From contig JAUUDM010000025.1 in assembly GCA_030826765.1 (NCBI GenBank), positions 5,365 through 69,364 of the forward strand: a DNA stretch of 64,000 nt. The letters are read 5' to 3'. Position numbers and translations under genes: made by a program. The DNA comes from Nautiliales bacterium (GTDB lineage: Bacteria; Campylobacterota; Campylobacteria; Campylobacterales; JAADDX01). Positions within the stretch are counted from its first letter, which is position 1, and every line of letters starts with the position of its first letter. The notes beneath the pieces were generated by a model, which did no database searches, was not told where the DNA came from, and saw nothing but the letters and a program-made list of their open reading frames with translations. Below are positions 1 to 64,000 of this stretch, one piece after another.

Positions 1-288
1 TCCTAACTTTTCTATATCATCAATAACACTAAGAGATTTTTGTGAAAGAAGTTCAACCATTTTTTTATCATTATGATAACTTCCTGCTATCATTGTATCT
101 TCTATATGAAATGGAATATCTTTTTCATCTTTAGCAACAGTCACTCCACCTTGTGCATAAAAAGAGTTACAACCCCACACTTTACTTTTAGTTAATACTA
201 AAACTTTTAATTTTTTATCTAAATTCAGTGCAGTCCAAATTCCTGCTAACCCACTACCAACTATTATTACATCATATTTTAATTGCAT
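1..288 (-). CDS. nadB: L-aspartate oxidase, N-terminal 96 codons (gene runs off the left window edge)
   Basis: Own minus-strand translation from ATG 288..286: MQLKYDVIIVGSGLAGIWTALNL...CNSFYAQGGVTVAKDEKDIPFHIEDTMIAGSYHND. It has a GSGxAG FAD fold followed by FYAQGG and EDTxIAG blocks, as in the E. coli NadB N-terminus. It is absent from the ORF track because it is truncated. Confidence 0.7.
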   Translation of the reverse strand, partial: MQLKYDVIIVGSGLAGIWTALNLDKKLKVLVLTKSKVWGCNSFYAQGGVTVAKDEKDIPFHIEDTMIAGSYHNDKKMVELLSQKSLSVIDDIEKLG

Positions 289-377
289 TTTATATTCTTT
301 GTTATATTTTGCTCTGTTTTATTTATATCAGAAATCCATTTAGGATCAGCTTTATATCCACAAGAAACAAAAAATAA

Positions 378-386
378 TGTTATAAT
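378..386 (+). promoter_or_regulatory. extended -10 box TGTTATAAT, 6 nt upstream of the ATG at 393 (possible leaderless transcript)
   Basis: TGnTATAAT match read directly. Only tacaaa lies between the hexamer and the start codon, and there is no SD. Confidence 0.35.
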
Positions 387-392
387 TACAAA

Positions 393-827
393 ATGAAAAA
401 TGTAAAAGAGATTCTTAAACATACGCCACTTCCTTATGATAAGATAAAAATACAGAGATGCCTTAAATTAGTTACAAGTTGTTTACCAATACATTTAAAA
501 AACAGTATCTCATATATGTATCTTAAAAATGAAACTTTATATTTTGCAACTAAACATCCTGCTATTAATTTTGAATTGTATCAAAAATTAACTGATATTA
601 AAATGATGTTAAGAGCAATTCAATTAAAAAAAAGATGTTTAAGTATAAAAATTACAAATATTAAAGCATATACAACTTATAAAAAAGAAAAAACACCTAC
701 TAAAATACCAAGTGATATAAAATTTTATATCAAAAAACCTACTGTAAATTTTAAAAACAAAGCTAAAAACAAACAAATTAAAGAAAAATTTGAAGAAATA
801 AGAGAAATTATCAAAAACAAAAATTAA
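393..827 (+). CDS. hypothetical basic protein, possibly DUF721-like
   Basis: 144-aa ORF. The central block LPIHLKNSISYMYLKNETLYFATKHPAINFELYQKLTDIKMMLRAI resembles the DUF721 pattern. The tail is Lys-rich. The family call is weak. Confidence 0.55.
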   Translation: MKNVKEILKHTPLPYDKIKIQRCLKLVTSCLPIHLKNSISYMYLKNETLYFATKHPAINFELYQKLTDIKMMLRAIQLKKRCLSIKITNIKAYTTYKKEKTPTKIPSDIKFYIKKPTVNFKNKAKNKQIKEKFEEIREIIKNKN

Positions 828-843
828 CTTTTATTCTTGATAA

Positions 844-859
844 TTTCCCCGAAGGGAAA
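844..859. terminator. short GC hairpin between convergent genes (tttccc-cgaa-gggaaa)
   Basis: 6-bp stem and 4-nt loop read directly between the stops at 827 and 864. The flanking A/T runs are not a canonical U-tract. Confidence 0.3.
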
Positions 860-863
860 AAAA

Positions 864-1076
864 TTAAACGTCAGACTCAACTCCAGTTTTTCTTAATGTG
901 AATTCTACGAATTTATACATTACAATAATTAATATTGGCCACATAAAAAACAAAATTGCTCCCCATGTAGTATTAATTTGTTGAGCTTCTGGATTAATTC
1001 CATTTGGTAATAATTTTTCAGAAGCAAAAAGAAAGCTTCCGAAGAATACCATTAAAAATGCTATAACTTTTTTCAT
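864..1076 (-). CDS. small membrane protein immediately downstream of cydB
   Basis: 70 aa with an N-terminal signal/TM (MKKVIAFLMVFFGSFLFA) and a second TM (WGAILFFMWPILIIVMY). It begins 9 nt after the cydB stop on the same strand. Confidence 0.6.
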   Translation of the reverse strand: MKKVIAFLMVFFGSFLFASEKLLPNGINPEAQQINTTWGAILFFMWPILIIVMYKFVEFTLRKTGVESDV

Positions 1077-1085
1077 CTTCTCTCC

Positions 1086-2282
1086 TTAATATGCATGAGA
1101 ATCTGGATCTGCTAACTCTTCTTTTGTAATAGGACCATCTTTTTTCATTTGATACCAAACATAAGCGATATATCCTAAAACAAATGGAACAGCTACACTA
1201 ACACCACCCATAACTTCAAGAGTATTTAAACTTCCTGAACTGTTTTGAATAGTTAAACTACTTTGTAAATCTGCATAACTTGGATAATATGGAGTTCCAT
1301 TAAATCCTGCAATAGCAAATACTACAATACCGATTAAAACTGCACCTAAACCAGATAATTTAATTCCACCTGTACTTGTTCCAAAAATTGATTGGAAAAT
1401 ACCAAGTAAAAATAAAACTGCACCAATTAAGAATACAATTAAAGGAATAAATCCATAAGCCATTAAGTTAGCAAGGTATTTATGTTCAACCATACTTACA
1501 ACACCTGTATGAATGTCATATGAATAACCTTTCATCATTACAAGTCCATAAAGAACTACAACTAAAGCAGCTAAAAATACTACAAAACATTTTTTAGCAG
1601 TTGCTCTAATTCTTGCAACTAATTCAGGGAATTCATTGTTATCGATATCATTAACTAACCATAATGCACCAAGAAGTCTAGCTATAGCAAATAGTAATAC
1701 ACCAAACGCTAAGTTAAACCATGCACCATGACCAAAATCAAGTGCCGCTTCTAAACCTCTTAAGTCCATACCATCAGTTGCAGTTCCCCATGCTAAAATT
1801 TTAGTAGCTGGATCAAAACTGAAATTACTTCCTGTAAAGAAAGTTCCAACAGCTGCACCAACTAAAATAACAGAAGTAACACCATTGAAATAAAGAAATG
1901 CTTTATAAGCACCTTTTCCAATGAAGTTATTTGGATTGTTAATATATTCATAAGATACTGCTTGTAAAACAAATCCAAATAAAATTAACATCCATACCCA
2001 ATAAGCCCCACCAAATGATACTGCATAAAATAGTGGGAATGCCGCATATAATGCACCACCAAACATAACTAATGTTGTAAATGTTAACTCCCATTTTCTA
2101 CCAAGAGAGTTAATCATTGCTTTTTCTTCTATATCAGTTTTTGCAGTATGGAAAAGTGATTGACCACCTTGAACAAAAGTCATAAGAACAAAAAGACCAC
2201 CTAATACTGCAACTATTAACCACCAATACTCTTGCCAAAGAAACATTGTTTCATTTGTAGTGATTCCTGCCCATGTTTCCAT
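1086..2282 (-). CDS. cydB: cytochrome bd-type quinol oxidase subunit II
   Basis: 398-aa polytopic membrane protein. Its start overlaps the cydA stop by 1 nt. Length and hydrophobic pattern are typical of CydB/CioB. Confidence 0.9.
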   Translation of the reverse strand: METWAGITTNETMFLWQEYWWLIVAVLGGLFVLMTFVQGGQSLFHTAKTDIEEKAMINSLGRKWELTFTTLVMFGGALYAAFPLFYAVSFGGAYWVWMLILFGFVLQAVSYEYINNPNNFIGKGAYKAFLYFNGVTSVILVGAAVGTFFTGSNFSFDPATKILAWGTATDGMDLRGLEAALDFGHGAWFNLAFGVLLFAIARLLGALWLVNDIDNNEFPELVARIRATAKKCFVVFLAALVVVLYGLVMMKGYSYDIHTGVVSMVEHKYLANLMAYGFIPLIVFLIGAVLFLLGIFQSIFGTSTGGIKLSGLGAVLIGIVVFAIAGFNGTPYYPSYADLQSSLTIQNSSGSLNTLEVMGGVSVAVPFVLGYIAYVWYQMKKDGPITKEELADPDSHAY

Positions 2283-3877
2283 TAGTGAGCTCCTTTCGGA
2301 CCGCTTTTAACGACCGTAAATAACATTTTAAGTTCTGCAATTCCAAGAATAACAAACGCTGCCATGAACATAAAGAATGTAGCTTGAACATTTGTTAAAT
2401 TAATTGGAGTTACTGAATGAGCTGTTGGTAAAATACCAAATACAGTCCATGGTTGTCTTCCAATCTCTGCACTCATCCATCCAAGTGAAGTTGCTATCCA
2501 AGGTAATGGAATTGAATAAAGTGCTGCTTTTTGAACAAATGTATTATTTACAAAAGTTCCTTTTAATACTGAAGCATAAGCTAAAACAAATAATAAAATA
2601 AACCAGAATCCTAAACCAACCATTAAGTGGAATGAATAAAATACTGGTGCAACTGGTGGGAATATATGTTTAGCATCTTCTGCTGAGAAATATCCATACC
2701 CCATAAGTTCAGCTCTTTCAATTTTTACACCATCAACATTAGCTACAATTGCGTGGAAGTCTTTTTCAGCTGCATCCATAGCTGCTTTATCTCCAGCTTT
2801 TTTAGCTATATGATAATCATTCATATCTTTAATAGCTCTTGCACCCTCTGCTCTTAATTTTTCAAAAGACCAAATTCCATATTTTTCATTTCCATATACT
2901 AAATCTTTAATACCTGGAACAAATCCATCAAAACTACGTTTACCAAGAATTGATAATAAATGTGGAATAGCTATTGGCATCGTAAATGAATCTTCATTAT
3001 CTTTCATATTTTTAATTTCTTCAATAGTATGAGATTTAGGAATACCAACTGCTACAATTGGAGCACCTTTTTCACCTACATATAATCCTTCCATTGAAGC
3101 GATTTTAGTTGGTTGAGTATTTGCTACTTCATAAGCATGATCATCACCAATAACTGCTACTGCAATTGAAGCTACAAGTCCAGCTGCTGCTGCAACTGTT
3201 GCTGATTTTTTAGCAAATTCAACATGTTTTCCTCTAAGTAAATATAAAGATGAAACACCTAAAATAAATACACCGGCCATTGTATATGAAGCTGTTACAA
3301 CATGTAAGAATTTAACTTGTGCAACTGGTTGTAAAATTAAACTTAAGAAATTTGTCATTTCAAGTCTTGCATTATCTATATTAAATGTATAGAATGCACT
3401 ACTTGGATGTTGCATAAATCCATTAGCAATAAGAATCCATAAAGCTGAAAGGTTTGAACCTGCTGCTAATAACCAAGATGACATTAAATGCACACCTTTG
3501 CTAACTCTTTTCCATCCGAAAAATGCGATTGCTGCAAATGTTGCTTCCATAAAGAATGCTACAACACCCTCTACTGCAAGAGGAGCACCAAATAAATCAC
3601 CTACTACCCATGAATATGTTGACCAGTTTGTACCAAATTCAAATTCATGAATAATCCCTGTTGATAACCCAATAGCAAAGTTAATACCAAATAGTACTTG
3701 CCAGAATTGAGTAATATTTTTCCACTCTTGTTTTCCAGTTTTTACATAGATAGTCTCAAAGAATGCTACCATAAAAGACATACCTAATGTAAAAGGAACA
3801 AAAAAGAAGTGGAAAATAGCTGTCATTGCGAATTGAGCTCTCGCCCATTCAAGCATTGTTAAATCTACTCCGTGCAT
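2282..3877 (-). CDS. cydA: cytochrome bd-type quinol oxidase subunit I
   Basis: 531 aa. The N-terminus LEWARAQFAMTAIFHFFFVPFTLGMSF and the GRQPW motif near the C-terminus are CydA hallmarks. Confidence 0.95.
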   Translation of the reverse strand: MHGVDLTMLEWARAQFAMTAIFHFFFVPFTLGMSFMVAFFETIYVKTGKQEWKNITQFWQVLFGINFAIGLSTGIIHEFEFGTNWSTYSWVVGDLFGAPLAVEGVVAFFMEATFAAIAFFGWKRVSKGVHLMSSWLLAAGSNLSALWILIANGFMQHPSSAFYTFNIDNARLEMTNFLSLILQPVAQVKFLHVVTASYTMAGVFILGVSSLYLLRGKHVEFAKKSATVAAAAGLVASIAVAVIGDDHAYEVANTQPTKIASMEGLYVGEKGAPIVAVGIPKSHTIEEIKNMKDNEDSFTMPIAIPHLLSILGKRSFDGFVPGIKDLVYGNEKYGIWSFEKLRAEGARAIKDMNDYHIAKKAGDKAAMDAAEKDFHAIVANVDGVKIERAELMGYGYFSAEDAKHIFPPVAPVFYSFHLMVGLGFWFILLFVLAYASVLKGTFVNNTFVQKAALYSIPLPWIATSLGWMSAEIGRQPWTVFGILPTAHSVTPINLTNVQATFFMFMAAFVILGIAELKMLFTVVKSGPKGAH

Positions 3878-3878
3878 G

Positions 3879-4112
3879 CTACTTCTCCTTTTGTAAGTTT
3901 TGTGTTGATGGTATTGTAGTTAGCTGCTTTATAAATAAAGCTTCTTTTTGGTTTTTATCTTTTACGACATTATCAACTGTCGGAAAGAAAAAAACCTTTA
4001 AAACTACAAAAATAACCATCAATTTAATAATGATGATTAGCCAAAGCTTTTTGCCAAGGCTTGATAGGTTTTTAAACCCATCTACATAAAACAACACGAT
4101 TTTGTTAATCAT
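3879..4112 (-). CDS. DUF4492-like small membrane protein preceding cydA
   Basis: 77 aa with one TM (LWLIIIIKLMVIFVVLKVFFF). It sits 1 nt upstream of cydA and has a strong SD (aaggagggtg) before its ATG. Confidence 0.65.
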   Translation of the reverse strand: MINKIVLFYVDGFKNLSSLGKKLWLIIIIKLMVIFVVLKVFFFPTVDNVVKDKNQKEALFIKQLTTIPSTQNLQKEK

Positions 4113-4140
4113 CGCACCCTCCTTGTCGAGGCTAGTTATA

Positions 4141-4149
4141 ATTATACAC
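4141..4149 (-). promoter_or_regulatory. -10 region GTGTATAAT for the DUF4492-cydAB operon
   Basis: The reverse complement of attatacac is gtgtataat. It lies 28 nt upstream of the ATG at 4112, followed by the SD AAGGAGG. Confidence 0.45.
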
Positions 4150-4158
4150 TATTTTTAA

Positions 4159-5283
4159 TTAAAAATTAATACTTTTTTTAAAAATAAACGATTTATTCAT
4201 TTTAAATTCATATTTTTTAGTATTGTTTTGATCGTAATCAATAAAATTTCTATTCCCTAACATAAATTTTGCTTTTTTACCCACTTCGATAATTCCTTCA
4301 TTAAGTCCAAAAAATTTAGCAGGATTTGTACTTGCAAGTTTACTTAAAGTTTCAGTTTTTATATCTAATGAATATAAAAGCTTAGCAAACTTATCTAATT
4401 TACTAATCCCAAATTCTGCTACTTCAAAAGGAACATCTTTTGTCTCATCTTTTACAGCTATATGATTTGATGAAATAAAATCAATTTCTTCATTTTTTAC
4501 TGCTTCTAAAAGAGCTTTTCTATCATCTTCACTTCTAATAGGGGGAAAAGTTTTATAAAAAGTATCAAAATCATTTATATTCTCATCTGTATAAAGTAAA
4601 TTATCAATACAAACATCTACAAAAATATTTTTATTTTTATTTTTTAACAGTTCTAAACTCTCTTTTGTTGTAATTGCCTGAAACACCACTTTAACATCAA
4701 AATTTTTGGAAAATTCTAAAATTTTAGCAACTTCAACACTTTCTACATAATTTTCAATTCCTTCAAGTCCAAGTGAATAAGCTTTATCACTTGCATTCAT
4801 TTTACCATTTCCAAGAAGTGCTTTATTATTAGCATTTATAAAAACAGGGACTTTTAACATTTCGGCATATTGAAATACTCTTTTAATTAAATTCATATCT
4901 TCATCACTATTTATAAATAAAGCACTAGCCCCTTTATCTACTAAAATGTGAATATCACTCAATTTTCCTTCGTGAATAGCTTCAATTGCTACCAATAAAT
5001 CAATATCTTTCTCTTTTGTAAGATTATAAGCTAAATGAAGTTTATTATAAATTGGTTTATTTTGTGGAATCATAAGAATCGTTCCAACTCCACCTTTTAA
5101 AGCTTTAACATTGAGTTTTGAAATTGATTCAGAATTTTTAACATTTAAATCTACACATAAAGGAAATATTTCTGCATTTTTTGCATCATAAATTTCTTCA
5201 TCACTTAAATTATCTCCAATCTCAGTAATAATTCCATCTTCTATTTTAATATCTTTTGAATTTTTTATATTAGTTATTAGCAT
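4159..5283 (-). CDS. dihydroorotase-like amidohydrolase, probably non-catalytic (PyrC-prime type)
   Basis: 374 aa with a DHOase-like layout (KIEDGIITEIG..., GGVGTILMIPQNKP). The HxH metal site reads VDLNVKN and the TDHAP block reads SSNHIA. Confidence 0.65.
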   Translation of the reverse strand: MLITNIKNSKDIKIEDGIITEIGDNLSDEEIYDAKNAEIFPLCVDLNVKNSESISKLNVKALKGGVGTILMIPQNKPIYNKLHLAYNLTKEKDIDLLVAIEAIHEGKLSDIHILVDKGASALFINSDEDMNLIKRVFQYAEMLKVPVFINANNKALLGNGKMNASDKAYSLGLEGIENYVESVEVAKILEFSKNFDVKVVFQAITTKESLELLKNKNKNIFVDVCIDNLLYTDENINDFDTFYKTFPPIRSEDDRKALLEAVKNEEIDFISSNHIAVKDETKDVPFEVAEFGISKLDKFAKLLYSLDIKTETLSKLASTNPAKFFGLNEGIIEVGKKAKFMLGNRNFIDYDQNNTKKYEFKMNKSFIFKKSINF

Positions 5284-5327
5284 AGTTAACCTTTTTTTAT
5301 TATAATTCTACCAAAAAAGGAAATATT

Positions 5328-5717
5328 ATGACAATATGGATATTATTTATTTTGTTATGTTTAGGAATTGGATTATTTGCAAATAAAAAATTTAACCGAA
5401 GACTCTGGTTATGGAGTATATTAGCTTTTTTATTTTCACCATTATTAACACTATTTTTACTATTTTTTGTAGAATATATTTGGAATACTCTACCAGAAAA
5501 ATTTGCAAGAAATATAATAGATTTAAATAAACTTTATAAAAATGGAGTAATATCACAAGAAGAGTATGAATTTAAAAAAAATTTTCTAATTTCTAGACTA
5601 AGAAATGATAAAGCTGATGAATTTTTAGTTAAAATTATAACTTTAGTTGAAAATAATATTTTAACAGATGAAGACATAAATAAAATCAAAAGGAAATTGT
5701 ATGGAAGAATTAATTAA
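5328..5717 (+). CDS. membrane protein with SHOCT-like domain
   Basis: 129 aa with two N-terminal TM helices, then LYKNGVISQEEYEFKKNFLISRL (SHOCT pattern). TATAAT at 5301-5306 and SD aaaggaaa lie upstream. Confidence 0.7.
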   Translation: MTIWILFILLCLGIGLFANKKFNRRLWLWSILAFLFSPLLTLFLLFFVEYIWNTLPEKFARNIIDLNKLYKNGVISQEEYEFKKNFLISRLRNDKADEFLVKIITLVENNILTDEDINKIKRKLYGRIN

Positions 5718-6210
5718 ATTACACAATCCAGAATTTAATGAAAGAGATATATTTTGGACAAAATTTTTTGCAGAACACGAAAAAGCACCACTTAAACCTG
5801 TATTTAATCTAAAAGGTTTTATATTTAGTTGGTTTTATTTACTTTATAAAAAAGCCTATATGGAAAGTTTCGCAGTAATAATTATTAGTTTACTTATAAT
5901 TCAAAGTGCTTTTATTTTACATAGTTTTTTATTTTTAGGACTTGGAATAATTTTTCCTAATTTAGTTGTTGGGTTTTATTTCTATTTTATGTTTGCAAAT
6001 AAAATGTTAAGAGATATTGAATTTTGTGGAAAACCTATAGATAAAGAGTGTTTAAAAAGTAAAGGTGGAACAAATATTTATGCCCCTATTTTTGCTCTTA
6101 TTATTGTTATTTTACTATTTTGGCCTGTTATTTATGGAAAAATTACTCATCAAGATGTTACAACTGAACAAAATAAATATATAAATAAAGTAGAAAAAGC
6201 CTTAAAATAA
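5701..6210 (+). CDS. DUF2628-like membrane protein
   Basis: 169 aa. FSWFYLLYKKAYMESF followed by TM helices matches the DUF2628 pattern. It overlaps the upstream gene by 17 nt. Confidence 0.65.
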   Translation: MEELIKLHNPEFNERDIFWTKFFAEHEKAPLKPVFNLKGFIFSWFYLLYKKAYMESFAVIIISLLIIQSAFILHSFLFLGLGIIFPNLVVGFYFYFMFANKMLRDIEFCGKPIDKECLKSKGGTNIYAPIFALIIVILLFWPVIYGKITHQDVTTEQNKYINKVEKALK

Positions 6211-6222
6211 AAGGCTTTTTTA
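6196..6222 (+). terminator. rho-independent terminator (aaagcctt-aaaataa-aaggcttt + T-run)
   Basis: Perfect 8-bp stem and 7-nt loop containing the stop codon, followed by tttt. It lies between convergent genes. Confidence 0.6.
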
Positions 6223-6223
6223 T

Positions 6224-7768
6224 TTATATTTTTGTAGTAGTATGTTTTGCAAAACTGAAATCTGATTCAGGAAAATCTAATCTAAAGTGAGCACCTCTAC
6301 TCTCTTCTCTATCAAGTGCAGCTTTTGTCATAGCTACAGCAATATCAAGTCCATTTAAAAATTCTAATTTTTCTTTTAAATTTGAATCATTTTCACTTTC
6401 TAACTTGTTTCTCATTTCATCTAACTCTTTTAATGCTTTTTTCATAGCATAACCATTTCTTAAAATACCTACTTTATTAAATAAAAGTGTAGCAAGTTCT
6501 GTTTTTTTCTCTTTTGCATCTATTTTTATATTTTTAAGACTTTCTATAAGTTCTTTATCAGCTTCTACTTTTTCATTAGGAATATCTAAAAATTTATTAT
6601 TTCTAACTGCATATTTTATCGCTTTATATCCAGCATATTTACCAAAAACTGCACCTTCACTAAGAGAATTACCTCCAAGTCTATTGGCACCATTTACACC
6701 ATTATTTCCAGCCTCACCTGCAAAAAAAAGTCCTTCAATTTCAGTATCTGTATAAGTTCCTGTTTTGATTCCACCCATAGAATAGTGAGCTAATGGATTA
6801 ATTGGAATAGGCTCTTTTGAAATATCAATTCCTTTTAGAGATTTTACTCTTTTTTTAAGATTGATAAGTTTTGTATTTATCACTTCTTCTGGCACATCTG
6901 TTAAATCCAAATATACTTTTCTTCCTTTTTGAAGTTGTTTTACAATAGCACGAGTTACGAAATCTCTAGTATTAAGTTCATCAACAAAAGGTTTTCCTTC
7001 ATCGTTTATAAGTCTTCCACCTTCACCCCTTGCTGCTTCACTAATTAAATAGTTAGTTCCTTCAAGCCCTGTTGGATGAAACTGAATAAATTCTAAATCC
7101 ATACCTTCAAGCCCTGCACGAAGACCCATTGCAACTCCATCACCAGTAGCATCCGCTACATTTGTAGTATATCCTCTAAAAAGTCCTGCATATCCACCCA
7201 TAGCAACTACAACTGATTTCGCTTGAATTACTTTTAATTCATCATTTTCATCTACAAAAGTTACACCTGCAATTTTTCCATCATTTACAAGTAAATTTAA
7301 GGCAAAATGATTTTTAATAGTATCAATTTTAAGATCTTTCAAAGCTTTATTTAAACTTTTCATAATAGCTGGACCTGTAGCATCACTTGCAAAAACTGTT
7401 CTTTTAAATTTTGTTCCACCAAAAGGTCTTTGAGCAAGTTTTCCATTTTCTAAAGTGTTAAAAGGAACTTTAAATTTTCTATGAAGTTCTCTTACAACTT
7501 GTGGAGCTTGCTCACAAAATATTCTTACAGATTCTTCATCAGCTATTCCCATACCACCTTTTAGTGTATCTTGAATATGTTGCTCAATTGAATCTCCATC
7601 TTCCATATTATTAAGTGCTGCATTAATTCCACCTTTTGCCATAAAAGAGTTATTAGCCATTGGTGATTTTTTAGTAACGATTGCTACATTTCCACCCAAC
7701 TCTTTTGCTTCGATAGCAGCAAGCATACCAGCTATTCCACTTCCTAAAACTAATACATCATATTTCAT
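6224..7768 (-). CDS. FAD-dependent flavoprotein of the succinate dehydrogenase/fumarate reductase/L-aspartate oxidase family, stand-alone
   Basis: 514 aa. Motifs: MKYDVLVLGSGIAGMLAA, FIQFHPTG, EAARGEGG, HYSMGGI, RLGGNSL, ESRGAHFR. There is no adjacent Fe-S or membrane subunit gene. Confidence 0.8.
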   Translation of the reverse strand: MKYDVLVLGSGIAGMLAAIEAKELGGNVAIVTKKSPMANNSFMAKGGINAALNNMEDGDSIEQHIQDTLKGGMGIADEESVRIFCEQAPQVVRELHRKFKVPFNTLENGKLAQRPFGGTKFKRTVFASDATGPAIMKSLNKALKDLKIDTIKNHFALNLLVNDGKIAGVTFVDENDELKVIQAKSVVVAMGGYAGLFRGYTTNVADATGDGVAMGLRAGLEGMDLEFIQFHPTGLEGTNYLISEAARGEGGRLINDEGKPFVDELNTRDFVTRAIVKQLQKGRKVYLDLTDVPEEVINTKLINLKKRVKSLKGIDISKEPIPINPLAHYSMGGIKTGTYTDTEIEGLFFAGEAGNNGVNGANRLGGNSLSEGAVFGKYAGYKAIKYAVRNNKFLDIPNEKVEADKELIESLKNIKIDAKEKKTELATLLFNKVGILRNGYAMKKALKELDEMRNKLESENDSNLKEKLEFLNGLDIAVAMTKAALDREESRGAHFRLDFPESDFSFAKHTTTKI

Positions 7769-7820
7769 ATTAAAACCTTTATTTTTTATTTAATTATATC
7801 AAAAAAAGATAAAATCTATC

Positions 7821-8996
7821 TTAATAAAACATTTCGATAACTACATAACTTAAGAAAAGCATAATATGACTAAGACCCTCAAGATAGTTAGTTTCACCAT
7901 TATCTGTAGTTTTCCAAGCAAGAATAATTGTAATAAGTAATGCTCCAATTTGCAAAGGAGTAAAATCCATCGTAATATCAACACCAAAAGAAAGTGCTAA
8001 TGCCATAATAACAGGCACCGTAATAAGAATAGAAACTGTGCTTGCACCCATTGCAATATTTATAACTCTTTGAATTTGATTATTTCTAGCAGCCTTTATA
8101 GCTGTGAATAGTTCAGGAGCACCTGTAATAAGTGCGATTACAATACCTGCAAATCCGGCACTTAAACCAAAATTTTTCATCACTTCCATACCATCACTTG
8201 CAAAAATTTCAGATAAAACACCTACAAATCCCAAAAATCCGACTAAAAATATTCCATTTACCAAATTACTTCTTTTTTCAAAAAAATAATCATCTTCTAC
8301 TTCTTCGTGCTCTTTTTTAAATCTTAAAATTCTTTCTTTAAAAGTAGATTTAAAGAAATGAATATGTGTTTTTGTCTGAAACTTAAAAATAAATATATAA
8401 AAAACTGCTAACAAAATCGCAATAGCAATACTTGCATGCAAAACTGCCTCGTGAGAATGTTCCATTGAAAGTGTAGAAGGGACTAAAAGCATGGCAGCTG
8501 ATACAAATAAAACTGTTGTATAACTTGAAGAGGTATCTTCATTATGATTTTGTTCTTTATAAAAAAGTCCTCCTACAAACATAGCAATACCTAAAAGTGC
8601 ATTCAAATCCACAATAAAAGTAGAAATAATACCACTTTTTACAGAAGTAACTGCTTCTGGATTATGCACAGCTTCAAGTAACACCATAAATAAAATCAAA
8701 ATCTCAACCACAACAGCACTAAAAGTCAAAATCAAACTACCAAAAGGCTCACCAAACCTGTGTGCTAAAATTTCAGCTATTTCACTGATTGTAACCGAAA
8801 TACTAGCAATAGCGATAGTAGCAGCAATTGTAGTAATTAAAACAGAGTAATGTATATGATGTAAATAGAGTGCAGTAATGCCAAAAATTATACCAAAAAG
8901 TATATCCCAATAATCACGAAAAAAGTCAACATTTTTTTCAACCATTTCTGCAATTTCTTCTTTTTTCTCTTCAAACCTACTGACCTGCGAGTCCAT
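7821..8996 (-). CDS. CaCA-family cation/proton antiporter (ChaA-like)
   Basis: 391-aa polytopic protein with two alpha-repeat-like blocks (GEPFGSLILTFSAVVVE and GAPELFTAIKAARNN). Confidence 0.7.
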   Translation of the reverse strand: MDSQVSRFEEKKEEIAEMVEKNVDFFRDYWDILFGIIFGITALYLHHIHYSVLITTIAATIAIASISVTISEIAEILAHRFGEPFGSLILTFSAVVVEILILFMVLLEAVHNPEAVTSVKSGIISTFIVDLNALLGIAMFVGGLFYKEQNHNEDTSSSYTTVLFVSAAMLLVPSTLSMEHSHEAVLHASIAIAILLAVFYIFIFKFQTKTHIHFFKSTFKERILRFKKEHEEVEDDYFFEKRSNLVNGIFLVGFLGFVGVLSEIFASDGMEVMKNFGLSAGFAGIVIALITGAPELFTAIKAARNNQIQRVINIAMGASTVSILITVPVIMALALSFGVDITMDFTPLQIGALLITIILAWKTTDNGETNYLEGLSHIMLFLSYVVIEMFY

Positions 8997-9005
8997 TATT
9001 TCTCC

Positions 9006-9899
9006 TTAAAAAAGTTTTTCTTGAATATCTTCTTTTTCCTTTAACTCTACATCGACACCAATTAAAATCGCAAAATTATAATTATCTTTATAAAAAAAGT
9101 CAATATTATTTATATCATAAAATTTAACAATTGCATATTTTACTTTAGCAAATATAAAATTTAAATCTCTTGTTAAAAATTCATCTTTTTCAAGCCCACT
9201 TATAACAACTCTATCACTTTTTCCAAATGGAATTTTTTCATTTTTTATATTTACAAACTGAGGAGTAAATCTGGATATTTTTAAAGATTTTAAATTATAT
9301 TCTAATTCATTTTCTTCTAAAAAACCTAAAGCTAAAGAAAGTTCATCTAAATATAATGCTGGGAAAATAGCATTATATTCAACACCTTTATATCTAAACT
9401 TAGAGATAAAAAGAGTTGAATCAATAAGCTCAATTTTTTCTTTTTTAGTTAGAGGTATAGTATTTATAGAAATATTAGCTAATTCTTCGTTAGACGTAAT
9501 ATAATATTCATATTCATTTAAAAATTTAGCCTTTACTTTATCAATAATAGCTATTTCTGATGATTTGGATATACTTTTTAAAATATCAAGAGTAATTTTA
9601 TTACAAACATATAAAGTTTTGTTTAAAAGTTTATATTTAAGTAATTTAAATAGAGCTTCTTTGATATCATCAACCCTAATCCAAGCAATTTCATTATCTA
9701 TAATTTCATGATATTCAGTAGAAAGAATAGCATAAGCACCTTTAGCAATAGCTTCTTTGATATTGTCTATATTATCAGAAACAAAAAGATATTCTCTTTT
9801 CATTTCTTTTAAAGAATCAGCAAAACCTGCTATTTCAGATATAAATCCAGCATTTACAAGTTCACCATCTATAATATTAAGAATAGTGTCTATTCTCAT
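9006..9899 (-). CDS. hypothetical protein with Mur-ligase (MurF) N-terminal-like region and a degenerate P-loop
   Basis: 297 aa. ILNIIDGELVN...FADSLKEMKREYLFVS...IKEAIAKGAYAILS...AWIRVDDIKEALFKL parallels the MurF N-domain. The position of TGTNGKT reads YVCNKIT. It overlaps the metG stop by 4 nt. Confidence 0.6.
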   Translation of the reverse strand: MRIDTILNIIDGELVNAGFISEIAGFADSLKEMKREYLFVSDNIDNIKEAIAKGAYAILSTEYHEIIDNEIAWIRVDDIKEALFKLLKYKLLNKTLYVCNKITLDILKSISKSSEIAIIDKVKAKFLNEYEYYITSNEELANISINTIPLTKKEKIELIDSTLFISKFRYKGVEYNAIFPALYLDELSLALGFLEENELEYNLKSLKISRFTPQFVNIKNEKIPFGKSDRVVISGLEKDEFLTRDLNFIFAKVKYAIVKFYDINNIDFFYKDNYNFAILIGVDVELKEKEDIQEKLF

Positions 9900-11824
9900 T
9901 TAATAGGTGTTCCTTCTTTTTTAGGAGCTTCTGGTCTAAGTAAATGTAATCCATTTTCATCTTTTGCAGCAAGAAGCATTCCTTCACTCATCATTCCCAT
10001 AAGTTTAGCTGGTTTTAGATTTGCCACTACTGCAACTTGAGTCCCAACTAAATCTTCAGGAGAATAAAATTCTTTAATTCCTGCTACAATTTGTCTATTT
10101 CTACCTTCACCTAAATCAACTTCTAATCTCAATAATTTTTTAGATTTTTTAACTTCCTCAGCTACTTTTACAGTTCCAATTTTTAAACTAACATTAAAAA
10201 ATTCATCAATTGTAATAATTCCATCTTCATTTTTCACTTCTTTAGTTTCCTCTTTTGGTTCTTTTTTAACTTCTACTTGTTTTAATAGTGGCTTCTCAAT
10301 TTTTGGAAATAATGGCTCTGTTTTTTTAATTATAAATTCATCTAAAATATTTTTATTTTTAATATATTTTTCATAATTTACTGTATCAATTTTATAATTT
10401 AGGCTATCTGCAATTTTATCCATAGTCTTAGGCATAACTGGACTTAGCATAAATGAACCTCTATTTAAAATATTAGCAACTAGTCCCAAAAGAGCCATAG
10501 TTTTTTCTGGATTTTCTTTGATTAATTCCCAAGGTTTTTCATCTTGAATAGTTTTATTTGCAAGTGAGAATACTTTCCATAACTCTTCTAAATATTTATG
10601 AATTTGCATTTCATATAATAATGGTTCAAGTGAATCAAGAATAGTTTCAACTTCTTCAAGTTCTTTTAAATAATATTTTTTCACATCTTTACTATCTATT
10701 TTACCATCAAAATATTTATAACTCATTCCAATAATTCTATTTAAAAGGTTACCAAGTTCATTTGCTAAATCATTATTAATTCTATCAATTAAAGCTTTTT
10801 CACTAAAATCTCCATCAGCACCAAAAGGAACTTCTCTAAGCATAAAATATCTGAAATTTTCTAATCCATAAGCATCTGCAACTTCTTTTGGATTAATTAC
10901 ATTTCCTTTACTTTTACTCATTTTTTCACCATCTCTTGTCCACCATCCATGAGCTGCTATATTTTTAGGTAATTCTAATCCTAAACTCATCAAAAATGCT
11001 GGCCAATAAATTGCGTGAAATTTTAAAATATCTTTTCCAACTATGTGTAAATCAGCTGGCCAATATTTTTCCATTGAAGTTTCATCATCACTTCCATAAC
11101 CAAGAGCTGTAATATAGTTTAAAAGTGCATCAAGCCAAACATAAACTACATGTTTAGGGTCATTTATACTTTCAGGAAGTTTCACTCCCCATTCAAATGA
11201 AGTTCTTGTAATTGATAAATCTCTTAATCCATCTTCAACAAATCTAATAACTTCATTCGCTTTTGCTTTTGGAATTATTGGTGTTTTTTCTTTATACCAA
11301 TTCAAAATATCTTTTTCATATTTTGAAAGTTTAAAAAAGTAACTTTCTTCTTTTAATTTTCTTGTAGGTTTTCCACAATCAGGGCAAAATTCTTTATCAA
11401 TTAATTGTGTTTCAGTAAAAAATGTTTCACAACTTACACAATAATTTCCTTCATATTCACCCTTATAAATATCACCTTTTTCAAACATAATTTCAAATGC
11501 TTTTTGAACACCTTTTTTATGTTCTTCATCAGTAGTTCTTATAAATTTATCATAACTAATTTCAAATTCATCCCATAAACTTTTAAATTTTCCACTAACC
11601 TCATCAGCATACTCTTTTGGAGTTTTACCTCTTGCTTTTGCAGCTTCTTCAATTTTTTGTCCGTGTTCATCTGTTCCAGTTAAAAAGAAAGTATCCATTC
11701 CTTTAAGTCTTGCATATCTTGCAACACTATCAGCAATAATTGTTGTATAAGCATGCCCAATGTGTGCTACATCATTTACATAATAAATTGGAGTTGTTAA
11801 ATAAAATTTTTTACAATCACTCAT
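9896..11824 (-). CDS. metG: methionine--tRNA ligase
   Basis: 642 aa with HIGHAYTT and KMSKSKGN class I motifs, a Cys knuckle (CVSCETFF...CPDCGKP) and a C-terminal tRNA-binding domain. Confidence 0.97.
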
Positions 11825-12675
11825 TTTTCTACCTTTGCATAAGTTTTTAATACTCTTTTGATTTCATAATCACTTCCAAAAAAACATGGAGTTGTATCGT
11901 GAATATGATCTATTCCTAATTCCAATAAATCATCTTTTCCATCAATTGCTAAACCTCCAGCTCTGTTATAAACATAAGCAAAAGGAAATACTTCAAAAAG
12001 TTTTCTAAGTTTTCCTTTTGGTTTATCATTTGCACCTGGATAAGCAAAAAGTCCACCACCTTTTAATAAAATTTGATGTAAGTCTGGCACCATCCCACCA
12101 CTATATCTAAGTCTATATCCATCAGCAAAAAATTTATCTATCATCTCTTTATGATATGAATACCACTCTTTTTGAGTTCCACCAGGTCCTACAATTTTAC
12201 CTTTTTCCCCAAGACTAAGCTCTTTTTGAAAAATAAATTCATTTTTTTCTTCATCTAATCTATATAGTTCTACTACATCTCTAGCAATTACAAGCTCAAC
12301 TCTTGGTCCATAAACCACATAAGCAGCAGCTACAATAGTAGGACCACTATATTCATCTTTATATATTCCAAAAATACTTCCAACACTTAAATTAACATCA
12401 ATTAAACTACTTCCATCAAGTGGGTCATAAGCTATTAAATAATCCCCATTTTCATGCATAGGAGTTACATCTTCTTTTTCTTCACTAACTATTTCTTTTA
12501 TAGCAGATACTTTTTTAAATTCATTTTCAATAATTTCATCGCTAATAATATCAAGTTTTACTTGCACATCCCCACTACTATTTTCACTTTCAGCTTTTGA
12601 AGTATCTTCTGTTTTTATAGCTTTATTTATTTTTATAGCAGCACTTTTTATTGCATTCATTATATCAGTCATCAT
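11821..12675 (-). CDS. fbp: fructose-1,6-bisphosphatase, class 1 (short epsilonproteobacterial form)
   Basis: 284 aa with EEKED, DPLDGSS and RYSGGMVPD motifs. Confidence 0.88.
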
Positions 12676-13157
12676 ATCTCCTTTGCATTATTTAAAACCC
12701 AACTAATTACTTCATCTATATTATTTAAATCTAAAATTTCTATCTCTTTTGAAATGAGACTTTTATCAATTGTATCATCAATAGCAACTGCATTTATATA
12801 AGGAAAATAACTCTCATCTACTTCATTTCTAAAAACTGCAAGTCTTGGAAGTGGTAAATATTTAAGCCCCTCAACTAAAAGATAATCAAAATCATTTATC
12901 ATATCAACTATTTCATCTAAACTTTTTTGTTTATGTGAAAAATATGTCGTTCTTTTAGGTGAAGTTACCACAACTTCAGCACCTGTATTATAAAATTTAT
13001 AACTATCTTTACCCTCTTTATCAAATTTTGCTTTATCTGACGGGTCATTTTTAATAATAGCTATTTTATATGTAGAAATTAATTTTTTTGAAATTTTTTC
13101 AATAAGTGTAGTTTTTCCTGAATTACTTGGCCCTGTAAATGCAACTGCTTTTCTCAC
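12672..13157 (-). CDS. mobB: molybdopterin-guanine dinucleotide biosynthesis adapter protein
   Basis: 161 aa with Walker [17 protein letters not shown] and MobB-like length. Confidence 0.85.
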
Positions 13158-13207
13158 ATTTTTACCTTTTTTTTTATATTATAGCACAAATACAATAAGA
13201 AAAAATC

Positions 13208-16013
<2,806 letters not shown>

Positions 16014-16077
16014 TTTATTCCTTTTGAAATATATTTTAATATTTGCCACATAACTATCCATAAAATAATAAGCAATA

Positions 16078-16098
16078 AAGTTGTCCCAAAAACAACTT
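16078..16098 (-). terminator. hairpin aagttgt-N7-acaactt downstream of ileS
   Basis: 7-bp stem read directly, 24 nt after the ileS stop, followed on the minus strand by T-rich tattgcttattatttt. Confidence 0.4.
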
Positions 16099-16121
16099 CA
16101 TTACTAATAGGTTTAGTTAAA

Positions 16122-18851
16122 TCAAACATTTACAACCTCAGCACATCTATCACATAATGAATCTTCACTATCTGCTAAATATCTCCAACATCTTGGACAT
16201 TTATGTTTAGTAGATTTTCTAATTTCATATGCAATTCCATCAAATTCCATTGTTCCTAAAAGTTCACCACAACTTTCATTATTAATTTCACTAACTACAA
16301 AGAAATCAACGATATCCGCATTATCAAGTAAATCTGCATCATTTGTACAAATTGATAATTCAAGTGTAGATTTTACTTTTTTCTCTTTTTTAAGTTTATC
16401 TACAACTTCTCCAAACTCTTCTCTAAGTTTTAAAACTTTATCAGTAATTGCATTTGTTAAATCAAATTCTTTAAAGTCTGCATATTCATAATCAAAAATT
16501 GAATCTTTTTTAAGCATTTTAGGTGCATGCTCAATCGCTTCATTTGCAGTGTATGTTAAAACTGGTGCAATTATAATTATAAGTCTTTTTGCAATCATAC
16601 ACATTGCAGTTTGAGTGGCTCTTCTTTTGTCTGAATTTGCAGCTTCACAATACATTCTATCTTTTGTAATATCTACATAAATTGCACTAAGTTCATTTAC
16701 AACAAAATTATTTAAAATATTAAATGCTTTTGAAAAATCATAAGCTTTAAATAGCGAAATAACTTCATTAAATACTTCTTTTGCTTTTGATAAAATCCAT
16801 TTATCAATATCAGAGAAGTTATAATTAGGTTCACTCATATCTTCAAGATTTGCTAATAAAATTCTAATTGTATTTCTTAATTTTCTATATTGGTCAGAAA
16901 TTTGTTTTAGGATTTTATCACTAATTTTGATATCACCTTTATAATCACTCATTGCAACCCAAAGTCTAAGGATTTCACCACCAAATTGTTTTGAAACATC
17001 TACAGGTGAAACTACATTTCCTTTACTTTTACTCATTTTTTCACCTTTTTCATCAACAGTAAATCCATGAGTTAAGATTGATTTATAAGGTGCTTTATCT
17101 TCAGTTGCAGTTGAAACTAAAAGTGATGATTGGAACCAACCTCTATGTTGATCGCTTCCTTCAAGATACATATCAGCGGGATATTCCCCTGCATCATAAT
17201 TTCCACTTTGTAAAACTGCTGCAAAAGTTGAACCACTATCAAACCACACATCTAAAATATCATTTACTTTTTCTAAGTTATCTGGATTATATTTTGAATT
17301 TGCTGGTAAAAGCTCAGCAATACTTAAATCATACCAAGCGTCCGCACCTTTTTCGCTAAATATATTATAAATATTATCTAAAACTTCATCATCTAAGATA
17401 ATTTCTTCTGTTGTTTTATCTCTAAAAAATGCAATAGGTACACCCCAATCTCTTTGTCTTGAAATACACCAATCAGGTCTGTTTTCTACCATTGTAGTTA
17501 ATCTGTTTCTTCCAGCTTCTGGAATAAATTTTACATTTTCAATCTCTTTTAAAGCTCTATTTCTTAAAGTCTCACCTTCTACTTCTTTATCCATAGTTAC
17601 AAACCATTGTTTTGTAGCTCTATAAATTAGTGGATTATGACATCTCCAGCAGTGTGGATATGAGTGACTAAATTTATCCACTTTTACTAAGCTATCTCCT
17701 AACATTTCTAAAATTTTAGGTTGTGCTTTGAAAATAAATTCACCTTCAAATTCATCTGGTAAAAGTTTTTCAGTTTTGATAATTGGAGAATAACATCCTC
17801 TTTCATCTACTGGTTGAATTACTTCACTAAATCCATATTTTCTCCATACTTTGTAGTCATCTTCCCCGTGCCCTGGAGCTGTATGAACACATCCTGTTCC
17901 ACCATCCATTGTAACGTGTTCACCTAAAAGAACAATACTTTCTCTACCATTTATTGGATTAATTGCAATTAGTTTCTCAAGTTCGTCTGCTTTAAATCTT
18001 TTTTTCACATCACCTTTTACAACTCCAGCTTCTTTTAAAGAATCATATAAAGGAAGTGCTACAATTTTATTATCTTCGCTTAATGCATACTCTTCATCAG
18101 GACTCAAACTAATCCCCATATTAGATGGAAGTGTCCAAGGAGTAGTAGTCCAAATTACAATACTTGCATCATTAAGATCTAATTTTTTAAGAGCTTCATC
18201 ACTTAATTTAAATGCAACATAAATAGAATAATCTTCTTTATCTTCATATTCAACTTCAGCTTCTGCAAGTGCTGTTTTATCGTGCATACACCAAAATACC
18301 GGCTTACTTCTTTCTACTAAAAGTCCTCTTTTAGCAATTTTAGTAAGTTGTTTATAAATATTTGCTTCAAATTTGAAATCCATAGTTTTATAAGGATTTT
18401 CCCAATCCCCTATTACACCAAGATTTTTAAACTCTTCTTTTTGAATATCAATAAATTTAGCAGCGTGCGATCTACATAATTCTCTAAGTTTTGATTTAGC
18501 AAGTGCTTCTTTTTTTTCTCTACCTATTTTTTTCTCTACTTGTTGTTCAATTGGAAGTCCGTGACAATCCCACCCCGGAACATATCTAACTGATTTACCT
18601 TGAAAATAGTTAAATTTAACAATAATATCTTTTAAAATTTTATTTAATGCATGACCAATATGAATATGTCCATTTGCATATGGAGGTCCATCGTGAAGGT
18701 TATACTCTTCTTTACCCTCTCTATTTTGTTTCATTTTTTCATAAATATCATTTTCGAACCATTCTTTATATTTTTTAGGCTCATTTTGTGGAAGATTTCC
18801 TCTCATCGGAAATGTAGTTTTTGGAAGTAATAATGTCTCTTTATAATCCAT
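16122..18851 (-). CDS. ileS: isoleucine--tRNA ligase
   Basis: 909 aa with [20 protein letters not shown] and a C-terminal zinc knuckle CPRCWRY...CDRC. Confidence 0.97.
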   Translation of the reverse strand: MDYKETLLLPKTTFPMRGNLPQNEPKKYKEWFENDIYEKMKQNREGKEEYNLHDGPPYANGHIHIGHALNKILKDIIVKFNYFQGKSVRYVPGWDCHGLPIEQQVEKKIGREKKEALAKSKLRELCRSHAAKFIDIQKEEFKNLGVIGDWENPYKTMDFKFEANIYKQLTKIAKRGLLVERSKPVFWCMHDKTALAEAEVEYEDKEDYSIYVAFKLSDEALKKLDLNDASIVIWTTTPWTLPSNMGISLSPDEEYALSEDNKIVALPLYDSLKEAGVVKGDVKKRFKADELEKLIAINPINGRESIVLLGEHVTMDGGTGCVHTAPGHGEDDYKVWRKYGFSEVIQPVDERGCYSPIIKTEKLLPDEFEGEFIFKAQPKILEMLGDSLVKVDKFSHSYPHCWRCHNPLIYRATKQWFVTMDKEVEGETLRNRALKEIENVKFIPEAGRNRLTTMVENRPDWCISRQRDWGVPIAFFRDKTTEEIILDDEVLDNIYNIFSEKGADAWYDLSIAELLPANSKYNPDNLEKVNDILDVWFDSGSTFAAVLQSGNYDAGEYPADMYLEGSDQHRGWFQSSLLVSTATEDKAPYKSILTHGFTVDEKGEKMSKSKGNVVSPVDVSKQFGGEILRLWVAMSDYKGDIKISDKILKQISDQYRKLRNTIRILLANLEDMSEPNYNFSDIDKWILSKAKEVFNEVISLFKAYDFSKAFNILNNFVVNELSAIYVDITKDRMYCEAANSDKRRATQTAMCMIAKRLIIIIAPVLTYTANEAIEHAPKMLKKDSIFDYEYADFKEFDLTNAITDKVLKLREEFGEVVDKLKKEKKVKSTLELSICTNDADLLDNADIVDFFVVSEINNESCGELLGTMEFDGIAYEIRKSTKHKCPRCWRYLADSEDSLCDRCAEVVNV

Positions 18852-18891
18852 TAGGAGTATCTCCTTTTTTCAACGTATTATAACATAATTT

Positions 18892-20700
18892 TCAAATAAA
18901 ATTCACAACATCCATATCCACTTTTGTTTTATCACTTTTACATTCCCATATAAATTTATGAAAATTAACTCCTTTTATTAAAATCTGATAACGATATTTA
19001 TTTGATATTTTTGTAATTGGACTTGGACCAAAACCTAAAATTGGATACTTTTTTTCTAAACAATTTTTAACTTTAAACATCTCATTTTGAGCATTATTTG
19101 GATTTTTATCACTAAATTCAAGTTTAGCTAATCTCGAAAAAGGTGGATAATTTAACATTTTTCTAAATTCTAATTCTTCTTTGATAAATTCATCATAACT
19201 CTCTTTAAAAAAGTCTTCATTTTGAGTTTGAATCAAAACTTCTCCATTTTCTCTTCTTCCAGCTCTTCCTGCCACTTGCACTACTAAACTTAGAGCTCTC
19301 TCTCTTGCTCGATAATCAGGCATATTCAAAACAAAATCAATATCTAAAATTACAGCCAATTTTACATCATAATCGTGCCCTTTGCTTAGCATTTGAGTTC
19401 CTACTAAAACATCTATTTTTTTATCATTAAATTCTTTTAAAGTTTTATCAAGTCTTGTTTTTGAAGTAATTATATCTCTATCAAACTTTTCTATTCGTTT
19501 ATTTGGAAAATAAGTTTTTAAAATTTCTACAATTTCACTACTTCCAATTCTTTCATTCAAGAAGTTTTCACCGCCACAATTTGGGCAAACTGCAGGAATT
19601 TTAGTTGTATAATTACAATAATGACATTTCATAGTTCGATTATTAGAATGAACACTCATACTAACATCACAAAATGGACACTTAATAGCTTCTCCACATT
19701 TAGCACAAATCATATATTTAAAATTAGCTCTTGTTGGAATAAAAATAATAACTTGTTGATTTTCTTTTAAAGTATTTTCTATTTTTCTAAGACTCTCTTC
19801 AAAATTCGAAACAAATTCAAATCTGTTTTTTGAATTATAAAAATTACCTTTCAAGCGAAAATAAGGATGTTTATAAAAATCACTTACAAGGGGAGTTGCA
19901 CTCCCTAAAACTACACTAACATTATAAACTTTCCCAAAATAAATAGCCAAATCTTTTGCATTATATCTAACACCACTTTGAGATTTATAACTATCATCGT
20001 GAAATTCATCTACAATAATTGTTCCTAAATTTTCCATAGGTAAAAATAGAGCACTTCTAGCCCCTGCAACTATTCTTATTTTTCCTTCTTTTAAACCTTT
20101 TAAAATTTTTGTTTTTTTAGGTTTTGTAATTTTTGAGTGCCAAATAGCTACTATTTCACCAAAATATTTTTTAAGTCTTTTTTCCATTTGAGAAGTAATA
20201 GCAATTTCAGGTAAAAGTAAAATTGCAGTTTTATTTTCATTTATAACTTTTTCAATAAGTTTAATATAAATTTCTGTTTTCCCACTTCCAGTATCACCAA
20301 AAAGAATAGAAGTTTGATTATTTTCGCAAAACTCAAAAGCCTCTTTTTGTTTAGTAGTTAATTCAATCTCTGTTTTTATATTTAAATTTTGTAACTTTTT
20401 GTTTTGTTGAAAGATAAAAAGGGAAACAGCTTCACCTAAAGAGGTAAAATAGTAATAACTAATAAAATTTACTATTTTTTGCTCATTTTCATTTAATTGA
20501 TAAATTAATTTTGTAATATCTAAACATTTAAAATTTGGTTTTTGAATTTTTTTTATAATTAAAGCTTGAACTATTTTATTTCGTAAAGTAACTTCTACAA
20601 TAGAAAAAGGAGTAAAATTTTCTATTGATTGGTAAGTAAAAACAGAAGGAGTACCAACTATGGCACATTCATAAAAATTTAGTGAGTTAACTTCGAACAA
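18892..20700 (-). CDS. priA: primosomal replication restart helicase PriA
   Basis: 602 aa with Walker A GDTGSGKTE, DEFHD, and a Cys-rich insert CAKCGEAIKCPFC...CHYC...CPNCGG. Its start overlaps the upstream pilin-like gene by 22 nt. Confidence 0.93.
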   Translation of the reverse strand: MFEVNSLNFYECAIVGTPSVFTYQSIENFTPFSIVEVTLRNKIVQALIIKKIQKPNFKCLDITKLIYQLNENEQKIVNFISYYYFTSLGEAVSLFIFQQNKKLQNLNIKTEIELTTKQKEAFEFCENNQTSILFGDTGSGKTEIYIKLIEKVINENKTAILLLPEIAITSQMEKRLKKYFGEIVAIWHSKITKPKKTKILKGLKEGKIRIVAGARSALFLPMENLGTIIVDEFHDDSYKSQSGVRYNAKDLAIYFGKVYNVSVVLGSATPLVSDFYKHPYFRLKGNFYNSKNRFEFVSNFEESLRKIENTLKENQQVIIFIPTRANFKYMICAKCGEAIKCPFCDVSMSVHSNNRTMKCHYCNYTTKIPAVCPNCGGENFLNERIGSSEIVEILKTYFPNKRIEKFDRDIITSKTRLDKTLKEFNDKKIDVLVGTQMLSKGHDYDVKLAVILDIDFVLNMPDYRARERALSLVVQVAGRAGRRENGEVLIQTQNEDFFKESYDEFIKEELEFRKMLNYPPFSRLAKLEFSDKNPNNAQNEMFKVKNCLEKKYPILGFGPSPITKISNKYRYQILIKGVNFHKFIWECKSDKTKVDMDVVNFI

Positions 20701-21158
20701 AGTGTATCTGCTTCTCCACTATTAAGTCCATCACAATCAAAATGACCATTTGAATTATTATAATCAAATTCTATATCATTATTCATAATTTTAACATTAT
20801 ATTTAGTAATACCATCTGAATCATCATCGTCTGTTTTCATCCAATGCCCATCTGCATTTTTTGAATAAATTGGATAAGTTAATAATTGACCGATAGACGA
20901 GTTACCATCAAAAAGTTTTTCACCTTCCGTATTTTTTTCAGCATCATCTAAAGCTTCAGGGTATTCATCAATTCCCATCATCAATTTTTGTGTATGTAGA
21001 TTCTCAATAGCACTTCTAATATTTGCAACATCACTCCTTACCTTTGTAATAACTGCATCATCTCTTGTTGCCCATAACTTTGGTAAAGCTACTGAAGCAA
21101 GTATTCCTATTATAACTATTACAAAAATAAGTTCTATCATTGTAAATGATTTTTTCAT
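20679..21158 (-). CDS. type IV pilin-like / pseudopilin protein (prepilin N-terminal methylation motif)
   Basis: 159 aa. N-terminus MKKSFTMIELIFVIVIIGILASVALPKL with Glu at +5. C-terminal Cys pair (CDGLNSGEADTLC). Confidence 0.85.
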   Translation of the reverse strand: MKKSFTMIELIFVIVIIGILASVALPKLWATRDDAVITKVRSDVANIRSAIENLHTQKLMMGIDEYPEALDDAEKNTEGEKLFDGNSSIGQLLTYPIYSKNADGHWMKTDDDDSDGITKYNVKIMNNDIEFDYNNSNGHFDCDGLNSGEADTLCSKLTH

Positions 21159-21167
21159 CTATTTTCC

Positions 21168-21629
21168 TTAAAAATTTACTGCATTATTCAAAACAGAATA
21201 ATTTCTATCTGCTGGTATGACTCTTTTTATATCTTGACATAAAGTATCATTATTTGATGAATTCGTTTCTACTTCAATCTGATTACCATCTGTTGTATAA
21301 CTTACACAAACTATCTTATCATCTCTATTTGAATAAACTACAGTGTGATTAGCATCTTTAATTTCTGCCCAACCTTTTTTGATAAGTTCATTGTAAAAAA
21401 TTTGACTTGAGTGCCTAGAAGAGTTTATATCATTAAAATCAACTTTTCCACCTTTTGCAGTATAGTAAGTAATTATTTCTCTTACTCCATCTTGCATATG
21501 TGTAGCAAGCACTGCTGTTCTTGCATCATCTCTTGTAGTATTTAATTTTGTAATAGCAATTGTAGCTAAAATACCTATAATAACAATTACAAAAATTAAT
21601 TCAATTAGTGTAAAAGCTGATTTTTTCAT
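21168..21629 (-). CDS. type IV pilin-like / pseudopilin protein
   Basis: 153 aa. N-terminus MKKSAFTLIELIFVIVIIGILATIAITKL. Cys pair CVSYTTDGNQIEVETNSSNNDTLC. Ends in VNF. Confidence 0.85.
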   Translation of the reverse strand: MKKSAFTLIELIFVIVIIGILATIAITKLNTTRDDARTAVLATHMQDGVREIITYYTAKGGKVDFNDINSSRHSSQIFYNELIKKGWAEIKDANHTVVYSNRDDKIVCVSYTTDGNQIEVETNSSNNDTLCQDIKRVIPADRNYSVLNNAVNF

Positions 21630-21656
21630 AATAAATAATTCTAAGAGAAAAACCTC

Positions 21657-22112
21657 TTAGAAATTAACATGACTTCCCGCAAGTGTATAATTAACATCTT
21701 TCACTATACTTTTTACACCTGTACAAATTTGCCCATTAGCACTACTATTTGTTTCTACTAATAAAGCAGTATCATTTGTTTCTAATGTTACACAACCAAT
21801 ACCATTTCCACTACTATCACTATCGCCATATATAGTCACTGCTGTACTATTATCCTCATTTGCTTTATCTTGAGCTACTAATTGTTTTAAAACTTGAGAT
21901 TCAGTTGTAATATCCGTGGCATTAGCTTCTCCACCGTGTGCTGTTACATAATTTGCAATCTCTGATGTTGCACTTTGAACTTGTTGTGAAATTGTTGCAA
22001 CTTTTGCATCTGTTCTTGTAGCTGCTAGTTTAGGAATAGCAACTGACGCTAAAATACCTATGATAACGATAACGAAAATTAATTCAATCATTGTAAAACC
22101 TGATTTTTTCAT
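21657..22112 (-). CDS. type IV pilin-like / pseudopilin protein
   Basis: The start is moved to the internal ATG at 22112 (MKKSGFTMIELIFVIVIIGILASVAIPKL), which is preceded by ggagaaa. The track's extra 21 codons overlap the upstream gene. Cys pair CVTLETNDTALLVETNSSANGQIC. Ends in VNF. Confidence 0.85.
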   Translation of the reverse strand: MKKSGFTMIELIFVIVIIGILASVAIPKLAATRTDAKVATISQQVQSATSEIANYVTAHGGEANATDITTESQVLKQLVAQDKANEDNSTAVTIYGDSDSSGNGIGCVTLETNDTALLVETNSSANGQICTGVKSIVKDVNYTLAGSHVNF

Positions 22113-22164
22113 AGTTTCTCCTTTTGTTTTTGATTTCTTTATTAAAATATTACTACAAACTTGA

Positions 22165-22374
22165 TTACAAATCAAGTTTGCTAAGTAACTTTTTCATTTT
22201 TTGCTCATTTTGGTAACTTTTATAGCCAAATTTAAGCATAATATTCAATAAATCTTTAATTTGAGTATCTGAATTATTTAAACTATTTATATCATCTTTT
22301 ATATATTCATAAAACTCATCCTCTATCTCAATTTCATATTTTTGTCCAATAAGATAAAGTTTTATTTTTTTCAT
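22165..22374 (-). CDS. small hypothetical protein, possibly ZapA-like
   Basis: 69 aa. KLYLIGQKYEIEIEDEFYEYIKDDINSL resembles the ZapA N-terminal pattern. It overlaps the coiled-coil gene upstream by 4 nt. Confidence 0.4.
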   Translation of the reverse strand: MKKIKLYLIGQKYEIEIEDEFYEYIKDDINSLNNSDTQIKDLLNIMLKFGYKSYQNEQKMKKLLSKLDL

Positions 22375-22598
22375 TTACCTAAAATAGCCTCAATTTTTCC
22401 AACAATCTCCTCAAGTTCTAAATCTTTAAGTGCCAATGTTTCTTGAAGTTCTTCATTCTGAGTTTCTAATTCTTCTTTTTTATTACTTAAATTAGCAACT
22501 TCTGTCTCTAACTCTTCTATTTTTTTAACTGCACCTTCATATTTAGATAAAAGACCATCAATCTTTTCATTTAAAAGTGTTAAAATATCTTTTTCCAT
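22371..22598 (-). CDS. small coiled-coil protein, ZapB-like
   Basis: 75 aa that is almost entirely heptad-like Glu/Leu/Lys coiled coil (KIEELETEVANLSNKKEELETQNEELQETLALKDLELEE). Confidence 0.5.
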   Translation of the reverse strand: MEKDILTLLNEKIDGLLSKYEGAVKKIEELETEVANLSNKKEELETQNEELQETLALKDLELEEIVGKIEAILGK

Positions 22599-22613
22599 TG
22601 ATATCTCCTTTTT

Positions 22614-22622
22614 TGCTATAAT
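22614..22622 (+). promoter_or_regulatory. extended -10 box TGCTATAAT upstream of uvrB
   Basis: Exact TGnTATAAT, 46 nt before the uvrB ATG, with SD aaggaaa in between. Confidence 0.5.
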
Positions 22623-22668
22623 TATAACTAAAAATATTCAAATAATTATATATTTTATAAGGAAATAG

Positions 22669-24675
22669 ATGTTTAAATTAAATTCTACTTACAAACCAGC
22701 AGGAGACCAACCTCAAGCTATTGAAAAACTAACAAATTCAATACCAAATAATCAATATCAAACTCTTCTTGGAGTTACAGGAAGTGGTAAAACTTTTACA
22801 ATGGCAAATATAATAAAAAAACTAAATATGCCTACACTTATAATGACTCATAATAAAACATTAGCAGCCCAGCTATATAGTGAATTTAAAGAATTTTTTC
22901 CACAAAATCATGTAGAATATTTTATAAGTTATTATGACTATTATCAACCAGAAGCATACATCCCAAGACAAGATTTATTTATAGAAAAAGACAGCTCTGT
23001 TAATGATGAACTTGAAAGATTAAGAGTTTCAGCCACGGCAAGCTTGCTTCAATATGATGATGTAATAGTAATAGCATCAGTTTCAGCAAATTACGGACTT
23101 GGAAGTCCATATGAATACAAAAAAATGGTAGTTAAATTTGAATTAAATGATGAATTTAATCAAAAAGAACTTATGCTCAGACTCGTCGATATGGGTTATA
23201 CAAGAAATGATAAATTCTTTGATAGAGGCAATTTTAGAGTAAATGGAGAAGTAATCGATATATTTCCAAGTTATTATGAAGATAGATATTTGAGATTAGA
23301 ATTTTTTGGAGATGAAATTGATAGAATTGAAATTAGAGATTATTTGACAAACGAAGTAATTGAAACAAAAGAATCTTTTATGCTTTATGCTGCCAATCAG
23401 TTTATTGTTGGAGCTGATAGATTAAATGAAGCTATAAGTGAAATTGAAAAAGATTTAGGGGAAAGACTAAAAGAATTTGAAAAAGAAGGTAAATTAGTAG
23501 AAGCCCAGAGACTTCGTCAAAGAATTGAATTTGACCTTGAAATGCTTGAAACTACAGGTACTACAAAAGGAGTGGAAAACTATTCAAGATATTTAAGTGG
23601 CAAAAAACCAGGGGAAACTCCATATACATTATTTGATTATTTTGAAATAAAAAATCGTCCATATTTAGTAATAGTTGATGAATCTCATGTAAGTTTACCT
23701 CAATTTCGTGGAATGTATGCCGGAGATAGAGCTAGAAAAGAAGTTTTAGTTGATTATGGATTTAGACTTCCAAGTGCTTTGGATAACAGACCTCTTAAAT
23801 TTGATGAATTTATAAATAAAGCTCCTCATTATCTTTTCGTCTCAGCCACTCCAAAAGAAATAGAACTTGACCTATCAAGCACAGTTGCTGAGCAAATCAT
23901 AAGACCAACTGGACTATTAGATCCAATAGTTGAAATTTTTCCAAGCCAAAACCAAGTAGCACTTTTATACGATGAAATCAAAAAAAGAATTGAAAAAAAT
24001 GAAAAAGTATTAGTTACAACTCTAACTAAAAAAATGGCGGAAGAACTTCAAAAATATTATTTAGAGTTAGGACTAAAAGTAAAATATATGCATTCAGATA
24101 TAGATGTAGTTGAGAGAAATGAAATTATTAGAGGTTTAAGAAACTCAGATTTTGATGTTTTAATAGGAATTAACCTTCTTAGAGAAGGACTTGATATCCC
24201 AGAAGTTAGTTTAGTGGCTATTCTTGATGCTGATAAAGAGGGATTTTTAAGAAGTGAAACAAGCCTAATCCAAACTGCTGGAAGAGCTGCAAGAAATGTA
24301 AACGGAACAGTTTTAATGTTTGCAAATAAAATAGAAGAAAAAGTGATAGTTGATAATTTAGAAGTTTTAGAAAAGATTAAAGATAAAATCACAACTTCTA
24401 TGTATAATTCAATAAAAACTACAGTTTCAAGAAGAATAAAACAACAAGAGTATAATAAACTCCACAATATAACTCCAAAAACAACGACTAGAAAAATAGA
24501 AAAAACTCTAAAAAGTGATGAATTAGTACCAAAAGAGTTAGATAAAATACCAGCAAAAGAGAAAACTTATATATTACAACAACTTAAAAAAGAGATGTTA
24601 GAAGCAAGTAAAAATCTAGAATTTGAAAGAGCAATTGAACTTAGAGATAAAATAGAGAAATTAAAAAAGAAATAA
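22669..24675 (+). CDS. uvrB: excinuclease ABC subunit B
   Basis: 668 aa with [28 protein letters not shown] and a C-terminal UVR motif ([16 protein letters not shown]). Confidence 0.97.
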
Positions 24676-24690
24676 GGTAAGACCTTATTT
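24670..24690. terminator. perfect 9-bp hairpin (aaataaggt-aag-accttattt) shared by convergent uvrB and apbC
   Basis: Read directly. The stem contains the uvrB TAA (24673-75) and the apbC stop (24685-87). Confidence 0.5.
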
Positions 24691-25791
24691 CATACTACAA
24701 GCACTTGGAGTTCCATTTACACCATAAATTGGTTGGATCATTTCATTACCAGCTAAATCTTCTTCAAGAACTTTTTCGATAAATGTCCATAATTCATCAG
24801 CTGCTTTTAAATATCTTTTTGCACTTTCACTCTCAGGATGTGCTACCATTATAGGATTACCTGTATCTCCACCTTCTCTAATTGCCATTTCTATTGGAAT
24901 TTCAGCTAAAACTTTAGTTCCATACTCTTTTGCAAGATCTTCACCACTTCCTTTACCAAAAATATCATACTCTTTTCCATTATCAGGACAGATAAATCCA
25001 CTCATATTTTCGATAATTCCAGCGATTGGAATATGAAGTTTTTTGAACATATCCATACTTCTTCTTGCATCATCAAGTGCAACTGTTTGAGGAGTTGTAA
25101 CTGCAACTCCCGCTGTAACTGGTACTTGTTGAGCCATAGTCATTTGAGCATCTCCTGTTCCTGGTGGCATATCGATAACTAAACAGTCTAATTCTCCCCA
25201 AGCAACATCACTCATAAATTGGTCAAGTGCTTTTACAAGCATAGCACCTCTCCACATTAAAGCTTGTCCATCTGGAAGTAAGTTTGCCATTGAAATAAAT
25301 TTAATTCCATAATTTTCAAATGGTTTTACCTGTGTTTCATTTACAACAACAGGTTTTTCATTTTGTTTTCCAAGCATTCTTGAAATGTTTGGTCCATAAA
25401 TATCACCATCTAAAATACCTACTTTTTTACCTTGAGCGGCTAATGCAAGTGCTAAATTTACAGTAGTTGTTGATTTCCCTACTCCACCTTTTCCACTTGA
25501 TACCATTACGAAACTTTTAACAAATGGCATTTTATTCATACCTCTACTTGAAGTTTCTCTTGGTTTTTTTGGTCTTATGATATTTACATTTGCTTCAATT
25601 CCAGCCTCTTTAAAAGCTTCAACTGTAGCATCATTTAGTTTTTGTGCTACCTCATCATCACTTGATGGAATTTCAAAAGTAACAATTACGCTTTTCCCAT
25701 CTTCACTTTCATCCATACTTTTTACGAATCCAAAATCTACTATTGATTTTTTAAATCCTGGATACATAACTTTTTTTAGAATATCATTCAT
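24685..25791 (-). CDS. apbC: Mrp/ApbC-family Fe-S cluster carrier ATPase
   Basis: 368 aa with an N-terminal MIP18/DUF59-like domain, the deviant Walker [12 protein letters not shown], and a CPxxG motif (FICPDNGK). Confidence 0.9.
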
Positions 25792-27167
25792 TTCTTTTCT
25801 CCTTTTTCTAATCTTTCTTGTGCTTCTTCTTTAAATTTTTCCCAATCAAAATTTTCTAAACTATCTTGTGTAACTTTGTAACTACAAAATTTAGGCCCAC
25901 ACATTGAACAAAATTCTGCTTCTTTGAATACTTCTTGTGGAAGTGTTTCGTCGTGATACTCTTTTGCTCTATCTGGATCAAGTGCTAATTCAAATTGAGT
26001 TTTCCAATCAAAATGATATCTTGCATCACTCATTTTATCATCAACATCTCTAGCCCCTGGTCTTTTTCTACCTATATCAGCCCCATGAGCTGCTATTTTA
26101 TAAGCAATAATTCCTTCTCTTACATCTTCATCGTTTGGAAGTCCTAAATGTTCTTTTGGAGTAACATAACAAAGCATACTAACTCCATACCATCCTGCCA
26201 TTGCTGCCCCTATTGCACTTCCAATATGGTCATACCCCGCTCCAATATCAATAATTAACGGCCCTAATACATAAAAAGGCGCTTCGTGGCAATAGATTTT
26301 TTCTAATTTCACATTTCTTTCAATCTCATTAATTGGAACGTGTCCTGGACCTTCTATCATTACTTGAACATCTTTTTCCCAAGCTTTTAGAGTAAGTTCT
26401 CCTAAAATTTTTAGTTCACCAATTTGCGCTTCATCACTTGAATCATACAAACATCCGGGTCTCAAAGAATCACCAAGTGATAATGAAACATCATATTTTC
26501 TACAAATATCCAAAATTTCATCAAAAGCTGTATAAAATGGATTTTCTTTGTGATGTTCTAACATCCAAGAAGCCATCAAACTTCCACCACGACTAACGAT
26601 TCCCATTTTTCTTTTTGCAATAATAGGCATATGCTTAAGTAAAAGTCCAGCATGGATTGTAAAATAACTTACCCCTTGTTTTGCTTGTCTTTCTAAAACT
26701 TCAAGCATTTTTGGAATTGTTAGTTTTTTTACATCTCCAATTTCATCAATAATTTGATAAATAGGAACAGTACCAATCGGCACAGTAGATGCACCAATAA
26801 CCGCTTCTCTAATTTCATCAAGTTTTCCACCTGTACTTAAATCCATAATTGTATCAGCACCATATTTTATAGAAGTTTTTACTTTTTTTACTTCTTCTTC
26901 TATATTACTTGCTAAAGCACTTGCACCGATATTTGAATTGATTTTACATTTACTTGCAATTCCAATTGCCATAGGTTTTAGATGTGTATGGTTAATATTA
27001 GCTGGAATTATAAGTCTTCCTCTTGCTACTTCACTTCTTACAAATTCAGCTTCTAAATTTTCAACTTCGGCAACATATTCCATTTCTGGAGTAATAATAC
27101 CTTGTTTTGCATAATACATTTGAGTTCTAACTTCACCGGTTCTTTCTTTTACCCACTCTTTTCTCAT
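25788..27167 (-). CDS. thiC: phosphomethylpyrimidine synthase
   Basis: 459 aa with typical ThiC blocks ([17 protein letters not shown]) and the C-terminal cluster motif [10 protein letters not shown]. Confidence 0.96.
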
Positions 27168-27287
27168 AAAAATCCTTAAATTTTATATTTTATAACTTTT
27201 CCGTAATTTATCAAACTTTTCTTAAAATAAGATTAAATTACTCTAATTATCAAAATTAACATATCATTTTCAATTTTTTTAAAAAAA

Positions 27288-27296
27288 GTGTATAAT
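27288..27296 (+). promoter_or_regulatory. -10 region GTGTATAAT for ispDF
   Basis: TATAAT at 27291-27296 lies 33 nt upstream of the proposed TTG start, which has SD aaggaaa. The same GTGTATAAT nonamer is found upstream of the cyd operon. Confidence 0.5.
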
Positions 27297-27329
27297 TTCG
27301 TAACACTTTATCAAATAAAAGGAAATAGT

Positions 27330-28433
27330 TTGGATATTAGTTTAGTTATTTTAAGTGCAGGTAACAGCACAAGGTTTAAAAGTGTTACAAAAAAGCAATG
27401 GATAAGAGTGAAAAATGATCCATTGTGGAAATTTGTAGCAGATAGATTAAATAATTTTTATAATTTTAAAGAAACAATTATTACAGCAAATAAAAATGAA
27501 ACTAAATTATATAAGTTACTAAGTGATTATAAAATAGTTGAAGGTGGAACTTCTAGACAAGAATCATTAAAAAAAGCACTTGAAAACATCAATACAAAAT
27601 ATGTTTTAGTAACAGATGTTGCAAGAGCATGTGTAACTAAAAAAATGATAAAAAAATTTATTAAAGAAGCTAAAAATTTTGACTGTGTAGTTCCATATTT
27701 ACCAGTAGTTGATACAGTTATTTATAAAAACCATACAATTGATAGAAATGAAGTTAAACTAATCCAAACACCACAACTTAGTAAAACTAAAATCTTAAAA
27801 AAAGCACTCAAAACAAATCAACAATTTACAGATGATAGCAGTGCTATTAAAAATATTGGTGGGAAAATAGGATATGTTTTAGGAGATGAAAAAGCTAAAA
27901 AAATTACTTTTAAAGGCGATGAAAAACTTAAATGTTTAAAACCTGCAAGTAAATTAATTTTCACTGGAAATGGATATGATATTCATCAATTTACTCAAAA
28001 TAAAAAAATGGTTCTTTGTGGAGTAGAAATAGAATCTAATTTTGGTTTTCTTGCTCATTCAGATGGAGATGTTGCAATTCATTCAATTATTGATGCCTTG
28101 CTTGGGGCAGCTGGTTATGGAGATATTGGAGAATTTTTCCCAGATAATGATCCATCTTTTAAAAATGCAGATAGCAAAAAATTACTCAAATATGTAGTAA
28201 ATTTATTAGAAACTACTGGATATGAAATTGTAAATATTGATGTAACTATAATAGCCCAAACTCCAAAACTTAGTCCATATAAAAAAGAGATGAAAAAAAG
28301 TATCCAAAATTTAACAAAATGTAAAAATATAAACATCAAAGCTACAACAAATGAAAAACTTGATAGTATAGGTGAAAAAAAAGCAATTGCAGTGATAAGT
28401 AATGCAAATATAAAATTTAAGGAAGAAAAATGA
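27330..28433 (+). CDS. ispDF: bifunctional 2-C-methyl-D-erythritol 4-phosphate cytidylyltransferase / MEcPP synthase
   Basis: The N-terminal half has the IspD motif LSAGNSTRF. The C-terminal half has the IspF motifs GYDIHQF and AHSDGDVAIH. I start at TTG 27330, 6 nt after AAGGA. The track's GTG at 27288 lies inside the -10 box. Confidence 0.92.
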   Translation: MDISLVILSAGNSTRFKSVTKKQWIRVKNDPLWKFVADRLNNFYNFKETIITANKNETKLYKLLSDYKIVEGGTSRQESLKKALENINTKYVLVTDVARACVTKKMIKKFIKEAKNFDCVVPYLPVVDTVIYKNHTIDRNEVKLIQTPQLSKTKILKKALKTNQQFTDDSSAIKNIGGKIGYVLGDEKAKKITFKGDEKLKCLKPASKLIFTGNGYDIHQFTQNKKMVLCGVEIESNFGFLAHSDGDVAIHSIIDALLGAAGYGDIGEFFPDNDPSFKNADSKKLLKYVVNLLETTGYEIVNIDVTIIAQTPKLSPYKKEMKKSIQNLTKCKNINIKATTNEKLDSIGEKKAIAVISNANIKFKEEK

Positions 28434-29317
28434 ATATTTTAATAGCAGAAGATGAACTATATTTAGCACAAAGTATTAAAAATTCATTATCAGAACATAT
28501 AAAAGACAGTTATATAGAAACTGTCACAACTGCAAATGATGCAATAAATTTAAAAAAACATTACGAAATCATAATTCTTTCAATAACTTTAAATGGAAAC
28601 GTATATGATGTAATAGAAAAATATAAAAATTCAACTATAATTCTTTTAGTTCCATATATAAATCACGATACAATTACAGCACCTCTTAATGCCGGGGCTG
28701 ATACATACATTTTAAAACCATTTATGATTGAAGAGCTTATTAGAAAAATAGAACATCATCTAGAATTTAAACAGTTAAAAAGAGATTATAAAACTCTAAA
28801 ATCATATTTTAATATTCTATTTAAAGATTTAGAAGACTCAAATATTGAAAATATAGAATTTCCACTATTTATCAAATCAAAAAATAGAAAAAAAGTAGAT
28901 AAAATTGTATTTGATATTTCAAAAAAAACAAATATACCAATCTCTTTTTATGATTTAAAAGATAAATGTGATTTTAATAAAATAGAAAAAGATAATCATT
29001 TACTATACTTATTAAATTTTGATACATTAAAAAGTAATTCAATATCAAAACTTTTTGATATTATAAGTAATAAAAAAGTAATAATTGAACTTGATAACAA
29101 CTCTTCATTTGAACATCCAAATATGATAACACTTAAAAATGATAAACAAGAAATAAATGAAGAAAATTCTATTTTATCAGTAGAAGATTATATTAAATAT
29201 GTAATAAAAACATATGAATCTAAATATCCTGATACAGAGCTTTCTAAAAAATTAGGAATTAGTAGAAAATCTTTATGGGAAAAAAGGAAAAAATATGGAA
29301 TTAATAAGAAAAAATAA
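28430..29317 (+). CDS. atypical orphan response regulator, HP1021/CemR-like
   Basis: 295 aa. The receiver-like N-terminus (MNILIAEDE...ILKPF) has Ser in place of the phospho-acceptor Asp (IIILSITLNG). C-terminal Fis-type HTH (LSKKLGISRKSLWEKRKKYGI). It sits directly downstream of ispDF, as HP1021 follows HP1020 in H. pylori. Confidence 0.75.
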   Translation: MNILIAEDELYLAQSIKNSLSEHIKDSYIETVTTANDAINLKKHYEIIILSITLNGNVYDVIEKYKNSTIILLVPYINHDTITAPLNAGADTYILKPFMIEELIRKIEHHLEFKQLKRDYKTLKSYFNILFKDLEDSNIENIEFPLFIKSKNRKKVDKIVFDISKKTNIPISFYDLKDKCDFNKIEKDNHLLYLLNFDTLKSNSISKLFDIISNKKVIIELDNNSSFEHPNMITLKNDKQEINEENSILSVEDYIKYVIKTYESKYPDTELSKKLGISRKSLWEKRKKYGINKKK

Positions 29318-30482
29318 ACTTTTTATAGATAATGAAGCTTTTATAACATTATCTATGATGATTGAAGGATTATTGTATCCGGTAACCCATCTTATGAATT
29401 CCAAAGAAAATGATGAAGTAAATAAAACAAAAACTTATAATAGTATGACTTTCCCTTTTTCCTTTATATTAGCTCCAGCTGGTAAAAGAAACGAAGAAAT
29501 TCTAAAACAAACTAAAAAAAATGATATAGTTGAATTATATTGTAAAAATAAAAAAGTTGGACAAATAGAAGTAGAAGAAGTTTTTAAAATAGATAAATAT
29601 AAAAGAGTAAAACTTATTTATGGCTCAGATGATTTAAATAATGAAAATATAGCAAAAACACTAAATAGACTTGGAAATTATGCAATTAGTGGAAAATTAA
29701 AATTAATAGACTCTCCAATAAAAAAAGACTTAAAAAGAGTTAAAAATAGTATTAAGCAAATAAATGCAAAAAATGTAGTCGGTATGACAACAAATGCAAA
29801 TCCTTTTCATAGAGTTCATGAAAGAATAGTCCGTTTAGCACTTGAAAATAATGATATGGTTATTCTGTTTTTAGCTAAAAATTTAGCAACAGATGAAATA
29901 AAGTATGAAACAAGATACAATGTATTACAAAAAATAGCAGATAATTTTTTCCCAAAAAACAGAGTTTTAGTAGTACCACTTTATAATACTTATATTTTTG
30001 CAGGACTTAATGAAGTTATAATAGATTCATTAGTTATAAAAAACTTTGGATGTAATAAATTTTTAATGGGGCAAACTCATGAAGGCCTTGGTATTCATTA
30101 TTCTAATCAACATATAAAATCAATTTTTGATGTTTTAAAAGGAATTAATTTAGAAACTATTGCTATAAATGAATATGTATATTGTGATATATGTAAAACA
30201 ATGGTAAGTACAAATTCTTGCCCACATGGAAGTCATCATCATATAAATTATCACTCAGAAGCACTGCTTGAACTACTTAAAAATGGTATAATCCCTCCAC
30301 CAATTATGATGAGAAAAGAAGTTAGTTCAATATATCTAACTTCACTTTTTCCAAATAGATTTAAAAATTTACAAAAATTATATTTTGATTTAATTCCAAA
30401 CAAAGGTATAATTGAAAATCACACTGAAGAAGAGTTATACATAGCTTTATCTAAACTATATCAAACAACATCAATGACATAA
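29295..30482 (+). CDS. ATP-sulfurylase-like protein with substituted catalytic motifs
   Basis: 395 aa. GMTTNANPFHRVHE aligns to QTRNPxHRxHE, and IFAGLNEVIIDSLVIKNFGCNKFLMGQTHEGLG aligns to MRYAGPREAIxHAxxRKNYGCTHFIVGRDHAGVG. It also has a C-terminal Cys/His cluster CDICKTMVSTNSCPHGSHHH. Confidence 0.65.
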   Translation: MELIRKNKLFIDNEAFITLSMMIEGLLYPVTHLMNSKENDEVNKTKTYNSMTFPFSFILAPAGKRNEEILKQTKKNDIVELYCKNKKVGQIEVEEVFKIDKYKRVKLIYGSDDLNNENIAKTLNRLGNYAISGKLKLIDSPIKKDLKRVKNSIKQINAKNVVGMTTNANPFHRVHERIVRLALENNDMVILFLAKNLATDEIKYETRYNVLQKIADNFFPKNRVLVVPLYNTYIFAGLNEVIIDSLVIKNFGCNKFLMGQTHEGLGIHYSNQHIKSIFDVLKGINLETIAINEYVYCDICKTMVSTNSCPHGSHHHINYHSEALLELLKNGIIPPPIMMRKEVSSIYLTSLFPNRFKNLQKLYFDLIPNKGIIENHTEEELYIALSKLYQTTSMT

Positions 30483-30491
30483 AGGTTTAAA

Positions 30492-30950
30492 ATGAGAAAA
30501 TTTTTTATATATGGACTAAATAGTGGTCTTTTACCAAAAGCTCCAGGAACATGGGGAAGTATAGTTGGAGGAATTTTAGGTTATATAATTTTACTATTCT
30601 TACCACAATCAACTCTATTTTTACTTTCAATTTTAGTTACTTTAATAGCAGTAAGAGAGATAAATATTTATGAAAAAGAAACAAAAATTCATGATGATAA
30701 AAGAATCGTAATTGATGAAATTGTAGGAATGTGGCTTGCTATGAGTTTAGCTGGTGGAAGCATACTTACTACTATTTTAAGTTTTCTTTATTTTAGAATT
30801 TTTGATATAAGCAAACCTTCAATTATTGGTAAAATCGATGAAAAAGTTGATGGTGGTTGGGGAGTTATGGGAGATGATATAGTTGCTGGAATTGCTGCTG
30901 GTATAAGTGCAAGTGCCACCATACTTTTAATTTCAAAATTTATAGGATAA
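30492..30950 (+). CDS. pgpA: phosphatidylglycerophosphatase A
   Basis: 152 aa with PGTWGS, DEIVGMW and GVMGDD motifs. Confidence 0.88.
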   Translation: MRKFFIYGLNSGLLPKAPGTWGSIVGGILGYIILLFLPQSTLFLLSILVTLIAVREINIYEKETKIHDDKRIVIDEIVGMWLAMSLAGGSILTTILSFLYFRIFDISKPSIIGKIDEKVDGGWGVMGDDIVAGIAAGISASATILLISKFIG

Positions 30951-30952
30951 AA

Positions 30953-31558
30953 ATGTTTTTACTACTCTTTTTCCCTTTTTTATTATTTGCCTCAGTTATT
31001 GAAAATAATATAACTTCTGTTTACAAACAAACTTTTAAAAATATAAAAATTGAAAATTTAGCACTAAAATATTATGGTAAAAAACCAACTAAAATAAAAA
31101 CTATCGATATAACAAACATTAATCCTAAAAATCCAAAAGGAATAATAAAAATAAATGGTATAAAATTTATCTACTATAAATTAAATGCTAAAATAAAAAT
31201 ATTGAAATCTACAAAGATTATAAATAAAAATGAAAAAATAACTAAAACTAACGCAGAACTAACTTGGATTCCTTTAAAAAACTTATATAAACTTCCTATG
31301 AGTAATTTTCCTAAAAATAGTGTAGCTAAAATGTATATTCCAAATAATCACATTATATATCAATATATGGTTACAAGTCCTGATTTAATTAGAAGGAATT
31401 CTCCTATTACAGTTATTTCAAAAAGTGGTGGAATTGAAATGAGTTTTGAAGCTACTGCTATACAAAATGGAAAAGCTGGGGATATAATTAAAGTAAAAGA
31501 TAAAAACAATCATATATATAAAGTTAAAATCGATAAACAAGGAAATGGAATATTATGA
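30953..31558 (+). CDS. flgA: flagellar basal-body P-ring formation chaperone
   Basis: 201 aa with a signal peptide, a SAF-like region and the C-terminal GKAGDIIKVKDKNNHIYKVKIDKQGNG. Confidence 0.75.
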   Translation: MFLLLFFPFLLFASVIENNITSVYKQTFKNIKIENLALKYYGKKPTKIKTIDITNINPKNPKGIIKINGIKFIYYKLNAKIKILKSTKIINKNEKITKTNAELTWIPLKNLYKLPMSNFPKNSVAKMYIPNNHIIYQYMVTSPDLIRRNSPITVISKSGGIEMSFEATAIQNGKAGDIIKVKDKNNHIYKVKIDKQGNGIL

Positions 31559-32064
31559 AAATTTTAGTAGCAATTACAGGTGCAAGTGGATTTAGTTTAG
31601 GAAAAAAGTGTTTTGAATTGGCACCAAAAGAAAAATATTTAATAGTTTCAGATAAAGCAAAAATAGTCGCTAAAAAAGAAGAAAATATTTTTGATAACTC
31701 TGATATTTCTGCTCCAAGTGCAAGTGGAAGTTTTGGCATAGATATTATGATGATTACTCCTTGTAGTATGAATACTTTAGCAAAAATAGCAAATGGAATA
31801 GAAGATAATCTCATCACTCGCTCAGCTGCAGTTATGATAAAAGAAAAAAAAACCTTACTTTTAGCCCCAAGAGAAATGCCATTTAGTCCTATTCATTTGG
31901 AAAATATGCTAAAATTATCTCGTTTAGGTGTTATAATAGCACCTCCAATTTTGGGATACTATTCAAATCAAGAATTTTTAGAAGATATGGAAAATTTTAT
32001 AATTGGAAAATGGTTTGATTTGGTTGGAATTGAAAATAATTTATATAAAAGGTGGCAAGGTTGA
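31555..32064 (+). CDS. ubiX: flavin prenyltransferase UbiX
   Basis: 169 aa with ITGASG, PCSMNTLAKIANG and LLAPREMP motifs. Confidence 0.88.
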   Translation: MKILVAITGASGFSLGKKCFELAPKEKYLIVSDKAKIVAKKEENIFDNSDISAPSASGSFGIDIMMITPCSMNTLAKIANGIEDNLITRSAAVMIKEKKTLLLAPREMPFSPIHLENMLKLSRLGVIIAPPILGYYSNQEFLEDMENFIIGKWFDLVGIENNLYKRWQG

Positions 32065-32549
32065 AATTAAAAGCAATTTATCCTGGGACTTTTGATCCTA
32101 TTACCAATGGACATTTAGATATTATCAAAAGAGCGTGTAAAATGTTTGATACTATTATAGTAGCAGTGGCAAATAATAAATCAAAAAACTCTATGTTTAA
32201 TTTAGAAAAAAGAGTAGAAATGGTGAAAATTGCTACACAAAATATGCCCAAAATTGAAGTAAAAGAGTTTAATTCTCTTTTAGTTAATTTTGCTAAAAAA
32301 GAAAAAGCTAAAATAATAATTAGAGGTCTTCGTGCAGTAAGTGATTTTGAATATGAACTTCAAATGAGTTATGCTAATCAAAGTTTAGATAACTCTATTG
32401 AAACTATATTTTTAATGCCAACTCTAAATAACGCATTTATTTCATCAAGTATAGTTAGAAATATTCTTGCTTATAATGGAGATATTAGCCATTTAGTACC
32501 AAAAGAGATAGAAAAAATACTAAAGGAAAAAAATGTATATAGCAATTGA
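32052..32549 (+). CDS. coaD: phosphopantetheine adenylyltransferase
   Basis: YPGTFDPITNGH and RGLRAVSDFEYE motifs. The true start may be the TTG at 32061. Confidence 0.93.
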   Translation: MARLKLKAIYPGTFDPITNGHLDIIKRACKMFDTIIVAVANNKSKNSMFNLEKRVEMVKIATQNMPKIEVKEFNSLLVNFAKKEKAKIIIRGLRAVSDFEYELQMSYANQSLDNSIETIFLMPTLNNAFISSSIVRNILAYNGDISHLVPKEIEKILKEKNVYSN

Positions 32550-33108
32550 AGGAATAGATACTGCTGGAAAAAGCACTCAAATTGAATTATTAAAAGAAAA
32601 ATTTCAAAATGCCCTATTTATAAAAGAACCGGGACAAAGTGAAGTTGGAAAAACTTTAAGAGAAATAATTTTTAATAAAAATATTTCAAAAAAAACAGAA
32701 CTTTTTTTGTTTCTTGCAGATAGAAGTGAAACTATTGAAACTATTGTTAAACCTAATTTAGATAAATTGATTATAAGTGATAGAAGTTTGATAAGTGGAA
32801 TTGCTTATGGACTTGAATATTTTAACTATTTAGAATTAGAAATGTTTAATACTTTTGCAACTGATAAAATTTATCCTGATTTAGTAGTGATTTTAAAACT
32901 TGATAGAGCTACTCTTGAAGAAAGATTATCAGCTAAAAAACACGATAATATAGAAAAAAGAGGAATTGATTATCTACTTTCTATTCAAGATAATTTAATT
33001 GAAGTTACAAATAATTTATGTATAAATTCTTTAATAATTGACGCAACTTTAAGTATAGAAAAAATTCATCAAAAAATTATGGAGCAAATTGATGTGGAAA
33101 ATAATTAA
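32533..33108 (+). CDS. tmk: thymidylate kinase
   Basis: 191 aa with the P-loop [11 protein letters not shown] and a DR(S/Y) motif (ISDRSLISG). Confidence 0.9.
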
Positions 33109-33784
33109 AGAAGATTTTGCAGTAGTTTATAAAAAAGATCCTGCAATTAATTCTAAAATAGAACTATTTTTTAATTACCCCGGAGTTTGGGCTATTTTTT
33201 GGTATAGGATTGCAAATAAACTATATAAAAAAGGCTTTAAATTAATTGCAAGAATTTTAATGGGAATAAATCAAATTTTTACAAATATAGATATTCATCC
33301 AGGTGCAACGATAGGTAGAAGAGTTTTTATAGACCACGGAATTGGGGTTGTAGTTGGAGAAACTACAATTATTGGAGATGATGTCACAATTTATCAAGGA
33401 GTAACACTCGGAGGAGTTAGTCTAAATAAAGGGAAAAGACACCCTACTATTGAAGATAATGTAACAATTGGTGGAGGTGCTAAAATCTTAGGTAATATAA
33501 CTATTGGAAAAGGTAGTAAAATAGGAGCAAATTCCGTGGTTGTAAAAGATGTTCCGTCTGAATCAACTGTAGTTGGAATTCCTGGTAAAATTATACATAG
33601 AAAAGAAAATGAACCATTAAGTCACAATAAATTACCTGATATTGATAAAGAACTTTTTGTTTATTTATTTGAAAGAATTAAAATTTTAGAAGAAAGCTTA
33701 GAAAAAGAAGATATCAATATTACTCAAAAAGATGAAGAATTAGTAAAAAAATATGAAGAATATATCCAAAGTTTAAAACAATAA
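33089..33784 (+). CDS. cysE: serine O-acetyltransferase
   Basis: 231 aa with N-terminal SATase helices and left-handed hexapeptide repeats ([41 protein letters not shown]). Confidence 0.9.
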
Positions 33785-33793
33785 TGTTATAAT
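33785..33793 (+). promoter_or_regulatory. extended -10 box TGTTATAAT upstream of the aminotransferase gene
   Basis: Exact TGnTATAAT, 26 nt before the ATG at 33820, with SD aaaggaag in between. Confidence 0.5.
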
Positions 33794-33819
33794 TATGTAT
33801 ATTAAAATAAAGGAAGAAT

Positions 33820-34977
33820 ATGTTATCACAAAGAGTTCAAAAATTAAGTGAATCATTAACAATAGCAATTTCACAAAAAGCAAGAGAGCTAAAAGCGGAA
33901 GGAAAAAATGTTTTAGCATTTAGTGCAGGTGAGCCTGACTTTGATACTCCAGATATTATAAAAGAAGCTGCTATAAATGCACTTAATGAAGGTTTTACAA
34001 AATATACAGCAGTAGCTGGGATTCCAGAATTATTACAAGCAATTCAAACAAAACTAAAAAGAGATAATAATTTAGATTACGAAACAAATGAAATAATTGC
34101 AAGTAATGGAGCTAAACAATCATTATTTAATATCTTTGCATCACTTTTAGATAAAGATGATGAAGTTATAATCCCTGCACCTTTTTGGGTAACTTATCCT
34201 GAACTTGTAAAATATCACGATGGAAAACCGGTAATTATCGAAACATTTGAAGATAGTGGATTCAAAATTACTGCTGATATGCTAAAAAAAGAAATTACAC
34301 CTAAAACAAAAATTTTACTTTTAACAACTCCATCAAACCCGACTGGTTCAGTTTATTCAAAAGAAGAACTTGAAAGATTAGCAGAAGTTTTAAAAGATAC
34401 AAATATTTTAGTAATCAGTGATGAAATGTATGAAAAACTTGTATATGATACTGAATTTACAGCAGTTGCAAGTATTAGTGAAGATATGCTAAAAAGAACA
34501 ATTACAGTTAATGGACTTAGTAAAAGTGTAGCAATGACAGGTTGGAGATTTGGATACTGTGCTTCAAAAATACCAGAACTAAATAAAGCTATGATAAAAC
34601 TTCAAAGTCAATCAACTTCAAATATAAATTCAATTACACAAAAAGCAGCAATTCCTGCACTTTTAGGTAAAGCAGATAAAGAAATTGAAATGATGAGAAA
34701 AGAGTTTCAAAAAAGAAGAGATTATGTTTTTGAAGAATTTAATAAAATCAAAGGACTAAGTGCTGCAAAACCAACTGGTGCATTTTATATATTTGTAAAT
34801 CACAAAGAGATATCAAATGATAGTATGGATTTTGCTCTTAGATTACTTGATGAAACTGGTGTGGCAGTAGTCCCAGGTGTTGGGTTTGGGAGTGAAGGAT
34901 ATTTTAGATTCAGTTTTGCTACATCTATGGAAAATCTCAAAGAAGGTATCAAAAGAATAAAAGAGTTTGTAAAATGA
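33820..34977 (+). CDS. aspartate/aromatic aminotransferase, class I PLP enzyme
   Basis: 385 aa with SAGEPDFDTP, TPSNPTG and the PLP-lysine block LSKSVAMTGWRFGY. Confidence 0.9.
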   Translation: MLSQRVQKLSESLTIAISQKARELKAEGKNVLAFSAGEPDFDTPDIIKEAAINALNEGFTKYTAVAGIPELLQAIQTKLKRDNNLDYETNEIIASNGAKQSLFNIFASLLDKDDEVIIPAPFWVTYPELVKYHDGKPVIIETFEDSGFKITADMLKKEITPKTKILLLTTPSNPTGSVYSKEELERLAEVLKDTNILVISDEMYEKLVYDTEFTAVASISEDMLKRTITVNGLSKSVAMTGWRFGYCASKIPELNKAMIKLQSQSTSNINSITQKAAIPALLGKADKEIEMMRKEFQKRRDYVFEEFNKIKGLSAAKPTGAFYIFVNHKEISNDSMDFALRLLDETGVAVVPGVGFGSEGYFRFSFATSMENLKEGIKRIKEFVK

Positions 34978-35255
34978 TTAAACATATAGTTTTATTTAAA
35001 GTAAATGATAAAAGTAAAATTGAAGAAGCTAAAAAATTAATTTTAAATTTAAAAAATGAAATAAAAGAGATTATTGATATTGAAGTTTTCTCTGATATTG
35101 GATATGATAAAAGTGCAAGTGATTTTGGATTAATTACAACACTTAAAACAAAAGAAGATTTAGATATTTATGCTAAACACCCTAAACATTTAGAAGTTAT
35201 AAATTTCATTAAAACAATAGCAATCGAAAGAAGAGCTATTGATTATCAAATATAA
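34974..35255 (+). CDS. Dabb (stress-responsive alpha/beta barrel) domain protein
   Basis: 93 aa with MIKHIVLFKV... and HPKHLEV, typical of Dabb. Confidence 0.75.
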   Translation: MIKHIVLFKVNDKSKIEEAKKLILNLKNEIKEIIDIEVFSDIGYDKSASDFGLITTLKTKEDLDIYAKHPKHLEVINFIKTIAIERRAIDYQI

Positions 35256-35264
35256 GGAGACAAA

Positions 35265-36638
35265 ATGACAAATTTAACAAAAGTATTAATTGGAGCTGGA
35301 ATTGTAGGAGCTGGAATTATAGCCACTCCTATAATTTATAATAATCAAATCAATAAATTTATAGCCCAAGAAAAAACTGATTTACAAGCACAAAATATAG
35401 AATTAAAAGAAAACAAAAACAGTGATACATTTTTTAAAGCAAAAAGAGAATATATTGTAACTATAAAAGATGTAACTCCTATTATACAAGAATTATATCC
35501 TCAAATAGATTTTGATACTTTAAAAGATTTAAAAGAAGCGTTTGATAATACCAGATTTTTAGTTACATTAAATCTGTTAAAATTCCCAGTTTATCACAAA
35601 GATGCCATAAAAATTGATTTATACTCTTTAAATGAAAATTCAACAAAAGAATTATCAAATGATAAAACAGGTAAACAACTTCTTGAAGCTATTAAAAATA
35701 GAGCTTTTCAAGCAATTCTAGATATAAATAATTTAGAAATAAGTAAAGCTAGACTTAAAGATATTGATTTAACATTAGATAATAGCATAAATAATAGACT
35801 AGAAAAATTTAATATAAAAATAAAAAATAGTATTTTAGATGTAGAAAACAATGATTTAAAAATATCTAAAATAGCAACAACTTATACTAAAAAATCTGAA
35901 TATAGCAATGAAACAATGAATTTTAATATAAATGATATAAATGAAAAAATAAAACAACAAGATTTATTAAATTATTCTTCAATCTTAAAAGTTTCATCTG
36001 TTAATTTTGATAGAAAATCTAAATATAGTAATGCAAATTTTAGTATAAAAGATCTTCTAACTACAAATACTACAAAGACTATTGCAAATAAAACTTCAAT
36101 TAATAATAAAATAGATATAAAAAGTATCAAATTTAATGCAGATAATAACTACATTAATATAGATAAATTTGTATATAATTTTAATCTATTAAGTTTGGAT
36201 TCTCCAACACTTAAACAAATAATTGATATGGTAAACTCAAATAATTTAAATGATACTCAAAAATTAACTCAAAATTTTAATCAATTAATTCAAAAAGGAT
36301 TTAAAGTTTCAATTTCTCCTCTATCTATAAATGGAATTAAAGGAATGATAAATAATAAAAATTTTGATATAAAACCTATTGAACTAAATCTTGATGCTAC
36401 ATTATTACCAAATAATTATACGTTAGAAAGTAATAATCCAGCATTTTTATCAAATGAAATAAATGCTAAATTAAAAGTTCAGACTTCTCCAGATAATATA
36501 GATTTATTAAATAAAATCAATCCTCAAGTGGGTATGATGATAAACTTGATTTCGAAAAAAGTAAATAATAAAATTTTAATAAATATAGAATATCAAAATG
36601 GAAAACTTACATCAAATGGAAAGCCTCTTATTCAATGA
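35265..36638 (+). CDS. membrane-anchored Asn/Lys-rich protein, possibly YdgA/DUF945-like
   Basis: 457 aa with a single N-terminal TM (VLIGAGIVGAGIIATPII) and a long low-complexity periplasmic part. The family call is weak. Confidence 0.6.
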   Translation: MTNLTKVLIGAGIVGAGIIATPIIYNNQINKFIAQEKTDLQAQNIELKENKNSDTFFKAKREYIVTIKDVTPIIQELYPQIDFDTLKDLKEAFDNTRFLVTLNLLKFPVYHKDAIKIDLYSLNENSTKELSNDKTGKQLLEAIKNRAFQAILDINNLEISKARLKDIDLTLDNSINNRLEKFNIKIKNSILDVENNDLKISKIATTYTKKSEYSNETMNFNINDINEKIKQQDLLNYSSILKVSSVNFDRKSKYSNANFSIKDLLTTNTTKTIANKTSINNKIDIKSIKFNADNNYINIDKFVYNFNLLSLDSPTLKQIIDMVNSNNLNDTQKLTQNFNQLIQKGFKVSISPLSINGIKGMINNKNFDIKPIELNLDATLLPNNYTLESNNPAFLSNEINAKLKVQTSPDNIDLLNKINPQVGMMINLISKKVNNKILINIEYQNGKLTSNGKPLIQ

Positions 36639-37678
36639 ATAGAAGAAAATTTCTAAAAAACTCTGCGATTATAACTAGCTTAATACCCTCTTTGGGTTTT
36701 GCTAAATCTACTAATAGAAATCATTTTATAATGCCACCTAAACCTTTTGAATATTTTATTAAAGAAGGTAAAATTAAAGGTGGTAAAATTTTAATTATTG
36801 GTGGAATTCACGGAAACGAACCAGGTGGATATAAAGCCAGTGATATTTTAATAAATACAGAGATAAAAAAAGGAATTGTAGCAATACTTCCAAGAAGTAA
36901 TCCAGAATCAATTTTTACTTTCAAAAGAGGCTATAATGGTGATATGAATAGAAAATTTGCCTCTATTTCAAAAAAAGATGCAGATTATTATAAAGTTAAT
37001 TCAATAAAAAATTTTATATCTGATTTCAAACCAGATGTAATTCTATCACTTCATGATGGATATGGATATTATAATAAACATAACAATCAATGGGGTGAAA
37101 GTATAGTAATAGATGAAAAAATTTATAATAATATCCCTTTGTTTCAAACAGCATCTTTTGTAAGTAATTATTTAAAAAAAGAGGGTTTTAATATCCCTAT
37201 TCACAATACTAAAACAAGTGAAAAAAATTCTCACCATAAAGAACAAAGAATGTCTTTAACTTATTATGCATTAACTCATCATAATATACCTGCATTTTGT
37301 ATTGAAGGAAGCAAACAAAGCTCACTAAAAAGAACTACAACTATTCATCTTTTAGCTATAAAAAAGTTTTTTGAATTATATAATATAGAAATTAATCCTT
37401 CATTTGAATATTTAATTTCAAATTTAGATAAACTTCTTGAACCTAAAAAAACAAAAATTATTGCTTATATAAATAACAATAAAAAACTTATCTCCAAAAG
37501 TGAAATTATAAAAGTACCTAAAAATAGTGAAATAAAATTCGAAGTTTCAAATAATAGAGGTGGAGGAGTCATTCCTAAACATGTTAATATTAATTATCAC
37601 TCATTCTTTTATAGATACAACTTAGATTTTATTGTCAAAAATGACAATATTTCTGAATATTTATTTAAAATTATATAA
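36635..37678 (+). CDS. Tat-signal M14-family zinc carboxypeptidase-like protein (Csd4/Pgp1-type candidate)
   Basis: 347 aa. Twin-arginine motif NRRKFLK followed by an h-region and GFA. Zinc motif ILIIGGIHGNEPGG with a later LHDG. A beta-rich C-terminal domain. Confidence 0.7.
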   Translation: MNRRKFLKNSAIITSLIPSLGFAKSTNRNHFIMPPKPFEYFIKEGKIKGGKILIIGGIHGNEPGGYKASDILINTEIKKGIVAILPRSNPESIFTFKRGYNGDMNRKFASISKKDADYYKVNSIKNFISDFKPDVILSLHDGYGYYNKHNNQWGESIVIDEKIYNNIPLFQTASFVSNYLKKEGFNIPIHNTKTSEKNSHHKEQRMSLTYYALTHHNIPAFCIEGSKQSSLKRTTTIHLLAIKKFFELYNIEINPSFEYLISNLDKLLEPKKTKIIAYINNNKKLISKSEIIKVPKNSEIKFEVSNNRGGGVIPKHVNINYHSFFYRYNLDFIVKNDNISEYLFKII

Positions 37679-37687
37679 AGGATAAAT

Positions 37688-39391
37688 TTGAGAAAATTTT
37701 TTAAATACTATTCAAAGTATTACAAAGATTATAAACTAAAATTTTTTTATGCTTTCATAGGAATGATTTTAGTAGCCGTAGCAAGTAGTGCAACAGCTTA
37801 TCTAATAAAACCTGTTTTAGATAAAATTTTTATAGAACATAATGAAAAAATGCTATATATTTTACCATTTTTAATAATTTTGGCATATTTTGCAAAAGGA
37901 ATTGGTAGTTTTATAGAGAGTTATTTTATAAGCTATATAGGTCTTGATATTGTTAGAAGAATTAGAGATGAAATGCTAGAACATATTCTTAATCTAGATT
38001 TACAATTTTATTTTAAATATCACACAGGAGAATTGATTAGCCGTCTTGTAAATGATATTGATAGAATAAAAAATGCAGTTTCATCCCAAATAGCATCATT
38101 AATAAGAGAATCTCTTACAGCTATAGGATTATTAACTGTTGTAATATATCAAAGTCCAAAATTAGCTTTTTTTTCTCTGATTATTTTACCTATTGTTATA
38201 TATCCTGTATCAATTCTAACTAAAAAAATGAAAAAAATATCTCATAAAACTCAAGAAAAAAATTCTGATATAAATTCACATTTAAGTGAAGTTTTTTCAA
38301 ATATAGAAGGGATTAAATCTTACAATACTGAAACTTATGAACTTGATAAGTTTAAAAAATATAATTATGAATTTTTTAGAATTAATATGAAAAGTGTTGT
38401 AAATTCAAATCTTTTAACTCCAATTATGGAAGCATTTTCAGCCTCTGCTGCTGCTATCGTTATTTTTGTAGGAGGAAGAGAAGTGATATCTGGTGGAATG
38501 AGCGTTGGTACATTTTTTTCTTTTATGACAGCTTTATTTATGCTAACTGACCCTATTAGAAAAATTTCTCAAATTATAAACAAATTTCAAGATGCTATTG
38601 CGGCACATGAAAGAGTATTACAACTAATGAATATAAAACCAACTATCAAATATGGAGATGTAAAAATTAATAATATAAATAATATCAAATTTAAAAATGT
38701 ATACTTAGAGTATGATGGTAAATTAGCTCTTAAAAATATAAATTTTGAAGCTAAAAAAGGTGAAATAATAGGTCTTGTAGGAGATAGTGGTGGTGGAAAA
38801 AGTTCATTTATAAATCTACTTTTGAGATTTTATAATCCTACAAAAGGTGAAATTTTAATAAATAATATAGCTAATTATAAAATAGATTTAGAAAGCTTAA
38901 GAAAAAATATTGCAGTTGTAACACAAAGAGTTTATATTTTTAGTGATTCAATTGCTGCAAATGTTGCATATGGTAAAAATATAGATGAAGAAAAAGTAAA
39001 ACTTGCACTAAAAAAAGCAAATTTATCAGAATTTGTAGAAAGTTTAGAAAATGGAATATGGACACAACTAAATGAAAATGGAACAAATTTAAGTGGAGGA
39101 CAAAGACAAAGAATAGCAATAGCAAGAGCTTTATACCTTAATCCAAGTGTTTTAATACTTGATGAAGCAACAAGTGCTCTTGATAATAAAAGTGAATTAG
39201 CAATTATGCAAACTATCCACAATATTTCAAATGAATTAATTGTATTTATTATAGCTCATAGATTAAATACTGTAGAAAAAAGTAATAAAATTTTAGTGTT
39301 TAAAGAAGGGAAAATAGTTTGTGAAGATAATAAAGAAAATTTAATAAAAAATTGTAAAGAATTTCAACAACTTTATAATATAAATAGTTAA
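37688..39391 (+). CDS. msbA: ABC exporter, fused permease/ATPase (MsbA-like lipid A flippase)
   Basis: 567 aa with six N-terminal TM helices, Walker A GDSGGGKSS, signature LSGGQRQRIAIARAL and Walker B ILDEATSALD. TTG start. Confidence 0.8.
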   Translation: MRKFFKYYSKYYKDYKLKFFYAFIGMILVAVASSATAYLIKPVLDKIFIEHNEKMLYILPFLIILAYFAKGIGSFIESYFISYIGLDIVRRIRDEMLEHILNLDLQFYFKYHTGELISRLVNDIDRIKNAVSSQIASLIRESLTAIGLLTVVIYQSPKLAFFSLIILPIVIYPVSILTKKMKKISHKTQEKNSDINSHLSEVFSNIEGIKSYNTETYELDKFKKYNYEFFRINMKSVVNSNLLTPIMEAFSASAAAIVIFVGGREVISGGMSVGTFFSFMTALFMLTDPIRKISQIINKFQDAIAAHERVLQLMNIKPTIKYGDVKINNINNIKFKNVYLEYDGKLALKNINFEAKKGEIIGLVGDSGGGKSSFINLLLRFYNPTKGEILINNIANYKIDLESLRKNIAVVTQRVYIFSDSIAANVAYGKNIDEEKVKLALKKANLSEFVESLENGIWTQLNENGTNLSGGQRQRIAIARALYLNPSVLILDEATSALDNKSELAIMQTIHNISNELIVFIIAHRLNTVEKSNKILVFKEGKIVCEDNKENLIKNCKEFQQLYNINS

Positions 39392-39807
39392 ATCAAAATC
39401 CCTGAATTTGGAAGTTTTTTACTTCTATCTTTGGCAAAAACTCTTTTTCCATCTATAATATCGTATTTCCAAATAGGAGCATTAGCTTTGAAATCTTCTA
39501 CAAACTCTTCAACTAATTGAAATTCTCTATGTTTAGAATAAACTCCACACATAAATGAAGTCTCCCCTACTAAAACATCTCCAATTGAGTGCGCCATCAA
39601 AACTTTATCACTCCATTTCTCAAACCAAGCTTCAAGCATCGGTTCATAAATGTCAAAACTAAGTCCTGTAGCTTTATTATCATCTCTTACAATTCCAACA
39701 AAAGTAAGCAACATTCCACCCCGTTTTAACTTATACCATTTTGAAAAAATTTCTTTAACTGGCAATCCACCATTATAAAGTTCTAAATTTTTCATCTTAA
39801 CCACCAC
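39388..39807 (-). CDS. moaE: molybdopterin synthase catalytic subunit
   Basis: 139 aa. Follows moaD with overlap and has a MoaE-like C-terminus (APIWKYDII). The start may be the ATG four codons in. Confidence 0.85.
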   Translation of the reverse strand: MVVKMKNLELYNGGLPVKEIFSKWYKLKRGGMLLTFVGIVRDDNKATGLSFDIYEPMLEAWFEKWSDKVLMAHSIGDVLVGETSFMCGVYSKHREFQLVEEFVEDFKANAPIWKYDIIDGKRVFAKDRSKKLPNSGILI

Positions 39808-40015
39808 ATACCGGAGGAAGTAAACTAATTACATCTCCATCTTTTATATTTTCTAAACTATTTACAATTTTATCATTTACAGCAACTGCTATACTTTCTA
39901 ACCACTCTTCCTCTACTTCTTTTTTTAAAATTTCTTTTAATTCATTATAATCTTTTATTTCTATAATTTTATCTTCTTTTGCTATCGGTCCTAAAAATTT
40001 AACTTTAACTTTCAA
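39797..40015 (-). CDS. moaD: molybdopterin synthase sulfur carrier subunit
   Basis: 72 aa with a ubiquitin-like pattern, ending in the diagnostic PPVCGG. Confidence 0.88.
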   Translation of the reverse strand: MKVKVKFLGPIAKEDKIIEIKDYNELKEILKKEVEEEWLESIAVAVNDKIVNSLENIKDGDVISLLPPVCGG

Positions 40016-40853
40016 TTATCTTACCTTTTCCGCTATTTTTAGCTATATAAAGATTTTTATCAGCTAATTTAATAACTTCATCTAAATCTTTACTATCATC
40101 AGGGTAAAAAGATACCCCCACACTTATTCCAATTTTTCCGAATATTTCATCTTCAATATTATCTATTTTATTAAAAGTCCTATTTGCTATTTTTAATACT
40201 ATATCTTTTTCTTGATTAAATACCATAACAAGAAATTCATCTCCACCATATCTAAAAGCAAAATCAATATCTCTAATACTTGATTTTATTTGATTAGCAA
40301 CTTGTTTTATTACCTCATCACCAATATTATGTCCAAAATTATCATTAAAATGTTTAAAATTATCTATATCAATAAAAATTATACCTATTCTTGTATTAGT
40401 CCCTTTATATCTTGCCTTGATAGTATCTAAAGATCGTTGATTATAAAGACCAGTCATTTCATCTTTTAAAGCAAATTCTACAAATTTCATTACTAAATTT
40501 TTACTATGTAATTCACCTACCACTTTTTCATTATCATCTACAACAATTAAATGTTCAATTGCAGCACCTCTCATAATTTTATATGCTTCATAAATGTCTT
40601 GATTGATATTAATAGTAAATATTTTTTTGGGAAATTCTTCTATAATTTCTTTTAATGTTTTATCTTCATAACCTTTAAAAAATAAAAATATTAAATCCGT
40701 TTGAGTTATAATATATACCGCTTTTTCATTTTTAGTTATTATGAAACTATCTGTATTTTGATCTAAAAACATACTTGCAATTTCCAATACAGAAAAATCT
40801 TTTTCCACATCAATAGTATGTATAGTATTTAGTGAATAATCTTTAACTTTCAT
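40005..40853 (-). CDS. CBS-pair / GGDEF diguanylate cyclase
   Basis: 282 aa with an N-terminal CBS-like pair and a C-terminal GGDEF domain (RYGGDEFLV; DIDNFKHFNDNFGHNIGD). Confidence 0.85.
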   Translation of the reverse strand: MKVKDYSLNTIHTIDVEKDFSVLEIASMFLDQNTDSFIITKNEKAVYIITQTDLIFLFFKGYEDKTLKEIIEEFPKKIFTININQDIYEAYKIMRGAAIEHLIVVDDNEKVVGELHSKNLVMKFVEFALKDEMTGLYNQRSLDTIKARYKGTNTRIGIIFIDIDNFKHFNDNFGHNIGDEVIKQVANQIKSSIRDIDFAFRYGGDEFLVMVFNQEKDIVLKIANRTFNKIDNIEDEIFGKIGISVGVSFYPDDSKDLDEVIKLADKNLYIAKNSGKGKIIES

Positions 40854-41922
40854 TATTATACACTTTTCTTATATTATCCATAGTTCTTGTCATATTCAAA
40901 AGTAACATATCTACAATCACAACTGCACTCATACTTTCAGCGACAATACTACCTCTAACTGCTACAATTGGGTCATGTCTTCCTTGAAGTGAAAAATCTT
41001 TTTCTTCTCCAAATTTATCAATTGTTTTTTGTTCTTGAAAAATAGAAGGAGTCGGTTTAAAATAGACTTCAAACTCTACATCATCACCATTGCTAATTCC
41101 ACCTAAAATACCACCACTATTATTACTTAAAAACTTATCTTTTGTTATTTCATCATTATTTTCTTTTCCAGTTAATGTGTGTGATTCACTATTTCCAATA
41201 TAAATACCTTTTACTGCATTTATACTAACCATTGCACTCGCTAAAATATTATCAAGTTTATAATAAATCGGTTCTCCTAATCCAACTGGAAGATTTGATA
41301 TTTTAACTTTTACAACTCCACCAAGAGAATTATGTTCTTTTCTTTTTGTATCAATCAACTCTTTCCAAGTCTCTTCTACTTCATTATCTAAGGCAAATAT
41401 TTCACTATTTTTAGCAAATTCAAAGTCTTCTTTTTTAGCTCTAACTCCACCTATTTCAATAACACCACTTTTGATTTCAATATTTAATTCATTCAAAATA
41501 AGTTTTGCAATAGCTCCAGCTGCAACTCTTGCCGCTGTTTCTCTTGCACTACTTCTTCCACCACCTCTATAATCTCTAATTCCATATTTATACCAATATG
41601 TATAATCAGCATGGCCTGGGCGAAATACATCTTTTATATTATCATAATCTCTACTTTTTTGATTATTATTAAAAATAACCATACTTATCGGAGTCCCTGT
41701 CGAAATTCCTTCAAAAACACCGCTTAAAATCTCAACTTTATCATCCTCTTTTCTTTGAGTAGCAAATCTATTTTTACCTGGCTTTCGCTTGTCCATTTCA
41801 TTTTGAATAAAATTTTCATCTATTTTAATACCTGCTGGAACTCCATCAATTACAACTCCAATAGCCTTCCCGTGACTTTCTCCAAAAGTAGTAAATTTAA
41901 ATATTTTTCCAAAACTATTCAT
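40843..41922 (-). CDS. aroC: chorismate synthase
   Basis: 359 aa with FGESHGKAIGVVIDG, GRSSARETA and RHDP motifs. Confidence 0.96.
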   Translation of the reverse strand: MNSFGKIFKFTTFGESHGKAIGVVIDGVPAGIKIDENFIQNEMDKRKPGKNRFATQRKEDDKVEILSGVFEGISTGTPISMVIFNNNQKSRDYDNIKDVFRPGHADYTYWYKYGIRDYRGGGRSSARETAARVAAGAIAKLILNELNIEIKSGVIEIGGVRAKKEDFEFAKNSEIFALDNEVEETWKELIDTKRKEHNSLGGVVKVKISNLPVGLGEPIYYKLDNILASAMVSINAVKGIYIGNSESHTLTGKENNDEITKDKFLSNNSGGILGGISNGDDVEFEVYFKPTPSIFQEQKTIDKFGEEKDFSLQGRHDPIVAVRGSIVAESMSAVVIVDMLLLNMTRTMDNIRKVYNNES

Positions 41923-42608
41923 AAATTAAGTTCCTTTTTTAATATTTCTATAGCTTCCTTAGCTGCATTTTGCTGAGCTACTTTTTTAGAATGCCCTTTT
42001 GCTGAAGAATAAACTTTATCGTTAATCACTACACCAATTTCAAACTCTTTTTTATGGTCAGGTCCTTTTGAACTTAATAATCTATATTCAGGAGTACAAC
42101 CAAAATGTGCCTGAGTAATTTCTTGAAGAGTAGTTTTATAATCTTTCAAAAGTTTTTCAGGATTAATTTCAGGAAAAGCTTTATGAATAAGCCCAAGCGA
42201 AATCTCTCTTACTTTCTCAAGTCCTGCTTCAAGATATAATGCCCCCATAACAGCTTCAAAAGCATTTGACAGAATAGAAGGTTTGATTCTTCCATTATTA
42301 TGCTCTTCTGCAGGAGAAAGATATATAAATTTACCTAAACATATTTCATTTGCTAATTTTGTAAAAGAAGCTTCATTTACCAAAGCAGCTCTAAGTTTTG
42401 ACAAAATTCCTTCTTCACTATTTGGAAATTCAAAAAACAAAAATTCCCCAACTACCAAATCCAAAACTGCATCACCTAAAAATTCTAATCTTTCATTGTT
42501 AATTTCTCTTGTATAACTTTTATGCGTAAGTGCCTCGGTTATTAGGTTTAAATCTTCAAACTCATAACCCAAACACTCAAAAAACTCATTCAAATTTTTA
42601 TTGTTCAT
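41919..42608 (-). CDS. rnc: ribonuclease III
   Basis: 229 aa with the signature NERLEFLGDAVLD and a C-terminal dsRBD. Confidence 0.96.
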   Translation of the reverse strand: MNNKNLNEFFECLGYEFEDLNLITEALTHKSYTREINNERLEFLGDAVLDLVVGEFLFFEFPNSEEGILSKLRAALVNEASFTKLANEICLGKFIYLSPAEEHNNGRIKPSILSNAFEAVMGALYLEAGLEKVREISLGLIHKAFPEINPEKLLKDYKTTLQEITQAHFGCTPEYRLLSSKGPDHKKEFEIGVVINDKVYSSAKGHSKKVAQQNAAKEAIEILKKELNL

Positions 42609-43389
42609 TTACCATCCTTTCATAATTTTTCGTTGCTATCTCTATAGTTTGTGGATTAAAATCTACAAAACTATTTAAAATAAAAAATTGCGGTTTTGAA
42701 ACTATTCTAAAAAGCTCTAAATGTACAGCAGCAGCTATTTTAATAACTTCATCATTATTACATTTTCCACATTCTATTTTTTTTATAAGATCTATATTTT
42801 TTTCATCTAATTCCCATTTTTCAGCTACAAGTGCAGCTAATGTAAAAATAGAATATCCAGTAAATCTTTTAAGAATTTTACCATAATTTAAATCACTATT
42901 CTCGATTACAAGCTCTACTTCTCTTTTTTTACTTCCTAAAAGTTCATCAATCAAACAAACAGTCACTGGAATTAAAGATAAAGCATCTGAGTATTTTTTA
43001 TAAGTAACTTCATCACTTTCTAAAACAACAGCTTCTTTACTACCAGATAAAAATGCACTTTGAAACTCTTCAAAATCTAAATTTGTAAAAATTTTCCACT
43101 CTTTTGGTTCTAGTAAACTAACCATATAACTAAATACTAAACTTCTTGCCATCTCAAGCCCAAGTGCTGAAAACATCTGTCTCGTATCAGTTAGTTTTTT
43201 AGTAAATCCAAAATAAGCACTATTTACTATTTTTGATATTTTTTGTTTTAATACAATATCTTGATCAGCTGAATCAGCTGCTTTTTGTAAATCTCCTGCT
43301 TTTAAAAAATTTATTGTATTTTTAACAGATTCTGGCATAGGTGGAAGTGAATCTATTTTGTGTATAATCTCATCTTTTGTGATTAACAT
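42598..43389 (-). CDS. HDOD domain signalling protein
   Basis: 263 aa. LPPMPESVKNTINFL..., then SAYFGF and LGLEMARSL blocks typical of HDOD. Confidence 0.75.
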   Translation of the reverse strand: MLITKDEIIHKIDSLPPMPESVKNTINFLKAGDLQKAADSADQDIVLKQKISKIVNSAYFGFTKKLTDTRQMFSALGLEMARSLVFSYMVSLLEPKEWKIFTNLDFEEFQSAFLSGSKEAVVLESDEVTYKKYSDALSLIPVTVCLIDELLGSKKREVELVIENSDLNYGKILKRFTGYSIFTLAALVAEKWELDEKNIDLIKKIECGKCNNDEVIKIAAAVHLELFRIVSKPQFFILNSFVDFNPQTIEIATKNYERMVNEQ

Positions 43390-43390
43390 T

Positions 43391-43813
43391 TTAATCCTTT
43401 AATTTTTCAGCTTCTTCTTTTGCAATTTTATCACAAATTTCATTTTCTGTATGACCTGAATGGCCTTTTACCCAATTTATATGAATTTTGTGTGGTTTTG
43501 AAACCTCAATATATTGTTTCCATAAATCAACATTTTTCACTTTTTTGAAATCTTTTTTAATCCAATTTTCTAACCACTCATTTAAACCTTTTAAAACATA
43601 AGTACTATCACTATACAATTCGATTTCACACGGTTCTTTTAAAGCTTCTAAAGCCTTTATAACTGCTGTAAGCTCCATCCTATTATTTGTAGTATTTGCC
43701 TCATTTCCACTCAAAATTTTTTCGTGCTCACCATATCGTAAAATCGCACACCATCCACCATTACCAGGATTTCCTAAACAGCTTCCATCTGTAAAAATTT
43801 CTATTTTTTTCAT
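43391..43813 (-). CDS. rnhA: ribonuclease HI
   Basis: 140 aa with [21 protein letters not shown] and WVKGHSGH motifs. Confidence 0.95.
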
Positions 43814-44553
43814 TTAAATTCCACTTTTACAATCTCAGAACAAACTGGATAATGCCCTACTAATTTCACTTTATAACTTGTTACAAATTTACTATCAGCA
43901 ACTTTTTCAATATAAGCTATTTTAAAATCACTAAGTTTTGAATTTATATAAACTTTTTTATTCTTAATAGAATTAATTTTATTAATTGGAACATAAATAT
44001 ATAATTTATTTTGACTTAAATCCATAGTTTTTGCTATAAGTGAGCCAAAATTTAAATAATCTCCTTTATGCACATCAATTTCATAAATATAATTTTTAAA
44101 ACTTATATTTTTTTTAGAGATTGTATCTTTTAAAGTGGCAATTTGTGCCTCTAAATTTGAAATAGAATTTTTTGTTTGATTATAAGCAATCACACTATTT
44201 GAATAATCATAAAATTTTAAATCTTTATCATAAGTTGATTTTGATTTTAACTTTTTATAAGTTTTATAAGTATCTTTTTTTCTAAGCATAGTTTCTTTTT
44301 GAACTTTCAAAATCTCTTTTAAGTTTTTTACTTGATTTTGATAATTTTTTAAATTAACATCATCTTTGTAACTATCAACCTTAATAACTACACCTTTATA
44401 ATTTGTAGAAACCGCACTTCTATTAACATCTATAACTTTCCCAGTTATATCAGATTTAATCGTATAACTATTTATTGGCTCCACTTTTGCATAATAACCA
44501 AAAGAAAAGGTAACTATTAAACTACTTATTAAAATTTTATATATCAAATGCAC
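43810..44553 (-). CDS. HlyD-like periplasmic adaptor-type protein (barrel-sandwich plus coiled coil)
   Basis: 247 aa. N-terminal TM, then [12 protein letters not shown], a central coiled coil, and a late [15 protein letters not shown] beta segment. It overlaps the ABC ATPase gene by 17 nt. Confidence 0.55.
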
Positions 44554-45295
44554 TACTATCCCCTTTTAAAAATGCTTGAACTATCTTATTTTCACTTTTT
44601 TGAAACTCTTTTGGTGGTGCAAATTCAATAATTTCACCATTATAAAGCATACCTACATAATCGGCTATTTTAAAACTCTCTTTTAAATCGTGGCTAATTA
44701 CAATTGATGTAACTCCAAGCTTTTCTTGAAGCATCATCGTCATTTGGGAAATTAAATCACTAATTATCGGGTCTAACCCACTTGTTGGCTCATCATATAA
44801 AATTATTTTAGGCTCAAGAATAATGGCTCTTGCAGTAGCTGCTCTTTTTCTCATACCACCACTAAGCTCAAAAGGATAAAGTTTTGCTACCCTCTCACTA
44901 TCAAATCCTACCATATCAAGTTTTTCAAAAACTTTCTCTCTAATCTCATCTTCGCTAAATTTTGTATGCTCTCTAAGTGGAAACGCAACATTATCATAAA
45001 CATTCATACTATCAAACATTGCTCCCTCTTGAAATAGAAATCCAATCTTTTTACGTGTTTCAAAAATCTCTTTTTCGTTCGCTTTTGCAACATCAATTCC
45101 ATCTACAATTATTTCTCCACTATCTGGTTTCAAAAGTGAAACAATATGTTTAATAATAGTTGATTTACCCTGCCCTGAAAGTCCTAAAACGACTACAGTA
45201 CTCCCTTTTGGAATAGTTAAGTTTACATCTTTCAAAACTACTTTTGTTCCAAAGCTTTTTCTAAGATGATTTATTTCTATAATATTTTCATTCAT
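44537..45295 (-). CDS. ABC transporter ATP-binding protein (MlaF-like), no adjacent permease gene
   Basis: 252 aa with Walker A GLSGQGKST, signature LSGGMRKRAATARA and Walker B ILYDEPTSGLD. Confidence 0.88.
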   Translation of the reverse strand: MNENIIEINHLRKSFGTKVVLKDVNLTIPKGSTVVVLGLSGQGKSTIIKHIVSLLKPDSGEIIVDGIDVAKANEKEIFETRKKIGFLFQEGAMFDSMNVYDNVAFPLREHTKFSEDEIREKVFEKLDMVGFDSERVAKLYPFELSGGMRKRAATARAIILEPKIILYDEPTSGLDPIISDLISQMTMMLQEKLGVTSIVISHDLKESFKIADYVGMLYNGEIIEFAPPKEFQKSENKIVQAFLKGDSSAFDI

Positions 45296-45355
45296 TCTTT
45301 CTCCTCATAATGAAGTTATATACCTTCATTTCTCATTATAAAGCCTTTTAATATA
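45294..45355. repeat. direct repeat copy 1: decayed duplicate of the mutS7 3' end
   Basis: attctttctcctcataatgaagttatataccttcatttctcattataaagccttttaatata matches 48026-48086 (first 24 nt identical, then 5 substitutions and 1 indel). In the mutS7 frame it reads GFIMRNEGI-stop-LHYEEKE-stop. Confidence 0.85.
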
Positions 45356-45359
45356 AACA

Positions 45360-45368
45360 ATTATATCA
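45360..45368 (-). promoter_or_regulatory. extended -10 box TGATATAAT at the cassette edge, reading out into the ABC ATPase operon
   Basis: The reverse complement of attatatca is tgatataat (TGnTATAAT). It lies 64 nt upstream of the ATG at 45295, just outside repeat copy 1. Confidence 0.45.
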
Positions 45369-45387
45369 AAAACCTATAACTTTTTTA

Positions 45388-46119
45388 TTAACTCTCAAAT
45401 CCTGTTGCTATAATTGTTAATTTTATTTCATCATCTGCAAGTAAATCATCATCAGTTTCGCCTTGGATAATAGTTACATCTTCTTTATCAATAAATTCTC
45501 CTAAAACTGATTCAAGCGCATTATCAAAATCAATCATTGGATAATTTTCATTCGTAGTTACACTGATTAATAATCCTTTTGCATTCATAATATCAATATC
45601 ATCAAGTGGTGAAAATTTTATAGCTTCATTTAATACTTCATAAGCAGAATTTTTACCTAATTTATGAGCTTTACTTGCAAATGCTATTTCTCCATTACTC
45701 ATTAGATGTTTAAAATCATTAAAATCAACCTTTAAATTATTTTCCCCAATAAGCATATTTATAATTTCATTTACAACTTCAATAGCAAAATTCTTTGAGT
45801 TTGAAATTGTAATTACTGTATCACAATATTTTTTTAAAAAATTTAATTCATTATTAACAACACCTATTGTTAAAACGTCTATATCTTTTGAAATCTGAGT
45901 AATTAAATTTATAATTTCTTTTTCTATTTTGTTATCAATAATAATAAAAATTAAATCAGCTTCTATAAGAAATTTTTTAATTTTTAAAGATTCTATATCT
46001 TTATTTATGGTTATAATTTCTACATTCTCTTTTTCTATAATAGAATCAAAAATATTATTAACAATATTGCCTACACTAACTATTTTTATTTTTAAATCTT
46101 TTTGAAAAATATTATTCAT
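45388..46119 (-). CDS. truncated FtsZ/tubulin-family homologue lacking all GTP-binding motifs (pseudo-GTPase)
   Basis: 243 aa, collinear with FtsZ. [14 protein letters not shown] aligns to [50 protein letters not shown] aligns to [50 protein letters not shown] aligns to [31 protein letters not shown] aligns to [31 protein letters not shown] aligns to ELRVTVVATG. Confidence 0.7.
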   Translation of the reverse strand: [243 protein letters not shown]

Positions 46120-46130
46120 TTTAAAATTAC

Positions 46131-46442
46131 TTATATTTTATAATGTTCATCGTCTGCAAATTCATACTTCTTTATTTTAAAAAAATCTATAATCATTTTT
46201 TTATATTCTTCATTCGCAATGATTTTTTTAGCTGCATATATAATAAACTTTTTATTATATGTATTATAAACAATCCTACCTCTTGGAAACTTATCATATC
46301 TATCAATATCAAATCCCATTTTCTCCCATTCAAAAAAATGAGAAAAATCACTATCTTTAAATCCTTTAATTTCCTCAACTTTTGATAATTTAATTCTTTT
46401 AGCTAATAAAAATTCGTCAATAATCCAAAAAATTCCTATCAT
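46131..46442 (-). CDS. small hypothetical protein (cassette gene 3)
   Basis: 103 aa with SHFFEWEKMG, FPRGRIVYN and a C-terminal ADDEHY. It has an ATGA overlap with the upstream gene. I recognise no family. Confidence 0.65.
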   Translation of the reverse strand: MIGIFWIIDEFLLAKRIKLSKVEEIKGFKDSDFSHFFEWEKMGFDIDRYDKFPRGRIVYNTYNKKFIIYAAKKIIANEEYKKMIIDFFKIKKYEFADDEHYKI

Positions 46443-47140
46443 TCTTTTTCTTTTAAACTAAAATAATTATTAACTTGATTTATTATCTCTTTTTGTTGTT
46501 TTTCCACTAATTCTAAAGGTATTGTTTTTTCATACTCCCTTATCATAGCCCCTGCTCCCATCGCTTGAGCACTACTTGAAAAAACTTCAATAAAATCTGT
46601 TTTATTTTGAATATTTTCTAAAACAAACAACTCTCCATTTATAAAAATAGTAAATTTTTTATTATCAATTTCTTGAATTTTCCCAAAACTAAGAGGATTA
46701 TTGTAACATTTATTAGTTCCTATTAAATATCCTTTTATTTTTGTTTCTTGATTTAAAGCACCTTGTGGCAAAAACAATACACTATCTTGTTTATATTTAA
46801 CTCCTAATTCAATCAAATCTTCTTTTAATTTAGCTTTTTTATCTTTATCTACTACAAATATTACTGCTAAATTTTTTTCATTTAATTTAACAGAAGCTGA
46901 TAAAAGATAATATTTTTTTCTTGAAAGTTCAATCAATAATGCTATTGCTCTTTTGCTTTCTTTAACTTCTTTTTCAGTTAAAATACTTGGCTCTTCTTTA
47001 ATAATTCCCCCAAGTTCATCTGTTTGACAAGGAAAATGATCATCTCTAAAACCACAATTATTATATTTTCTATAAGAAGTTATTACTCCACAATCAAATT
47101 TATTATTCCATTCTTCTAAAGTCATTTTCTTTTGTTGCAT
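46439..47140 (-). CDS. hypothetical protein, N-terminal half DUF3293-like (cassette gene 2)
   Basis: 233 aa. GVITSYR...SKRAIALLIELSRKKYYLL...LAVIFVV...LIELGVKYKQDSVLFL is reminiscent of the DUF3293 pattern (ITAxNP...N..R..L...E.SF.V...Q.A). It has a TAATG overlap with the upstream gene. Confidence 0.65.
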   Translation of the reverse strand: MQQKKMTLEEWNNKFDCGVITSYRKYNNCGFRDDHFPCQTDELGGIIKEEPSILTEKEVKESKRAIALLIELSRKKYYLLSASVKLNEKNLAVIFVVDKDKKAKLKEDLIELGVKYKQDSVLFLPQGALNQETKIKGYLIGTNKCYNNPLSFGKIQEIDNKKFTIFINGELFVLENIQNKTDFIEVFSSSAQAMGAGAMIREYEKTIPLELVEKQQKEIINQVNNYFSLKEKE

Positions 47141-47913
47141 TAAGATTCCTTTATCAATTCAAATTCACCTGCATGATTATTACAAAATTTTTCAATATCT
47201 CCTTTTAAATTTTCTTTACTTAAAATTAAATAAACTCTATCAGATTTAAATTTAATGGTATAAAAAAAATTATAATTATTTTTTATAAGATTTTTATCTT
47301 TTAACTCTCGTTCTTTTTTATCTATAAATATTTTATGTTTATTTTTATCTCTTATAAGATGTTGATAAATCACGACTATTTTATGATTTTCTAAAAGTTT
47401 ATCTATTTCATCAAAAAAAATATATTTACCATTTTTTATTTTTTGTTTTGCATGTGTTTTTTCTGAATAAACTTTAATTTGAGTTCCATTATCTGGGTCA
47501 GCAAATACAACATCACAATCTTTGACTTGTTCTAAAGCTTTTTTAAACCACTCTTTTCTATATTCTTCTCTTTTTTTATAATTTGAAAAAAAAGAATTAC
47601 AATCTTTATCTATACATTCATTAAAAAAAGTTATTTTTAATTTATTTTCTAATTCATTTTCTAATTTTTGAATATTTCTTTTATCTTCTTCAATTTTAGA
47701 AAATTTTTTCATTATATTTACTATTTCTTTATCATTTAAATCATAATTTTCATAATTTCTAAATTTACCATCACCATTGCCTTCATTTGGATATAAATAC
47801 CAAATAATTCCAATTTTTTTATCTTTAAATAAATTTCTAATTAAAACAAATTTACTATAATCTCCAATATCTCCAACATATCTATTTTGCATTTTATTTC
47901 CTTTTAGTTTCAT
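47140..47913 (-). CDS. RlmJ/TcmP-like Rossmann-type protein with DPDN instead of DPPY (cassette gene 1)
   Basis: 257 aa. Four collinear blocks match my memory of RlmJ: VGDIGDYSKF vs AGNHADVLKH; YLYPNEGNGDGKF vs YLDTHAGAGRY; VVFADPDNG vs LILIDPPYE; VVIYQH vs YALWYP. An alternative start is the ATG at 47892, which has the better SD aaaggaaat. Confidence 0.6.
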   Translation of the reverse strand: MKLKGNKMQNRYVGDIGDYSKFVLIRNLFKDKKIGIIWYLYPNEGNGDGKFRNYENYDLNDKEIVNIMKKFSKIEEDKRNIQKLENELENKLKITFFNECIDKDCNSFFSNYKKREEYRKEWFKKALEQVKDCDVVFADPDNGTQIKVYSEKTHAKQKIKNGKYIFFDEIDKLLENHKIVVIYQHLIRDKNKHKIFIDKKERELKDKNLIKNNYNFFYTIKFKSDRVYLILSKENLKGDIEKFCNNHAGEFELIKES

Positions 47914-48023
47914 ATGTCCTTATAACTATATAGTATGTGTAGTGCTAATTTTTTAACCCCTTTTTGAATAAAGTTAAGAAATTGTTTTATGAAAGTTACA
48001 AAAAGTAACAAGTTTTTAAAAAA

Positions 48024-50783
48024 TTATTCTTTCTCCTCATAATGAAGTTGTATACCTTCGCTTGTCATCATAAAGCCTTTTATATCCAATTTTCCTTCGT
48101 GTGCTAACTTGTGATGATATTTACAAAGTGGTATTAAATTATATTTATGATGTTTTTGAAATTCATTTTCAATAGTAGATTTTAGCTTTATATGATGAAC
48201 CTCATCAGCAGGTCTCCCACAGATTGCACAAGTAGTAACTAAAACATCTTTATTGTAAATTGACTTTTTATTTTTGGTTAAAAGTTCTAATTCATTATAT
48301 TCGTTTGTTACTTTTTTTCTAATCTCATTTGCTATTTTTAAAAACTCTTCATCCATATAAAGACTTTTTGCAAACTCAAGCCCATAAACACTACTTCCAC
48401 TTCCATCTTGTAATATTCTATTATAGATTAATTTTTGAGATTTTTCATCGAAATATACTTCTAAATGTTTAGCTACTACATTTTTTAAAGCTTTTATTTC
48501 ATCTAAATTCATTAATTGATGTAAGTGTGTAGCAAAAATAAAATTTGCTCTAATTTTAGATAACTTTATAACAGCACTTGCAACTATACTCAAAGCTGAT
48601 AAAGTTTCAGTTCCGTGAGAAATTTCATCACCTAAAACTAATGAATTTGAATTTGCTCTTTTGAATATATTTTTAAGTTCCATCATCTCTACTGCAAATG
48701 TAGATAAGCCTTTACTTAGATTATCTTTTGAAATAATTCTTGTAAAAATAGAATCAAATAAAGAAAATTCCATTTTAGTAGCCGGTACAAAAAATCCACT
48801 TTGAGCTAAAACTACACAAATTCCTATACTTTTCATAAGCGAACTTTTTCCACTTGAATTAATTCCATACAAAAGCATTCCATCATATTTATTGAAATCT
48901 ACATCATTTGGAACATATATTCCATTTTCTTGATTAATTTCAATTAAAGGATGACGGGCTTCTTTTATTTTTAATTTACAATTTTTAATTATTGGCTTTG
49001 AATAATCATACTTTTTAGCAATTTTTGCACTACTTAAAGCTATGTCAACTTCAGATATTTTTGTAGCTAATTCATTTAAAAAACTATATTTTTTTTCAAA
49101 TTCAGATAACTTTTCTAAAAATAGTTCCGAAGTTAAATTAATCAATTTTTGTCTAATAATTACTATTTCATTACTTATTTCATCAATAATTGAACCTGTT
49201 ATTTTCACACTATTTGTAAAAGTTTTAATATTAAAATCTTTAAAAAAATAATTATTACCATCAATTTCTATGAAAGTATCATTAAATTTATCTTTTATTA
49301 AATTAAATCTTGTTTTAGTTAAACTTAAATAATGTCCTTCTTTATCAAGTTCATTTATATTTAACTTCACATTTCCTTCAAAAAGAGATTCTATTTTTTT
49401 AGCAATAAGTTCTAAATTTTTATTTAACTTCTCTATTTTATTTGTATAATCATCTAAAGTTTTAGAATATCCATTTTTAAAAATTGACTCTTTTATATCA
49501 TTAAACATAACTTTAGCTGACTTTTCTAAATCAAATGTTTGCTTAATATCAAACAAAAACTCTTCTATTTTTGAAGTATCTTTATTTAAAAACATATATA
49601 TTTTTTTACTATTTTCTAAAGAACTATATAAATAATTTATTTCAAAGGGATGAAGCTTAGACAATTTTATTTTTCTATCTAATCTTTCAATATCATAAAT
49701 CTCATTGATTAAATTTTCAAATTTATCACCCTCTTTTAACATAAACTCAACTGCTTTATATCTTTTTTTGAGCTCTTTTTCATCTTTTATTGGATTAAAA
49801 AATCTCTGTTTTATAAGCCTTTTCCCCATTGGTGTAGAAGTTTTATCAATAAGTTTTAATACATCATCCAAATCAAGCTGTACTATTGGATTATTTCCAA
49901 AATATAAATATTTATCATTTTCTATAACTTTTGGTAAATCTATTTTTTGAATAATTTTATAATTATGAGCTATTATAAATTCAAGTAAAATAGCAAAACT
50001 TTCACTCGCTAGTGGAAGTGATTCTAAATTCAAAGATTCAATTGGACTTAAAAGTGATTTTATATTATAAACTTTTTTAAGAAGTTCATTTTGGTAAGTT
50101 ATTTTCACTCTTTTAGATGAATAAATTAAATTTATATTTTTTAGCTCTAAATAATTAATTATTTCATCACACTCAACACTCTTATCCAAAGTCAAAATAA
50201 ATTCTTTACTTTTATAAGTTTGGATAAGTTTAAAAAGCTCATCTAAAGCAAATGTTTTATCTTCATTTGTAGAATATGCTTCAAAAATATTGGTTTTTCC
50301 AGTAGTTATATCTACATTTGCATACCCTATGTGATAAATATCTTTTATTTTTTCAATAATTATACTTGTTACATAATTTTCTTCTTTTTTTACATAATCA
50401 AAATTGACTCCTGGAGAAATTATATCGCTTATATATCTTGTGACTTTTGGTGGAGTTCCCTTTTGTTTGATTAAAATGATTGTATACTTTTCTTCATCTA
50501 TAAGTTTTTGTATATATCTATCAAGTGCATGATTTGGAAATCCAGCTAAAAGTGGATTTTTATCATTAACTTCTATAATTGATTTATTTTTTCTTGTAAG
50601 CTGAATATTTAAAAGCTCTGCAACTTCTTTGGCTTTGCCAATCCCATTTGATTCATATACTTCAAAGAATGTCCCTATTTCCATCAAAACTAAAGGATTT
50701 GGATATTTACTCTCAAAATATTTTTGCAAATCAAAATAAATTTGAGTTAAAAGTTTATTTGAATTTAATATCTTATTTATCAC
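48024..50783 (-). CDS. MutS-family ATPase with C-terminal HNH endonuclease (MutS7 type)
   Basis: 919 aa. N-terminal mismatch-domain motif GTFFEVYE (Phe-x-Glu). Walker A GINSSGKSSLMKS, Walker B LVLGDEISHGTE, and FATHLHQL. C-terminal HNH block CAICGRPADEVHHIK...NLIPLCKYHHKLAHEG. Confidence 0.88.
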   Translation of the reverse strand: MINKILNSNKLLTQIYFDLQKYFESKYPNPLVLMEIGTFFEVYESNGIGKAKEVAELLNIQLTRKNKSIIEVNDKNPLLAGFPNHALDRYIQKLIDEEKYTIILIKQKGTPPKVTRYISDIISPGVNFDYVKKEENYVTSIIIEKIKDIYHIGYANVDITTGKTNIFEAYSTNEDKTFALDELFKLIQTYKSKEFILTLDKSVECDEIINYLELKNINLIYSSKRVKITYQNELLKKVYNIKSLLSPIESLNLESLPLASESFAILLEFIIAHNYKIIQKIDLPKVIENDKYLYFGNNPIVQLDLDDVLKLIDKTSTPMGKRLIKQRFFNPIKDEKELKKRYKAVEFMLKEGDKFENLINEIYDIERLDRKIKLSKLHPFEINYLYSSLENSKKIYMFLNKDTSKIEEFLFDIKQTFDLEKSAKVMFNDIKESIFKNGYSKTLDDYTNKIEKLNKNLELIAKKIESLFEGNVKLNINELDKEGHYLSLTKTRFNLIKDKFNDTFIEIDGNNYFFKDFNIKTFTNSVKITGSIIDEISNEIVIIRQKLINLTSELFLEKLSEFEKKYSFLNELATKISEVDIALSSAKIAKKYDYSKPIIKNCKLKIKEARHPLIEINQENGIYVPNDVDFNKYDGMLLYGINSSGKSSLMKSIGICVVLAQSGFFVPATKMEFSLFDSIFTRIISKDNLSKGLSTFAVEMMELKNIFKRANSNSLVLGDEISHGTETLSALSIVASAVIKLSKIRANFIFATHLHQLMNLDEIKALKNVVAKHLEVYFDEKSQKLIYNRILQDGSGSSVYGLEFAKSLYMDEEFLKIANEIRKKVTNEYNELELLTKNKKSIYNKDVLVTTCAICGRPADEVHHIKLKSTIENEFQKHHKYNLIPLCKYHHKLAHEGKLDIKGFMMTSEGIQLHYEEKE
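48026..48086. repeat. direct repeat copy 2: functional 3' end of mutS7
   Basis: attctttctcctcataatgaagttgtataccttcgcttgtcatcataaagccttttatatc. It encodes ...GFMMTSEGIQLHYEEKE-TAA and lies 2732 bp from copy 1. Confidence 0.85.
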
Positions 50784-51586
50784 TGCTTACTCTTTACATA
50801 CTCTTCTAAAAGTTCATAAGATTCTTTTATTTTCATAAACTTTTTATTATATATTTTTTGAATAAGTTCTGGCTTGTTTCTATGAAAATCTGGATGATAT
50901 TTTTTAGCAAGTCTTTTATACTCTTTTTTTACTTTTTCAAACTCATATATATTATCCGCTCCAAAAACTGAAAGTGCATTTCTAATCTGAGCTAAATACT
51001 CTTTTATACTACCTTCTACACTAAATGCTCTTTGTGAAAATCTAAATTCATTTTCATCTACAACAAAATGAACCTTATATCCCATAATTGCATTTTTTTT
51101 ACTTATTTCATATACTAATTCTTTAGAATTTTCATTAAAAGAGATTATTAACTTTTTTTCATAAAGTTCTAATATATGAAATAAAAAAAGACCTTTTATA
51201 TAATTATAAACAGGTTTTATAAATTTAGAAAATTCTATAACAAACTCTTTTGAAGAATTTTTTTTAATATTTATAGTTAAAATATCACTAAAGGAGACAC
51301 TATGTTTTTTTATTTTTATTCTTACATTTTTTCTATAATTTAAAGCTATTCTTTTTGAAATAGAGTCATCATTATGAGTTTTTTTATATAGTTTAATTAA
51401 TGTTTGAAGCATTAATTTATGTTTTTTTATATTTTCTGAATCAAAATAAATAAGATATTCATCATCTTTAATTTCAAGTTTATTAAATGAAAGTCTTATA
51501 AATTCAATAAAACTTTTTATTCTATATCTTGAATCAATAACAACATCAATGTTTTCTGAGATATCTATTTCAAAAATTCTATCCAT
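50780..51586 (-). CDS. J-domain protein with uncharacterised N-terminal region
   Basis: 268 aa. The C-terminal ~65 aa form a J domain (KKEYKRLAKKYHPDFH...IKESYELL). I recognise nothing in the N-terminal 200 aa. It has 4-nt overlaps with both neighbours. Confidence 0.75.
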   Translation of the reverse strand: MDRIFEIDISENIDVVIDSRYRIKSFIEFIRLSFNKLEIKDDEYLIYFDSENIKKHKLMLQTLIKLYKKTHNDDSISKRIALNYRKNVRIKIKKHSVSFSDILTINIKKNSSKEFVIEFSKFIKPVYNYIKGLFLFHILELYEKKLIISFNENSKELVYEISKKNAIMGYKVHFVVDENEFRFSQRAFSVEGSIKEYLAQIRNALSVFGADNIYEFEKVKKEYKRLAKKYHPDFHRNKPELIQKIYNKKFMKIKESYELLEEYVKSKQ

Positions 51587-52238
51587 TTTTCCTCATTATT
51601 ATTAAAGTTGCCATTGGCGGAAAAAGCCTCTGTTTTTTTACTATTTCATAATTATTAAAATTTTTCAAAATATCTTCATCACTAATATTTTTTATCATTT
51701 TAGGAAATTTTCTATACGCTTCAAACTCTCCTGTAATTATACCACCAATTAAAGGAACTATCTTAGTCATATAAAACATACTAAGTTTAAAAAATATAGA
51801 ATTACTTCTTGTAAGTTCTACTATAGCAAAATATCCACCTATTTTCAGACATTTATTTAAATTTTTTACACCTTTTTCTAAATTATCAAAGTTTCTAACC
51901 GCCATAAATGCTGTTATCAAATCAACTTTTTCAGGACATTTAAAAGTTTCAGCATAATCTTCTATAAATTTAACATTTTTGTTTTTTAATTTTTCTCCAG
52001 CAATTTTATTCATCTGTTCACTTGGATCTAATAGATACATTTTATCAAAATTCATCTCTTTTGCCATATCTCCTGTAGCACTTGCCACATCAAGCAAAAT
52101 CCCATTATTTATATATTTTTTTATCTTTTTAACAAATATTTTTCTCCAAATTTTTTCAATTCCAAAAGAGACTATACTTGTAGCTAAATCATATTTTTTT
52201 GCTAACTTTTCATAAATTTCTACGTTTTTTGTGTCCAT
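51579..52238 (-). CDS. ubiE: demethylmenaquinone/ubiquinone C-methyltransferase (UbiE/MenG family)
   Basis: SAM motif I LLDVASATGD and a UbiE-like N-terminus (YDLATSIVSFGIEKIWRK). The start is placed at the ATG at 52238 (MDTKN...), preceded by gagagga. The track start at 52265 is the alternative. Confidence 0.82.
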   Translation of the reverse strand: MDTKNVEIYEKLAKKYDLATSIVSFGIEKIWRKIFVKKIKKYINNGILLDVASATGDMAKEMNFDKMYLLDPSEQMNKIAGEKLKNKNVKFIEDYAETFKCPEKVDLITAFMAVRNFDNLEKGVKNLNKCLKIGGYFAIVELTRSNSIFFKLSMFYMTKIVPLIGGIITGEFEAYRKFPKMIKNISDEDILKNFNNYEIVKKQRLFPPMATLIIMRKNG

Positions 52239-53197
52239 AAAAACAAATCCTCTCTTTTTTCGCAATGTATAACTTCTAATTCATCATCAAATCTATAATT
52301 TTTTCTATTTAAAATTTTATTTATATTTATTATAAAAAGATTCCAATCAACTATTTGTTTCACTTTTTGATACAAGTTTTCACCACCTTCTATCATAATA
52401 AAATTATATTTATTAATTATATCTAAATTATCACTAATATAAACTTTTCTATTTTTTACATTGAATAAAGGAATTATTTTATCAAACTCTTTTTGTCTTG
52501 AATATATTAAAATATCTGGAGCTTTTCCATTGACCATTCTTGCATCAAGAGTTGGTCTATCTTTTCTAACAGTTTCTCCACCAATTACAATTAAGTCAAG
52601 TTTATCTCTAACCTGATGAACCCATTTTAAAGATTCCTTTTTTGTAATATAACCCCCGGTATAAGCACCATTTAGTGAAGTTGCGAATTTAAAAAATATA
52701 AATTTATCATTCGTCCATTTTATAAAAGGCTCTATTAAATTTAAACATCTTTTATCATTTAAAATTTCAACTTCAATTCCAGCATTTTTAAGTCTATCTA
52801 CTCCTCCAGAATGTGAAGAAATAGGATCAAGCCATCCAATAACTACTTTTTTGGGTTTAATAGTTTCAATAAGCTTAGAACAAGCTGGAGTTTTTCCAGT
52901 ATGATTACAAGGCTCTAATGTTACATAAATAGTGGCTTCATTAAAAAAATTATTATGATTTTTATATAAATATTCGTGAATTTCTTGTGATGATGTTAAA
53001 GTTGGAGCAGAAAAAAATGCTTTATAAGCACTCCAAAGAGCATTTACTTCTGCATGAGACTCTCCTGCTTTTTTGTGTGCTTCTACAAATAATCTATTTT
53101 TAATACTTACAACACACCCAACCGCAGGATTTGGATATGTTAAAAGCTGATATTTCCAAGCTTCATCTATTGCAAGTTTTAAGTAATCTATTTCCAT
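52220..53197 (-). CDS. ribD: bifunctional riboflavin biosynthesis deaminase/reductase
   Basis: 325 aa with the CMP/dCMP deaminase zinc motif HAEVNAL...PCNHTGKTPAC, followed by a RibD C-terminal reductase domain. Confidence 0.92.
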   Translation of the reverse strand: MEIDYLKLAIDEAWKYQLLTYPNPAVGCVVSIKNRLFVEAHKKAGESHAEVNALWSAYKAFFSAPTLTSSQEIHEYLYKNHNNFFNEATIYVTLEPCNHTGKTPACSKLIETIKPKKVVIGWLDPISSHSGGVDRLKNAGIEVEILNDKRCLNLIEPFIKWTNDKFIFFKFATSLNGAYTGGYITKKESLKWVHQVRDKLDLIVIGGETVRKDRPTLDARMVNGKAPDILIYSRQKEFDKIIPLFNVKNRKVYISDNLDIINKYNFIMIEGGENLYQKVKQIVDWNLFIININKILNRKNYRFDDELEVIHCEKREDLFLWTQKT

Positions 53198-53607
53198 TCA
53201 AAATATGTTCTTGCTTTTTTAATATTAGAAAAAGGAATTATTTTATTTTTTACATTTATTTTATCTTCAGTTACTTCTTGAAGTTTTCCAATTATTTTAC
53301 TACCATCATTCATAGTAATTTTTACTTTTTCACCAATAGAATTTTTAAAATGTTCTTTTGTTTTAAGTGGTCTTTCAATTCCAGGTGAACTTACTTCTAA
53401 AAAATATGCATCACTAATAGGTTCTTCCACATCAAAGATTGGAGAAATTATTCTATTTACTTCAGCACATTCATCTAAATTTACACTACTTCCATCATCT
53501 TTTTGAATATAAATTCTATAATATTTATGTTCATTTTCTTCACTTATTTCAATATCATATAATTTAAATCCATTATCTTCAACTATCTGTTTTACTATTT
53601 CTTTCAT
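53188..53607 (-). CDS. rimP: ribosome maturation factor RimP
   Basis: 139 aa with GFKLYDIE..., LEVSSPGIERPL and an Sm-like C-terminus. Confidence 0.88.
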   Translation of the reverse strand: MKEIVKQIVEDNGFKLYDIEISEENEHKYYRIYIQKDDGSSVNLDECAEVNRIISPIFDVEEPISDAYFLEVSSPGIERPLKTKEHFKNSIGEKVKITMNDGSKIIGKLQEVTEDKINVKNKIIPFSNIKKARTYFEWK

Positions 53608-54175
53608 TTTTATCCTTATTACAAATATATAAACTAATTAAAATAATCATTCTTAACACATGTTCTAAATCTTCTTCTGGAACAGTTTTTACATACTCCA
53701 ATTTTAAAGATGTAATACTTAAAATCAATACATTTAGTAAATCTGCAATATTTTCATCACCTATCGTATCTGTTAAATAATCCCTAATTTCTTCATTTGT
53801 ATTAAATTTAATCACATTTAATTTATATTTAAAAAATATTAAATCTACAACATCTGTCATAACAACAGCTATATTATCTTCAATATATTTTTTATCTAAT
53901 TTTAGTAAAGTATCTATTAAATCTATTATTTGAGTTTCTAAAAACAACTCTTTTGAAATATTCAAAGATTTTAAATAATCAATAACATAATAATAAAATT
54001 CTTTATATTTTCCTTTTATTTTTTTATAATTTGAATTATTTTTTAACATATTATCTAATATTTCATATCTATCTATAGAAGAATCTATACAATTGAATAA
54101 TATATAAAAAAATTCTTCTACTACATTTACATCATATTTTTTAAAAAATTTATTATATTCTTTTAATTTATTCAT
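53579..54175 (-). CDS. hypothetical protein inserted between rbfA and rimP
   Basis: 198-aa, very AT-rich ORF that overlaps rbfA by 4 nt and rimP by 29 nt. I recognise no motif. Confidence 0.6.
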   Translation of the reverse strand: MNKLKEYNKFFKKYDVNVVEEFFYILFNCIDSSIDRYEILDNMLKNNSNYKKIKGKYKEFYYYVIDYLKSLNISKELFLETQIIDLIDTLLKLDKKYIEDNIAVVMTDVVDLIFFKYKLNVIKFNTNEEIRDYLTDTIGDENIADLLNVLILSITSLKLEYVKTVPEEDLEHVLRMIILISLYICNKDKNERNSKTDS

Positions 54176-54519
54176 TTTTTTATTTTATTAAATAACTCTT
54201 CCATTTTATTTTCTTTTTCAAATAATTCATCAAAAGTATAAGTAAATTTAGGTACTTTATACCAACCTGTACTTTCTAAACAATATTTAGAAATAAGCCC
54301 GTTAGCTTTTCTTAATAACTTTAAAGCTTCTTTTTGTTCATCTTTTGTAAGAAGTGATTTTTCAAGATAAACTTTTGCATCACTCGCACCTCTTGAACAA
54401 ACTACTTCCAAAACAGTTAAAGAATTAATTCTACTATCATTGAGAGTAGAAAAAGCTTCATTTAAAAGCTCTACTAATATTGATTCTTTTCTTTGTACTT
54501 TTATACTTTTATTACTCAT
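54172..54519 (-). CDS. rbfA: ribosome-binding factor A
   Basis: 115 aa. RKESILVELLNEAF... followed by a KH-like core. It sits immediately after infB. Confidence 0.85.
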   Translation of the reverse strand: MSNKSIKVQRKESILVELLNEAFSTLNDSRINSLTVLEVVCSRGASDAKVYLEKSLLTKDEQKEALKLLRKANGLISKYCLESTGWYKVPKFTYTFDELFEKENKMEELFNKIKK

Positions 54520-56957
54520 TTGAATTCAGCTCTTTTCTCAGTTTTTTTGAAAGTTTCTATCATATCATATTCTTTGAAGTCATTAAATCCTTCTATCATA
54601 ATACCACAATCATTACCTTTAGTAACTTCTTTTACATCATCTTTAAATCTTTTTAGTGATGAAATACGTCCTGTATAAATAACTTCACTATCTCTAATAA
54701 CTTTAGCAAAATCATCACTATGAACAGCACCATCCATTACCATACATCCGGCAACTTTATCATCAGTTTTTGTAGGGAATATAGCTCTTACTTCAGCTTT
54801 ACCTGTATAAGTTTCAACAATTTCTGGACTTAACATAGTCGAAAGTTCATCTTTAACATCATCAATTAATTCATAAATAATATTATAAAGTTTAACTTCA
54901 ACTCCTTCTTGTTTTGCTTTTCTTTTAGCATCAGGCGTCTCTTTTACATTAAATCCAATAATAATAGCTTTATTTTCACCCGCACTTGCTAATACTACAT
55001 CATTTTCTGTAATATCACCAATACCAGCACTTAATATATCTACTCTTACTTCATCATTTTTAAGCTCTTCTAATGAATATTTAATAGCTTCTACACTTCC
55101 ATTTGTATCTGCTTTAATAATAACTGGAAGTTTTTTAATTTTTGATTCAAGCATCATTTTTTGTAAATCTTCTAAAGTTGCTTTTGTTGATTTACCTCTC
55201 TCTTTTTCAAGTAAGAATTCTTTCCATTTAGTTGCATAATTTCTAGCTTCTTTATCATTTTTCACAGCTACTAAAAAGTCCCCTGCTTTTGGAACTTCGT
55301 TAAGACCAATTACTTGAACAGGCTCACCTGGTTTAGCATCTTTTACTTGTTTTCCTAAATCATTAACAAGACTTCTCATTCTACCAAATGTAGTTCCACA
55401 TACTACAGAATCACCTTTTTTAAGTGTTCCATTTTGAATAATTACAGTCGCAACTGCACCTCTTCCTTTTTGCATTTCTGCTTCAATAACAACTGCTTTT
55501 GCTTCCCTTTTTGGATTAGCTTTTAGTTCTAGAATTTCAGCTTGAAGATTGATAGTTTCAAGTAATTCATCAATACCTTCTCCAGTTTTTGCTGAAATTT
55601 TAACAAATTCATTTTCTCCACCCCAATCAGTTGGCATAATTCCAAATTCACTAAGTTGAGTAGTTACTCTATCCGGATTTGCATCTGGTTTATCCATTTT
55701 ATTAATTGCTACTATAATTGGAACTCCAGCATTTTGAGCATGTTTTATAGCTTCTCTTGTCTGAGGCATAACACCATCATCAGCAGCTACTACGATAATA
55801 GCAATATCAGTAATATTTGCACCTCTTTCTCTGATAGAAGTAAATGCTGCATGCCCTGGTGTATCTAAAAATGTAATTTTTTTACCATTTTTTTCTACCA
55901 TATAAGCACCGATATGTTGAGTAATTCCACCAGCTTCTTTTGCTGTTACTCTTGAATTTCTAATTTTATCAAGTAGAGTTGTTTTACCATGGTCAACATG
56001 TCCCATAATAGTAACAACTGGACTTCTTTCTACTAAATCTTCTTCTTTATCTTTAATTGCATCATATTTACCAACATAATCAAATTCTTCAATAGGGTTA
56101 TAAAGTTTAACATCTACATCAAAATCATCCGCAAGCATTTCTATATAATCTGCATTAATAAAATCATTTTTATCAAGCTCTTCACCATATTCTCTAAATT
56201 TATCAATAACTTCTTGTAAAGGTTTTCCTATTTTATCTGCAAGTTCATAAACTCTTGTTTCACTTTCTATAATAATAGTTCCTTGCTCTTTCTCTTTTTT
56301 AGTATATTTTTTCTTTTTATTATCTTCTTTTGTAATAGTTCTTTTTCTATTATTTGTTTTTCTTTTAGGTCTATTTTGATTAGGCTTTTTAGCTCTTTGT
56401 TCATCTTCTAAAGGCATTGTAATATCTACAAAAGATAAATCTAATAATTGAACTTGATTTTCCTCGATAGAATTAATTTCTGCTATTTCTCTATTGATTT
56501 GAAGTTCATTACCTTTATCAATAGCTTTTGGAGCAACTTTCTTTTTCTCTTTTTTTGGTTTTGGTGGTTGAGTACTTCCTTTAGTCTCTTTTTTAGGCAT
56601 CATTTTAGGTGATGCTGTAGAAACTTCAGGTTTAGCTTTTTTTACAATTCTAATACCTCTGTTTTTTCTAATCGAGCTAGCCTTTTTAACTTCTTTTTCT
56701 TTTGGTTCTTCTTTTTTTGTTTCTGTTTTAACTATTTTAGTCTCTTCTTTCTTTACACTTTTTTTTATTTCTTTTTCTTCTTTTTTAGGTGTTGGATTTT
56801 GAATATATTCAGCTATTTTCATAGCTTCTTGAGGTGTTACTGAACTAGTTGCAGCCTTTACATTCTTAATTCCTAAACTCTTACAAATATCGATAACTTC
56901 TTTTGAACTTTTTCCAAGTTCTATAGCTACCTCTTTAATTTTAATTTCCATATACAA
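54516..56957 (-). CDS. infB: translation initiation factor IF-2
   Basis: 813 aa with a Lys/Glu-rich N-terminal region and G-domain motifs [14 protein letters not shown] and NKMD. The start may be the ATG two codons in (56951). Confidence 0.97.
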
Positions 56958-57168
56958 TTATCTCCTTTATGTTTTCAATACTGATATTTTTTTTACAAAT
57001 TCTTTTTATAATTTTATCTAATTTTTTACTATTTTTACAATTTGTACATAAATAAAAACTTCTTCCAATTCCTTCAAATCTTAAAAACTCTCCATTTTTA
57101 CACTGAAGTCTTAACATCTCTTTTTGAGGAAGTCTCTCTCGACACACTACACACATTCTCTCCGTCAC
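56941..57168 (-). CDS. YlxR/DUF448-family RNA-binding protein
   Basis: 75 aa. ERMCVVCRERLPQKEMLR...GRSFYLC matches the YlxR pattern, and it sits upstream of infB. Confidence 0.75.
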   Translation of the reverse strand: MTERMCVVCRERLPQKEMLRLQCKNGEFLRFEGIGRSFYLCTNCKNSKKLDKIIKRICKKNISIENIKEIIVYGN

Positions 57169-58046
57169 TTATAAACCTTAACACCAAGATTATCAAAATT
57201 CAAAATTTTTACATTAAATTCTGGGAAATAAGATTTTAATGCACTAAATACATTATAAGCATCATCTTTATAAACAAGATTAAAATAAGTGCTTCCACTT
57301 CCACTTAAAGTACTCATCAAAGCACCCTCTTTTAGTGCAATTTCTCTAACTTTAAAAAGTTCAGGCATAGCTTTCATTCTAAATTCTTGATGAATTTTAT
57401 CTTCTACAACATTTCTTAATAATTCAAATTTTTCACTAAAAAAAGCTGCTGTTATCATTGATGCTGATGATATATTCGTAACAATATCTTTTAAAGGATA
57501 TTGCTCTTTTAAAGTTGTTCTTGATTGATTAGTTGAAACAGTCTTATTTGGAATAACAACAACTGCTTTTATAGAATTTGGAACAAATTTTTTAAGAAAA
57601 TAGACTCTATTCTTTTTAAGTTTAGCCACACAAAATCCACCTAAAATCGCAGGTGTAATATTATCTGGATGATGTTCATAACTTAAAGCATAATTTAAAA
57701 TTTTATCTTTTTTATAGGGAATTTCTGCTAGTTCATATGCTGCTGTTATTGCTGAAGCTATCAAAGCTGAACTACTTCCAAGACCTCTTGAAATTGGAAT
57801 CTTGTTATTAAATTTATAATGACAAGTTGGTTTGTAACCTGTTAAATTTTTATATACTTCAGTAAATATATTTACAAACATATTATTTGGAAGTTTTTTC
57901 AAATATTCCGCATTCTCACCATAAAGTTCTATTTTTTCTACTTGTGAAAATTTAATTTCCACTTCATTTCTTAGAGTTAATGATACACCTAATGTATCAA
58001 AACCTGGTCCCAAATTGGCACTTGTTGCTGGCGTTGATATAATCAA
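57165..58046 (-). CDS. thrB: homoserine kinase
   Basis: 293 aa with N-terminal PATSANLGPGFD and GHMP motif PISRGLGSSSALIAS. Confidence 0.93.
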   Translation of the reverse strand: MIISTPATSANLGPGFDTLGVSLTLRNEVEIKFSQVEKIELYGENAEYLKKLPNNMFVNIFTEVYKNLTGYKPTCHYKFNNKIPISRGLGSSSALIASAITAAYELAEIPYKKDKILNYALSYEHHPDNITPAILGGFCVAKLKKNRVYFLKKFVPNSIKAVVVIPNKTVSTNQSRTTLKEQYPLKDIVTNISSASMITAAFFSEKFELLRNVVEDKIHQEFRMKAMPELFKVREIALKEGALMSTLSGSGSTYFNLVYKDDAYNVFSALKSYFPEFNVKILNFDNLGVKVYK

Positions 58047-58055
58047 TTTTTGTCC

Positions 58056-58520
58056 TTACACTGCATTTAATATATAAAGCGGTTCAATTTCATTTGAAAA
58101 ATCACTAAAATTCAAATTTTGTGGTAATTCAAATAAATTATTGCTTTCCGCTTTTTTTATTGTAATTGTATCATTTTCTTTGACAAAAAATCTATTTCCG
58201 ACTGCTTTTATTGGAGAATTTTGATTAAAATAGAATCCATCTACTGCTAATATATTAATATTTTTACTAATTTGTAATGTTTTTAAAAAAATATATGTAA
58301 GTTTTATAGACATATAACTACCTGGTCCCTTTGAGTAAATTATATTATCTATTTCATGTTTTTTTAATATTTCATCAAAAAATTTAGGCAAAAATTCACT
58401 TGTCATTTCATCTGAAGTAATTTCTTCAAATAAAATTTTATCTTTATACATTCCTACTTTAATAGGAGTTGAAATTGAAATTATAACTATATCAATATGC
58501 TGTTTGCGCGCTTGTGACAA
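58056..58520 (-). CDS. tsaB: TsaB-like t6A biosynthesis protein (short form)
   Basis: 154 aa. SKGPGSYMSIKLTYIFLKTL...ILAVDGF resembles GPGSFTGLRIG...V.S of TsaB. The assignment is moderate. Confidence 0.55.
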   Translation of the reverse strand: MSQARKQHIDIVIISISTPIKVGMYKDKILFEEITSDEMTSEFLPKFFDEILKKHEIDNIIYSKGPGSYMSIKLTYIFLKTLQISKNINILAVDGFYFNQNSPIKAVGNRFFVKENDTITIKKAESNNLFELPQNLNFSDFSNEIEPLYILNAV

Positions 58521-59385
58521 ATACTTTCTCCTCTACTTTGTTATCAATAGTAACTATTTCATAATTTTTACTATCTGCAAAAATCTTTTTAGTTAATAAA
58601 TGATTTACATGATGACCACTTGAAAAAGCATCATAACTACCAATAATATTGTACCCAAGCAATCTCATATCACCTATTGCATCTAATATTTTATGTCTAA
58701 CAAACTCATCATTATATCTTAAATTTTCATTTAATATTTTTTTATCATCTAAAACAATTGCATTATCTAAGCTTCCACCAAGTGCAAGACCTATACTTCT
58801 TAAATATTGCACTTCTTTTAAAAATCCAAATGTTCTAGCTTTTGCTATCTGATCTATATAATTTTGTGTAGAAAATTTAAATCTATAGTATTGTTCACCA
58901 ATAGCTGGATGATCAAAATTAATTTTAAAAGCATAAGATGTATCTTCACTTGGAATTACTTTTGCATATTTTCCATCCACAGCCACTTCTACTTCTTTTT
59001 TAATTTTAATAAATTTTTTATTTTCATTTTGTTCTAATATTCCAGCTTCTTTTAGTAATAAGCAAAAACTAATTGCACTCCCATCCATAATAGGAACTTC
59101 ATCATTATCTAAAATTATTCTTAAATTATCTATTCCAAAAGCAGTAATTGCGCTCATCAAATGCTCAATCGTAGAAACAACAACTCCATTTTTACCAATT
59201 ACAGTAGCCATTTTTGTATCCACTACACTTTCAATTCCCAAAGGAATAGTAACACCTTTATCATTTCTATAGAAAACTATTCCACTATTTTCTGGCATAG
59301 GTTCAAGTTTTAAATTTACTGGTACACCTTTGTGAAGTCCAATTCCTACGACTTCTACTGCTTTTTTTATAGTTCTTTGTTTCAT
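58492..59385 (-). CDS. lpxC: UDP-3-O-acyl-N-acetylglucosamine deacetylase
   Basis: 297 aa with MKQRTIKK...GIGLHKG, EHLMSA, FVRHKILDAIGD and SGHHVNH motifs. Confidence 0.96.
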   Translation of the reverse strand: MKQRTIKKAVEVVGIGLHKGVPVNLKLEPMPENSGIVFYRNDKGVTIPLGIESVVDTKMATVIGKNGVVVSTIEHLMSAITAFGIDNLRIILDNDEVPIMDGSAISFCLLLKEAGILEQNENKKFIKIKKEVEVAVDGKYAKVIPSEDTSYAFKINFDHPAIGEQYYRFKFSTQNYIDQIAKARTFGFLKEVQYLRSIGLALGGSLDNAIVLDDKKILNENLRYNDEFVRHKILDAIGDMRLLGYNIIGSYDAFSSGHHVNHLLTKKIFADSKNYEIVTIDNKVEEKVFVTSAQTAY

Positions 59386-59924
59386 TATAATTCCTTTATC
59401 CCATCTTTAGTAATAAATGATAATTTATCCACTTTTATCTCTTCATTATGAAATAAAATCGTCCCTTTTTCATTTTTCTTAACTATTATATATTCGCCAG
59501 TGCAAATTACTACCCCTTCTACCTCATCAAAAACTTCTATTGATTCAGTTGAAATGATTTTTGCCCCTGCATTAATTCTTTTTAAAAAAATTAGCCTATT
59601 ATTAGAATTAATTTCTTCTCCGCCTCTTATAATTCTATCAAAAATTTCCGTTTTTGTCGAATTAACTAAATTTTGACTTTCCTCTCCACCATTATTACGG
59701 TTTTCTTCTTCTAACTCTTCATGAGTTGCTTCAAAATCTGCTTTAACAACTCTATATTCAAAATTACTATTTTCTAAATACTCTTTTATTTTTTCATTTT
59801 CACTTCTAACAACAACGAGATATTTTTTTAATGTTTTTTCTCTTGAAATTGCAAATTTAACAAACTTATCATAATTTTCTGTAATTATTTCAAAAACTCT
59901 GACACTTCTTTGTCTAGTTTTCAT
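59385..59924 (-). CDS. minC: MinC-like septum site-determining protein
   Basis: 179 aa. The C-terminal beta-helix-like IIRGGEEINSNNRLIFLKRINAGAKIISTESIEVFDEVEGVV parallels MinC RSGQ...GAEV.A.G.I.V.G. The position next to lpxC matches H. pylori synteny. Confidence 0.6.
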   Translation of the reverse strand: MKTRQRSVRVFEIITENYDKFVKFAISREKTLKKYLVVVRSENEKIKEYLENSNFEYRVVKADFEATHEELEEENRNNGGEESQNLVNSTKTEIFDRIIRGGEEINSNNRLIFLKRINAGAKIISTESIEVFDEVEGVVICTGEYIIVKKNEKGTILFHNEEIKVDKLSFITKDGIKEL

Positions 59925-61285
59925 CTATTGATAATCCTTTTTGCTTTTAAAATTACATTAGTTATATTATCTTTGATCCAATGAGCATCCATCCATTCAA
60001 TAGGTGTAACAGGTATTCCATGAATATAAATTCCAAAATGTAAATGATCTCCAAATACTGCTCCAGTTGAACCACTATTAGCAATAATTGTTCCTCTTGA
60101 TATAATAGAACCTACACTAACATTAAACCCAGAACAATGTGAATAAGTAGAAACCAATCCTAATTTGTGATATAAAGCTAATGTATTACCATAAATTCCA
60201 AGCCATCCTTCAAAAATTACTTTTCCAGCATTACTAGCATAAATTTTCGCATGTTTAAATGATGCTAAATCAACTCCTTTATGAATTGCATGACTTATTA
60301 CTTGACCATTAAAAACATAACTTCTCAGTTCTCCATATCCAGCTTTTTTAGCTGCATTTTTCATTGGTTTAAAAGGTCTAATATAAAAACTATCTATTTT
60401 TTTATCTAAAATAACATTTGTAATTTTATAAATCTGATTTTCATTTATTTTTCTTACTTTTTCATTTACTGTTTTAAAAATTTCAACTAAATCATTTGGA
60501 ACACTCATATTCATTTTTTTAAGAAGTGGAATATCAATTGTTCTTATAAAGTTTTCAGTTATTTTAATTTTTGGATGTCTAAATTTTGGTAAAATCCATC
60601 TAATAGGAATATGAGTAGTAGAAATATTATCAGCCATATCTTTAGCTATCAAGTCTGCACTAAATGATTTAAAATCATAAGGCCAAGCAAGTAAAGAAAT
60701 ATAATAATCTTTTTTATAAAAAGGAGTTAGTTTAAATTTATAAAACTCTTTAGGATTATCTCTATTGCTTATTTTAATATAAGCTTCTTTTAAATATTTA
60801 TCACTAACTTTTACAATAGCAATTCCACTTCCACCTCTTCTCATAGCATAATTATTATTTATAACTTCTGTTATAGGCGCAGTTGTATCTACATTTATAT
60901 CAAACTCTTTTTTAGCTTCATTTCCAGCAAACCAATTCCATTTAGAATTATCCACTGCTTCAACTTTTAAAGTTAATTTATCACCTTTAATTTGATAAAA
61001 ATCTGGTAATTTTATATCTATAGATATGTTATGTTTAACTTCACTTGGCAAAAATTCTTTTGTTTTCAAAACTTTAGATTTTTCATCATTAATAAGTACA
61101 ACTTTATAATATTTTATTCCACTTTCATCACTAATATTTATATTAAATTTATCTCTTAAATTCCAAAAATTTGAGTGTGTTGAGCTAATTTTAGGGAGAT
61201 TTTTTTCGAATGTTGGAGAAAAATAGATATATGATGGAATAGCTAATAAACATAATAACACTAAAATTCCTATAAATTTTTTCAT
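59921..61285 (-). CDS. M23 family metallopeptidase (Csd-type peptidoglycan endopeptidase candidate)
   Basis: 454 aa with an N-terminal anchor and the LytM motifs HKGVDLAS and GDHLHFGIY. Confidence 0.85.
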   Translation of the reverse strand: MKKFIGILVLLCLLAIPSYIYFSPTFEKNLPKISSTHSNFWNLRDKFNINISDESGIKYYKVVLINDEKSKVLKTKEFLPSEVKHNISIDIKLPDFYQIKGDKLTLKVEAVDNSKWNWFAGNEAKKEFDINVDTTAPITEVINNNYAMRRGGSGIAIVKVSDKYLKEAYIKISNRDNPKEFYKFKLTPFYKKDYYISLLAWPYDFKSFSADLIAKDMADNISTTHIPIRWILPKFRHPKIKITENFIRTIDIPLLKKMNMSVPNDLVEIFKTVNEKVRKINENQIYKITNVILDKKIDSFYIRPFKPMKNAAKKAGYGELRSYVFNGQVISHAIHKGVDLASFKHAKIYASNAGKVIFEGWLGIYGNTLALYHKLGLVSTYSHCSGFNVSVGSIISRGTIIANSGSTGAVFGDHLHFGIYIHGIPVTPIEWMDAHWIKDNITNVILKAKRIINR

Positions 61286-62217
61286 TTCAATTGCTCCTTA
61301 ACATCATTTATAATCATCTCTTTAATCTCTTTAAATGTTTTATCTTTTATAGTAGCACCACTGGCTCTAATATGACCACCACCACCATATTTTACGGCAA
61401 TTTTACTAACATCTACATAATTTTTACTTCTAAGTGAAATTTTAATTCCTTCATCTTCTTCTCTAAGAAGTAAAGAGACTTCTACTGTTTCAAGACTTCT
61501 AACCATATTTACAAGTCCTTCTGTATCATCTTTTATAGCACCTGTTTTATCCATAAGCTCTTTCGTAACTTCAACAACTCCAACTTTTCCTTCAAGATAC
61601 AATTCAAGTGTATCAAGTGCTTTTGCAAGAAATCTAAGGCGAGATAATCTATCTCTTTCATAAAGCATTTTTGATATAAATTCAGGACTTGCCCCACATT
61701 TTACGAGTTCACTTGCAACTCTAAAAACCTCAGCAGTTACAGATTCATATTGAAAATTTCCAGTATCTGTTACAAGAGCTGTATAAATACAAGTAGCACT
61801 ATCTTTATCTATTTTTACATTATTTGCTTCTAAAATATTAAATACAACTTGTGAAGTAGAAGCTGCTTCTTCAATCAAATTTATATCTCCATAATTTGTA
61901 TTTGAAATATGATGGTCTAGATTAATTAAAAAATAGTCTCTTCTTTCAATACCAAGTCTATCAAAACTTCCACAATCAAAACTAATCATCAAATCTATTT
62001 TTTTAGGTAAAGTTTGTTTTACTTTATCATAATTTGGTAAAAAATCTAAATATTTTGCAGGCTTTGTCATATTACAAATAGTTACATTTTTACCCATATT
62101 TTTCAAAACATTATACATACTTAGACTACTTCCCAATGCGTCTCCATCAGGATTTACATGAGCAATCAAAACTATATTATCACTTTCTATAACTTTATTC
62201 CATATTTTTTTATACAT
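61282..62217 (-). CDS. DHH/DHHA1 phosphoesterase (NrnA-like)
   Basis: 311 aa with HVNPDGDALGS, DCG, NLDHH and GGGHIRASG motifs. Confidence 0.85.
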   Translation of the reverse strand: MYKKIWNKVIESDNIVLIAHVNPDGDALGSSLSMYNVLKNMGKNVTICNMTKPAKYLDFLPNYDKVKQTLPKKIDLMISFDCGSFDRLGIERRDYFLINLDHHISNTNYGDINLIEEAASTSQVVFNILEANNVKIDKDSATCIYTALVTDTGNFQYESVTAEVFRVASELVKCGASPEFISKMLYERDRLSRLRFLAKALDTLELYLEGKVGVVEVTKELMDKTGAIKDDTEGLVNMVRSLETVEVSLLLREEDEGIKISLRSKNYVDVSKIAVKYGGGGHIRASGATIKDKTFKEIKEMIINDVKEQLK

Positions 62218-62258
62218 TTTTATCCTTTATTTAAATAATCTTATAATTATAACATATT

Positions 62259-63314
62259 TTATAATTTACCTTTTGTTTTATATACCATAACAAGTACTTC
62301 AATCACTGCTTTATAAAGTTTTTCAGGAATATAATCATCTATTTCAACTTCAGCATAAAGTTGTCTTGCTAATGGTCTATTTTCTACAATCATTACATCA
62401 TTCTCTCTTGCTATTTCTTTTATTTTTTGTGCTAAATGATCAACTCCTTTTGCTATAACTTTAGGAGCCCTATCTTCTTCTTTGTTATAACGAATAGCTA
62501 CAGCATAATGAGTTGGATTTGTAACAACTACATCTGCTTTTGGAACTTCTTTCATCATTCTTTGACTTGCCATTTTCATTTGAATTTGACGAATTTTTGC
62601 TTTTATTTCAGGATTTCCTTCACTATTTTTCATTTCATCTTTTATTTCTTGTTTACTCATTTTAAGTGATTTTTTATAACTATATTTTTGAAAAACAAAA
62701 TCAATAGCAGCAAAAACTACAAAAACAGCTATCATTGTAAAAGCTAAAATAATAGATTTATCTATAAGCCATTTAATTTGAGTCATAAGAGGGAAAAGTT
62801 CTAATTTAGGAATTTCATCAAGCCAACCTAAAAATAGATTAAATCCAATACCAAAAGCAATAGCAACTTTTAAGGTCATTTTAATACCTTCAAACAGTTT
62901 CTTTTTACTAAATAAATTTTTCAAGCCTGTAATTGGATTTAATTTAGAAAACTTAGGCATTATAGCTTTTGTAGTAAATAAAAATCCAAATTGTGCAATA
63001 TTTCCTAAAACTCCGGCTAACATTATTGCCGCCATTAAAGGAATAAGTAAAATAAACACTTCTAAAATAGATTTAATAACTAAACTTATTAAATCAGCTA
63101 TACTAAATTCATGAGAAATAAAAGATAAATAATAAACATAAAAATCCATAACTTTATAAAAAAGAAATTTCATATAAAATATAATTACAATAACACCAAC
63201 AATAAGTGTAATAACCCCTACTACATCCTGACTTTTAGCTACATTTCCTTCTTTACGAGCATCTTCTATTTTTTTGGAAGTAGGTTCTTCTGTCTTTTCT
63301 TGATCATCTGCCAT
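62259..63314 (-). CDS. flhB: flagellar type III export protein FlhB
   Basis: 351 aa with N-terminal KTEEPT.KK..DARKEG, four TM helices and the autocleavage site NPTHYAVA. Confidence 0.95.
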   Translation of the reverse strand: MADDQEKTEEPTSKKIEDARKEGNVAKSQDVVGVITLIVGVIVIIFYMKFLFYKVMDFYVYYLSFISHEFSIADLISLVIKSILEVFILLIPLMAAIMLAGVLGNIAQFGFLFTTKAIMPKFSKLNPITGLKNLFSKKKLFEGIKMTLKVAIAFGIGFNLFLGWLDEIPKLELFPLMTQIKWLIDKSIILAFTMIAVFVVFAAIDFVFQKYSYKKSLKMSKQEIKDEMKNSEGNPEIKAKIRQIQMKMASQRMMKEVPKADVVVTNPTHYAVAIRYNKEEDRAPKVIAKGVDHLAQKIKEIARENDVMIVENRPLARQLYAEVEIDDYIPEKLYKAVIEVLVMVYKTKGKL

Positions 63315-64000
63315 TATTTATCTTTACGAATAAAAATATTTACCCCATTTCCTTTTAGATTATAAAAACAACCATCTGAAATAGATTTTATCATTTTAAT
63401 ACCTCTTCCATGTAATTTATCTCTACTTAAAGTTTTTAAAATATCAAGATTAAATCCTTCTCCATTATCACTATAATCTAATTTAATAAATTCATCATTT
63501 TCATAAATAATTATGTTAGCTGTAATACTATTTTTAGTTGCAAGTTCTATTTTATTGTCTCTTAAAATAGCATCTTTTAACTTTCTTAATTTCAATGAAC
63601 TATGTTCATAAGAATTCATTAAAAGTTCTTGTAAGATAAATTCTATTTTTTCTTTTTTAATTACTTTTATACTTTCAAAGTCTTTTAAAAATTTATTAAT
63701 ATTTTGTTTAGAAATTTCCAATTTTTCTTTGTATAATTCCCTAAATTTAAATTTTTCTTTTTTTAAGTAAATAACTGTCGTATCATCAGATTGAATTGCA
63801 TGTTTTTTAAAATCCTTAATAATATCATTTAAAAATACAAAATTAGGAAGTAATTTTTGTAATCTTCTTAAATATAATTCTTCTTCTTTTGTCCAACATT
63901 CAATTAATCCATCACTAAACATTAAAATATCTTTTTTAAATTCGACTTGTCCAATCTTTGTATTTTCACTCCATTCACTTAAAGGCATATTATTTGCTCT
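63314..64000 (-). CDS. PP2C/SpoIIE phosphatase C-terminus fused to an HATPase_c (RsbW-like) domain; gene probably continues past the right window edge
   Basis: LMFSDGLIE is the end of a SpoIIE-type domain. QELLMNSYEHS...DNGEGFN...GRGIKMI are the N, G1 and G2 boxes of an HATPase. The frame stays open upstream of the track's Met to position 64000. Confidence 0.65.
   Translation of the reverse strand, partial: RANNMPLSEWSENTKIGQVEFKKDILMFSDGLIECWTKEEELYLRRLQKLLPNFVFLNDIIKDFKKHAIQSDDTTVIYLKKEKFKFRELYKEKLEISKQNINKFLKDFESIKVIKKEKIEFILQELLMNSYEHSSLKLRKLKDAILRDNKIELATKNSITANIIIYENDEFIKLDYSDNGEGFNLDILKTLSRDKLHGRGIKMIKSISDGCFYNLKGNGVNIFIRKDK

Follow-up and report, generated by a model that had tools for sequence, protein, structure and literature searches.

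An old four-gene islet with an FtsZ-derived gene between mutS and an ABC transporter ATPase gene in a Nautiliales bacterium

Results

Organization of the locus

The window, a 64,000-nucleotide stretch of contig JAUUDM010000025.1 from a Nautiliales bacterium, carries four co-oriented open reading frames on the minus strand (P1 to P4) that lie between two copies of a direct repeat (Table 1). The ORF list confirmed an earlier sequence-only reading in which the four genes are tightly coupled, with junctions consisting of a 1-nt overlap (TAATG), a 4-nt overlap (ATGA), and an 11-nt gap. The upstream neighbor encodes a MutS-HNH protein that matched Pfam MutS_I, MutS_III, and MutS_V, with weak matches to DUF968 and HNH_2 at residues 842-896, and scored 401 bits against NCBIfam MutS. 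The downstream ATPase scored 114 bits against Pfam ABC_tran and 222 bits against NCBIfam MlaF, the latter being under the cut-off of the model.

Table 1. Features of the mutS-ABC ATPase locus (positions in the window)
Feature	Coordinates	Strand	Description
ABC transporter ATPase, 252 aa	44537..45295	-	MlaF-like; downstream neighbor, displaced from mutS by the insertion
Repeat copy 1	45294..45350	-	mutS 3'-end relic with internal TAA
Spacer 3' of P4 stop	45351..45387	-	carries TGATATAAT
P4, 243 aa	45388..46119	-	FtsZ-derived
P3, 103 aa	46131..46442	-	unannotated small-domain family
P2, 233 aa	46439..47140	-	S-AdoMet-lyase/DUF3293 (PII-like) group relative; Cys-containing N-terminal part
P1, 250 aa	47140..47892	-	widespread family; alpha/beta fold
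Spacer, mutS stop to P1 start	47893..48023	-	holds GTTAC-TTTTT-GTAAC palindrome
Repeat copy 2	48026..48082	-	functional mutS 3' end (...KGFMMTSEGIQLHYEEKE), TAA stop 48024-48026
MutS-HNH gene, 919 aa	48024..50783	-	MutS7-type architecture; upstream neighbor; last 57 nt are repeat copy 2

P1 had been read as a 257-aa protein, but its start is the second ATG (47892), giving 250 aa. All 29 P1 homologues begin MQNRYVGD, and the copy in L012 is called as 250 aa. Measured from the mutS stop, the spacer is 131 nt to this conserved ATG; counted to the ATG farther upstream, at 47913, it is 110 nt. The 110-nt spacer that had been ascribed to the cassette itself is present here but is not a conserved part of it, the corresponding spacer in L095 being 23 nt. 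At the other end of the cassette, TGATATAAT at 45360-45368 on the minus strand is conserved in L093 and is possibly a candidate extended -10 promoter for the ABC operon, although the promoter scan overall was at chance level.

The direct repeat and its two copies

The repeat spans 57 nt without gaps, and its copies, offset by 2732, are identical at 52 of 57 positions: the first 24 nt are identical and the remaining 33 nt carry five changes. This match is far beyond chance. With a 9-kb subject, blastn of the repeat gave E = 5e-17, and its match/mismatch score was 37, compared with a mean of 15 and a maximum of 19 for shuffles (n = 30). Alignment A5 places AT[AT]AAAAGG at the start of the repeat and AAAGAAT at its end. 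A repeat of 61 nt with one indel had been described; the repeat stands, but not that length, which needs four marginal bases.

Reading frames verified that copy 2 is the real mutS end and that copy 1 is a stop-interrupted relic. Copy 2 forms the final 18 codons of the MutS-HNH ORF, ending ...GFMMTSEGIQLHYEEKE-TAA. Copy 1, translated in the mutS frame, gives KGFIMRNEGI*LHYEEKE-TGA, whose closing TGA shares an ATGA with the ABC start codon at 45295. The ABC gene gets both a GAGGAG Shine-Dalgarno sequence and this stop/start overlap from copy 1. The relic in L093 has no internal stop (KGFIMTNEGIQLHYEEKE*) and has M-to-I and S-to-N changes in common with the relic of the window. The relic suggests that mutS and the ABC gene may once have been translationally coupled by the ATGA overlap.

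Insertion, age, and composition of the cassette

Empty sites exist, since mutS directly precedes the ABC gene in three Nautiliaceae genomes (L001-L003), where the gene following mutS is 68% identical to the ABC gene of the window. A search of relatives for such junctions succeeded in L001 and L003, in which the mutS stop is followed by ~45 nt and the ABC ATG; L002 has an unrelated ~300-nt insert at the junction. The empty-site genomes have only 65% MutS identity to the window, and their 45-nt spacer has no ATGA overlap. Close relatives (same species or genus) yielded no empty site, and a junction-pattern scan of metagenome contigs had no match, missing occupied sites too. The nearest relatives found were Nautiliaceae and Lebetimonas, not Arcobacter. 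The empty sites and the relic that precedes the ABC gene bear out the proposal that DNA was inserted between once-adjacent genes with duplication of the mutS end, and the insertion of the cassette between mutS and the ABC gene is clear.

Three diverged metagenome contigs carry cassette genes in an unchanged order at this position: P2-P3-P4-relic-ABC in L093 (87% nt identity), P2-P3-P4 in L094 (90%), and a MutS-HNH-type end followed by P1 and P2 in L095 (86%). Because contigs 10-14% apart in DNA sequence have the relic and cassette in common, the insertion must be old and inherited and is not a recent landing. All cassette ORFs are intact in every contig seen, with amino-acid divergence of P4 reaching 32%. 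Values of dN/dS were 0.13-0.30 for P2 and P3, which clearly point to purifying selection, and 0.64-0.69 for P1 and P4, a level (~0.65) that fits fast evolution and is also compatible with relaxed constraint.

The GC content of the cassette (21.5%) is the lowest of any 2.67-kb stretch in the window (27.0%, sd 2.8%), and positions 47281-47340 contain the 9 G/C counted earlier. The cassette is to that extent AT-richer than its flanks, as had been claimed. The central part of mutS has a GC content just as low, and the GC3 values of the four genes (0.056-0.154) fall on either side of the window mean of 0.114. There was no codon-usage anomaly in the cassette, and third positions give no signal of foreign origin. 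In agreement with the sequence-only reading, the ORF list and Pfam revealed no integrase, transposase, or recombinase in the cassette, and a tRNA search found none in the whole window.

Properties of the four proteins

P1 has 29 homologues, at least 471 relatives in metagenomes, and relatives on 19 viral contigs. The family motifs are MQNRYVGDxGD[YF]xK and VF[AV]DPDNG, and P1 of the window has every conserved residue of the family. It had no match in Pfam, NCBIfam, PADLOC, or PHROGs. A methyltransferase-like fold had been proposed for P1; the resemblance is present in its AF2 model (pLDDT 90.6) but is weak, with best Foldseek E values of 3e-3 (PDB) and 1.3e-3 (viral) and TM ~0.3, which are not significant. 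P1 may weakly resemble class I methyltransferases (MTases).

P2 scored 13.9 bits on PF23780, below threshold, but homologues that are 39-46% identical to it pass this model (35-42 bits, cut-off 28). Its relatives also pass PF11697, and the description of P2 as DUF3293-like is upheld by these matches. Distant P2 homologues are phage-borne, and on the phage-like contigs L008 and L099-L101 the P2 relatives stand alone, apart from the other cassette families. P2 had no match among PDB sequences, no invariant Glu was seen in the lyase-like region of the P2-family alignment A3, and the ORFs between 40 and 54 kb showed no cas10 or CorA gene.

P3, which had been singled out as tiny and conserved, indeed belongs to a family of 257 representative clusters. 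H35, R54, R56, and D98 are invariant, and G3, W39, Y49, P53, G55, F88, H100, and Y101 are nearly so. Elsewhere the domain is fused to MBL nucleases, a DnaQ-like exonuclease, the MazF toxin, Pol III alpha palm fragments, and FtsK-gamma, the last in a close relative of P3. A fold search of the PDB with the AF2 model (pLDDT 95.5) gave no match (best E = 0.17).

P4 scored 41 bits against Pfam FtsZ_C with no match to PF00091, and NCBIfam TIGR00065 covers its residues 114-242 only. It is 43-45% identical to FtsZ proteins of 380 aa. In alignment A1, GGGGGN is gone, GGGTGTG is replaced by DNKIEKE, and there are deletions at the T2/T3 and T5 regions; on these grounds P4 is a dead FtsZ without GTP-binding motifs, as first proposed. 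The T7-loop region is largely retained (VDFND) and the C-terminal subdomain is complete, but the C-terminal linker and peptide are missing. The T7-loop Asn is replaced by K, and therefore even the subunit-contact face is altered. P4 is confined to a narrow lineage with four short homologues and was never seen outside the cassette.

Co-occurrence of the four families

The full four-gene set was found only at the mutS/ABC locus of related lineages (L012, L093, L094, and L095). P1 and P2 occur without P3 or P4 at another locus in Lebetimonas natsushimae (L005), each being 58% identical to its counterpart. P1 and P3 are neighbors in unrelated contexts, together in L096/L097 and divergently oriented in L123/L124, and on the Sulfuricurvum plasmid pSULKU02 a P1 relative and a DUF3293 gene are separated by ~570 nt. 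P2, P3, and P4 were all absent from the neighborhoods of about 100 distant P1 relatives. The cassette is composite, and the notion of four genes that travel as a unit is not supported, only P1+P2 or P1+P3 being found elsewhere. PADLOC recognized no known defense component in the four proteins, as the lack of a match to known defense systems had implied; the cassette may be an undescribed accessory system.

Discussion

How did the cassette come to lie between mutS and the ABC gene, and what might it do? The answer we favor, and think probable, is that it is an old, now-immobile islet whose composite operon would act as a conflict or stress accessory module, with P4 as a division-blocking FtsZ fragment. 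For the insertion mechanism and all biochemical roles of P1 to P4, we infer the following. In an ancestor of this Nautiliales-like (Campylobacterota) lineage, mutS-HNH would have been followed directly by the MlaF-like ABC ATPase gene. A 2.67-kb segment would then have entered at the last mutS codons, leaving ~57-60 nt of the mutS 3' end on both sides, through either single-crossover (Campbell-type) recombination with circular DNA bearing a mutS-end-like segment or an illegitimate duplicative insertion. The upstream copy still terminates mutS, and the downstream copy has decayed as coding sequence while being retained as the ABC ribosome-binding region. P1 would be an enzyme-like protein of the Rossmann type, in which a DPDNG loop is invariant, and P1, P2, and P3 may act on nucleic acid or on a small molecule related to SAM or to nucleotides. 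P4 is a lineage-specific FtsZ derivative that would be unable to bind GTP or membrane tethers but keeps the face contacting the next FtsZ subunit, and it may cap FtsZ filaments in the Z-ring of the host and so block division.

An alternative, which we regard as unlikely, is that the operon is a housekeeping-type regulator of division or DNA damage that has no part in phage or plasmid conflict; P4, expressed downstream of mutS, would then be a checkpoint inhibitor similar to SulA. The operon does lie directly 3' of a DNA-repair gene in the same orientation, P4 is FtsZ-derived, FtsK-gamma is fused to a close P3 relative, and WYL regulators occur near P1 homologues in L007 and L122; regulators of this type control damage responses that include division inhibitors (PMC13010146). 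Against such a role, related Nautiliaceae genomes lack the cassette, P1 and P2 have relatives on viral contigs and plasmids, P3 is fused elsewhere to toxins and nucleases, and P1 and P4 evolve fast.

It is quite unlikely that the genes are leftovers drifting to loss with no joint function, in which case an ftsZ duplicate (P4) and an enzyme gene (P1) would both be in decay. The dN/dS values of P1 and P4, the loss of every GTP-binding motif from P4, and its narrow distribution would suit decay, but the four ORFs stay intact despite the divergence of P4 and in a genome whose AT-richness makes stops easy to create. Moreover, P2 and P3 are constrained, translational coupling persists, and P1 keeps every residue that its family conserves.

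Integrative elements typically target gene 3' ends and supply a replacement end. We find it very doubtful that the cassette is a present or recent site-specific element of this kind, integrated in trans by a recombinase encoded elsewhere, with the repeats as attL and attR, the identical 24 nt as crossover core, and the diverged arm of the downstream copy as an element-borne mimic of the mutS end: the abrupt change from the identical block to the 33-nt block with five changes, the replaced 3' end, and the insert at the same junction in L002, which hints at a hot spot, would agree with it, but the cassette has no recombinase, transposase, or tRNA, is fixed here with its relic in contigs 10-14% apart, and was never seen in full at another site, while selection accounts for the conserved block because the ABC Shine-Dalgarno sequence and start overlap lie in it, and finding none of five changes within 24 of 57 nt has p ~0.065 under uniform drift.

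Comparison with known systems

Returning to the accessory module that we favor, P1, P2, P4, and the cassette as a whole each have partial counterparts. METTL16, ArmA, and further class I MTases gave the best fold matches to P1. The GDxGDxxK motif in the N-terminal part of P1 and the D-P-x-x that follows a strand resemble, respectively, the RlmJ N-terminal motif and DPPY motif IV of N6-adenine MTases of the RlmJ/METTL16 type. In contrast to those enzymes, P1 has DPDNG as motif IV, with neither the second Pro nor the aromatic residue, it lacks the GxGxG motif I and a Pfam MTase match, and its fold matches never reach E = 1e-3.

P2 recalls phage SAM lyases (T3 SAMase, Svi3-3) and CRISPR/phage SAM-AMP lyases in that its relatives pass Pfam S-AdoMet_lyase and are phage-borne. 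It differs from these enzymes in its sub-threshold score and in being extended at both termini by regions that contain conserved Cys. A Glu is critical in SAM lyases (PMC7877911), whereas alignment A3 shows no residue that is its obvious invariant equivalent. In type III CRISPR loci, a SAM-AMP-type lyase adjoins signal-making enzymes (PMC12255297).

In Agrobacterium, overexpression of truncated FtsZ paralogues inhibits division (bioRxiv 10.1101/2025.09.29.679267). P4 is likewise an FtsZ paralogue without the C-terminal linker and peptide, as is Agrobacterium FtsZ1, but the described paralogues retain an active GTPase domain, whereas in P4 the G-box and the T4 signature are gone, as are parts of T2/T3 and T5. 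SulA-type inhibitors compete for the T7-loop side of FtsZ, and P4 retains this side, a likeness to filament-capping inhibitors such as SulA and MciZ. P4 is encoded in an accessory operon and not in a division cluster.

The cassette as a whole resembles small genomic islets or integrated cassettes that have copies of a gene 3' end on both sides after Campbell-type or site-specific insertion: repeats from the 3' end of the target bracket it, the target mutS is intact, and related genomes have the uninterrupted junction. It differs from them in having no integrase, excisionase, tRNA, or transposase, in being fixed and diverging in place, and in the co-option of the downstream repeat copy for initiating translation of the next gene.

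Organization of the mutS/ABC junction

All genes from ~40 to 54 kb lie on the minus strand. Four co-oriented open reading frames, P1 to P4, joined by a 1-nt overlap, a 4-nt overlap and an 11-nt gap, sit between a mutS gene encoding a C-terminal HNH domain and a gene for an MlaF-like ABC ATPase (the ABC gene), and no further open reading frame of at least 60 aa was listed in this cassette except two nested in P3. As the sequence-only reading had proposed, the cassette is bracketed by direct repeats from the mutS end. The two copies form the single outstanding direct repeat of the repeat search, an ungapped 57-nt match with 52/57 identical positions, in which the copies are 2732 nt apart and the first 24 nt are identical. 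The repeat is far above chance (blastn E = 5e-17 with a 9-kb subject; match/mismatch score of 37, when 30 shuffles of the 7-kb region averaged 15 and peaked at 19). Read in coding orientation, copy 2 closes the 919-aa MutS-HNH frame (...KGFMMTSEGIQLHYEEKE, TAA), whereas copy 1 is a relic that translates as KGFIMRNEGI-stop-LHYEEKE, and its terminal TGA overlaps the ATG of the ABC gene as ATGA. In the junction alignment, similarity starts at AT[AT]AAAAGG and ends exactly at AAAGAAT. The ABC gene has its Shine-Dalgarno sequence and start overlap inside the identical 24-nt block, and selection on these elements accounts for the identity of the block without any recombination core.

Positions of features in the window and in fetched loci
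Feature	Sequence	Position	Strand
Start of ABC gene	window	45295	minus
Repeat copy 1 (relic)	window	45294-45350	
TGATATAAT, in the spacer before the ABC operon	window	45360-45368	
P4	window	45388-46119	minus
P3	window	46131-46442	minus
P2	window	46439-47140	minus
P1	window	47140-47892	minus
Repeat copy 2 (mutS 3' end)	window	48026-48082	
DnaJ-domain gene	window	50780-51586	minus
Most AT-rich gene	window	53579-54175	
Extra segment at mutS/ABC junction	L002	8648-8950	
Region with WYL-domain regulator near P1 homologue	L007	1598-3832	
WYL-domain regulator	L122	1726-2172	
Two short frames, DUF429-like by eye	L123	276-1034	

The upstream gene encodes Pfam MutS_I, MutS_III and MutS_V domains and a C-terminal HNH in one polypeptide, with weak DUF968 (24.6 bits) and HNH_2 matches over residues 842-896 and the Cys/His pattern CAICG...HH...CKYHH. 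MutS with a C-terminal HNH is the architecture described for MutS7 (PMC3166940), and the gene is of MutS7 type in its architecture. Directly upstream of mutS, with a 4-nt overlap, is a gene for a 268-aa protein in which nothing is recognisable but a DnaJ (J) domain at the C-terminus; a MutS-HNH gene seldom has such a neighbour. On the other side of the cassette, the ABC gene has a dN/dS of 0.05. The TGATATAAT element had been read as an outward promoter for the displaced operon. The sequence is present, but a sigma-70 promoter scan performed at chance level (34 found versus 31.9 expected; the same scan found no terminator), and TGATATAAT is therefore a sequence observation only.

The cassette had also been described as markedly AT-rich. 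At 21.5% GC it is the lowest stretch of its size in the window (27.0% overall, sd 2.8% among stretches of equal length), but the middle of mutS is equally low and the GC3 values of the four genes (0.056-0.154) bracket the mean of 0.114. AT-richness was consequently rejected as a mark of foreign DNA. The most AT-rich gene of the window (17.3% GC) lies below every cassette gene, and thus low GC alone does not single out the cassette. An attribution to Arcobacter was rejected as well, since the nearest relatives of MutS and the ABC protein belong to Nautiliaceae metagenome-assembled genomes (MAGs); the nearest named relative of P1 and P2 is Lebetimonas natsushimae.

History of the insertion

A MutS scan of one genome per species identified three Nautiliaceae MAGs with 65% MutS identity. 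In two of them (L001 and L003) ~45 nt separate the mutS stop from the ATG of the ABC gene, which shares 68% identity with that of the window. These junctions are uninterrupted empty sites, in distant relatives only (65% MutS identity), and together with the relic at the start of the ABC gene they support the proposed history in which mutS and the ABC gene were once neighbours and four genes came between them. The direct ATGA junction expected at an empty site was not seen in L001 or L003, where a 45-nt spacer occurs instead; an ancestral ATGA coupling is suggested by the relic, while the distant relatives have a spacer. At the strain level, no empty or occupied site turned up: a degenerate DNA pattern covering the end of mutS or the relic had 0 matches in metagenome contigs. 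The third MAG has an extra ~300 nt at the same junction, with no open reading frame of note and no similarity to the cassette or any fetched locus. The mutS/ABC junction may be a recurrent insertion point.

Occupied sites come from four contigs. A Logan contig (L012), identical to the window over 8.5 kb, encodes the exact ABC protein, and three JGI contigs carry diverged versions of the cassette at the same place. L093 (87% nucleotide identity) contains P2-P3-P4, a relic that lacks the internal stop (KGFIMTNEGIQLHYEEKE followed by a stop codon), the ATGA overlap and the ABC gene; L094 (90%) contains P2-P3-P4; and L095 (86%) has a MutS-HNH-type end (...GIFTTSNGTELGYEEE and a stop codon), a 23-nt spacer, and then P1 and P2. 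Since the spacer is 23 nt in L095, the 110-nt upstream spacer in the window is not intrinsic to the cassette, contrary to what had been thought. Relative to the mutS end, the relics of the window and L093 share a Met-to-Ile and a Ser-to-Asn change, which is what a single ancestral event would leave.

The structure and history of an old islet at the mutS/ABC junction with a duplicated mutS end are well supported. The insertion is not demonstrably mobile. The duplication may have arisen by a single crossover with circular DNA bearing a mutS-end-like segment, or alternatively by illegitimate duplicative insertion. The insertion provides a clean, datable case of an accessory operon wedged between two genes that were apparently translationally coupled, in which a duplicated gene end is reused as the ribosome-binding site of the displaced gene. 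Divergence within the islet is uneven. When L093 is compared with the window over positions 45388-47140, the 3' part of P2 is 97.6% identical (dS 0.014), while P3 and P4 have dS values of ~0.3 and P4 is 68% identical; this mosaic suggests recombination between lineages.

Proteins encoded by the cassette

P4 had been described as a dead FtsZ, and the alignments bear this out. P4 matches FtsZ_C (PF12327; 41.4 bits, cut-off 27) and the ftsZ equivalog over residues 114-242 only, and has no match to the tubulin/FtsZ GTPase domain (PF00091). Its close relatives are only four short proteins on the same kind of metagenome contigs; the next matches are true 380-aa FtsZ proteins with 43-45% identity, and the C-terminal subdomain is ~60% identical to that of real FtsZ. 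The N-terminal GGGGxN motif (GGGGGN) is lost, with GNIVNN in its place, DNKIEKE replaces the G-box GGGTG[ST]G (GGGTGTG), and the T2/T3 and T5 regions have suffered deletions, so that P4 cannot function as an FtsZ. It retains H7, T7 and the whole C-terminal subdomain, and in the T7 loop (K-V-D-F-N-D versus N-x-D-x-x-D) both Asp residues are kept while Asn is changed to Lys. As judged from the alignment, P4 would keep its contact surface for the nucleotide end of the following FtsZ subunit. The protein ends (...IIATGFES) at the end of the globular core, ~55 residues before full-length relatives, and so lacks the linker and the C-terminal peptide that binds membrane tethers in FtsZ. There is no true ftsZ in the window. 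The most plausible role of P4 would be that of a dominant-negative capper or decoy acting on the host Z-ring.

The protein encoded by the first gene is 250 aa in length and not 257 aa as first read; all P1 homologues start with MQNRYVGD at the second ATG, which places the real start at M8, and P1 is called as 250 aa in L012. P1 has no match in Pfam, NCBIfam, PADLOC or PHROGs and no relative in GenBank phages. Besides the 29 relatives from a word-indexed search, at least 471 turned up when metagenome contigs were scanned with a pattern, and 19 when viral contigs were; two relatives are on plasmids. Among the invariant positions are G7, D8, D11, W31, D41, G42, R72, R112, W115, P133, D134, G136, Y176 and H178, with the motifs YVGDxGD[YF]xK and VF[AV]DPDNG. 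Foldseek searches of PDB and BFVD with the AlphaFold model (pLDDT 90.6) returned nothing at E <=1e-3; the best matches were class I methyltransferases (E ~1e-3 to 1e-2, TM ~0.3), and a profile search against PDB sequences gave nothing meaningful. A methyltransferase-like fold with an altered catalytic motif is thus a fair description of a weak resemblance, but it does not amount to a classification. The family alignment has an invariant P-D-x-G (DPDNG in the P1 of the window) and no GxGxG after the first strand, and unlike class I SAM-dependent methyltransferases P1 has neither motif I (GxGxG) nor motif IV ([DNS]PP[YFW]).

An exhaustive search placed P3 in a family of 257 representative clusters, mostly stand-alone proteins of 105-150 aa. 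P3 has no Pfam model, no PDB sequence match even with a profile search, and no relative in GenBank phages, and Foldseek found no PDB match (best E = 0.17) for a model with a pLDDT of 95.5. Its fusion partners in longer proteins are metallo-beta-lactamase nucleases (4), Pol III alpha palm-like fragments (4), a DnaQ-like exonuclease, a MazF/PemK toxin and an alpha/beta hydrolase, a pattern that by analogy resembles that of the sensor or adaptor domains of conflict systems. A 300-aa protein from the representative search (P0056) combines a 66%-identical P3 relative with a C-terminal FtsK-gamma DNA-binding domain. P3 adjoins the FtsZ derivative in the window, which makes two division or segregation proteins that are linked to the P3 domain.

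P2 had been called DUF3293-like, and its homologues point the same way. An indexed search found eight relatives only. Those nearest to P2 come from the cassette lineage and Lebetimonas, while the distant ones (39-46% identity) lie on phage-like contigs that also encode capsid, DNA polymerase and UvrD proteins. Distant relatives (P0034, P0036, P0037, L099 and L100) reach 35-42 bits with Pfam S-AdoMet_lyase (PF23780; cut-off 28), two of them passing DUF3293 as well, whereas P2 stays below the PF23780 cut-off at 13.9 bits. P2 has no PDB match in sequence and profile searches, and only one weak match in GenBank phages. The substrate-binding residues of the SAM lyase Svi3-3 are Gly, Tyr, Glu and Gln. 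SAM lyases form PII-like trimers in which a Glu is critical (PMC7877911), and related SAM-AMP lyases act in type III CRISPR signalling (PMC12255297). No invariant Glu was seen in the domain region of the P2 alignment.

Co-occurrence of the cassette genes

HMM scans over ~120 fetched loci recovered the full four-gene set in the cassette lineage only. Pairs of the genes recur elsewhere. In L. natsushimae P1 and P2 (both 58% identical) are adjacent at a locus unrelated to this one, and P3 and P4 are both absent within 8 kb. L096 and L097 contain a P3-like gene, one unknown gene and then P1 (51%), and L123 and L124 contain P1 and P3 in a divergent arrangement, L123 coming from a different organism given its 37% GC. 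Since P1 and P3 adjoin in three unrelated contexts, they likely work together. The Sulfuricurvum plasmid pSULKU02 encodes a 34% P1 relative ~570 nt from a DUF3293 gene, but the product of the latter is linked to P2 by shared Pfam models only, as HMM and iterative searches gave no direct link. The small genes that adjoin phage P2 homologues in L008 and L010 are not P3 relatives, and the gene upstream of the P2 homologue in L010 is not P1. The L096/L097 contigs and the phage-type L010/L011 contigs (P2-like, 46%) are from the same two metagenome samples (JGI 3300028398 and ENA ERZ27262668), and could be one element. The pattern indicates that the cassette is a composite of recurring P1-P3 and P1-P2 pairs and a lineage-specific FtsZ derivative. 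A four-gene mobile system is borne out only in part: the insertion and the recurring pairs stand, but none of the fetched loci outside the cassette lineage has the four genes as a unit.

Some 100 distant P1 relatives (25-39% identity) have no P2, P3 or P4 partner nearby. In the loci around them (L035, L043, L047, L052 and other metagenome loci), the neighbours of P1 relatives with ~30% identity include an adenylosuccinate-synthetase-like gene (13/77 loci) and a membrane-anchored family (10/77 loci), for which one of two members tested gave a sub-threshold match to the dCTP-deaminase-like PF22769 (23.8 bits, cut-off 27). A third neighbour, found at 4 loci, is a large RNase_H_2 exonuclease/DUF429-like/AAA_18 kinase protein. 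These neighbourhoods look like a nucleotide-centred gene cluster, for which no match to a described system was found. WYL-domain regulators occur near two P1 homologues, one of which (L007) also has a DUF429-like gene by Pfam; two short frames in L123 look DUF429-like by eye. A 175-210-aa protein with a TNF[KQ]..QPIF motif adjoins P1 in L007 and L096.

Possible functions of the cassette

We favour the view that the cassette is an accessory module for conflict or stress, because P1 and P2 have relatives on phage or plasmid DNA, P3 occurs elsewhere in fusions with toxins and nucleases, the evolution of P1 and P4 is fast, and related genomes lack the cassette. One possibility is that P1, P2 and P3 handle a SAM- or nucleotide-derived molecule. 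A more specific version, which is rather improbable, is that P1, P3 and P2 form the core of an undescribed small-molecule signalling or conflict system in which P1 would make a SAM- or nucleotide-derived signal or modification, P3 would sense it (as a stand-alone domain here and as part of the nuclease, MazF or polymerase-like fusions elsewhere) and P2 would remove it, with P4 as the output in this lineage, a capper that arrests division. In that case a cytoskeletal protein of the host itself would have been turned into an effector of defence or stress.

Among other explanations for the cassette, a lineage-specific division or DNA-damage checkpoint module is unlikely; related Nautiliaceae genomes lack the cassette, P1 and P2 have relatives on viral or plasmid DNA, and P3 is found in toxin and nuclease fusions. 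That the four genes are decaying leftovers is quite doubtful: the dN/dS of 0.64-0.69 for P1 and P4 would fit decay, but P2 and P3 have values of 0.13-0.30 and no contig shows a broken cassette frame. Very unlikely, too, is an integrative element served in trans; the four frames encode no recombinase or transposase domain above the Pfam threshold and the window has no tRNA, in agreement with the initial view that integrase, transposase and tRNA are lacking. The cassette has no inverted terminal repeats, and the window has no Rfam match.

The insertion itself is an ordinary kind of event, and the gene content is the more important part. The mix of the four products had been read as matching no known defence or toxin-antitoxin system, and PADLOC-DB v2 gave 0 families for P1-P4 (E up to 0.1), PHROGs had no family for any of them, and the combination matches nothing described in PADLOC, PHROGs, Pfam or NCBIfam; nothing relevant emerged from literature searches on FtsZ-based defence or on the combination of neighbours near distant P1 relatives. 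For P1 and P3 the predicted structures are confident, yet neither has a library model or a significant PDB match. The islet is an unusual variant that unites two such families with a SAM-lyase relative and a GTPase-dead FtsZ. Truncated FtsZ paralogues inhibit division when overexpressed (bioRxiv 10.1101/2025.09.29.679267), but those proteins keep the GTPase domain and P4 does not. If P4, a GTPase-dead and tail-less FtsZ that has been kept as an intact frame in an accessory operon, acts as a Z-ring capper, it would represent a new form of division control, exerted by the cell or by a mobile element.

Follow-up and report, generated by a model that had tools for sequence, protein, structure and literature searches.

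A reduced FtsZ homologue predicted to lack its nucleotide-side face: a candidate modulator of FtsZ filaments in Nautiliales-like Campylobacterota

We describe a 243-aa protein, encoded by the last of four genes in a small AT-rich insertion, which is a true homologue of the division protein FtsZ, with a similarity far beyond chance. Its C-terminal GTPase-activating domain is intact and its N-terminal, nucleotide-binding domain is cut down to a stump. We propose, tentatively and with a confidence somewhat short of an even chance, that it is an FtsZ-derived pseudo-GTPase that acts heterotypically as a mild modulator of genuine FtsZ filaments. Below we present the evidence for its identity, its losses, its provenance and the constraint acting on it, and weigh this proposal against the alternatives.

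Identity and fold of the protein

The relationship to FtsZ that an initial annotation had suggested was borne out by profile, sequence and structure searches alike. In the Pfam search, the protein matched FtsZ_C (PF12327; E 1.8e-10, 41.4 bits against a cut-off of 27) over aa 154–242, and no match to the Tubulin/FtsZ GTPase domain (PF00091) was obtained. The TIGR00065 ftsZ model was likewise recovered (E 1.5e-16), albeit with a score of 60.7 bits that falls below its curated equivalog cut-off of 295.2. A phmmer search against the PDB returned 49 FtsZ sequences (best E 1.6e-14), the N-terminal pieces being weak but collinear, and the nearest full-length FtsZs match the protein at E 2.5e-44. The AF2 model (pLDDT 81.7, pTM 0.81) displays the two-domain FtsZ fold, namely a Rossmann-like N-domain, helix H7 and a C-terminal activating domain, with the N-domain cut to five strands. 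Running this model through Foldseek against the PDB, a check that the initial annotation had itself proposed, confirmed the fold: the top 50 matches were FtsZ only (best E 4e-18), nearly all of these structures matched with a TMq of 0.69–0.83, and only FtsZ structures matched over the whole length. The features discussed here are collected in Table 1.

Table 1. Positions of the FtsZ-like gene, its parts, its insertion partners and the flanks, numbered from the first letter of the analysed stretch
Feature	Position	Strand	Remarks
Downstream flank: ABC-transporter ATPase	44537..45295	-	core gene; dN/dS 0.05–0.11
Direct repeat, copy 2	45294..45350	.	52/57 identical to copy 1; relic of mutS 3' end
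Putative FtsZ-derived pseudo-GTPase ORF	45388..46119	-	243 aa; ATG start; stop codon included
C-terminal GTPase-activating domain, aa 125–243	45391..45747	-	T7, H8, S7, H9, S8, H10, S9, S10; Pfam FtsZ_C
T7 synergy-loop block, aa 125–137	45709..45747	-	alignments
Vestigial N-terminal (nucleotide-binding) domain, aa 1–124	45748..46119	-	alignments, AF2 secondary structure
p103	46131..46442	-	103 aa; function unassigned; stop 11 nt upstream of the FtsZ-like ATG
p233	46439..47140	-	233 aa; ORF; p257 partner
p257	47140..47913	-	first gene of the insertion; 29 homologues
Direct repeat, copy 1	48026..48082	.	57 nt; true 3' end of the MutS-HNH gene
Upstream flank: MutS-family protein	48024..50783	-	919 aa; C-terminal HNH-like region; Pfam MutS_I/III/V

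Lost and retained elements

Losses were scored against the nearest genuine FtsZ, a protein of ~380 aa whose gene adjoins ftsA and which is 43–49% identical to the 243-aa protein. The two share the fold, the T7 Asp pair, helix H7 and, on the evidence of both the AF2 model and the alignments, strands S1, S2, S4, S5 and S6; the genuine FtsZ of the lineage has, and the reduced protein lacks, the T1/T4 glycine motifs, T2/H2/S3/T3, T5, the H6–H7 region, the C-terminal linker and the C-terminal peptide. Specifically, in the N-terminal domain, which is ~38% identical to that of genuine FtsZ, T1 reads GNIVNN in place of GGGGGN and the T4 signature GGGTGTG has become IDNKIEK; 37 aa comprising T2 (after N-x-D), H2, S3 and T3 are missing; and deletions of 15 aa at T5/H5 and of 19 aa at H6/T6 and the N-terminus of H7 complete the picture. 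In the other four members of the family, a further 7 aa have been deleted at the GNIVNN remnant of T1/H1. The composition of the N-part has drifted (FYMINK residues 56%, Gly 1.6%), whereas that of the C-domain is still FtsZ-like. At the opposite terminus, the linker and the conserved peptide that binds the membrane tether are absent: the protein ends in ...IIATGFES, a point past which the P0005-type FtsZs run for ~56 aa, to ...IPTYMR.

The C-terminal domain has suffered no deletion, the losses being those of surface loops of one face only. It retains ~60% identity to the P0005-type FtsZ and is modeled by AF2 with a pLDDT of 86–94. Within it, the T7 motif NVDFAD reads KVDFND, with both Asp residues kept (Asp132 and Asp135, aligning with D209 and D212 of E. 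coli) and Lys130 in place of the conserved Asn.

The details of T1, T2/T3, T4, T7 and the linker and peptide in the initial annotation all recur in these alignments, as does its well-preserved C-terminal subdomain. Its statement that the protein is collinear with FtsZ from S1 to the end holds once four gaps are allowed for, the deletions at T5/H5 and H6–H7 having been overlooked. A proper alignment against genuine FtsZ recovered no intact GTP-binding residues, T1 and T4 being replaced and the other loops deleted. Judged by the alignment, no plausible nucleotide pocket is left and GTP binding is predicted to be nil; the protein likewise appears to be without an acceptor (nucleotide-side) face, such that it would be unable to receive another subunit there; and its recruitment by a tether of the FtsA/ZipA type is predicted not to be possible.

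Origin from the division FtsZ

Only five copies of the reduced family are known, all from metagenomes, with lengths of 231–243 aa. Two intermediate forms, of 269 aa (P0018) and 293 aa, make a series of reduction visible, from 380 through 293 and 269 to 231–243 aa; the neighbors of P0018 differ from those of the gene studied here. Neighbor-joining (NJ) trees of the N-part and of the C-part both place the family, together with P0018 and P0020, beside the clade of P0005-type FtsZs and apart from a second set of mini-FtsZs, termed family B. Because of these trees and the levels of identity given above, overall and in the C-domain, sequence comparison points clearly to the lineage's own division FtsZ of the P0005–P0014 type, ~380 aa long and encoded after ftsA, as the evolutionary parent. 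We envisage that a duplicate of the division ftsZ became a pseudo-GTPase by stepwise reduction, which would have removed or scrambled T1–T6, the whole nucleotide-side polymerization face and the membrane-tether tail, leaving the five-stranded N-terminal stump, H7 and the intact activating domain with both T7 Asp residues.

The AT-rich insertion and its other genes

The insertion spans 2,732 bp with a GC content of 21% and lies between the MutS-HNH gene and the ABC ATPase gene. Copies of a 57-nt direct repeat lie on either side of it, the second of which marks its downstream edge and also holds the ribosome-binding site and the ATG of the ABC ATPase gene; this copy is kept in three other loci (L002, L004 and L005). 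In two further loci (L009 and L015), the ABC ATPase gene directly follows mutS. The flanking MutS is itself conserved across Campylobacterota, its nearest relatives coming from Nautiliales/Nautiliaceae metagenome-assembled genomes (68–76% identity). Given these relatives, and the homologues that the insertion partners have in Lebetimonas and Nautilia, we rejected Arcobacter as the host in favor of a Nautiliales-like one. No tRNA or Rfam feature was found at the insertion site. The genuine FtsZ P0007 is encoded directly downstream of ftsA (L006/L007); the reduced gene, in contrast, stands outside the ftsA/dcw neighborhood, and the window, i.e., the whole 64-kb stretch of DNA analyzed, does not contain the host's own ftsZ. 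Between closely related strains of this Nautiliales-like group, the AT-rich accessory insertion has undergone recombination.

The four genes run co-linearly, each abutting or overlapping the next, and all five loci keep them as a set. The region, including the junctions between these genes, showed no terminator-like sites; a promoter scan gave 27 sites against 24.8 expected by chance and is uninformative in such AT-rich DNA. The FtsZ-like ATG has no Shine–Dalgarno-like sequence upstream of it. Among the partners, p257 has no Pfam or NCBIfam match and a PDB profile search with it yielded no meaningful match; its AF2 model (pLDDT 90) recovers only weak Rossmann-type methyltransferase structures in the PDB by Foldseek, all with E of at least 1.4e-3. 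The p233 and p257 homologues are also paired in Lebetimonas natsushimae (p233 at 58% identity). As for p103, which is kept upstream of the FtsZ-like gene in L003–L005 with a dN/dS of 0.13–0.30, we rejected the idea that it serves the FtsZ-like protein as a dedicated partner, since its ~68%-identical homologues stand alone in other contexts. More generally, in Lebetimonas and Nautilia-type genomes, the p257–p233 pair and p103 each occur unaccompanied by an FtsZ-like gene. A defense or phage origin was rejected too: none of the four proteins matched a PADLOC defense model, none had a meaningful match in PHROGs and no relative was found in viral contigs.

Constraint on the reading frame, and the case for decay

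The dN/dS of the FtsZ-like gene is 0.63–1.37, against 0.05–0.30 for its neighbors, i.e., 5–10 times higher, even in the C-domain. At the same time, the five copies differ by at least 168 substitutions without a single stop codon, where ~7.1 would be expected under neutrality (P ~7e-4), and the four indel events in the family are all in frame. Hence, the reading frame is held open by selection, with a weak constraint on its amino acids. Hydrophobic strand patterns and the core motifs of the FtsZ C-domain are retained in the family, and 10 of the 11 positions of the T7 block are invariant among its five members. T7 does not stand out as the single most conserved block: its p of 0.017 is uncorrected, and invariance is just as high in three other blocks. 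Variability is among the highest in H8, H10 and S9, all of which belong to the presumed docking face. Such weak constraint is compatible with a modulator that is dispensable, with a decoy in an arms race or with a gene in decay.

The last of these would make the gene a decaying ftsZ duplicate, with little or no function left, that is carried along by a small mobile insertion and worn down by AT-biased mutation and by deletions; its open frame would reflect youth and recombination between a handful of similar alleles. We regard this as unlikely, with a substantial minority claim nonetheless. The elevated dN/dS, the progressive deletions (with four of the five copies having lost 7 aa more), the absence of a Shine–Dalgarno sequence and the very narrow distribution are all in its favor, as are the GC content of 21.7%, against 33.3% in genuine ftsZ, and the skewed composition of the N-part; Agrobacterium FtsZ3 furnishes a precedent for a truncated paralogue without a phenotype. 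However, decay sits poorly with the missing stop codons and the in-frame indels, with the upkeep of strand patterns and core motifs in a chain that is confidently predicted to fold throughout, and with deletions that are confined to the surface loops of one face and spare the C-domain. Further, family B, which shows the same losses and retentions independently, argues for a selected architecture. Were the gene merely decaying, it would still document the loop-by-loop erosion of a duplicate of an essential gene inside a small mobile insertion.

A proposed role at the nucleotide-exposed end of FtsZ filaments

Four longitudinal contact regions are recognized in FtsZ filaments: H10 with the H6–H7 loop, S9 with T5, H8 with T3 and T7 with H1/H2 (PMC8936486). 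In the reduced protein, the nucleotide-side partners of all four are hit by the losses, and their T7-side partners (T7, H8, S9 and H10) are all present. Since the nucleotide-side contacts are deleted and the T7 side is kept, docking by the T7 face first, without extension, is the natural structural reading. Filaments grow at the end that exposes T7 and shrink from the end that exposes the nucleotide, and toxic mutants are those of the T7-side face, mutants of the nucleotide-side face being non-toxic (PMC8936486, citing Du 2018 and Redick 2005). Combined with this published polarity, the nucleotide-side-defective geometry predicts that the protein caps the shrinking end or binds monomers, with a mild or stabilizing effect. 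Thus, of the filament cap or poison envisaged in the initial annotation, the non-extendable, T7-face-first docking remains structurally natural, whereas the idea of poisoning or division arrest is weakened by the polarity of the filament.

We accordingly advance the following conditional scheme. The sole FtsZ-type activity left to the protein would be heterotypic, by way of its T7/H8/S9/H10 face on the GTP-bearing face of genuine FtsZ. Its target would be FtsZ either as a free monomer or as the subunit that forms the nucleotide-exposed, shrinking tip of a filament, and the bound protein might serve either as a non-extendable end cap or as a GAP-like partner. The outcome would be a mild tuning of turnover, through slower loss at the shrinking end, seeding or titration of monomers, with no poisoning of growth. 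Canonical docking is not assured because the T7 Asn is replaced by Lys, and in S. aureus FtsZ the substitution N208L at this Asn abolishes assembly (PMC8936486). This Lys, the high dN/dS, the variability of H8, H10 and S9, the want of a Shine–Dalgarno sequence and a tally of just five metagenomic copies are points against the modulator reading.

The same retained surface could instead be bait. As a decoy or sponge, the protein would imitate FtsZ on its T7-side (H10/S9/T7) surface and titrate inhibitors of the SulA, MinC, MciZ or MipZ type or those of phages, shielding real FtsZ without entering filaments itself. Known inhibitors target exactly the retained H10, S8–H10 and T7 region, and the features needed for interference at the growing side or for access to the membrane have all been lost; moreover, conflict genes typically show what is seen here: a high dN/dS in a maintained frame, variability concentrated in H10, S9 and H8, and a place at a variable hot spot, within an AT-rich accessory island that recombines. 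We nevertheless judge it improbable: neither the protein nor its three island partners show defense, phage or toxin homology, no candidate inhibitor emerged, the partner genes occurring elsewhere without an FtsZ-like gene leave no dedicated system evident, and relaxed constraint would explain the variability equally well.

A role unrelated to FtsZ, with the reduced fold being a scaffold or partner for p103, p233, p257 or some other cellular target, appears decidedly improbable. The co-linear arrangement of the four genes in all five loci, with no terminator between them, would suit it, and the Asn-to-Lys change in T7 could disable canonical docking; but p257–p233 and p103 lead an existence independent of FtsZ-like genes, the 269-aa P0018 has different neighbors, and what has been conserved is the catalytic Asp pair and the core motifs of the FtsZ C-domain. 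Finally, a potent poison or arrest effector that blocks the Z-ring by sub-stoichiometric capping, in the manner of a toxin or of abortive infection, is very improbable: a subunit that cannot be extended could in principle terminate a chain, and overexpressed A. tumefaciens FtsZ1 (truncated, GTPase domain intact) does block division, but growth proceeds at the T7-exposing end and toxic cappers are T7-side-defective, no antitoxin-like partner, regulator or defense signature is present, constraint on the gene is weak, and its shared orientation with a long housekeeping run free of terminator-like sites implies a constitutive co-transcription that would be intolerable for a lethal poison.

Comparison with known systems

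Truncated extra FtsZs are already known, and those that have been characterized keep the nucleotide-binding half; the protein described here is their mirror image. The FtsZ1 and FtsZ3 of A. tumefaciens are non-essential copies encoded outside dcw that have been proposed to tune division; FtsZ1 has a complete, active GTPase domain and co-polymerizes, whereas FtsZ3 has an incomplete GTPase domain and shows no localization and no deletion or overexpression phenotype (bioRxiv 10.1101/412759, 10.1101/2025.09.29.679267). These Hyphomicrobiales paralogues resemble our protein in being without the linker and C-terminal peptide. Our protein, however, has kept the activating domain and lost the nucleotide loops, its GTPase domain being incomplete, unlike that of FtsZ1, and its lineage and origin in Campylobacterota are unrelated to theirs. 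FtsZ3 is the nearest characterized analogue in kind, and its want of a phenotype counts against the modulator reading.

The main precedent for a regulator of FtsZ made from FtsZ is, by literature analogy only, the FtsZ-like domain of ARC3 in the chloroplast Min system; ARC3 is a eukaryotic multidomain protein that also has middle and MORN domains and is under the control of ARC6 and other factors. MciZ, MipZ, MinC and SulA regulate FtsZ by occupying the longitudinal interface, as we propose for the reduced protein, but they have unrelated folds and bind the T7-side (H10/S9/T7) face, thereby blocking the growing end or sequestering monomers. The FtsZ-like protein would itself present the T7-side face and would therefore bind the opposite, nucleotide-bearing one.

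In these terms, it is a natural "nucleotide-side-null" FtsZ. If it does bind FtsZ, the nucleotide-exposed, shrinking end would have its first known natural protein partner, and the protein would be both a ready-made tool for testing how that end controls treadmilling and a cytoskeletal regulator that evolved from the polymer itself, as ARC3 did in chloroplasts.

A recurrent form in family B

The mini-FtsZs of family B (P0021, P0022, P0024, P0025, P0031, P0040, P0047 and P0064) are 244–299 aa long and are encoded on long contigs, of 107–170 kb; one of them comes from a Sulfurimonas metagenome-assembled genome. Like the 243-aa protein, they have the T2–T3 deletion and a variable decay of T1 and T4 and are without the linker or C-terminal peptide. 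They retain N-x-D-x-x-D at T7, where it reads KVDFND. In contrast to it, they mostly keep T5 and H6–H7 and carry a C-terminal ...ANNI motif. The two are ~30% identical and form separate clades in both domain trees, by which a shared origin is rejected. All reduced forms, family B with its independent derivation among them, keep the D-x-x-D pair of T7. That such T7-face-only pseudo-GTPases constitute a real and recurrent class of FtsZ regulators in Campylobacterota, evolved at least twice and acting as shrinking-end caps, nucleators or GAP-like partners, is a more ambitious claim that we would presently call unlikely; if true, the class would give bacteria the counterpart of a minus-end factor, made out of the fold of the polymer itself. 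The series from 380 through 293 and 269 to 243 aa and the independent family together offer a tractable case of convergent pseudo-enzyme evolution. In databases, the family B sequences carry the label "hypothetical protein".

An FtsZ-derived pseudo-GTPase

The 243-aa product encoded in the four-gene island is almost certainly an FtsZ-derived pseudo-GTPase sitting inside an accessory insertion. The initial annotation had recognized FtsZ homology in this ORF, and both profile and structure searches bear it out. At the sequence level, the Pfam FtsZ_C profile (PF12327) matches aa 154-242 with E 1.8e-10 and 41.4 bits, well above its gathering score (27), and the Pfam search returned no match to the Tubulin/FtsZ GTPase domain PF00091; the NCBIfam model TIGR00065 (ftsZ) retrieves the protein at E 1.5e-16, yet with 60.7 bits as against the equivalog cut-off of 295.2. 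With phmmer, 49 FtsZ sequences were matched (all PDB chains), headed by 2rhh of B. subtilis (1.6e-14), and the N-terminal segments are weak and collinear (query 10-52 with chain 3-47; query 49-95 with chain 81-129). At the structural level, AlphaFold2, supplied with an 18-sequence alignment, yields a confident model of mean pLDDT 81.7 and pTM 0.81 (10-residue blocks average from 54 to 89 over the N part, from 72 to 94 over the C part), in which S1, S2, S4, S5, S6 and a long H7 lead into a complete C-terminal domain, H8-S7-H9-S8-H10-S9-S10. Foldseek, suggested at the outset as a check of the fold, recovered FtsZ structures only among the best 50 PDB matches listed (E to 4.2e-18; TMq 0.69-0.83), with alignments running across the whole chain. 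The agreement of the profile, PDB, AlphaFold2 and Foldseek evidence places both homology and fold beyond doubt. The protein nonetheless lies outside the FtsZ equivalog family, with which it has no more in common than the overall fold and the C-terminal domain: its score falls short of the cut-off, and the GTPase domain, signature motifs, tail and gene context are all wanting.

Erosion of the nucleotide face and retention of the T7 side

The motif comparison used as references the closest genuine relatives, the full-length FtsZs P0005-P0014, and E. coli FtsZ, whose sequence served numbering only. In the alignment, the T1 motif GGGGGN reads GNIVNN and the T4 motif GGGTGTG reads IDNKIEK with an additional 2-aa gap; T2 retains its N-x-D start (N39, D41), after which 37 residues are gone, comprising the remainder of T2, H2, S3 and the GLGAG-bearing T3. 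The linker and the conserved C-terminal peptide (...IPTYMR), ~56 aa together, are missing, and the T7 motif N(V/T)DFAD has become KVDFND, with Lys at the Asn position in all five family members (the protein itself and its close relatives P0001-P0004). The changes first described at T1, T2/T3, T4, T7 and the tail are all correct by these alignments; the inventory of deletions holds for T2/T3 but had overlooked two more, of 15 residues in T5/H5 (PFKREGAKR...) and of 19 residues spanning H6, T6 and the beginning of H7. The latter takes in the region where other FtsZs have their guanine-binding Asp.

As loops T1-T4 of FtsZ touch the phosphates while ribose and guanine are contacted by T5 and T6, respectively (PMC8936486), a nucleotide pocket is not plausible in this protein, judging from its sequence. 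Four longitudinal contacts hold the FtsZ filament: H10/H6-H7 loop, S9/T5, H8/T3 and T7/H1+H2 (Ruiz et al. 2022, PMC8936486). On the nucleotide side, the H6-H7 loop, T5, T3 and H2 are deleted, while H1 is degenerate here and wholly deleted in the remaining four family members; on the T7 side, the partners H10, S9, H8 and T7 are all retained. A caveat attaches to the Lys in T7: the corresponding Asn of S. aureus, N208, is a K+ ligand and forms hydrogen bonds with D46 and Q48 on the adjacent subunit, and N208L abolishes assembly (PMC8936486).

Relatives and a second reduced clade

A word-indexed search of 5.8 billion proteins recovered no more than four close relatives, P0001-P0004 (of 231-235 aa; 65-89% identity by BLASTP, 67-91% in the alignments), each of them from a JGI metagenome, and no relative was found on IMG/VR contigs. 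HMMER, run exhaustively against 1.84 billion cluster representatives, returned 2,075 FtsZ-like proteins at E <= 1e-3 and only two at E <= 1e-30, namely the family's own representative and P0018, a 269-aa protein of 50% identity aligned end to end. P0005-P0014 (371-381 aa; 43-49% identity; E 2.5e-44 to 8.5e-41) carry both PF00091 and PF12327; since P0007 directly follows ftsA, in the order surA-ftsA-ftsZ, this group represents the genuine division FtsZs.

From their motifs, P0018 and the 293-aa P0020 look like intermediate forms of the reduction. In P0020, T1 is nearly intact (GIGGASGN) and T4 half-intact (GMGNETGTK), T5 and H6-H7 are intact and T3 is missing; P0018 has lost T1, T2/T3 and T4, but H6-H7 persists in part, as does T5 in degenerate form. 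P0020 stops exactly at S10, and its missing tail could be a truncation artefact. In NJ trees built separately from the N and C parts, the family, P0018 and P0020 fall beside the P0005-type FtsZ clade in both. The phylogenetic survey proposed earlier for the truncated proteins yields an FtsZ-derived family of five copies, these two apparent intermediates and a separate clade, family B.

Family B comprises eight short paralogues (P0021, P0022, P0024, P0025, P0031, P0040, P0047 and P0064; 244-299 aa) that lack T2-T3 and the tail, show variable decay of T1 and T4, retain the T7 N-x-D-x-x-D and mostly retain T5 and H6-H7; several end in ...ANNI. In the trees they form a clade apart from the window's family, which implies that FtsZ paralogues without T3 and tail that keep the T7 Asp residues arose at least twice in Campylobacterota. 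Several family B genes lie on 49-170 kb contigs, one of them from a Sulfurimonas MAG, annotated 'hypothetical protein'. Family B is apparently larger than the window's own family and may be the more important of the two. As a separate observation, the C-terminal part of P0003 (locus L004, 705-1406) has the genuine-FtsZ residues LLINTT and YDNS where the window copy differs, which could reflect a retained ancestral state or gene conversion from a resident ftsZ.

FtsZ paralogues as such are already known. The characterized truncated paralogues of A. tumefaciens (Hyphomicrobiales) differ from our protein in what they keep: FtsZ1 has a complete GTPase domain, co-polymerizes and blocks division on overexpression, and in FtsZ3 it is the N-terminal portion of that domain which persists, the opposite half to that kept here. 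The best functional precedent is chloroplast ARC3, an FtsZ-derived regulator of Z-ring assembly, likened here by function, which is multidomain and eukaryotic; family B is alike in architecture and independent in origin. We could not find the architecture 'activating domain kept, nucleotide face erased' described before, and a literature search that included FtsZ paralogues of Campylobacterota returned no published description of reduced ones. A natural nucleotide-side-null FtsZ, a graded reduction series and a convergent sister family are noteworthy and directly testable for cytoskeleton specialists.

The insertion at the mutS/ABC junction

The four minus-strand genes of the island abut or overlap one another, with the FtsZ-like gene last.

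Features of the island and its flanks (positions in the window)
Feature	Position	Strand	Remarks
ABC ATPase gene	44537-45295		downstream flank of FtsZ-like gene
Direct repeat copy, 57 nt	45294-45350		between FtsZ-like stop and ABC ATPase ATG
FtsZ-like ORF	45388..46119	minus	ATG start, 243 aa (ORF listing)
p103	46442..46131	minus	island gene
p233	47140..46439	minus	island gene
p257	47913..47140	minus	island gene
Direct repeat copy, 57 nt	48026-48082		3' end of MutS-family gene
MutS-family gene	48024-50783	minus	919 aa, HNH-like C-terminus; upstream flank

The repeat copies are identical at 52 of 57 positions and spaced 2,732 bp start to start; their 24-nt core is unique to them in the window (chance expectation 0.01). 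The downstream copy reads ...GAGGAGAAAGAATGA, and in it the former mutS stop codon overlaps the start codon and ribosome-binding site of the ABC gene; this copy is left over from the mutS 3' end and still carries these ABC signals. Hence, the bracketed genes represent an insertion at the mutS/ABC junction, and the presence of the relic 3' of the FtsZ-like gene in three other loci with family alleles (L002, L004, L005) points to a single ancestral event. Island GC is 21.4% as against 27.0% for the window, and neither integrase nor transposase is found inside the 2,732-bp insertion. There is no second ftsZ within the 64-kb window. A Logan contig from SRR24909052 matches the region at 100% identity, and an identical protein is also encoded on an 80.7-kb NCBI contig.

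By the MutS C-terminus, the nearest species-representative genomes are Nautiliales/Nautiliaceae MAGs (68-76% identity), and none of the four island genes is present in any of 80 fetched MutS loci. Among the matched MAG loci, the site is empty in L009 and L015, the ABC gene following mutS after ~35 nt; L010, L011 and L014 bear other inserts of 0.3-0.75 kb, including an opposite-strand ORF of 203-207 aa (L010 2808-3431; L011 7731-8342); and in L008, L012 and L013 the genes after mutS are unrelated ones, for a TetR-like regulator, a membrane protein and a 319-aa protein cut off by the end of the contig. These alternative states mark the junction as a hot spot of variation.

The island is itself a mosaic. 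Its p257 and p233 genes make up a conserved module of two, found as a pair in Lebetimonas natsushimae as well (58% identity each; L089 6001-7411), there without p103 or an FtsZ-like gene; p103 homologues (~68% identity) occur alone in Nautilia-type contigs, e.g., after a Peptidase_M50 gene, and the neighbors of the P0018 gene differ from the island genes. None of the four island proteins was matched by PADLOC or informatively by PHROG. The p257 AlphaFold2 model is confident (pLDDT 90.1) but bears only a weak likeness to Rossmann-type methyltransferases in Foldseek (best E 1.4e-3; RlmJ TMq 0.40), and its invariant motifs are G-D-x-x-D...K, D-P-D-x-G and Y-x-H; p233 has a sub-threshold match to the S-AdoMet lyase family (E 0.053). 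At L090, a WYL-domain regulator lies two genes from a p257 homologue.

Selection, exchange and expression

The reading frame is maintained. Over at least 168 substitutions (a parsimony lower bound) in five copies no stop codon has arisen; under the empirical substitution spectrum, a stop would result from 4.2% of random changes, giving 7.1 expected (P of none ~7e-4), and Monte-Carlo simulation placed at least one stop in 99.8% of sequences. All four indel events are in frame (1, 7, 2 and 2 codons). Nei-Gojobori dN/dS over the five alleles is 0.63-1.37 for the whole gene (N part 0.51-0.92; C part 0.62-1.24), 0.13-0.30 for p103 and 0.05-0.11 for the adjacent ABC ATPase. Family-invariant blocks, each 10/11 or 10/10, occur at aa 85-100, 125-135 (the T7 block; p 0.017 by itself, uncorrected), 151-161 and 175-185, with H8, S7, H10 and S9 variable. 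In agreement with this pattern, the N part has drifted in composition (FYMINK 56%, Gly 1.6%, against 33% and 12.7% in the genuine FtsZ N domain), while the C part is nearer to genuine FtsZ (36% and 5.9% against 28% and 7.5%). We read these sequence patterns as those of a protein that is probably translated and selected to stay folded and FtsZ-like with an intact activating-domain core, its surface appearing mostly weakly constrained or diversifying.

Between the window and L002, dS is 0.033 for the FtsZ-like gene and 0.54 for the ABC gene; between the window and L004, it is 0.014 for p233 and 0.28 for the FtsZ-like gene. P0001 is a mosaic, its N-terminus like P0003/P0004 and the rest like the window copy. 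Such discordance indicates that strains have recently exchanged island segments by recombination or transfer. Ahead of the FtsZ-like ATG there is no Shine-Dalgarno-like sequence (TAAGTAATTTTAAAATG, window 46120-46135); the ATG lies 11 nt past the p103 stop, and in L003 the p103 and FtsZ-like genes share 4 nt (672-675). This suggests translational coupling or weak expression.

Proposed mode of action

Tentatively, we favor a role as a heterotypic cap or modulator of FtsZ filaments, a reading drawn from the pattern of loss. The protein is without pocket, acceptor face and tether-binding tail, with its T7-side domain intact; the sole FtsZ-type interaction left to it would be to dock T7/H8/S9/H10 against that face of a genuine FtsZ which bears the nucleotide. 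According to the passages of PMC8936486 that cite Du et al. 2018 and Redick et al. 2005, the growing filament end is the T7-exposing one, where monomers add via their GTP-bound face, filaments shrink at the nucleotide-exposed end, and mutations of the T7-side interface are toxic, those of the nucleotide-side interface not. The cappers or sequesterers MciZ, MinC, MipZ and SulA target the T7-side face of FtsZ. By analogy, our protein would be a natural extreme of the non-toxic, nucleotide-side-defective class. It might bind the shrinking filament end or the assembly-competent face of free GTP-FtsZ monomers, which would retard loss at that end or seed assembly, titrate monomers to some extent and, possibly, stimulate hydrolysis via D132 and D135.

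This polarity leads us to expect a modulator, not a poison. The gene shares the orientation of a long run of housekeeping genes, no terminator-like sites were found in the region, and the empty site in related genomes makes it evidently dispensable, all of which fits a modulator as opposed to a poison. Of the earlier proposal of T7-face docking by a cap or poison, the loss of pocket and acceptor face and the retained T7 side hold, and the poison is not supported. Against the cap or modulator speak the T7 Asn to Lys change, the variability of H10, S9 and H8, the missing Shine-Dalgarno sequence and the lack of phenotype of the truncated A. tumefaciens FtsZ3.

That the gene is instead a relic in decay seems unlikely to us; weak constraint, tiny distribution and the plausibility of a decaying duplicate temper the significance of the family, and the frame has been kept open. 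That the protein is a decoy, drawing off inhibitors directed at the T7-side face retained here, is improbable. Quite improbable, too, is a new role with the island partners, unrelated to FtsZ; the p257-p233 module also exists on its own. A potent division poison is very improbable, as the protein would belong to the non-toxic, nucleotide-side-defective class.

Neighboring genes

The upstream MutS-HNH protein combines MutS_I/III/V domains with an HNH-like C-terminus rich in Cys and His. Its conservation extends over 80 Campylobacterota loci and a few that carry the labels of other phyla (46-76% identity), and it resembles the 'MutS7' type. A gene for a 268-aa protein (window 50780-51586) overlaps its start and is kept with it in L008 (64% identity); this protein has weak PHROG matches in its C-terminal ~60 residues, the remainder being without match, and, in the C-terminal part, a KKYHPD motif of the kind typical of J-domains. 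The 64 kb yielded neither tRNA nor tmRNA, nor any Rfam family that reaches its gathering threshold. Between ~27 and 39 kb the genes are oriented on the plus strand, and the GC skew reverses to match.

Follow-up and report, generated by a model that had tools for sequence, protein, structure and literature searches.

The gene p1, which opens a four-gene cassette in the stretch of Nautiliales DNA analyzed here (64,000 nucleotides, referred to as the window), belongs to a large protein family that is unnamed and horizontally mobile. Its predicted fold appears to derive from the class I methyltransferase fold in its RlmJ-type variant, or to converge closely on it. The explanation that we favor, and to which we give about even chances, is that p1 has kept the half of an RlmJ-type site that holds a base or nucleotide, has given up the S-adenosylmethionine (SAM) half, and performs non-methyl chemistry in a conflict role. 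A SAM methylase it probably is not.

The open reading frame initially listed for p1 occupies positions 47140..47913 of the minus strand (257 aa) and begins at an upstream ATG at 47913. Since all 29 close homologues as well as the top 150 representative homologues begin with MQxRY, and an AAGGA ribosome-binding site precedes the ATG of M8 (window position 47892) by 7 nt, the functional start is most likely M8. This conserved start gives a coding sequence of 250 aa (47140..47892, minus strand), and an identical 250-aa product was called in an independent assembly. The p1 family comprised 4,636 representative clusters at E<=1e-3, including 1,597 at E<=1e-30, while the close homologues formed 29 clusters at 90% identity. 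Its members are spread sporadically over bacteria, archaea, plasmids and viral contigs, and seven columns were invariant across 150 diverse representatives. Comparison of p1 with the Pfam, NCBIfam, PADLOC and PHROG models, and of the 150 family members with Pfam, NCBIfam and PHROG, yielded nothing relevant. Sequence and profile searches of the PDB with p1 and two family alignments returned only noise (amylase, SpoIID, TetR), and no description of the family was found in the literature on DPDNG, on PurA-like/PurZ-like defence, or on adenylosuccinate in combination with DUF429 and phage.

The cassette (p1 to p4) measures 2.7 kb and is bounded by a sharp-edged 57-nt direct repeat, the two copies of which are identical at 52/57 positions. 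The right copy (48026..48082) is the functional 3' end of mutS, encoding KGFMMTSEGIQLHYEEKE followed by the stop codon, and the left copy (45294..45350) is a decayed mutS 3' end that reads KGFIMRNEGI, a stop, LHYEEKE and a further stop. Within the left copy, the sequence GAATGA overlaps the ATG of the ABC ATPase gene. This arrangement indicates that the cassette is inserted at the mutS 3' end, where it splits a formerly coupled mutS-ABC junction, and the empty site would have consisted of a mutS...GAGGAGAAAGAATGA junction leading straight to the ABC gene. The original prediction had named p1 as the first gene of a cassette, in which it might be a sensor or modifier; the first-gene position proved right because the 57-nt repeat bounds that cassette. 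The AT-rich stretch that separates p1 from the mutS stop (47893..48023, minus strand) presumably contains the putative cassette promoter; a promoter/terminator scan was uninformative in this DNA with a GC content of 20%. The GC fraction of p1 was 0.187 and that of its neighbors 0.21-0.25, so the cassette is not clearly set apart by composition. Neither a tRNA gene in the window nor, in the Pfam and NCBIfam searches, a recombinase or integrase among the four cassette genes was detected. In Lebetimonas an orthologous p1-p2 pair is present in a different gene neighborhood, and no flanking repeat was found around it.

Translational coupling links p1 to p2 (46439..47140, minus strand, 233 aa) through the sequence TAATG. 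The sequence relationships of p2 place it, as a divergent member, in the S-adenosylmethionine lyase family (PF23780/DUF3293). On its own it matched PF23780 with an E-value of 0.053, below the Pfam cut-off, while 8/9 members of its family matched PF23780 (best E 8.3e-11) and four matched DUF3293. In precomputed tables PF23780 is also assigned to P0302 to P0305, proteins with 39-46% identity to p2 across 84-92% of the p2 sequence. Relatives at 46-49% identity are phage-encoded, and the closest ones outside the Nautiliales reside on a 94-kb phage contig. The family-level match to PF23780 connects p2, and not p1, with the phage SAM lyases (T3 SAMase, Svi3-3) and the SAM-AMP lyases, and relatives within this lyase family degrade the second messenger SAM-AMP (PMC12255297). 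In contrast to the 133-position PF23780 domain, p2 is ~80-100 residues longer and has an N-terminal region containing Cys. An AF2 model of p2 built from 9 sequences (pLDDT 52.9) was too poor for a test of the PII-like trimeric lyase fold. The start of p3 (46131..46442, minus strand, 103 aa) overlaps the p2 stop (ATGA), and homologues of p3 were not detectable in any library searched. The FtsZ-like p4 (45388..46119, minus strand, 243 aa), in which the FtsZ C-terminal domain was the only FtsZ part detected, is the last gene inside the repeat-bounded insertion. For p3 and p4 no informative phage or viral matches were obtained.

The proposed relationship to RlmJ, the methyltransferase for m6A2030 in helix 72 of 23S rRNA, was originally drawn from four collinear sequence blocks. 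All p1 strings that had been quoted were present, and the quoted RlmJ strings agree with the E. coli protein (AGNHADVLKH 10-19, YLDTHAGAGRY 38-48, LILIDPPYE 160-168 and YALWYP 192-197). Block 1 (VGDIGDYSKF, 47848-47877, minus strand) lies within the N-terminal tail and helix 1 of p1 (MQNRYVGDIGDYSKF, 47848..47892, minus strand), a segment of invariant and near-invariant columns for which the family signature is M-Q-x-R-Y-x-G-D-x-G-D-x-x-K. We propose that this signature is the counterpart of RlmJ motif X, the spacing G-[D/N]-x-x-D-x-x-K being common to both proteins (G14 D15 .. D18 .. K21 in p1, G11 N12 .. D15 .. K18 in RlmJ). Block 2 (YLYPNEGNGDGKF, 47761..47799, minus strand) was placed by the secondary structure of the model on strand 1 and the loop after it. 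Only W38, D48 and G49 of this block are conserved in the family, the consensus of which is WYLxPDExHNxDGxH, and its Gly-rich appearance is peculiar to the p1 sequence and not a property of the family. Block 3 (VVFADPDNG, 47485..47511, minus strand) forms a strand and a D-P-D-N-G loop at the position of motif IV, corresponding to LILIDPPYE of RlmJ. Block 4 (VVIYQH, 47359..47376, minus strand) is a strand carrying the invariant Y183 and the near-invariant H185, and it probably occupies the motif VI position of RlmJ W195, the residue that stacks the target base (PMC3814359). Blocks 1, 3 and 4 thus contain the invariant or near-invariant residues of the family (G14, D15, D18, K21; D139, P140, D141, N142, G143; Y183, H185). 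As had been predicted, DPDNG does replace DPP(Y/F) and is near-invariant throughout the family: the P, the second D and the G do not vary, and at least 90% of members keep the first D and the N.

Considered as sequence similarity, the likeness between p1 and RlmJ is not above chance. The p1 family HMM scored RlmJ sequences at ~0 bits, and PDB profile searches with the family did not retrieve RlmJ. An hhalign comparison of the two gave a probability of 0.3% in a differing register, a negative result made weak by the shallow RlmJ profile (Neff 1.6), which was built from sequences that are >83% identical; a metagenome scan for RlmJ relatives retrieved only those with at least 90% identity. With hhalign, 48/100 column-shuffled controls scored as high as the full-length comparison and 82/100 as high as the N-terminal segment, both at null level. 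The VVFADP/LILIDP segment was marginal, with 3/100 controls scoring as high in the segment-wise comparison, and this is the register picked by hhalign. Profile matches to PF04378 were absent for p1 at E<=1 and for the 150 members at E<=10, and the NCBIfam models for TcmP and RlmJ remained equally silent at the same thresholds. The four-block resemblance therefore stands insofar as the blocks exist and their elements follow the RlmJ order in the model, and falls insofar as the sequence match is at chance level; what support the RlmJ-like layout has comes from the predicted structure and not from sequence statistics.

The AF2 model of p1 was of high confidence (pLDDT 90.1, pTM 0.90) and showed an alpha/beta fold. 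Among the 29 best PDB structure matches, 28 were SAM methyltransferases, and methyltransferases were also the top viral structure matches in BFVD, with probabilities up to 0.97. The best E-value of the structural matches was 1.4e-3, TM-scores ranged over 0.27-0.40 and PDB probabilities reached 0.87. RlmJ (4blu_A) had the highest TMq of the PDB matches at 0.40 (rmsd 8.6 A, E 2e-2), a value below the usual threshold for the same fold, and no individual structural match was significant. Catalytic domains of METTL16 were likewise among the top fold matches, with E-values between 1.3e-2 and 1.5e-2 and a TMq of at most 0.35. The methyltransferase fold that had been predicted for p1 is accordingly favored by matches that are almost all class I methyltransferases, and is left borderline by the lack of individual significance. 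In the model, block 1 falls on helix 1, block 2 on strand 1 and its loop, block 3 on the motif-IV strand and block 4 on the motif-VI strand, which is the order seen in RlmJ. Features specific to RlmJ include conserved N-terminal residues, a helical insert after strand 1, and a C-terminal helix and strand (PMC3814359). The p1 model shows counterparts of all three: strictly conserved residues cluster in the N-terminal ~15 positions, a helical segment is inserted immediately behind strand 1 (residues ~45-93, compared to 47-98 in RlmJ), and an extra helix and strand (237-256) follow the beta6-beta7 hairpin. The loop after DPDNG (residues 141-160) was modeled with low confidence (pLDDT 57-73) and parallels the mobile 165-170 loop of RlmJ.

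Closer comparison with RlmJ (PF04378; PDB 4BLU/4BLV/4BLW), whose fold class resembles the one predicted for p1, separates the two halves of the active site. As in RlmJ, p1 carries D-x-x-K on the N-terminal helix, an Asp-Pro ending the motif-IV strand and an invariant aromatic residue on the next strand, and its family-invariant residues may map onto the RlmJ base-binding network (D15/K18/D164/W195), a mapping that rests on motif order rather than on superposed coordinates. RlmJ motif X involves the N-terminal residues Y4, H6, D15, K18 and H19 (PMC3814359), of which Y4, H6 and H19 are without counterparts in p1: the family starts one residue past Y4, has Q for H6 and F/Y for H19. In METTL16/RlmF-type enzymes, M.TaqI and T4Dam the motif IV Asp and a Lys of the motif X region form a base-contacting pair (PMC3814359); these enzymes possess canonical SAM motifs and PP(Y/F), while p1 has neither. 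On the cofactor side, the family alignments and the model revealed neither a conserved Gly-rich motif I nor a conserved acidic residue after strand 2 (motif II), and no strand or motif III was found between residues 98 and 134 of the p1 model. The SAM contacts of RlmJ (H42, E118, D143-G144-F145 and S100) are without conserved counterparts, strand 3 being missing in p1. RlmJ is furthermore a conserved ribosome-biogenesis gene, whereas the p1 family is sporadic and mobile. TcmP, the three-Cys-motif partner protein, whose NCBIfam model we take to be TIGR04474, had been suggested as an RlmJ-related family. TcmP occurs in accessory gene clusters, and no three-Cys partner gene adjoins p1. We conclude that p1 is neither RlmJ nor TcmP.

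In the explanation we favor, what has been kept is the helix-1 Asp-x-x-Lys pair, the Asp-Pro ending the motif-IV strand and the invariant motif-VI aromatic, which together would receive a flipped-out base or a nucleotide. What has been lost would be the motifs I, II and III that hold S-adenosylmethionine, and an invariant acidic and basic set (D15, D48, D141, N142, R79, R119, K163, H185, R188 and R226) would have been gained instead. From this combination of a kept base half, a lost SAM half and new charged residues we propose that p1 binds a nucleotide, or a nucleic-acid base in extruded form, and that its chemistry is non-methyl, probably metal-assisted and aimed at a phosphate or glycosidic bond. 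That p1 might be a nucleotide- or nucleic-acid-binding protein and no canonical N6-adenine methylase, as originally suggested, fits the apparent loss of motifs I-III as well as the nucleotide-enzyme neighbors of its relatives. The role of the cassette would most likely lie in phage or plasmid conflict (defence or counter-defence) and not in housekeeping. Against the proposed chemistry stands that no significant sequence or profile link leads from p1 to RlmJ, TcmP or any methyltransferase, and that the SAM-lyase-family neighbor p2 could just as well be taken as a sign of SAM binding by p1. The conflict role is countered by the lack of matching PADLOC or PHROG models and is circumstantial because about 85% of the family loci have no recurrent neighbor.

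Where recurrent neighbors do exist, they are nucleotide-related. At 10/76 loci, in Alphaproteobacteria and Dehalococcoidia, the p1 relative adjoins or overlaps genes that are dCTP-deaminase-like (PF22769), adenylosuccinate-synthetase-like (PF00709), or of the RNase_H_2/DUF429/P-loop-kinase type. A DUF429 gene overlaps the p1 relative in a Nautiliaceae MAG, HNH_2 genes flank it in Rhodobacterales, and one island combines a p1 relative with a recombinase and toxin-antitoxin genes. Relatives were also present on 20 viral contigs and 2 plasmids. Some family members have weak C-terminal GIY-YIG or HTH matches below the Pfam cut-offs, the sub-threshold GIY-YIG match occurring in one longer member. 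The short (~350 aa) PurA-like gene in the operons of Mesorhizobium, Bradyrhizobium, Rhodobacterales and Dehalococcoidia recalls uncharacterized PurA-like operons of Mesorhizobium, Rhizobium and Pseudomonas, in which an adenylosuccinate-synthetase-like gene lies next to ART-like genes (PMC12522546). Unlike those, the operons observed here include dCTP-deaminase-like and DUF429/kinase partners and had no identified ART-like gene. The cassette in the window differs in turn by being devoid of PurA-like, dCTP-deaminase-like or DUF429/kinase genes. Near the p1 homologue of a Sulfuricurvum plasmid a DUF3293 protein was noted, which has no direct similarity to p2 and no equivalent at any other locus, and this co-occurrence may be chance. 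A wider reading, which we regard as speculative and rather unlikely, is that the DPDNG/GDxGDxxK family constitutes an unrecognized enzyme class that arose from RlmJ-type N6-adenine methyltransferases, retained their base-flipping pocket, turned the SAM site over to metal and phosphate, and forms a central part of a widespread conflict system not described so far. Its chemistry would then be new, for example base excision or the transfer of a nucleotide-derived group, with nucleotides or DNA/RNA bases as substrates; its partners would be the dCTP-deaminase-like, PurA/PurZ-like and kinase/DUF429 enzymes, and in Nautiliales-type bacteria a phage-derived lyase of SAM or a SAM conjugate would take their place.

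Several other explanations have to be weighed against the retained base pocket. A first alternative, which seems unlikely to us, takes p1 for a nuclease or phosphohydrolase that depends on metal and is built on a Rossmann-like scaffold of generic type (e.g. Toprim-like, with Glu and DxD); its likeness to methyltransferases and to RlmJ would then be convergent or trivial. D15, D18, D48, D139 and D141, together with E44 behind strand 1 and the "DPD" sequence that follows a central strand, may resemble Glu/DxD metal sites, the RlmJ sequence similarity is at chance level, and HNH_2, DUF429 and DEDD genes nearby as well as the weak GIY-YIG match would suit a nuclease. The matches were, however, almost purely methyltransferases, Toprim, PIN and nuclease models and structures being absent from them, and the beta6-beta7 hairpin with the RlmJ-like insertion and extension is a methyltransferase hallmark. 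Toprim, PIN and HUP assignments suggested by motif shapes were dropped because no such model or structure matched.

Less probable again is a true SAM-dependent DNA/RNA methyltransferase in which motif IV (DPDNG) is unusual and the cofactor pocket has diverged; p2 would then modulate the SAM supply or remove a SAM-derived product. The dominance of methyltransferases among the fold matches and the coupling of p1 to a SAM-lyase-family gene speak for it, as does P0001, a protein 91% identical to p1 that JGI's pipeline named "16S rRNA G966 N2-methylase RsmD". Orphan phage methylases are often situated between terminase and portal genes, and some viral p1 relatives share this position. Yet the 150 family members gave no methyltransferase match in Pfam or NCBIfam except for one to TRM5 at E 0.018, the motif I glycines, motif II acidic residue and motif III strand are unconserved or absent, and Asp, Arg and Lys make up most of the invariant residues, an unusual composition for a SAM pocket. 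We consider it distinctly improbable that p1 lacks catalytic activity and serves as a reader or adaptor, a base- or ligand-binding module of methyltransferase descent which senses a modified base or a small SAM-derived molecule and regulates its partners. The variable partners, the weak HTH or GIY-YIG matches at the C-termini of longer members, the invariant aromatic kept at the stacking position and the SAM-AMP degradation by lyase relatives (PMC12255297) would agree with such a function; so many invariant charged residues over thousands of clusters fit catalysis better than binding, and p1 itself is without an effector-like domain. The location between mutS and an ftsZ-like gene, in a co-directional and tightly packed arrangement, might even point to a housekeeping factor of mismatch repair or cell division. 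This is very improbable, given an insertion bounded by the 57-nt repeat that splits the formerly coupled mutS-ABC junction, a Lebetimonas orthologue pair in a different neighborhood and the sporadic spread of the family over bacteria, archaea, plasmids and viral contigs.

The p1 family thus comprises thousands of clusters for which the libraries searched hold no model. Were p1 to prove a divergent methylase of the ordinary kind, the outcome would be modest, and an annotation gap covering a large family would be closed all the same. The four-gene cassette is compact, cleanly bounded and suited to direct cloning. If the mapping onto RlmJ holds, the family would exemplify a methyltransferase scaffold turned to chemistry other than methyl transfer, with nucleotides or nucleic acids as substrates, and the recurrent operons with dCTP-deaminase-like, PurA-like and kinase genes would point to an undescribed nucleotide-centered system that spreads via plasmids, phages and small integrated cassettes.

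The first gene of the cassette, p1, was an intact open reading frame of 257 codons (47140..47913, minus strand). Since all 29 close homologues as well as the top 150 representative homologues began exactly with MQ(N/D)RY and a ribosome-binding site (AAGGA) was located 7 nt upstream of the ATG of M8 (47892), this codon is most likely the true start, which corresponds to a protein of 250 aa. The same 250-aa product with identical neighbours was called in an independent assembly. Residue numbers refer to the full reading frame.

Neither Pfam, NCBIfam, PADLOC nor PHROGs contained a match to p1. Despite this absence of library matches p1 is, as judged by sequence, far from an orphan. With a profile built from the 29 homologues of the first round, 4,636 representative clusters were retrieved at E<=1e-3, of which 1,597 reached E<=1e-30. 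Scanning one genome per species revealed at least 533 loci in hosts that included Alphaproteobacteria, Dehalococcoidia, Clostridia, Planctomycetes, candidate phyla and archaea. Among 150 diverse members, none of which matched a relevant Pfam, NCBIfam or PHROG model, seven columns were invariant (D15, D18, G49, W122, D141, G143 and Y183) and about 25 more were at least 90% conserved, including M8, Q9, Y12, K21, W38, D48, R79, R119, D139, P140, N142, K163, H185, R188 and R226. The family signature therefore reads MQxRYxGDxGDxxK ... W ... DG ... R ... R..W ... F.DPDNG ... K ... Y.H..R ... R.

Several members (P0059 with 405 aa, P0106 with 357 aa, P0155, P0140, P0113 and P0014) carried C-terminal extensions. 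The extension types comprised weak, sub-threshold matches to a GIY-YIG nuclease (E 0.0026) or an XRE-type HTH (E 0.002-0.013), a Cys-rich zinc-ribbon-like tail, and an extension of about 90 aa in the Nautiliaceae branch. The member P0001, which is 91% identical to p1, was named '16S rRNA G966 N2-methylase RsmD' by the JGI pipeline; because no RsmD or other methyltransferase model matched either protein, this name looks like an over-assignment.

The original prediction had likened four blocks of p1 to RlmJ, the 23S rRNA m6A2030 methyltransferase. These strings were located at 47848-47877, 47761-47799, 47485-47511 and 47359-47376, and the RlmJ strings quoted for comparison were correct for the E. 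coli MG1655 sequence. By sequence, the likeness between the two proteins is nevertheless at chance level. The p1-family HMM scored about 0 bits against 121 RlmJ sequences, and hhalign, run with a family alignment of 178 sequences against a shallow RlmJ alignment (>83% identical, Neff 1.6), returned a probability of 0.3%, the register bearing no relation to the proposed one. The suggested profile check against PF04378 and TcmP-type models turned out negative, with PF04378 and the RlmJ and TcmP models of NCBIfam absent even at E<=10 for the 150 members, and PDB profile searches with the family did not retrieve RlmJ. When segments were aligned against the same shallow RlmJ alignment and scored against 100 column-shuffled controls, the N-terminal segment and the full length were at null level (reached by 82/100 and 48/100 shuffles, respectively), while the motif IV to VI segment selected exactly the proposed VVFADP/LILIDP register, with 3/100 shuffles attaining its score. 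No test that was run placed p1 in the RlmJ or TcmP family; it may be partly RlmJ-like in the manner in which a substrate is held.

The AlphaFold2 model of p1, built from a 30-sequence alignment, was confident (pLDDT 90.1, pTM 0.90). A Foldseek search of the PDB yielded nothing at E<=1e-3, and 28 of the 29 best matches were SAM-dependent methyltransferases, led by ArmA (E 1.4e-3) and followed by METTL16, M.MpeI, LCMT1, Hen1, PsiM and others. RlmJ (4blu_A) appeared at E 2e-2 with the top query-normalised TM-score (0.40), and the viral structure library agreed with this picture at probabilities of up to 0.97. RlmJ is distinguished by a strictly conserved residue cluster in its first 19 residues (motif X tail and helix 1), a helical subdomain directly after strand 1 (residues 47-98) in a position its authors call novel, and an additional C-terminal helix and strand (PMC3814359). 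The p1 model is predicted to share all three peculiarities: its tail and first helix carry the conserved MQxRYxGDxGDxxK, an insertion that includes helix separates strand 1 (34-38) from strand 2 (94-97), and a helix (237-246) and strand (251-256) come after a beta-hairpin (216-222/226-232) typical of methyltransferase strands 6 and 7. The sole internal stretch of low confidence (141-160, just after DPDNG) is placed where the RlmJ 165-170 loop moves upon ligand binding. The proposed RlmJ-like layout is thus plausible as an architecture, while homology was not established.

Residues were mapped by the originally proposed motif order rather than by superposition. On this collinear mapping D18 and K21 of p1 would correspond to D15 and K18 of RlmJ, D139-P140 to D164-P165, and the invariant Y183 to W195. 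In RlmJ, K18 is positioned by D15 and touches both the catalytic D164 and the target base, which is stacked by W195, and activity is abolished in K18A and D164A (PMC3814359). In contrast, the SAM contacts of RlmJ at H42 (motif I), E118 (motif II), D143-G-F (motif III), S100 and H19 had no conserved counterparts in the p1 family. The GNG in the second block of p1 is not a family feature (consensus PDExHNxDG), the residue after strand 2 was variable, and the model contained no strand between residues 98 and 134, the expected motif III site. The replacement of DPPY was borne out across the family, in which the second Pro and the Tyr are substituted by an invariant Asp (D141) and a near-invariant Asn (N142). 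DPDN is joined by the charged residues D15, D48, E44, R79, R119, K163, H185, R188 and R226. Given the unmatched SAM contacts, the DPDN substitution and this charged set, we infer that the site looks suited to a ligand carrying phosphate, probably together with a metal, rather than to SAM.

The predicted cassette was real, and its borders were fixed by a sharp-edged 57-nt direct repeat (52/57 identical) at 48026-48082 and 45294-45350, a duplicate of the last 18 codons of mutS. The former copy encodes the live MutS C-terminus (KGFMMTSEGIQLHYEEKE*), and the latter is decayed (KGFIMRNEGI*LHYEEKE*). Because the final GAATGA of the decayed copy overlaps the ATG of the ABC-ATPase gene, the sequence indicates that mutS and the ABC gene were once translationally coupled, and that a 2.7-kb segment is inserted between them, splitting their stop/start overlap. 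The insertion duplicated the mutS 3' end in the manner of integrative elements; no recombinase was found inside the segment with Pfam or NCBIfam. The segment comprises an AT-rich leader of 110 nt and four genes that share one orientation (minus strand), p1 being followed by p2 (46439-47140; start overlapping the p1 stop, TAATG), the translationally coupled p3 (46131-46442, 103 aa; start overlapping the p2 stop, ATGA) and an FtsZ-like gene (45388-46119, 243 aa).

The integration target, a MutS homologue of 919 aa (48024-50783, minus strand), contains MutS_I, MutS_III and MutS_V domains and a Cys/His-rich, HNH-like C-terminal tail (weak HNH, HNH_2 and DUF968 matches), and scored below the NCBIfam MutS1 cut-offs. 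It resembles MutS-HNH proteins of the MutS7 type, which occur in Epsilonproteobacteria, giant viruses and octocoral mitochondria.

On its own p2 matched the S-adenosylmethionine lyase family PF23780 below threshold (E 0.053), while eight of nine members of its family matched it (best E 8.3e-11) and four also matched DUF3293. Relatives with 46-49% identity were present on a phage contig of 94 kb that also encodes capsid, DNA polymerase A and UvrD-helicase proteins. SAM lyases are counter-defence enzymes of phages (PMC7877911), and relatives break down SAM-AMP, a second messenger in type III CRISPR systems (PMC12255297). The p1-p2 pair was kept only in a Nautiliales-like clade, comprising the window, Lebetimonas natsushimae (58% identity; different neighbourhood) and short contigs. 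p3 was absent beside the Lebetimonas pair, and searches of Pfam, NCBIfam, PADLOC, PHROGs and the phage collection returned nothing for it. In the FtsZ-like protein the FtsZ C-terminal domain alone was detected (E 1.8e-10), with no match to the tubulin/FtsZ GTPase domain; its glycine-rich nucleotide-binding stretch looks degenerate by eye, and its sole phage-collection matches resemble bacterial FtsZ. A 1,297-bp contig from a Methanocaldococcaceae MAG bin (L005) carried a p1 relative (53% identity) and the start of a p2 relative, an arrangement otherwise confined to Nautiliales-type bacteria; it may be mis-binned or reflect transfer between vent organisms.

Most p1-family loci lacked a recurrent partner. 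Ten of 76 genomic loci, found in Mesorhizobium, Bradyrhizobium, Rhodopseudomonas, several Rhodobacterales and three Dehalococcoidia, had nucleotide-enzyme genes next to or overlapping the p1-family gene. The genes in question encode a dCTP-deaminase-like protein (PF22769), an adenylosuccinate-synthetase-like protein that is short at about 350 aa (PF00709) and a P-loop kinase, in many cases fused to DUF429 and to an exonuclease domain of RNase_H_2/DEDD type. These sets were located at L030 (8563-14914), L041 (8031-11419) and L056 (7957-11399) as well as at L031, L036, L062, L063, L065, L021 and L047. The order in Dehalococcoidia was PurA-like, DCD-like, p1-family gene and kinase on a single strand. 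The kinase came with or without DUF429 and the RNase_H_2 exonuclease, and some sets added an HNH_2 endonuclease; no PADLOC model matched except weakly for kinase, DEDDh and PDC-S44. A DUF429 gene overlapped the p1-family gene in a Nautiliaceae MAG, and HNH_2 endonuclease genes flanked it in three Rhodobacterales. PurA-like operons without an assigned function were noted earlier in rhizobia and Pseudomonas (PMC12522546); our literature search found no description of the p1 family or of its dCTP-deaminase-like/PurA-like/kinase gene combination.

Relatives of p1 were also present on 20 viral contigs, on four of which the gene was situated between terminase and portal genes. Among IMG/VR contigs (L096, L097 and L099-L102), several have it flanked by the gene of the large terminase subunit and that of an SPP1-type portal protein, which gives it the look of an accessory gene inserted into the packaging module. 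Plasmids from Sulfuricurvum and Lacticaseibacillus carried relatives as well, and so did an island that contains a recombinase alongside toxin-antitoxin genes. On the Sulfuricurvum kujiense plasmid pSULKU02 (L193, 7001-8731) a 34%-identical relative is separated by about 600 bp from a gene whose product is annotated as a DUF3293 domain protein, DUF3293 being the Pfam family matched by some p2 relatives; as this product had no direct similarity to p2, the co-occurrence may be coincidence.

We rate p1 as a predicted methyltransferase-fold protein with a putatively rebuilt active site in a large uncharacterised family. This unnamed family would use a methyltransferase-type scaffold of RlmJ-like architecture, keep the half-site that holds a base or nucleotide, exchange the SAM half-site for a charged, probably metal-binding one, and act, as part of mobile gene sets related to conflict, on nucleotides or nucleic acids. 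This joint reading is the best supported, and we consider it about evenly poised between right and wrong. That p1 is an unrelated hydrolase, metal-dependent and built on a generic Rossmann scaffold, is an unlikely alternative, and a genuine but aberrant SAM methylase, for which the SAM-lyase neighbour argues in both directions, is slightly less probable still. That p1 is an inert reader or adaptor seems improbable, and a housekeeping role, contradicted by both the cassette insertion and the sporadic distribution of the family, is very improbable. The p1 family is large, uncatalogued and linked with an undescribed operon of nucleotide enzymes; the window supplies a clean four-gene cassette for testing.
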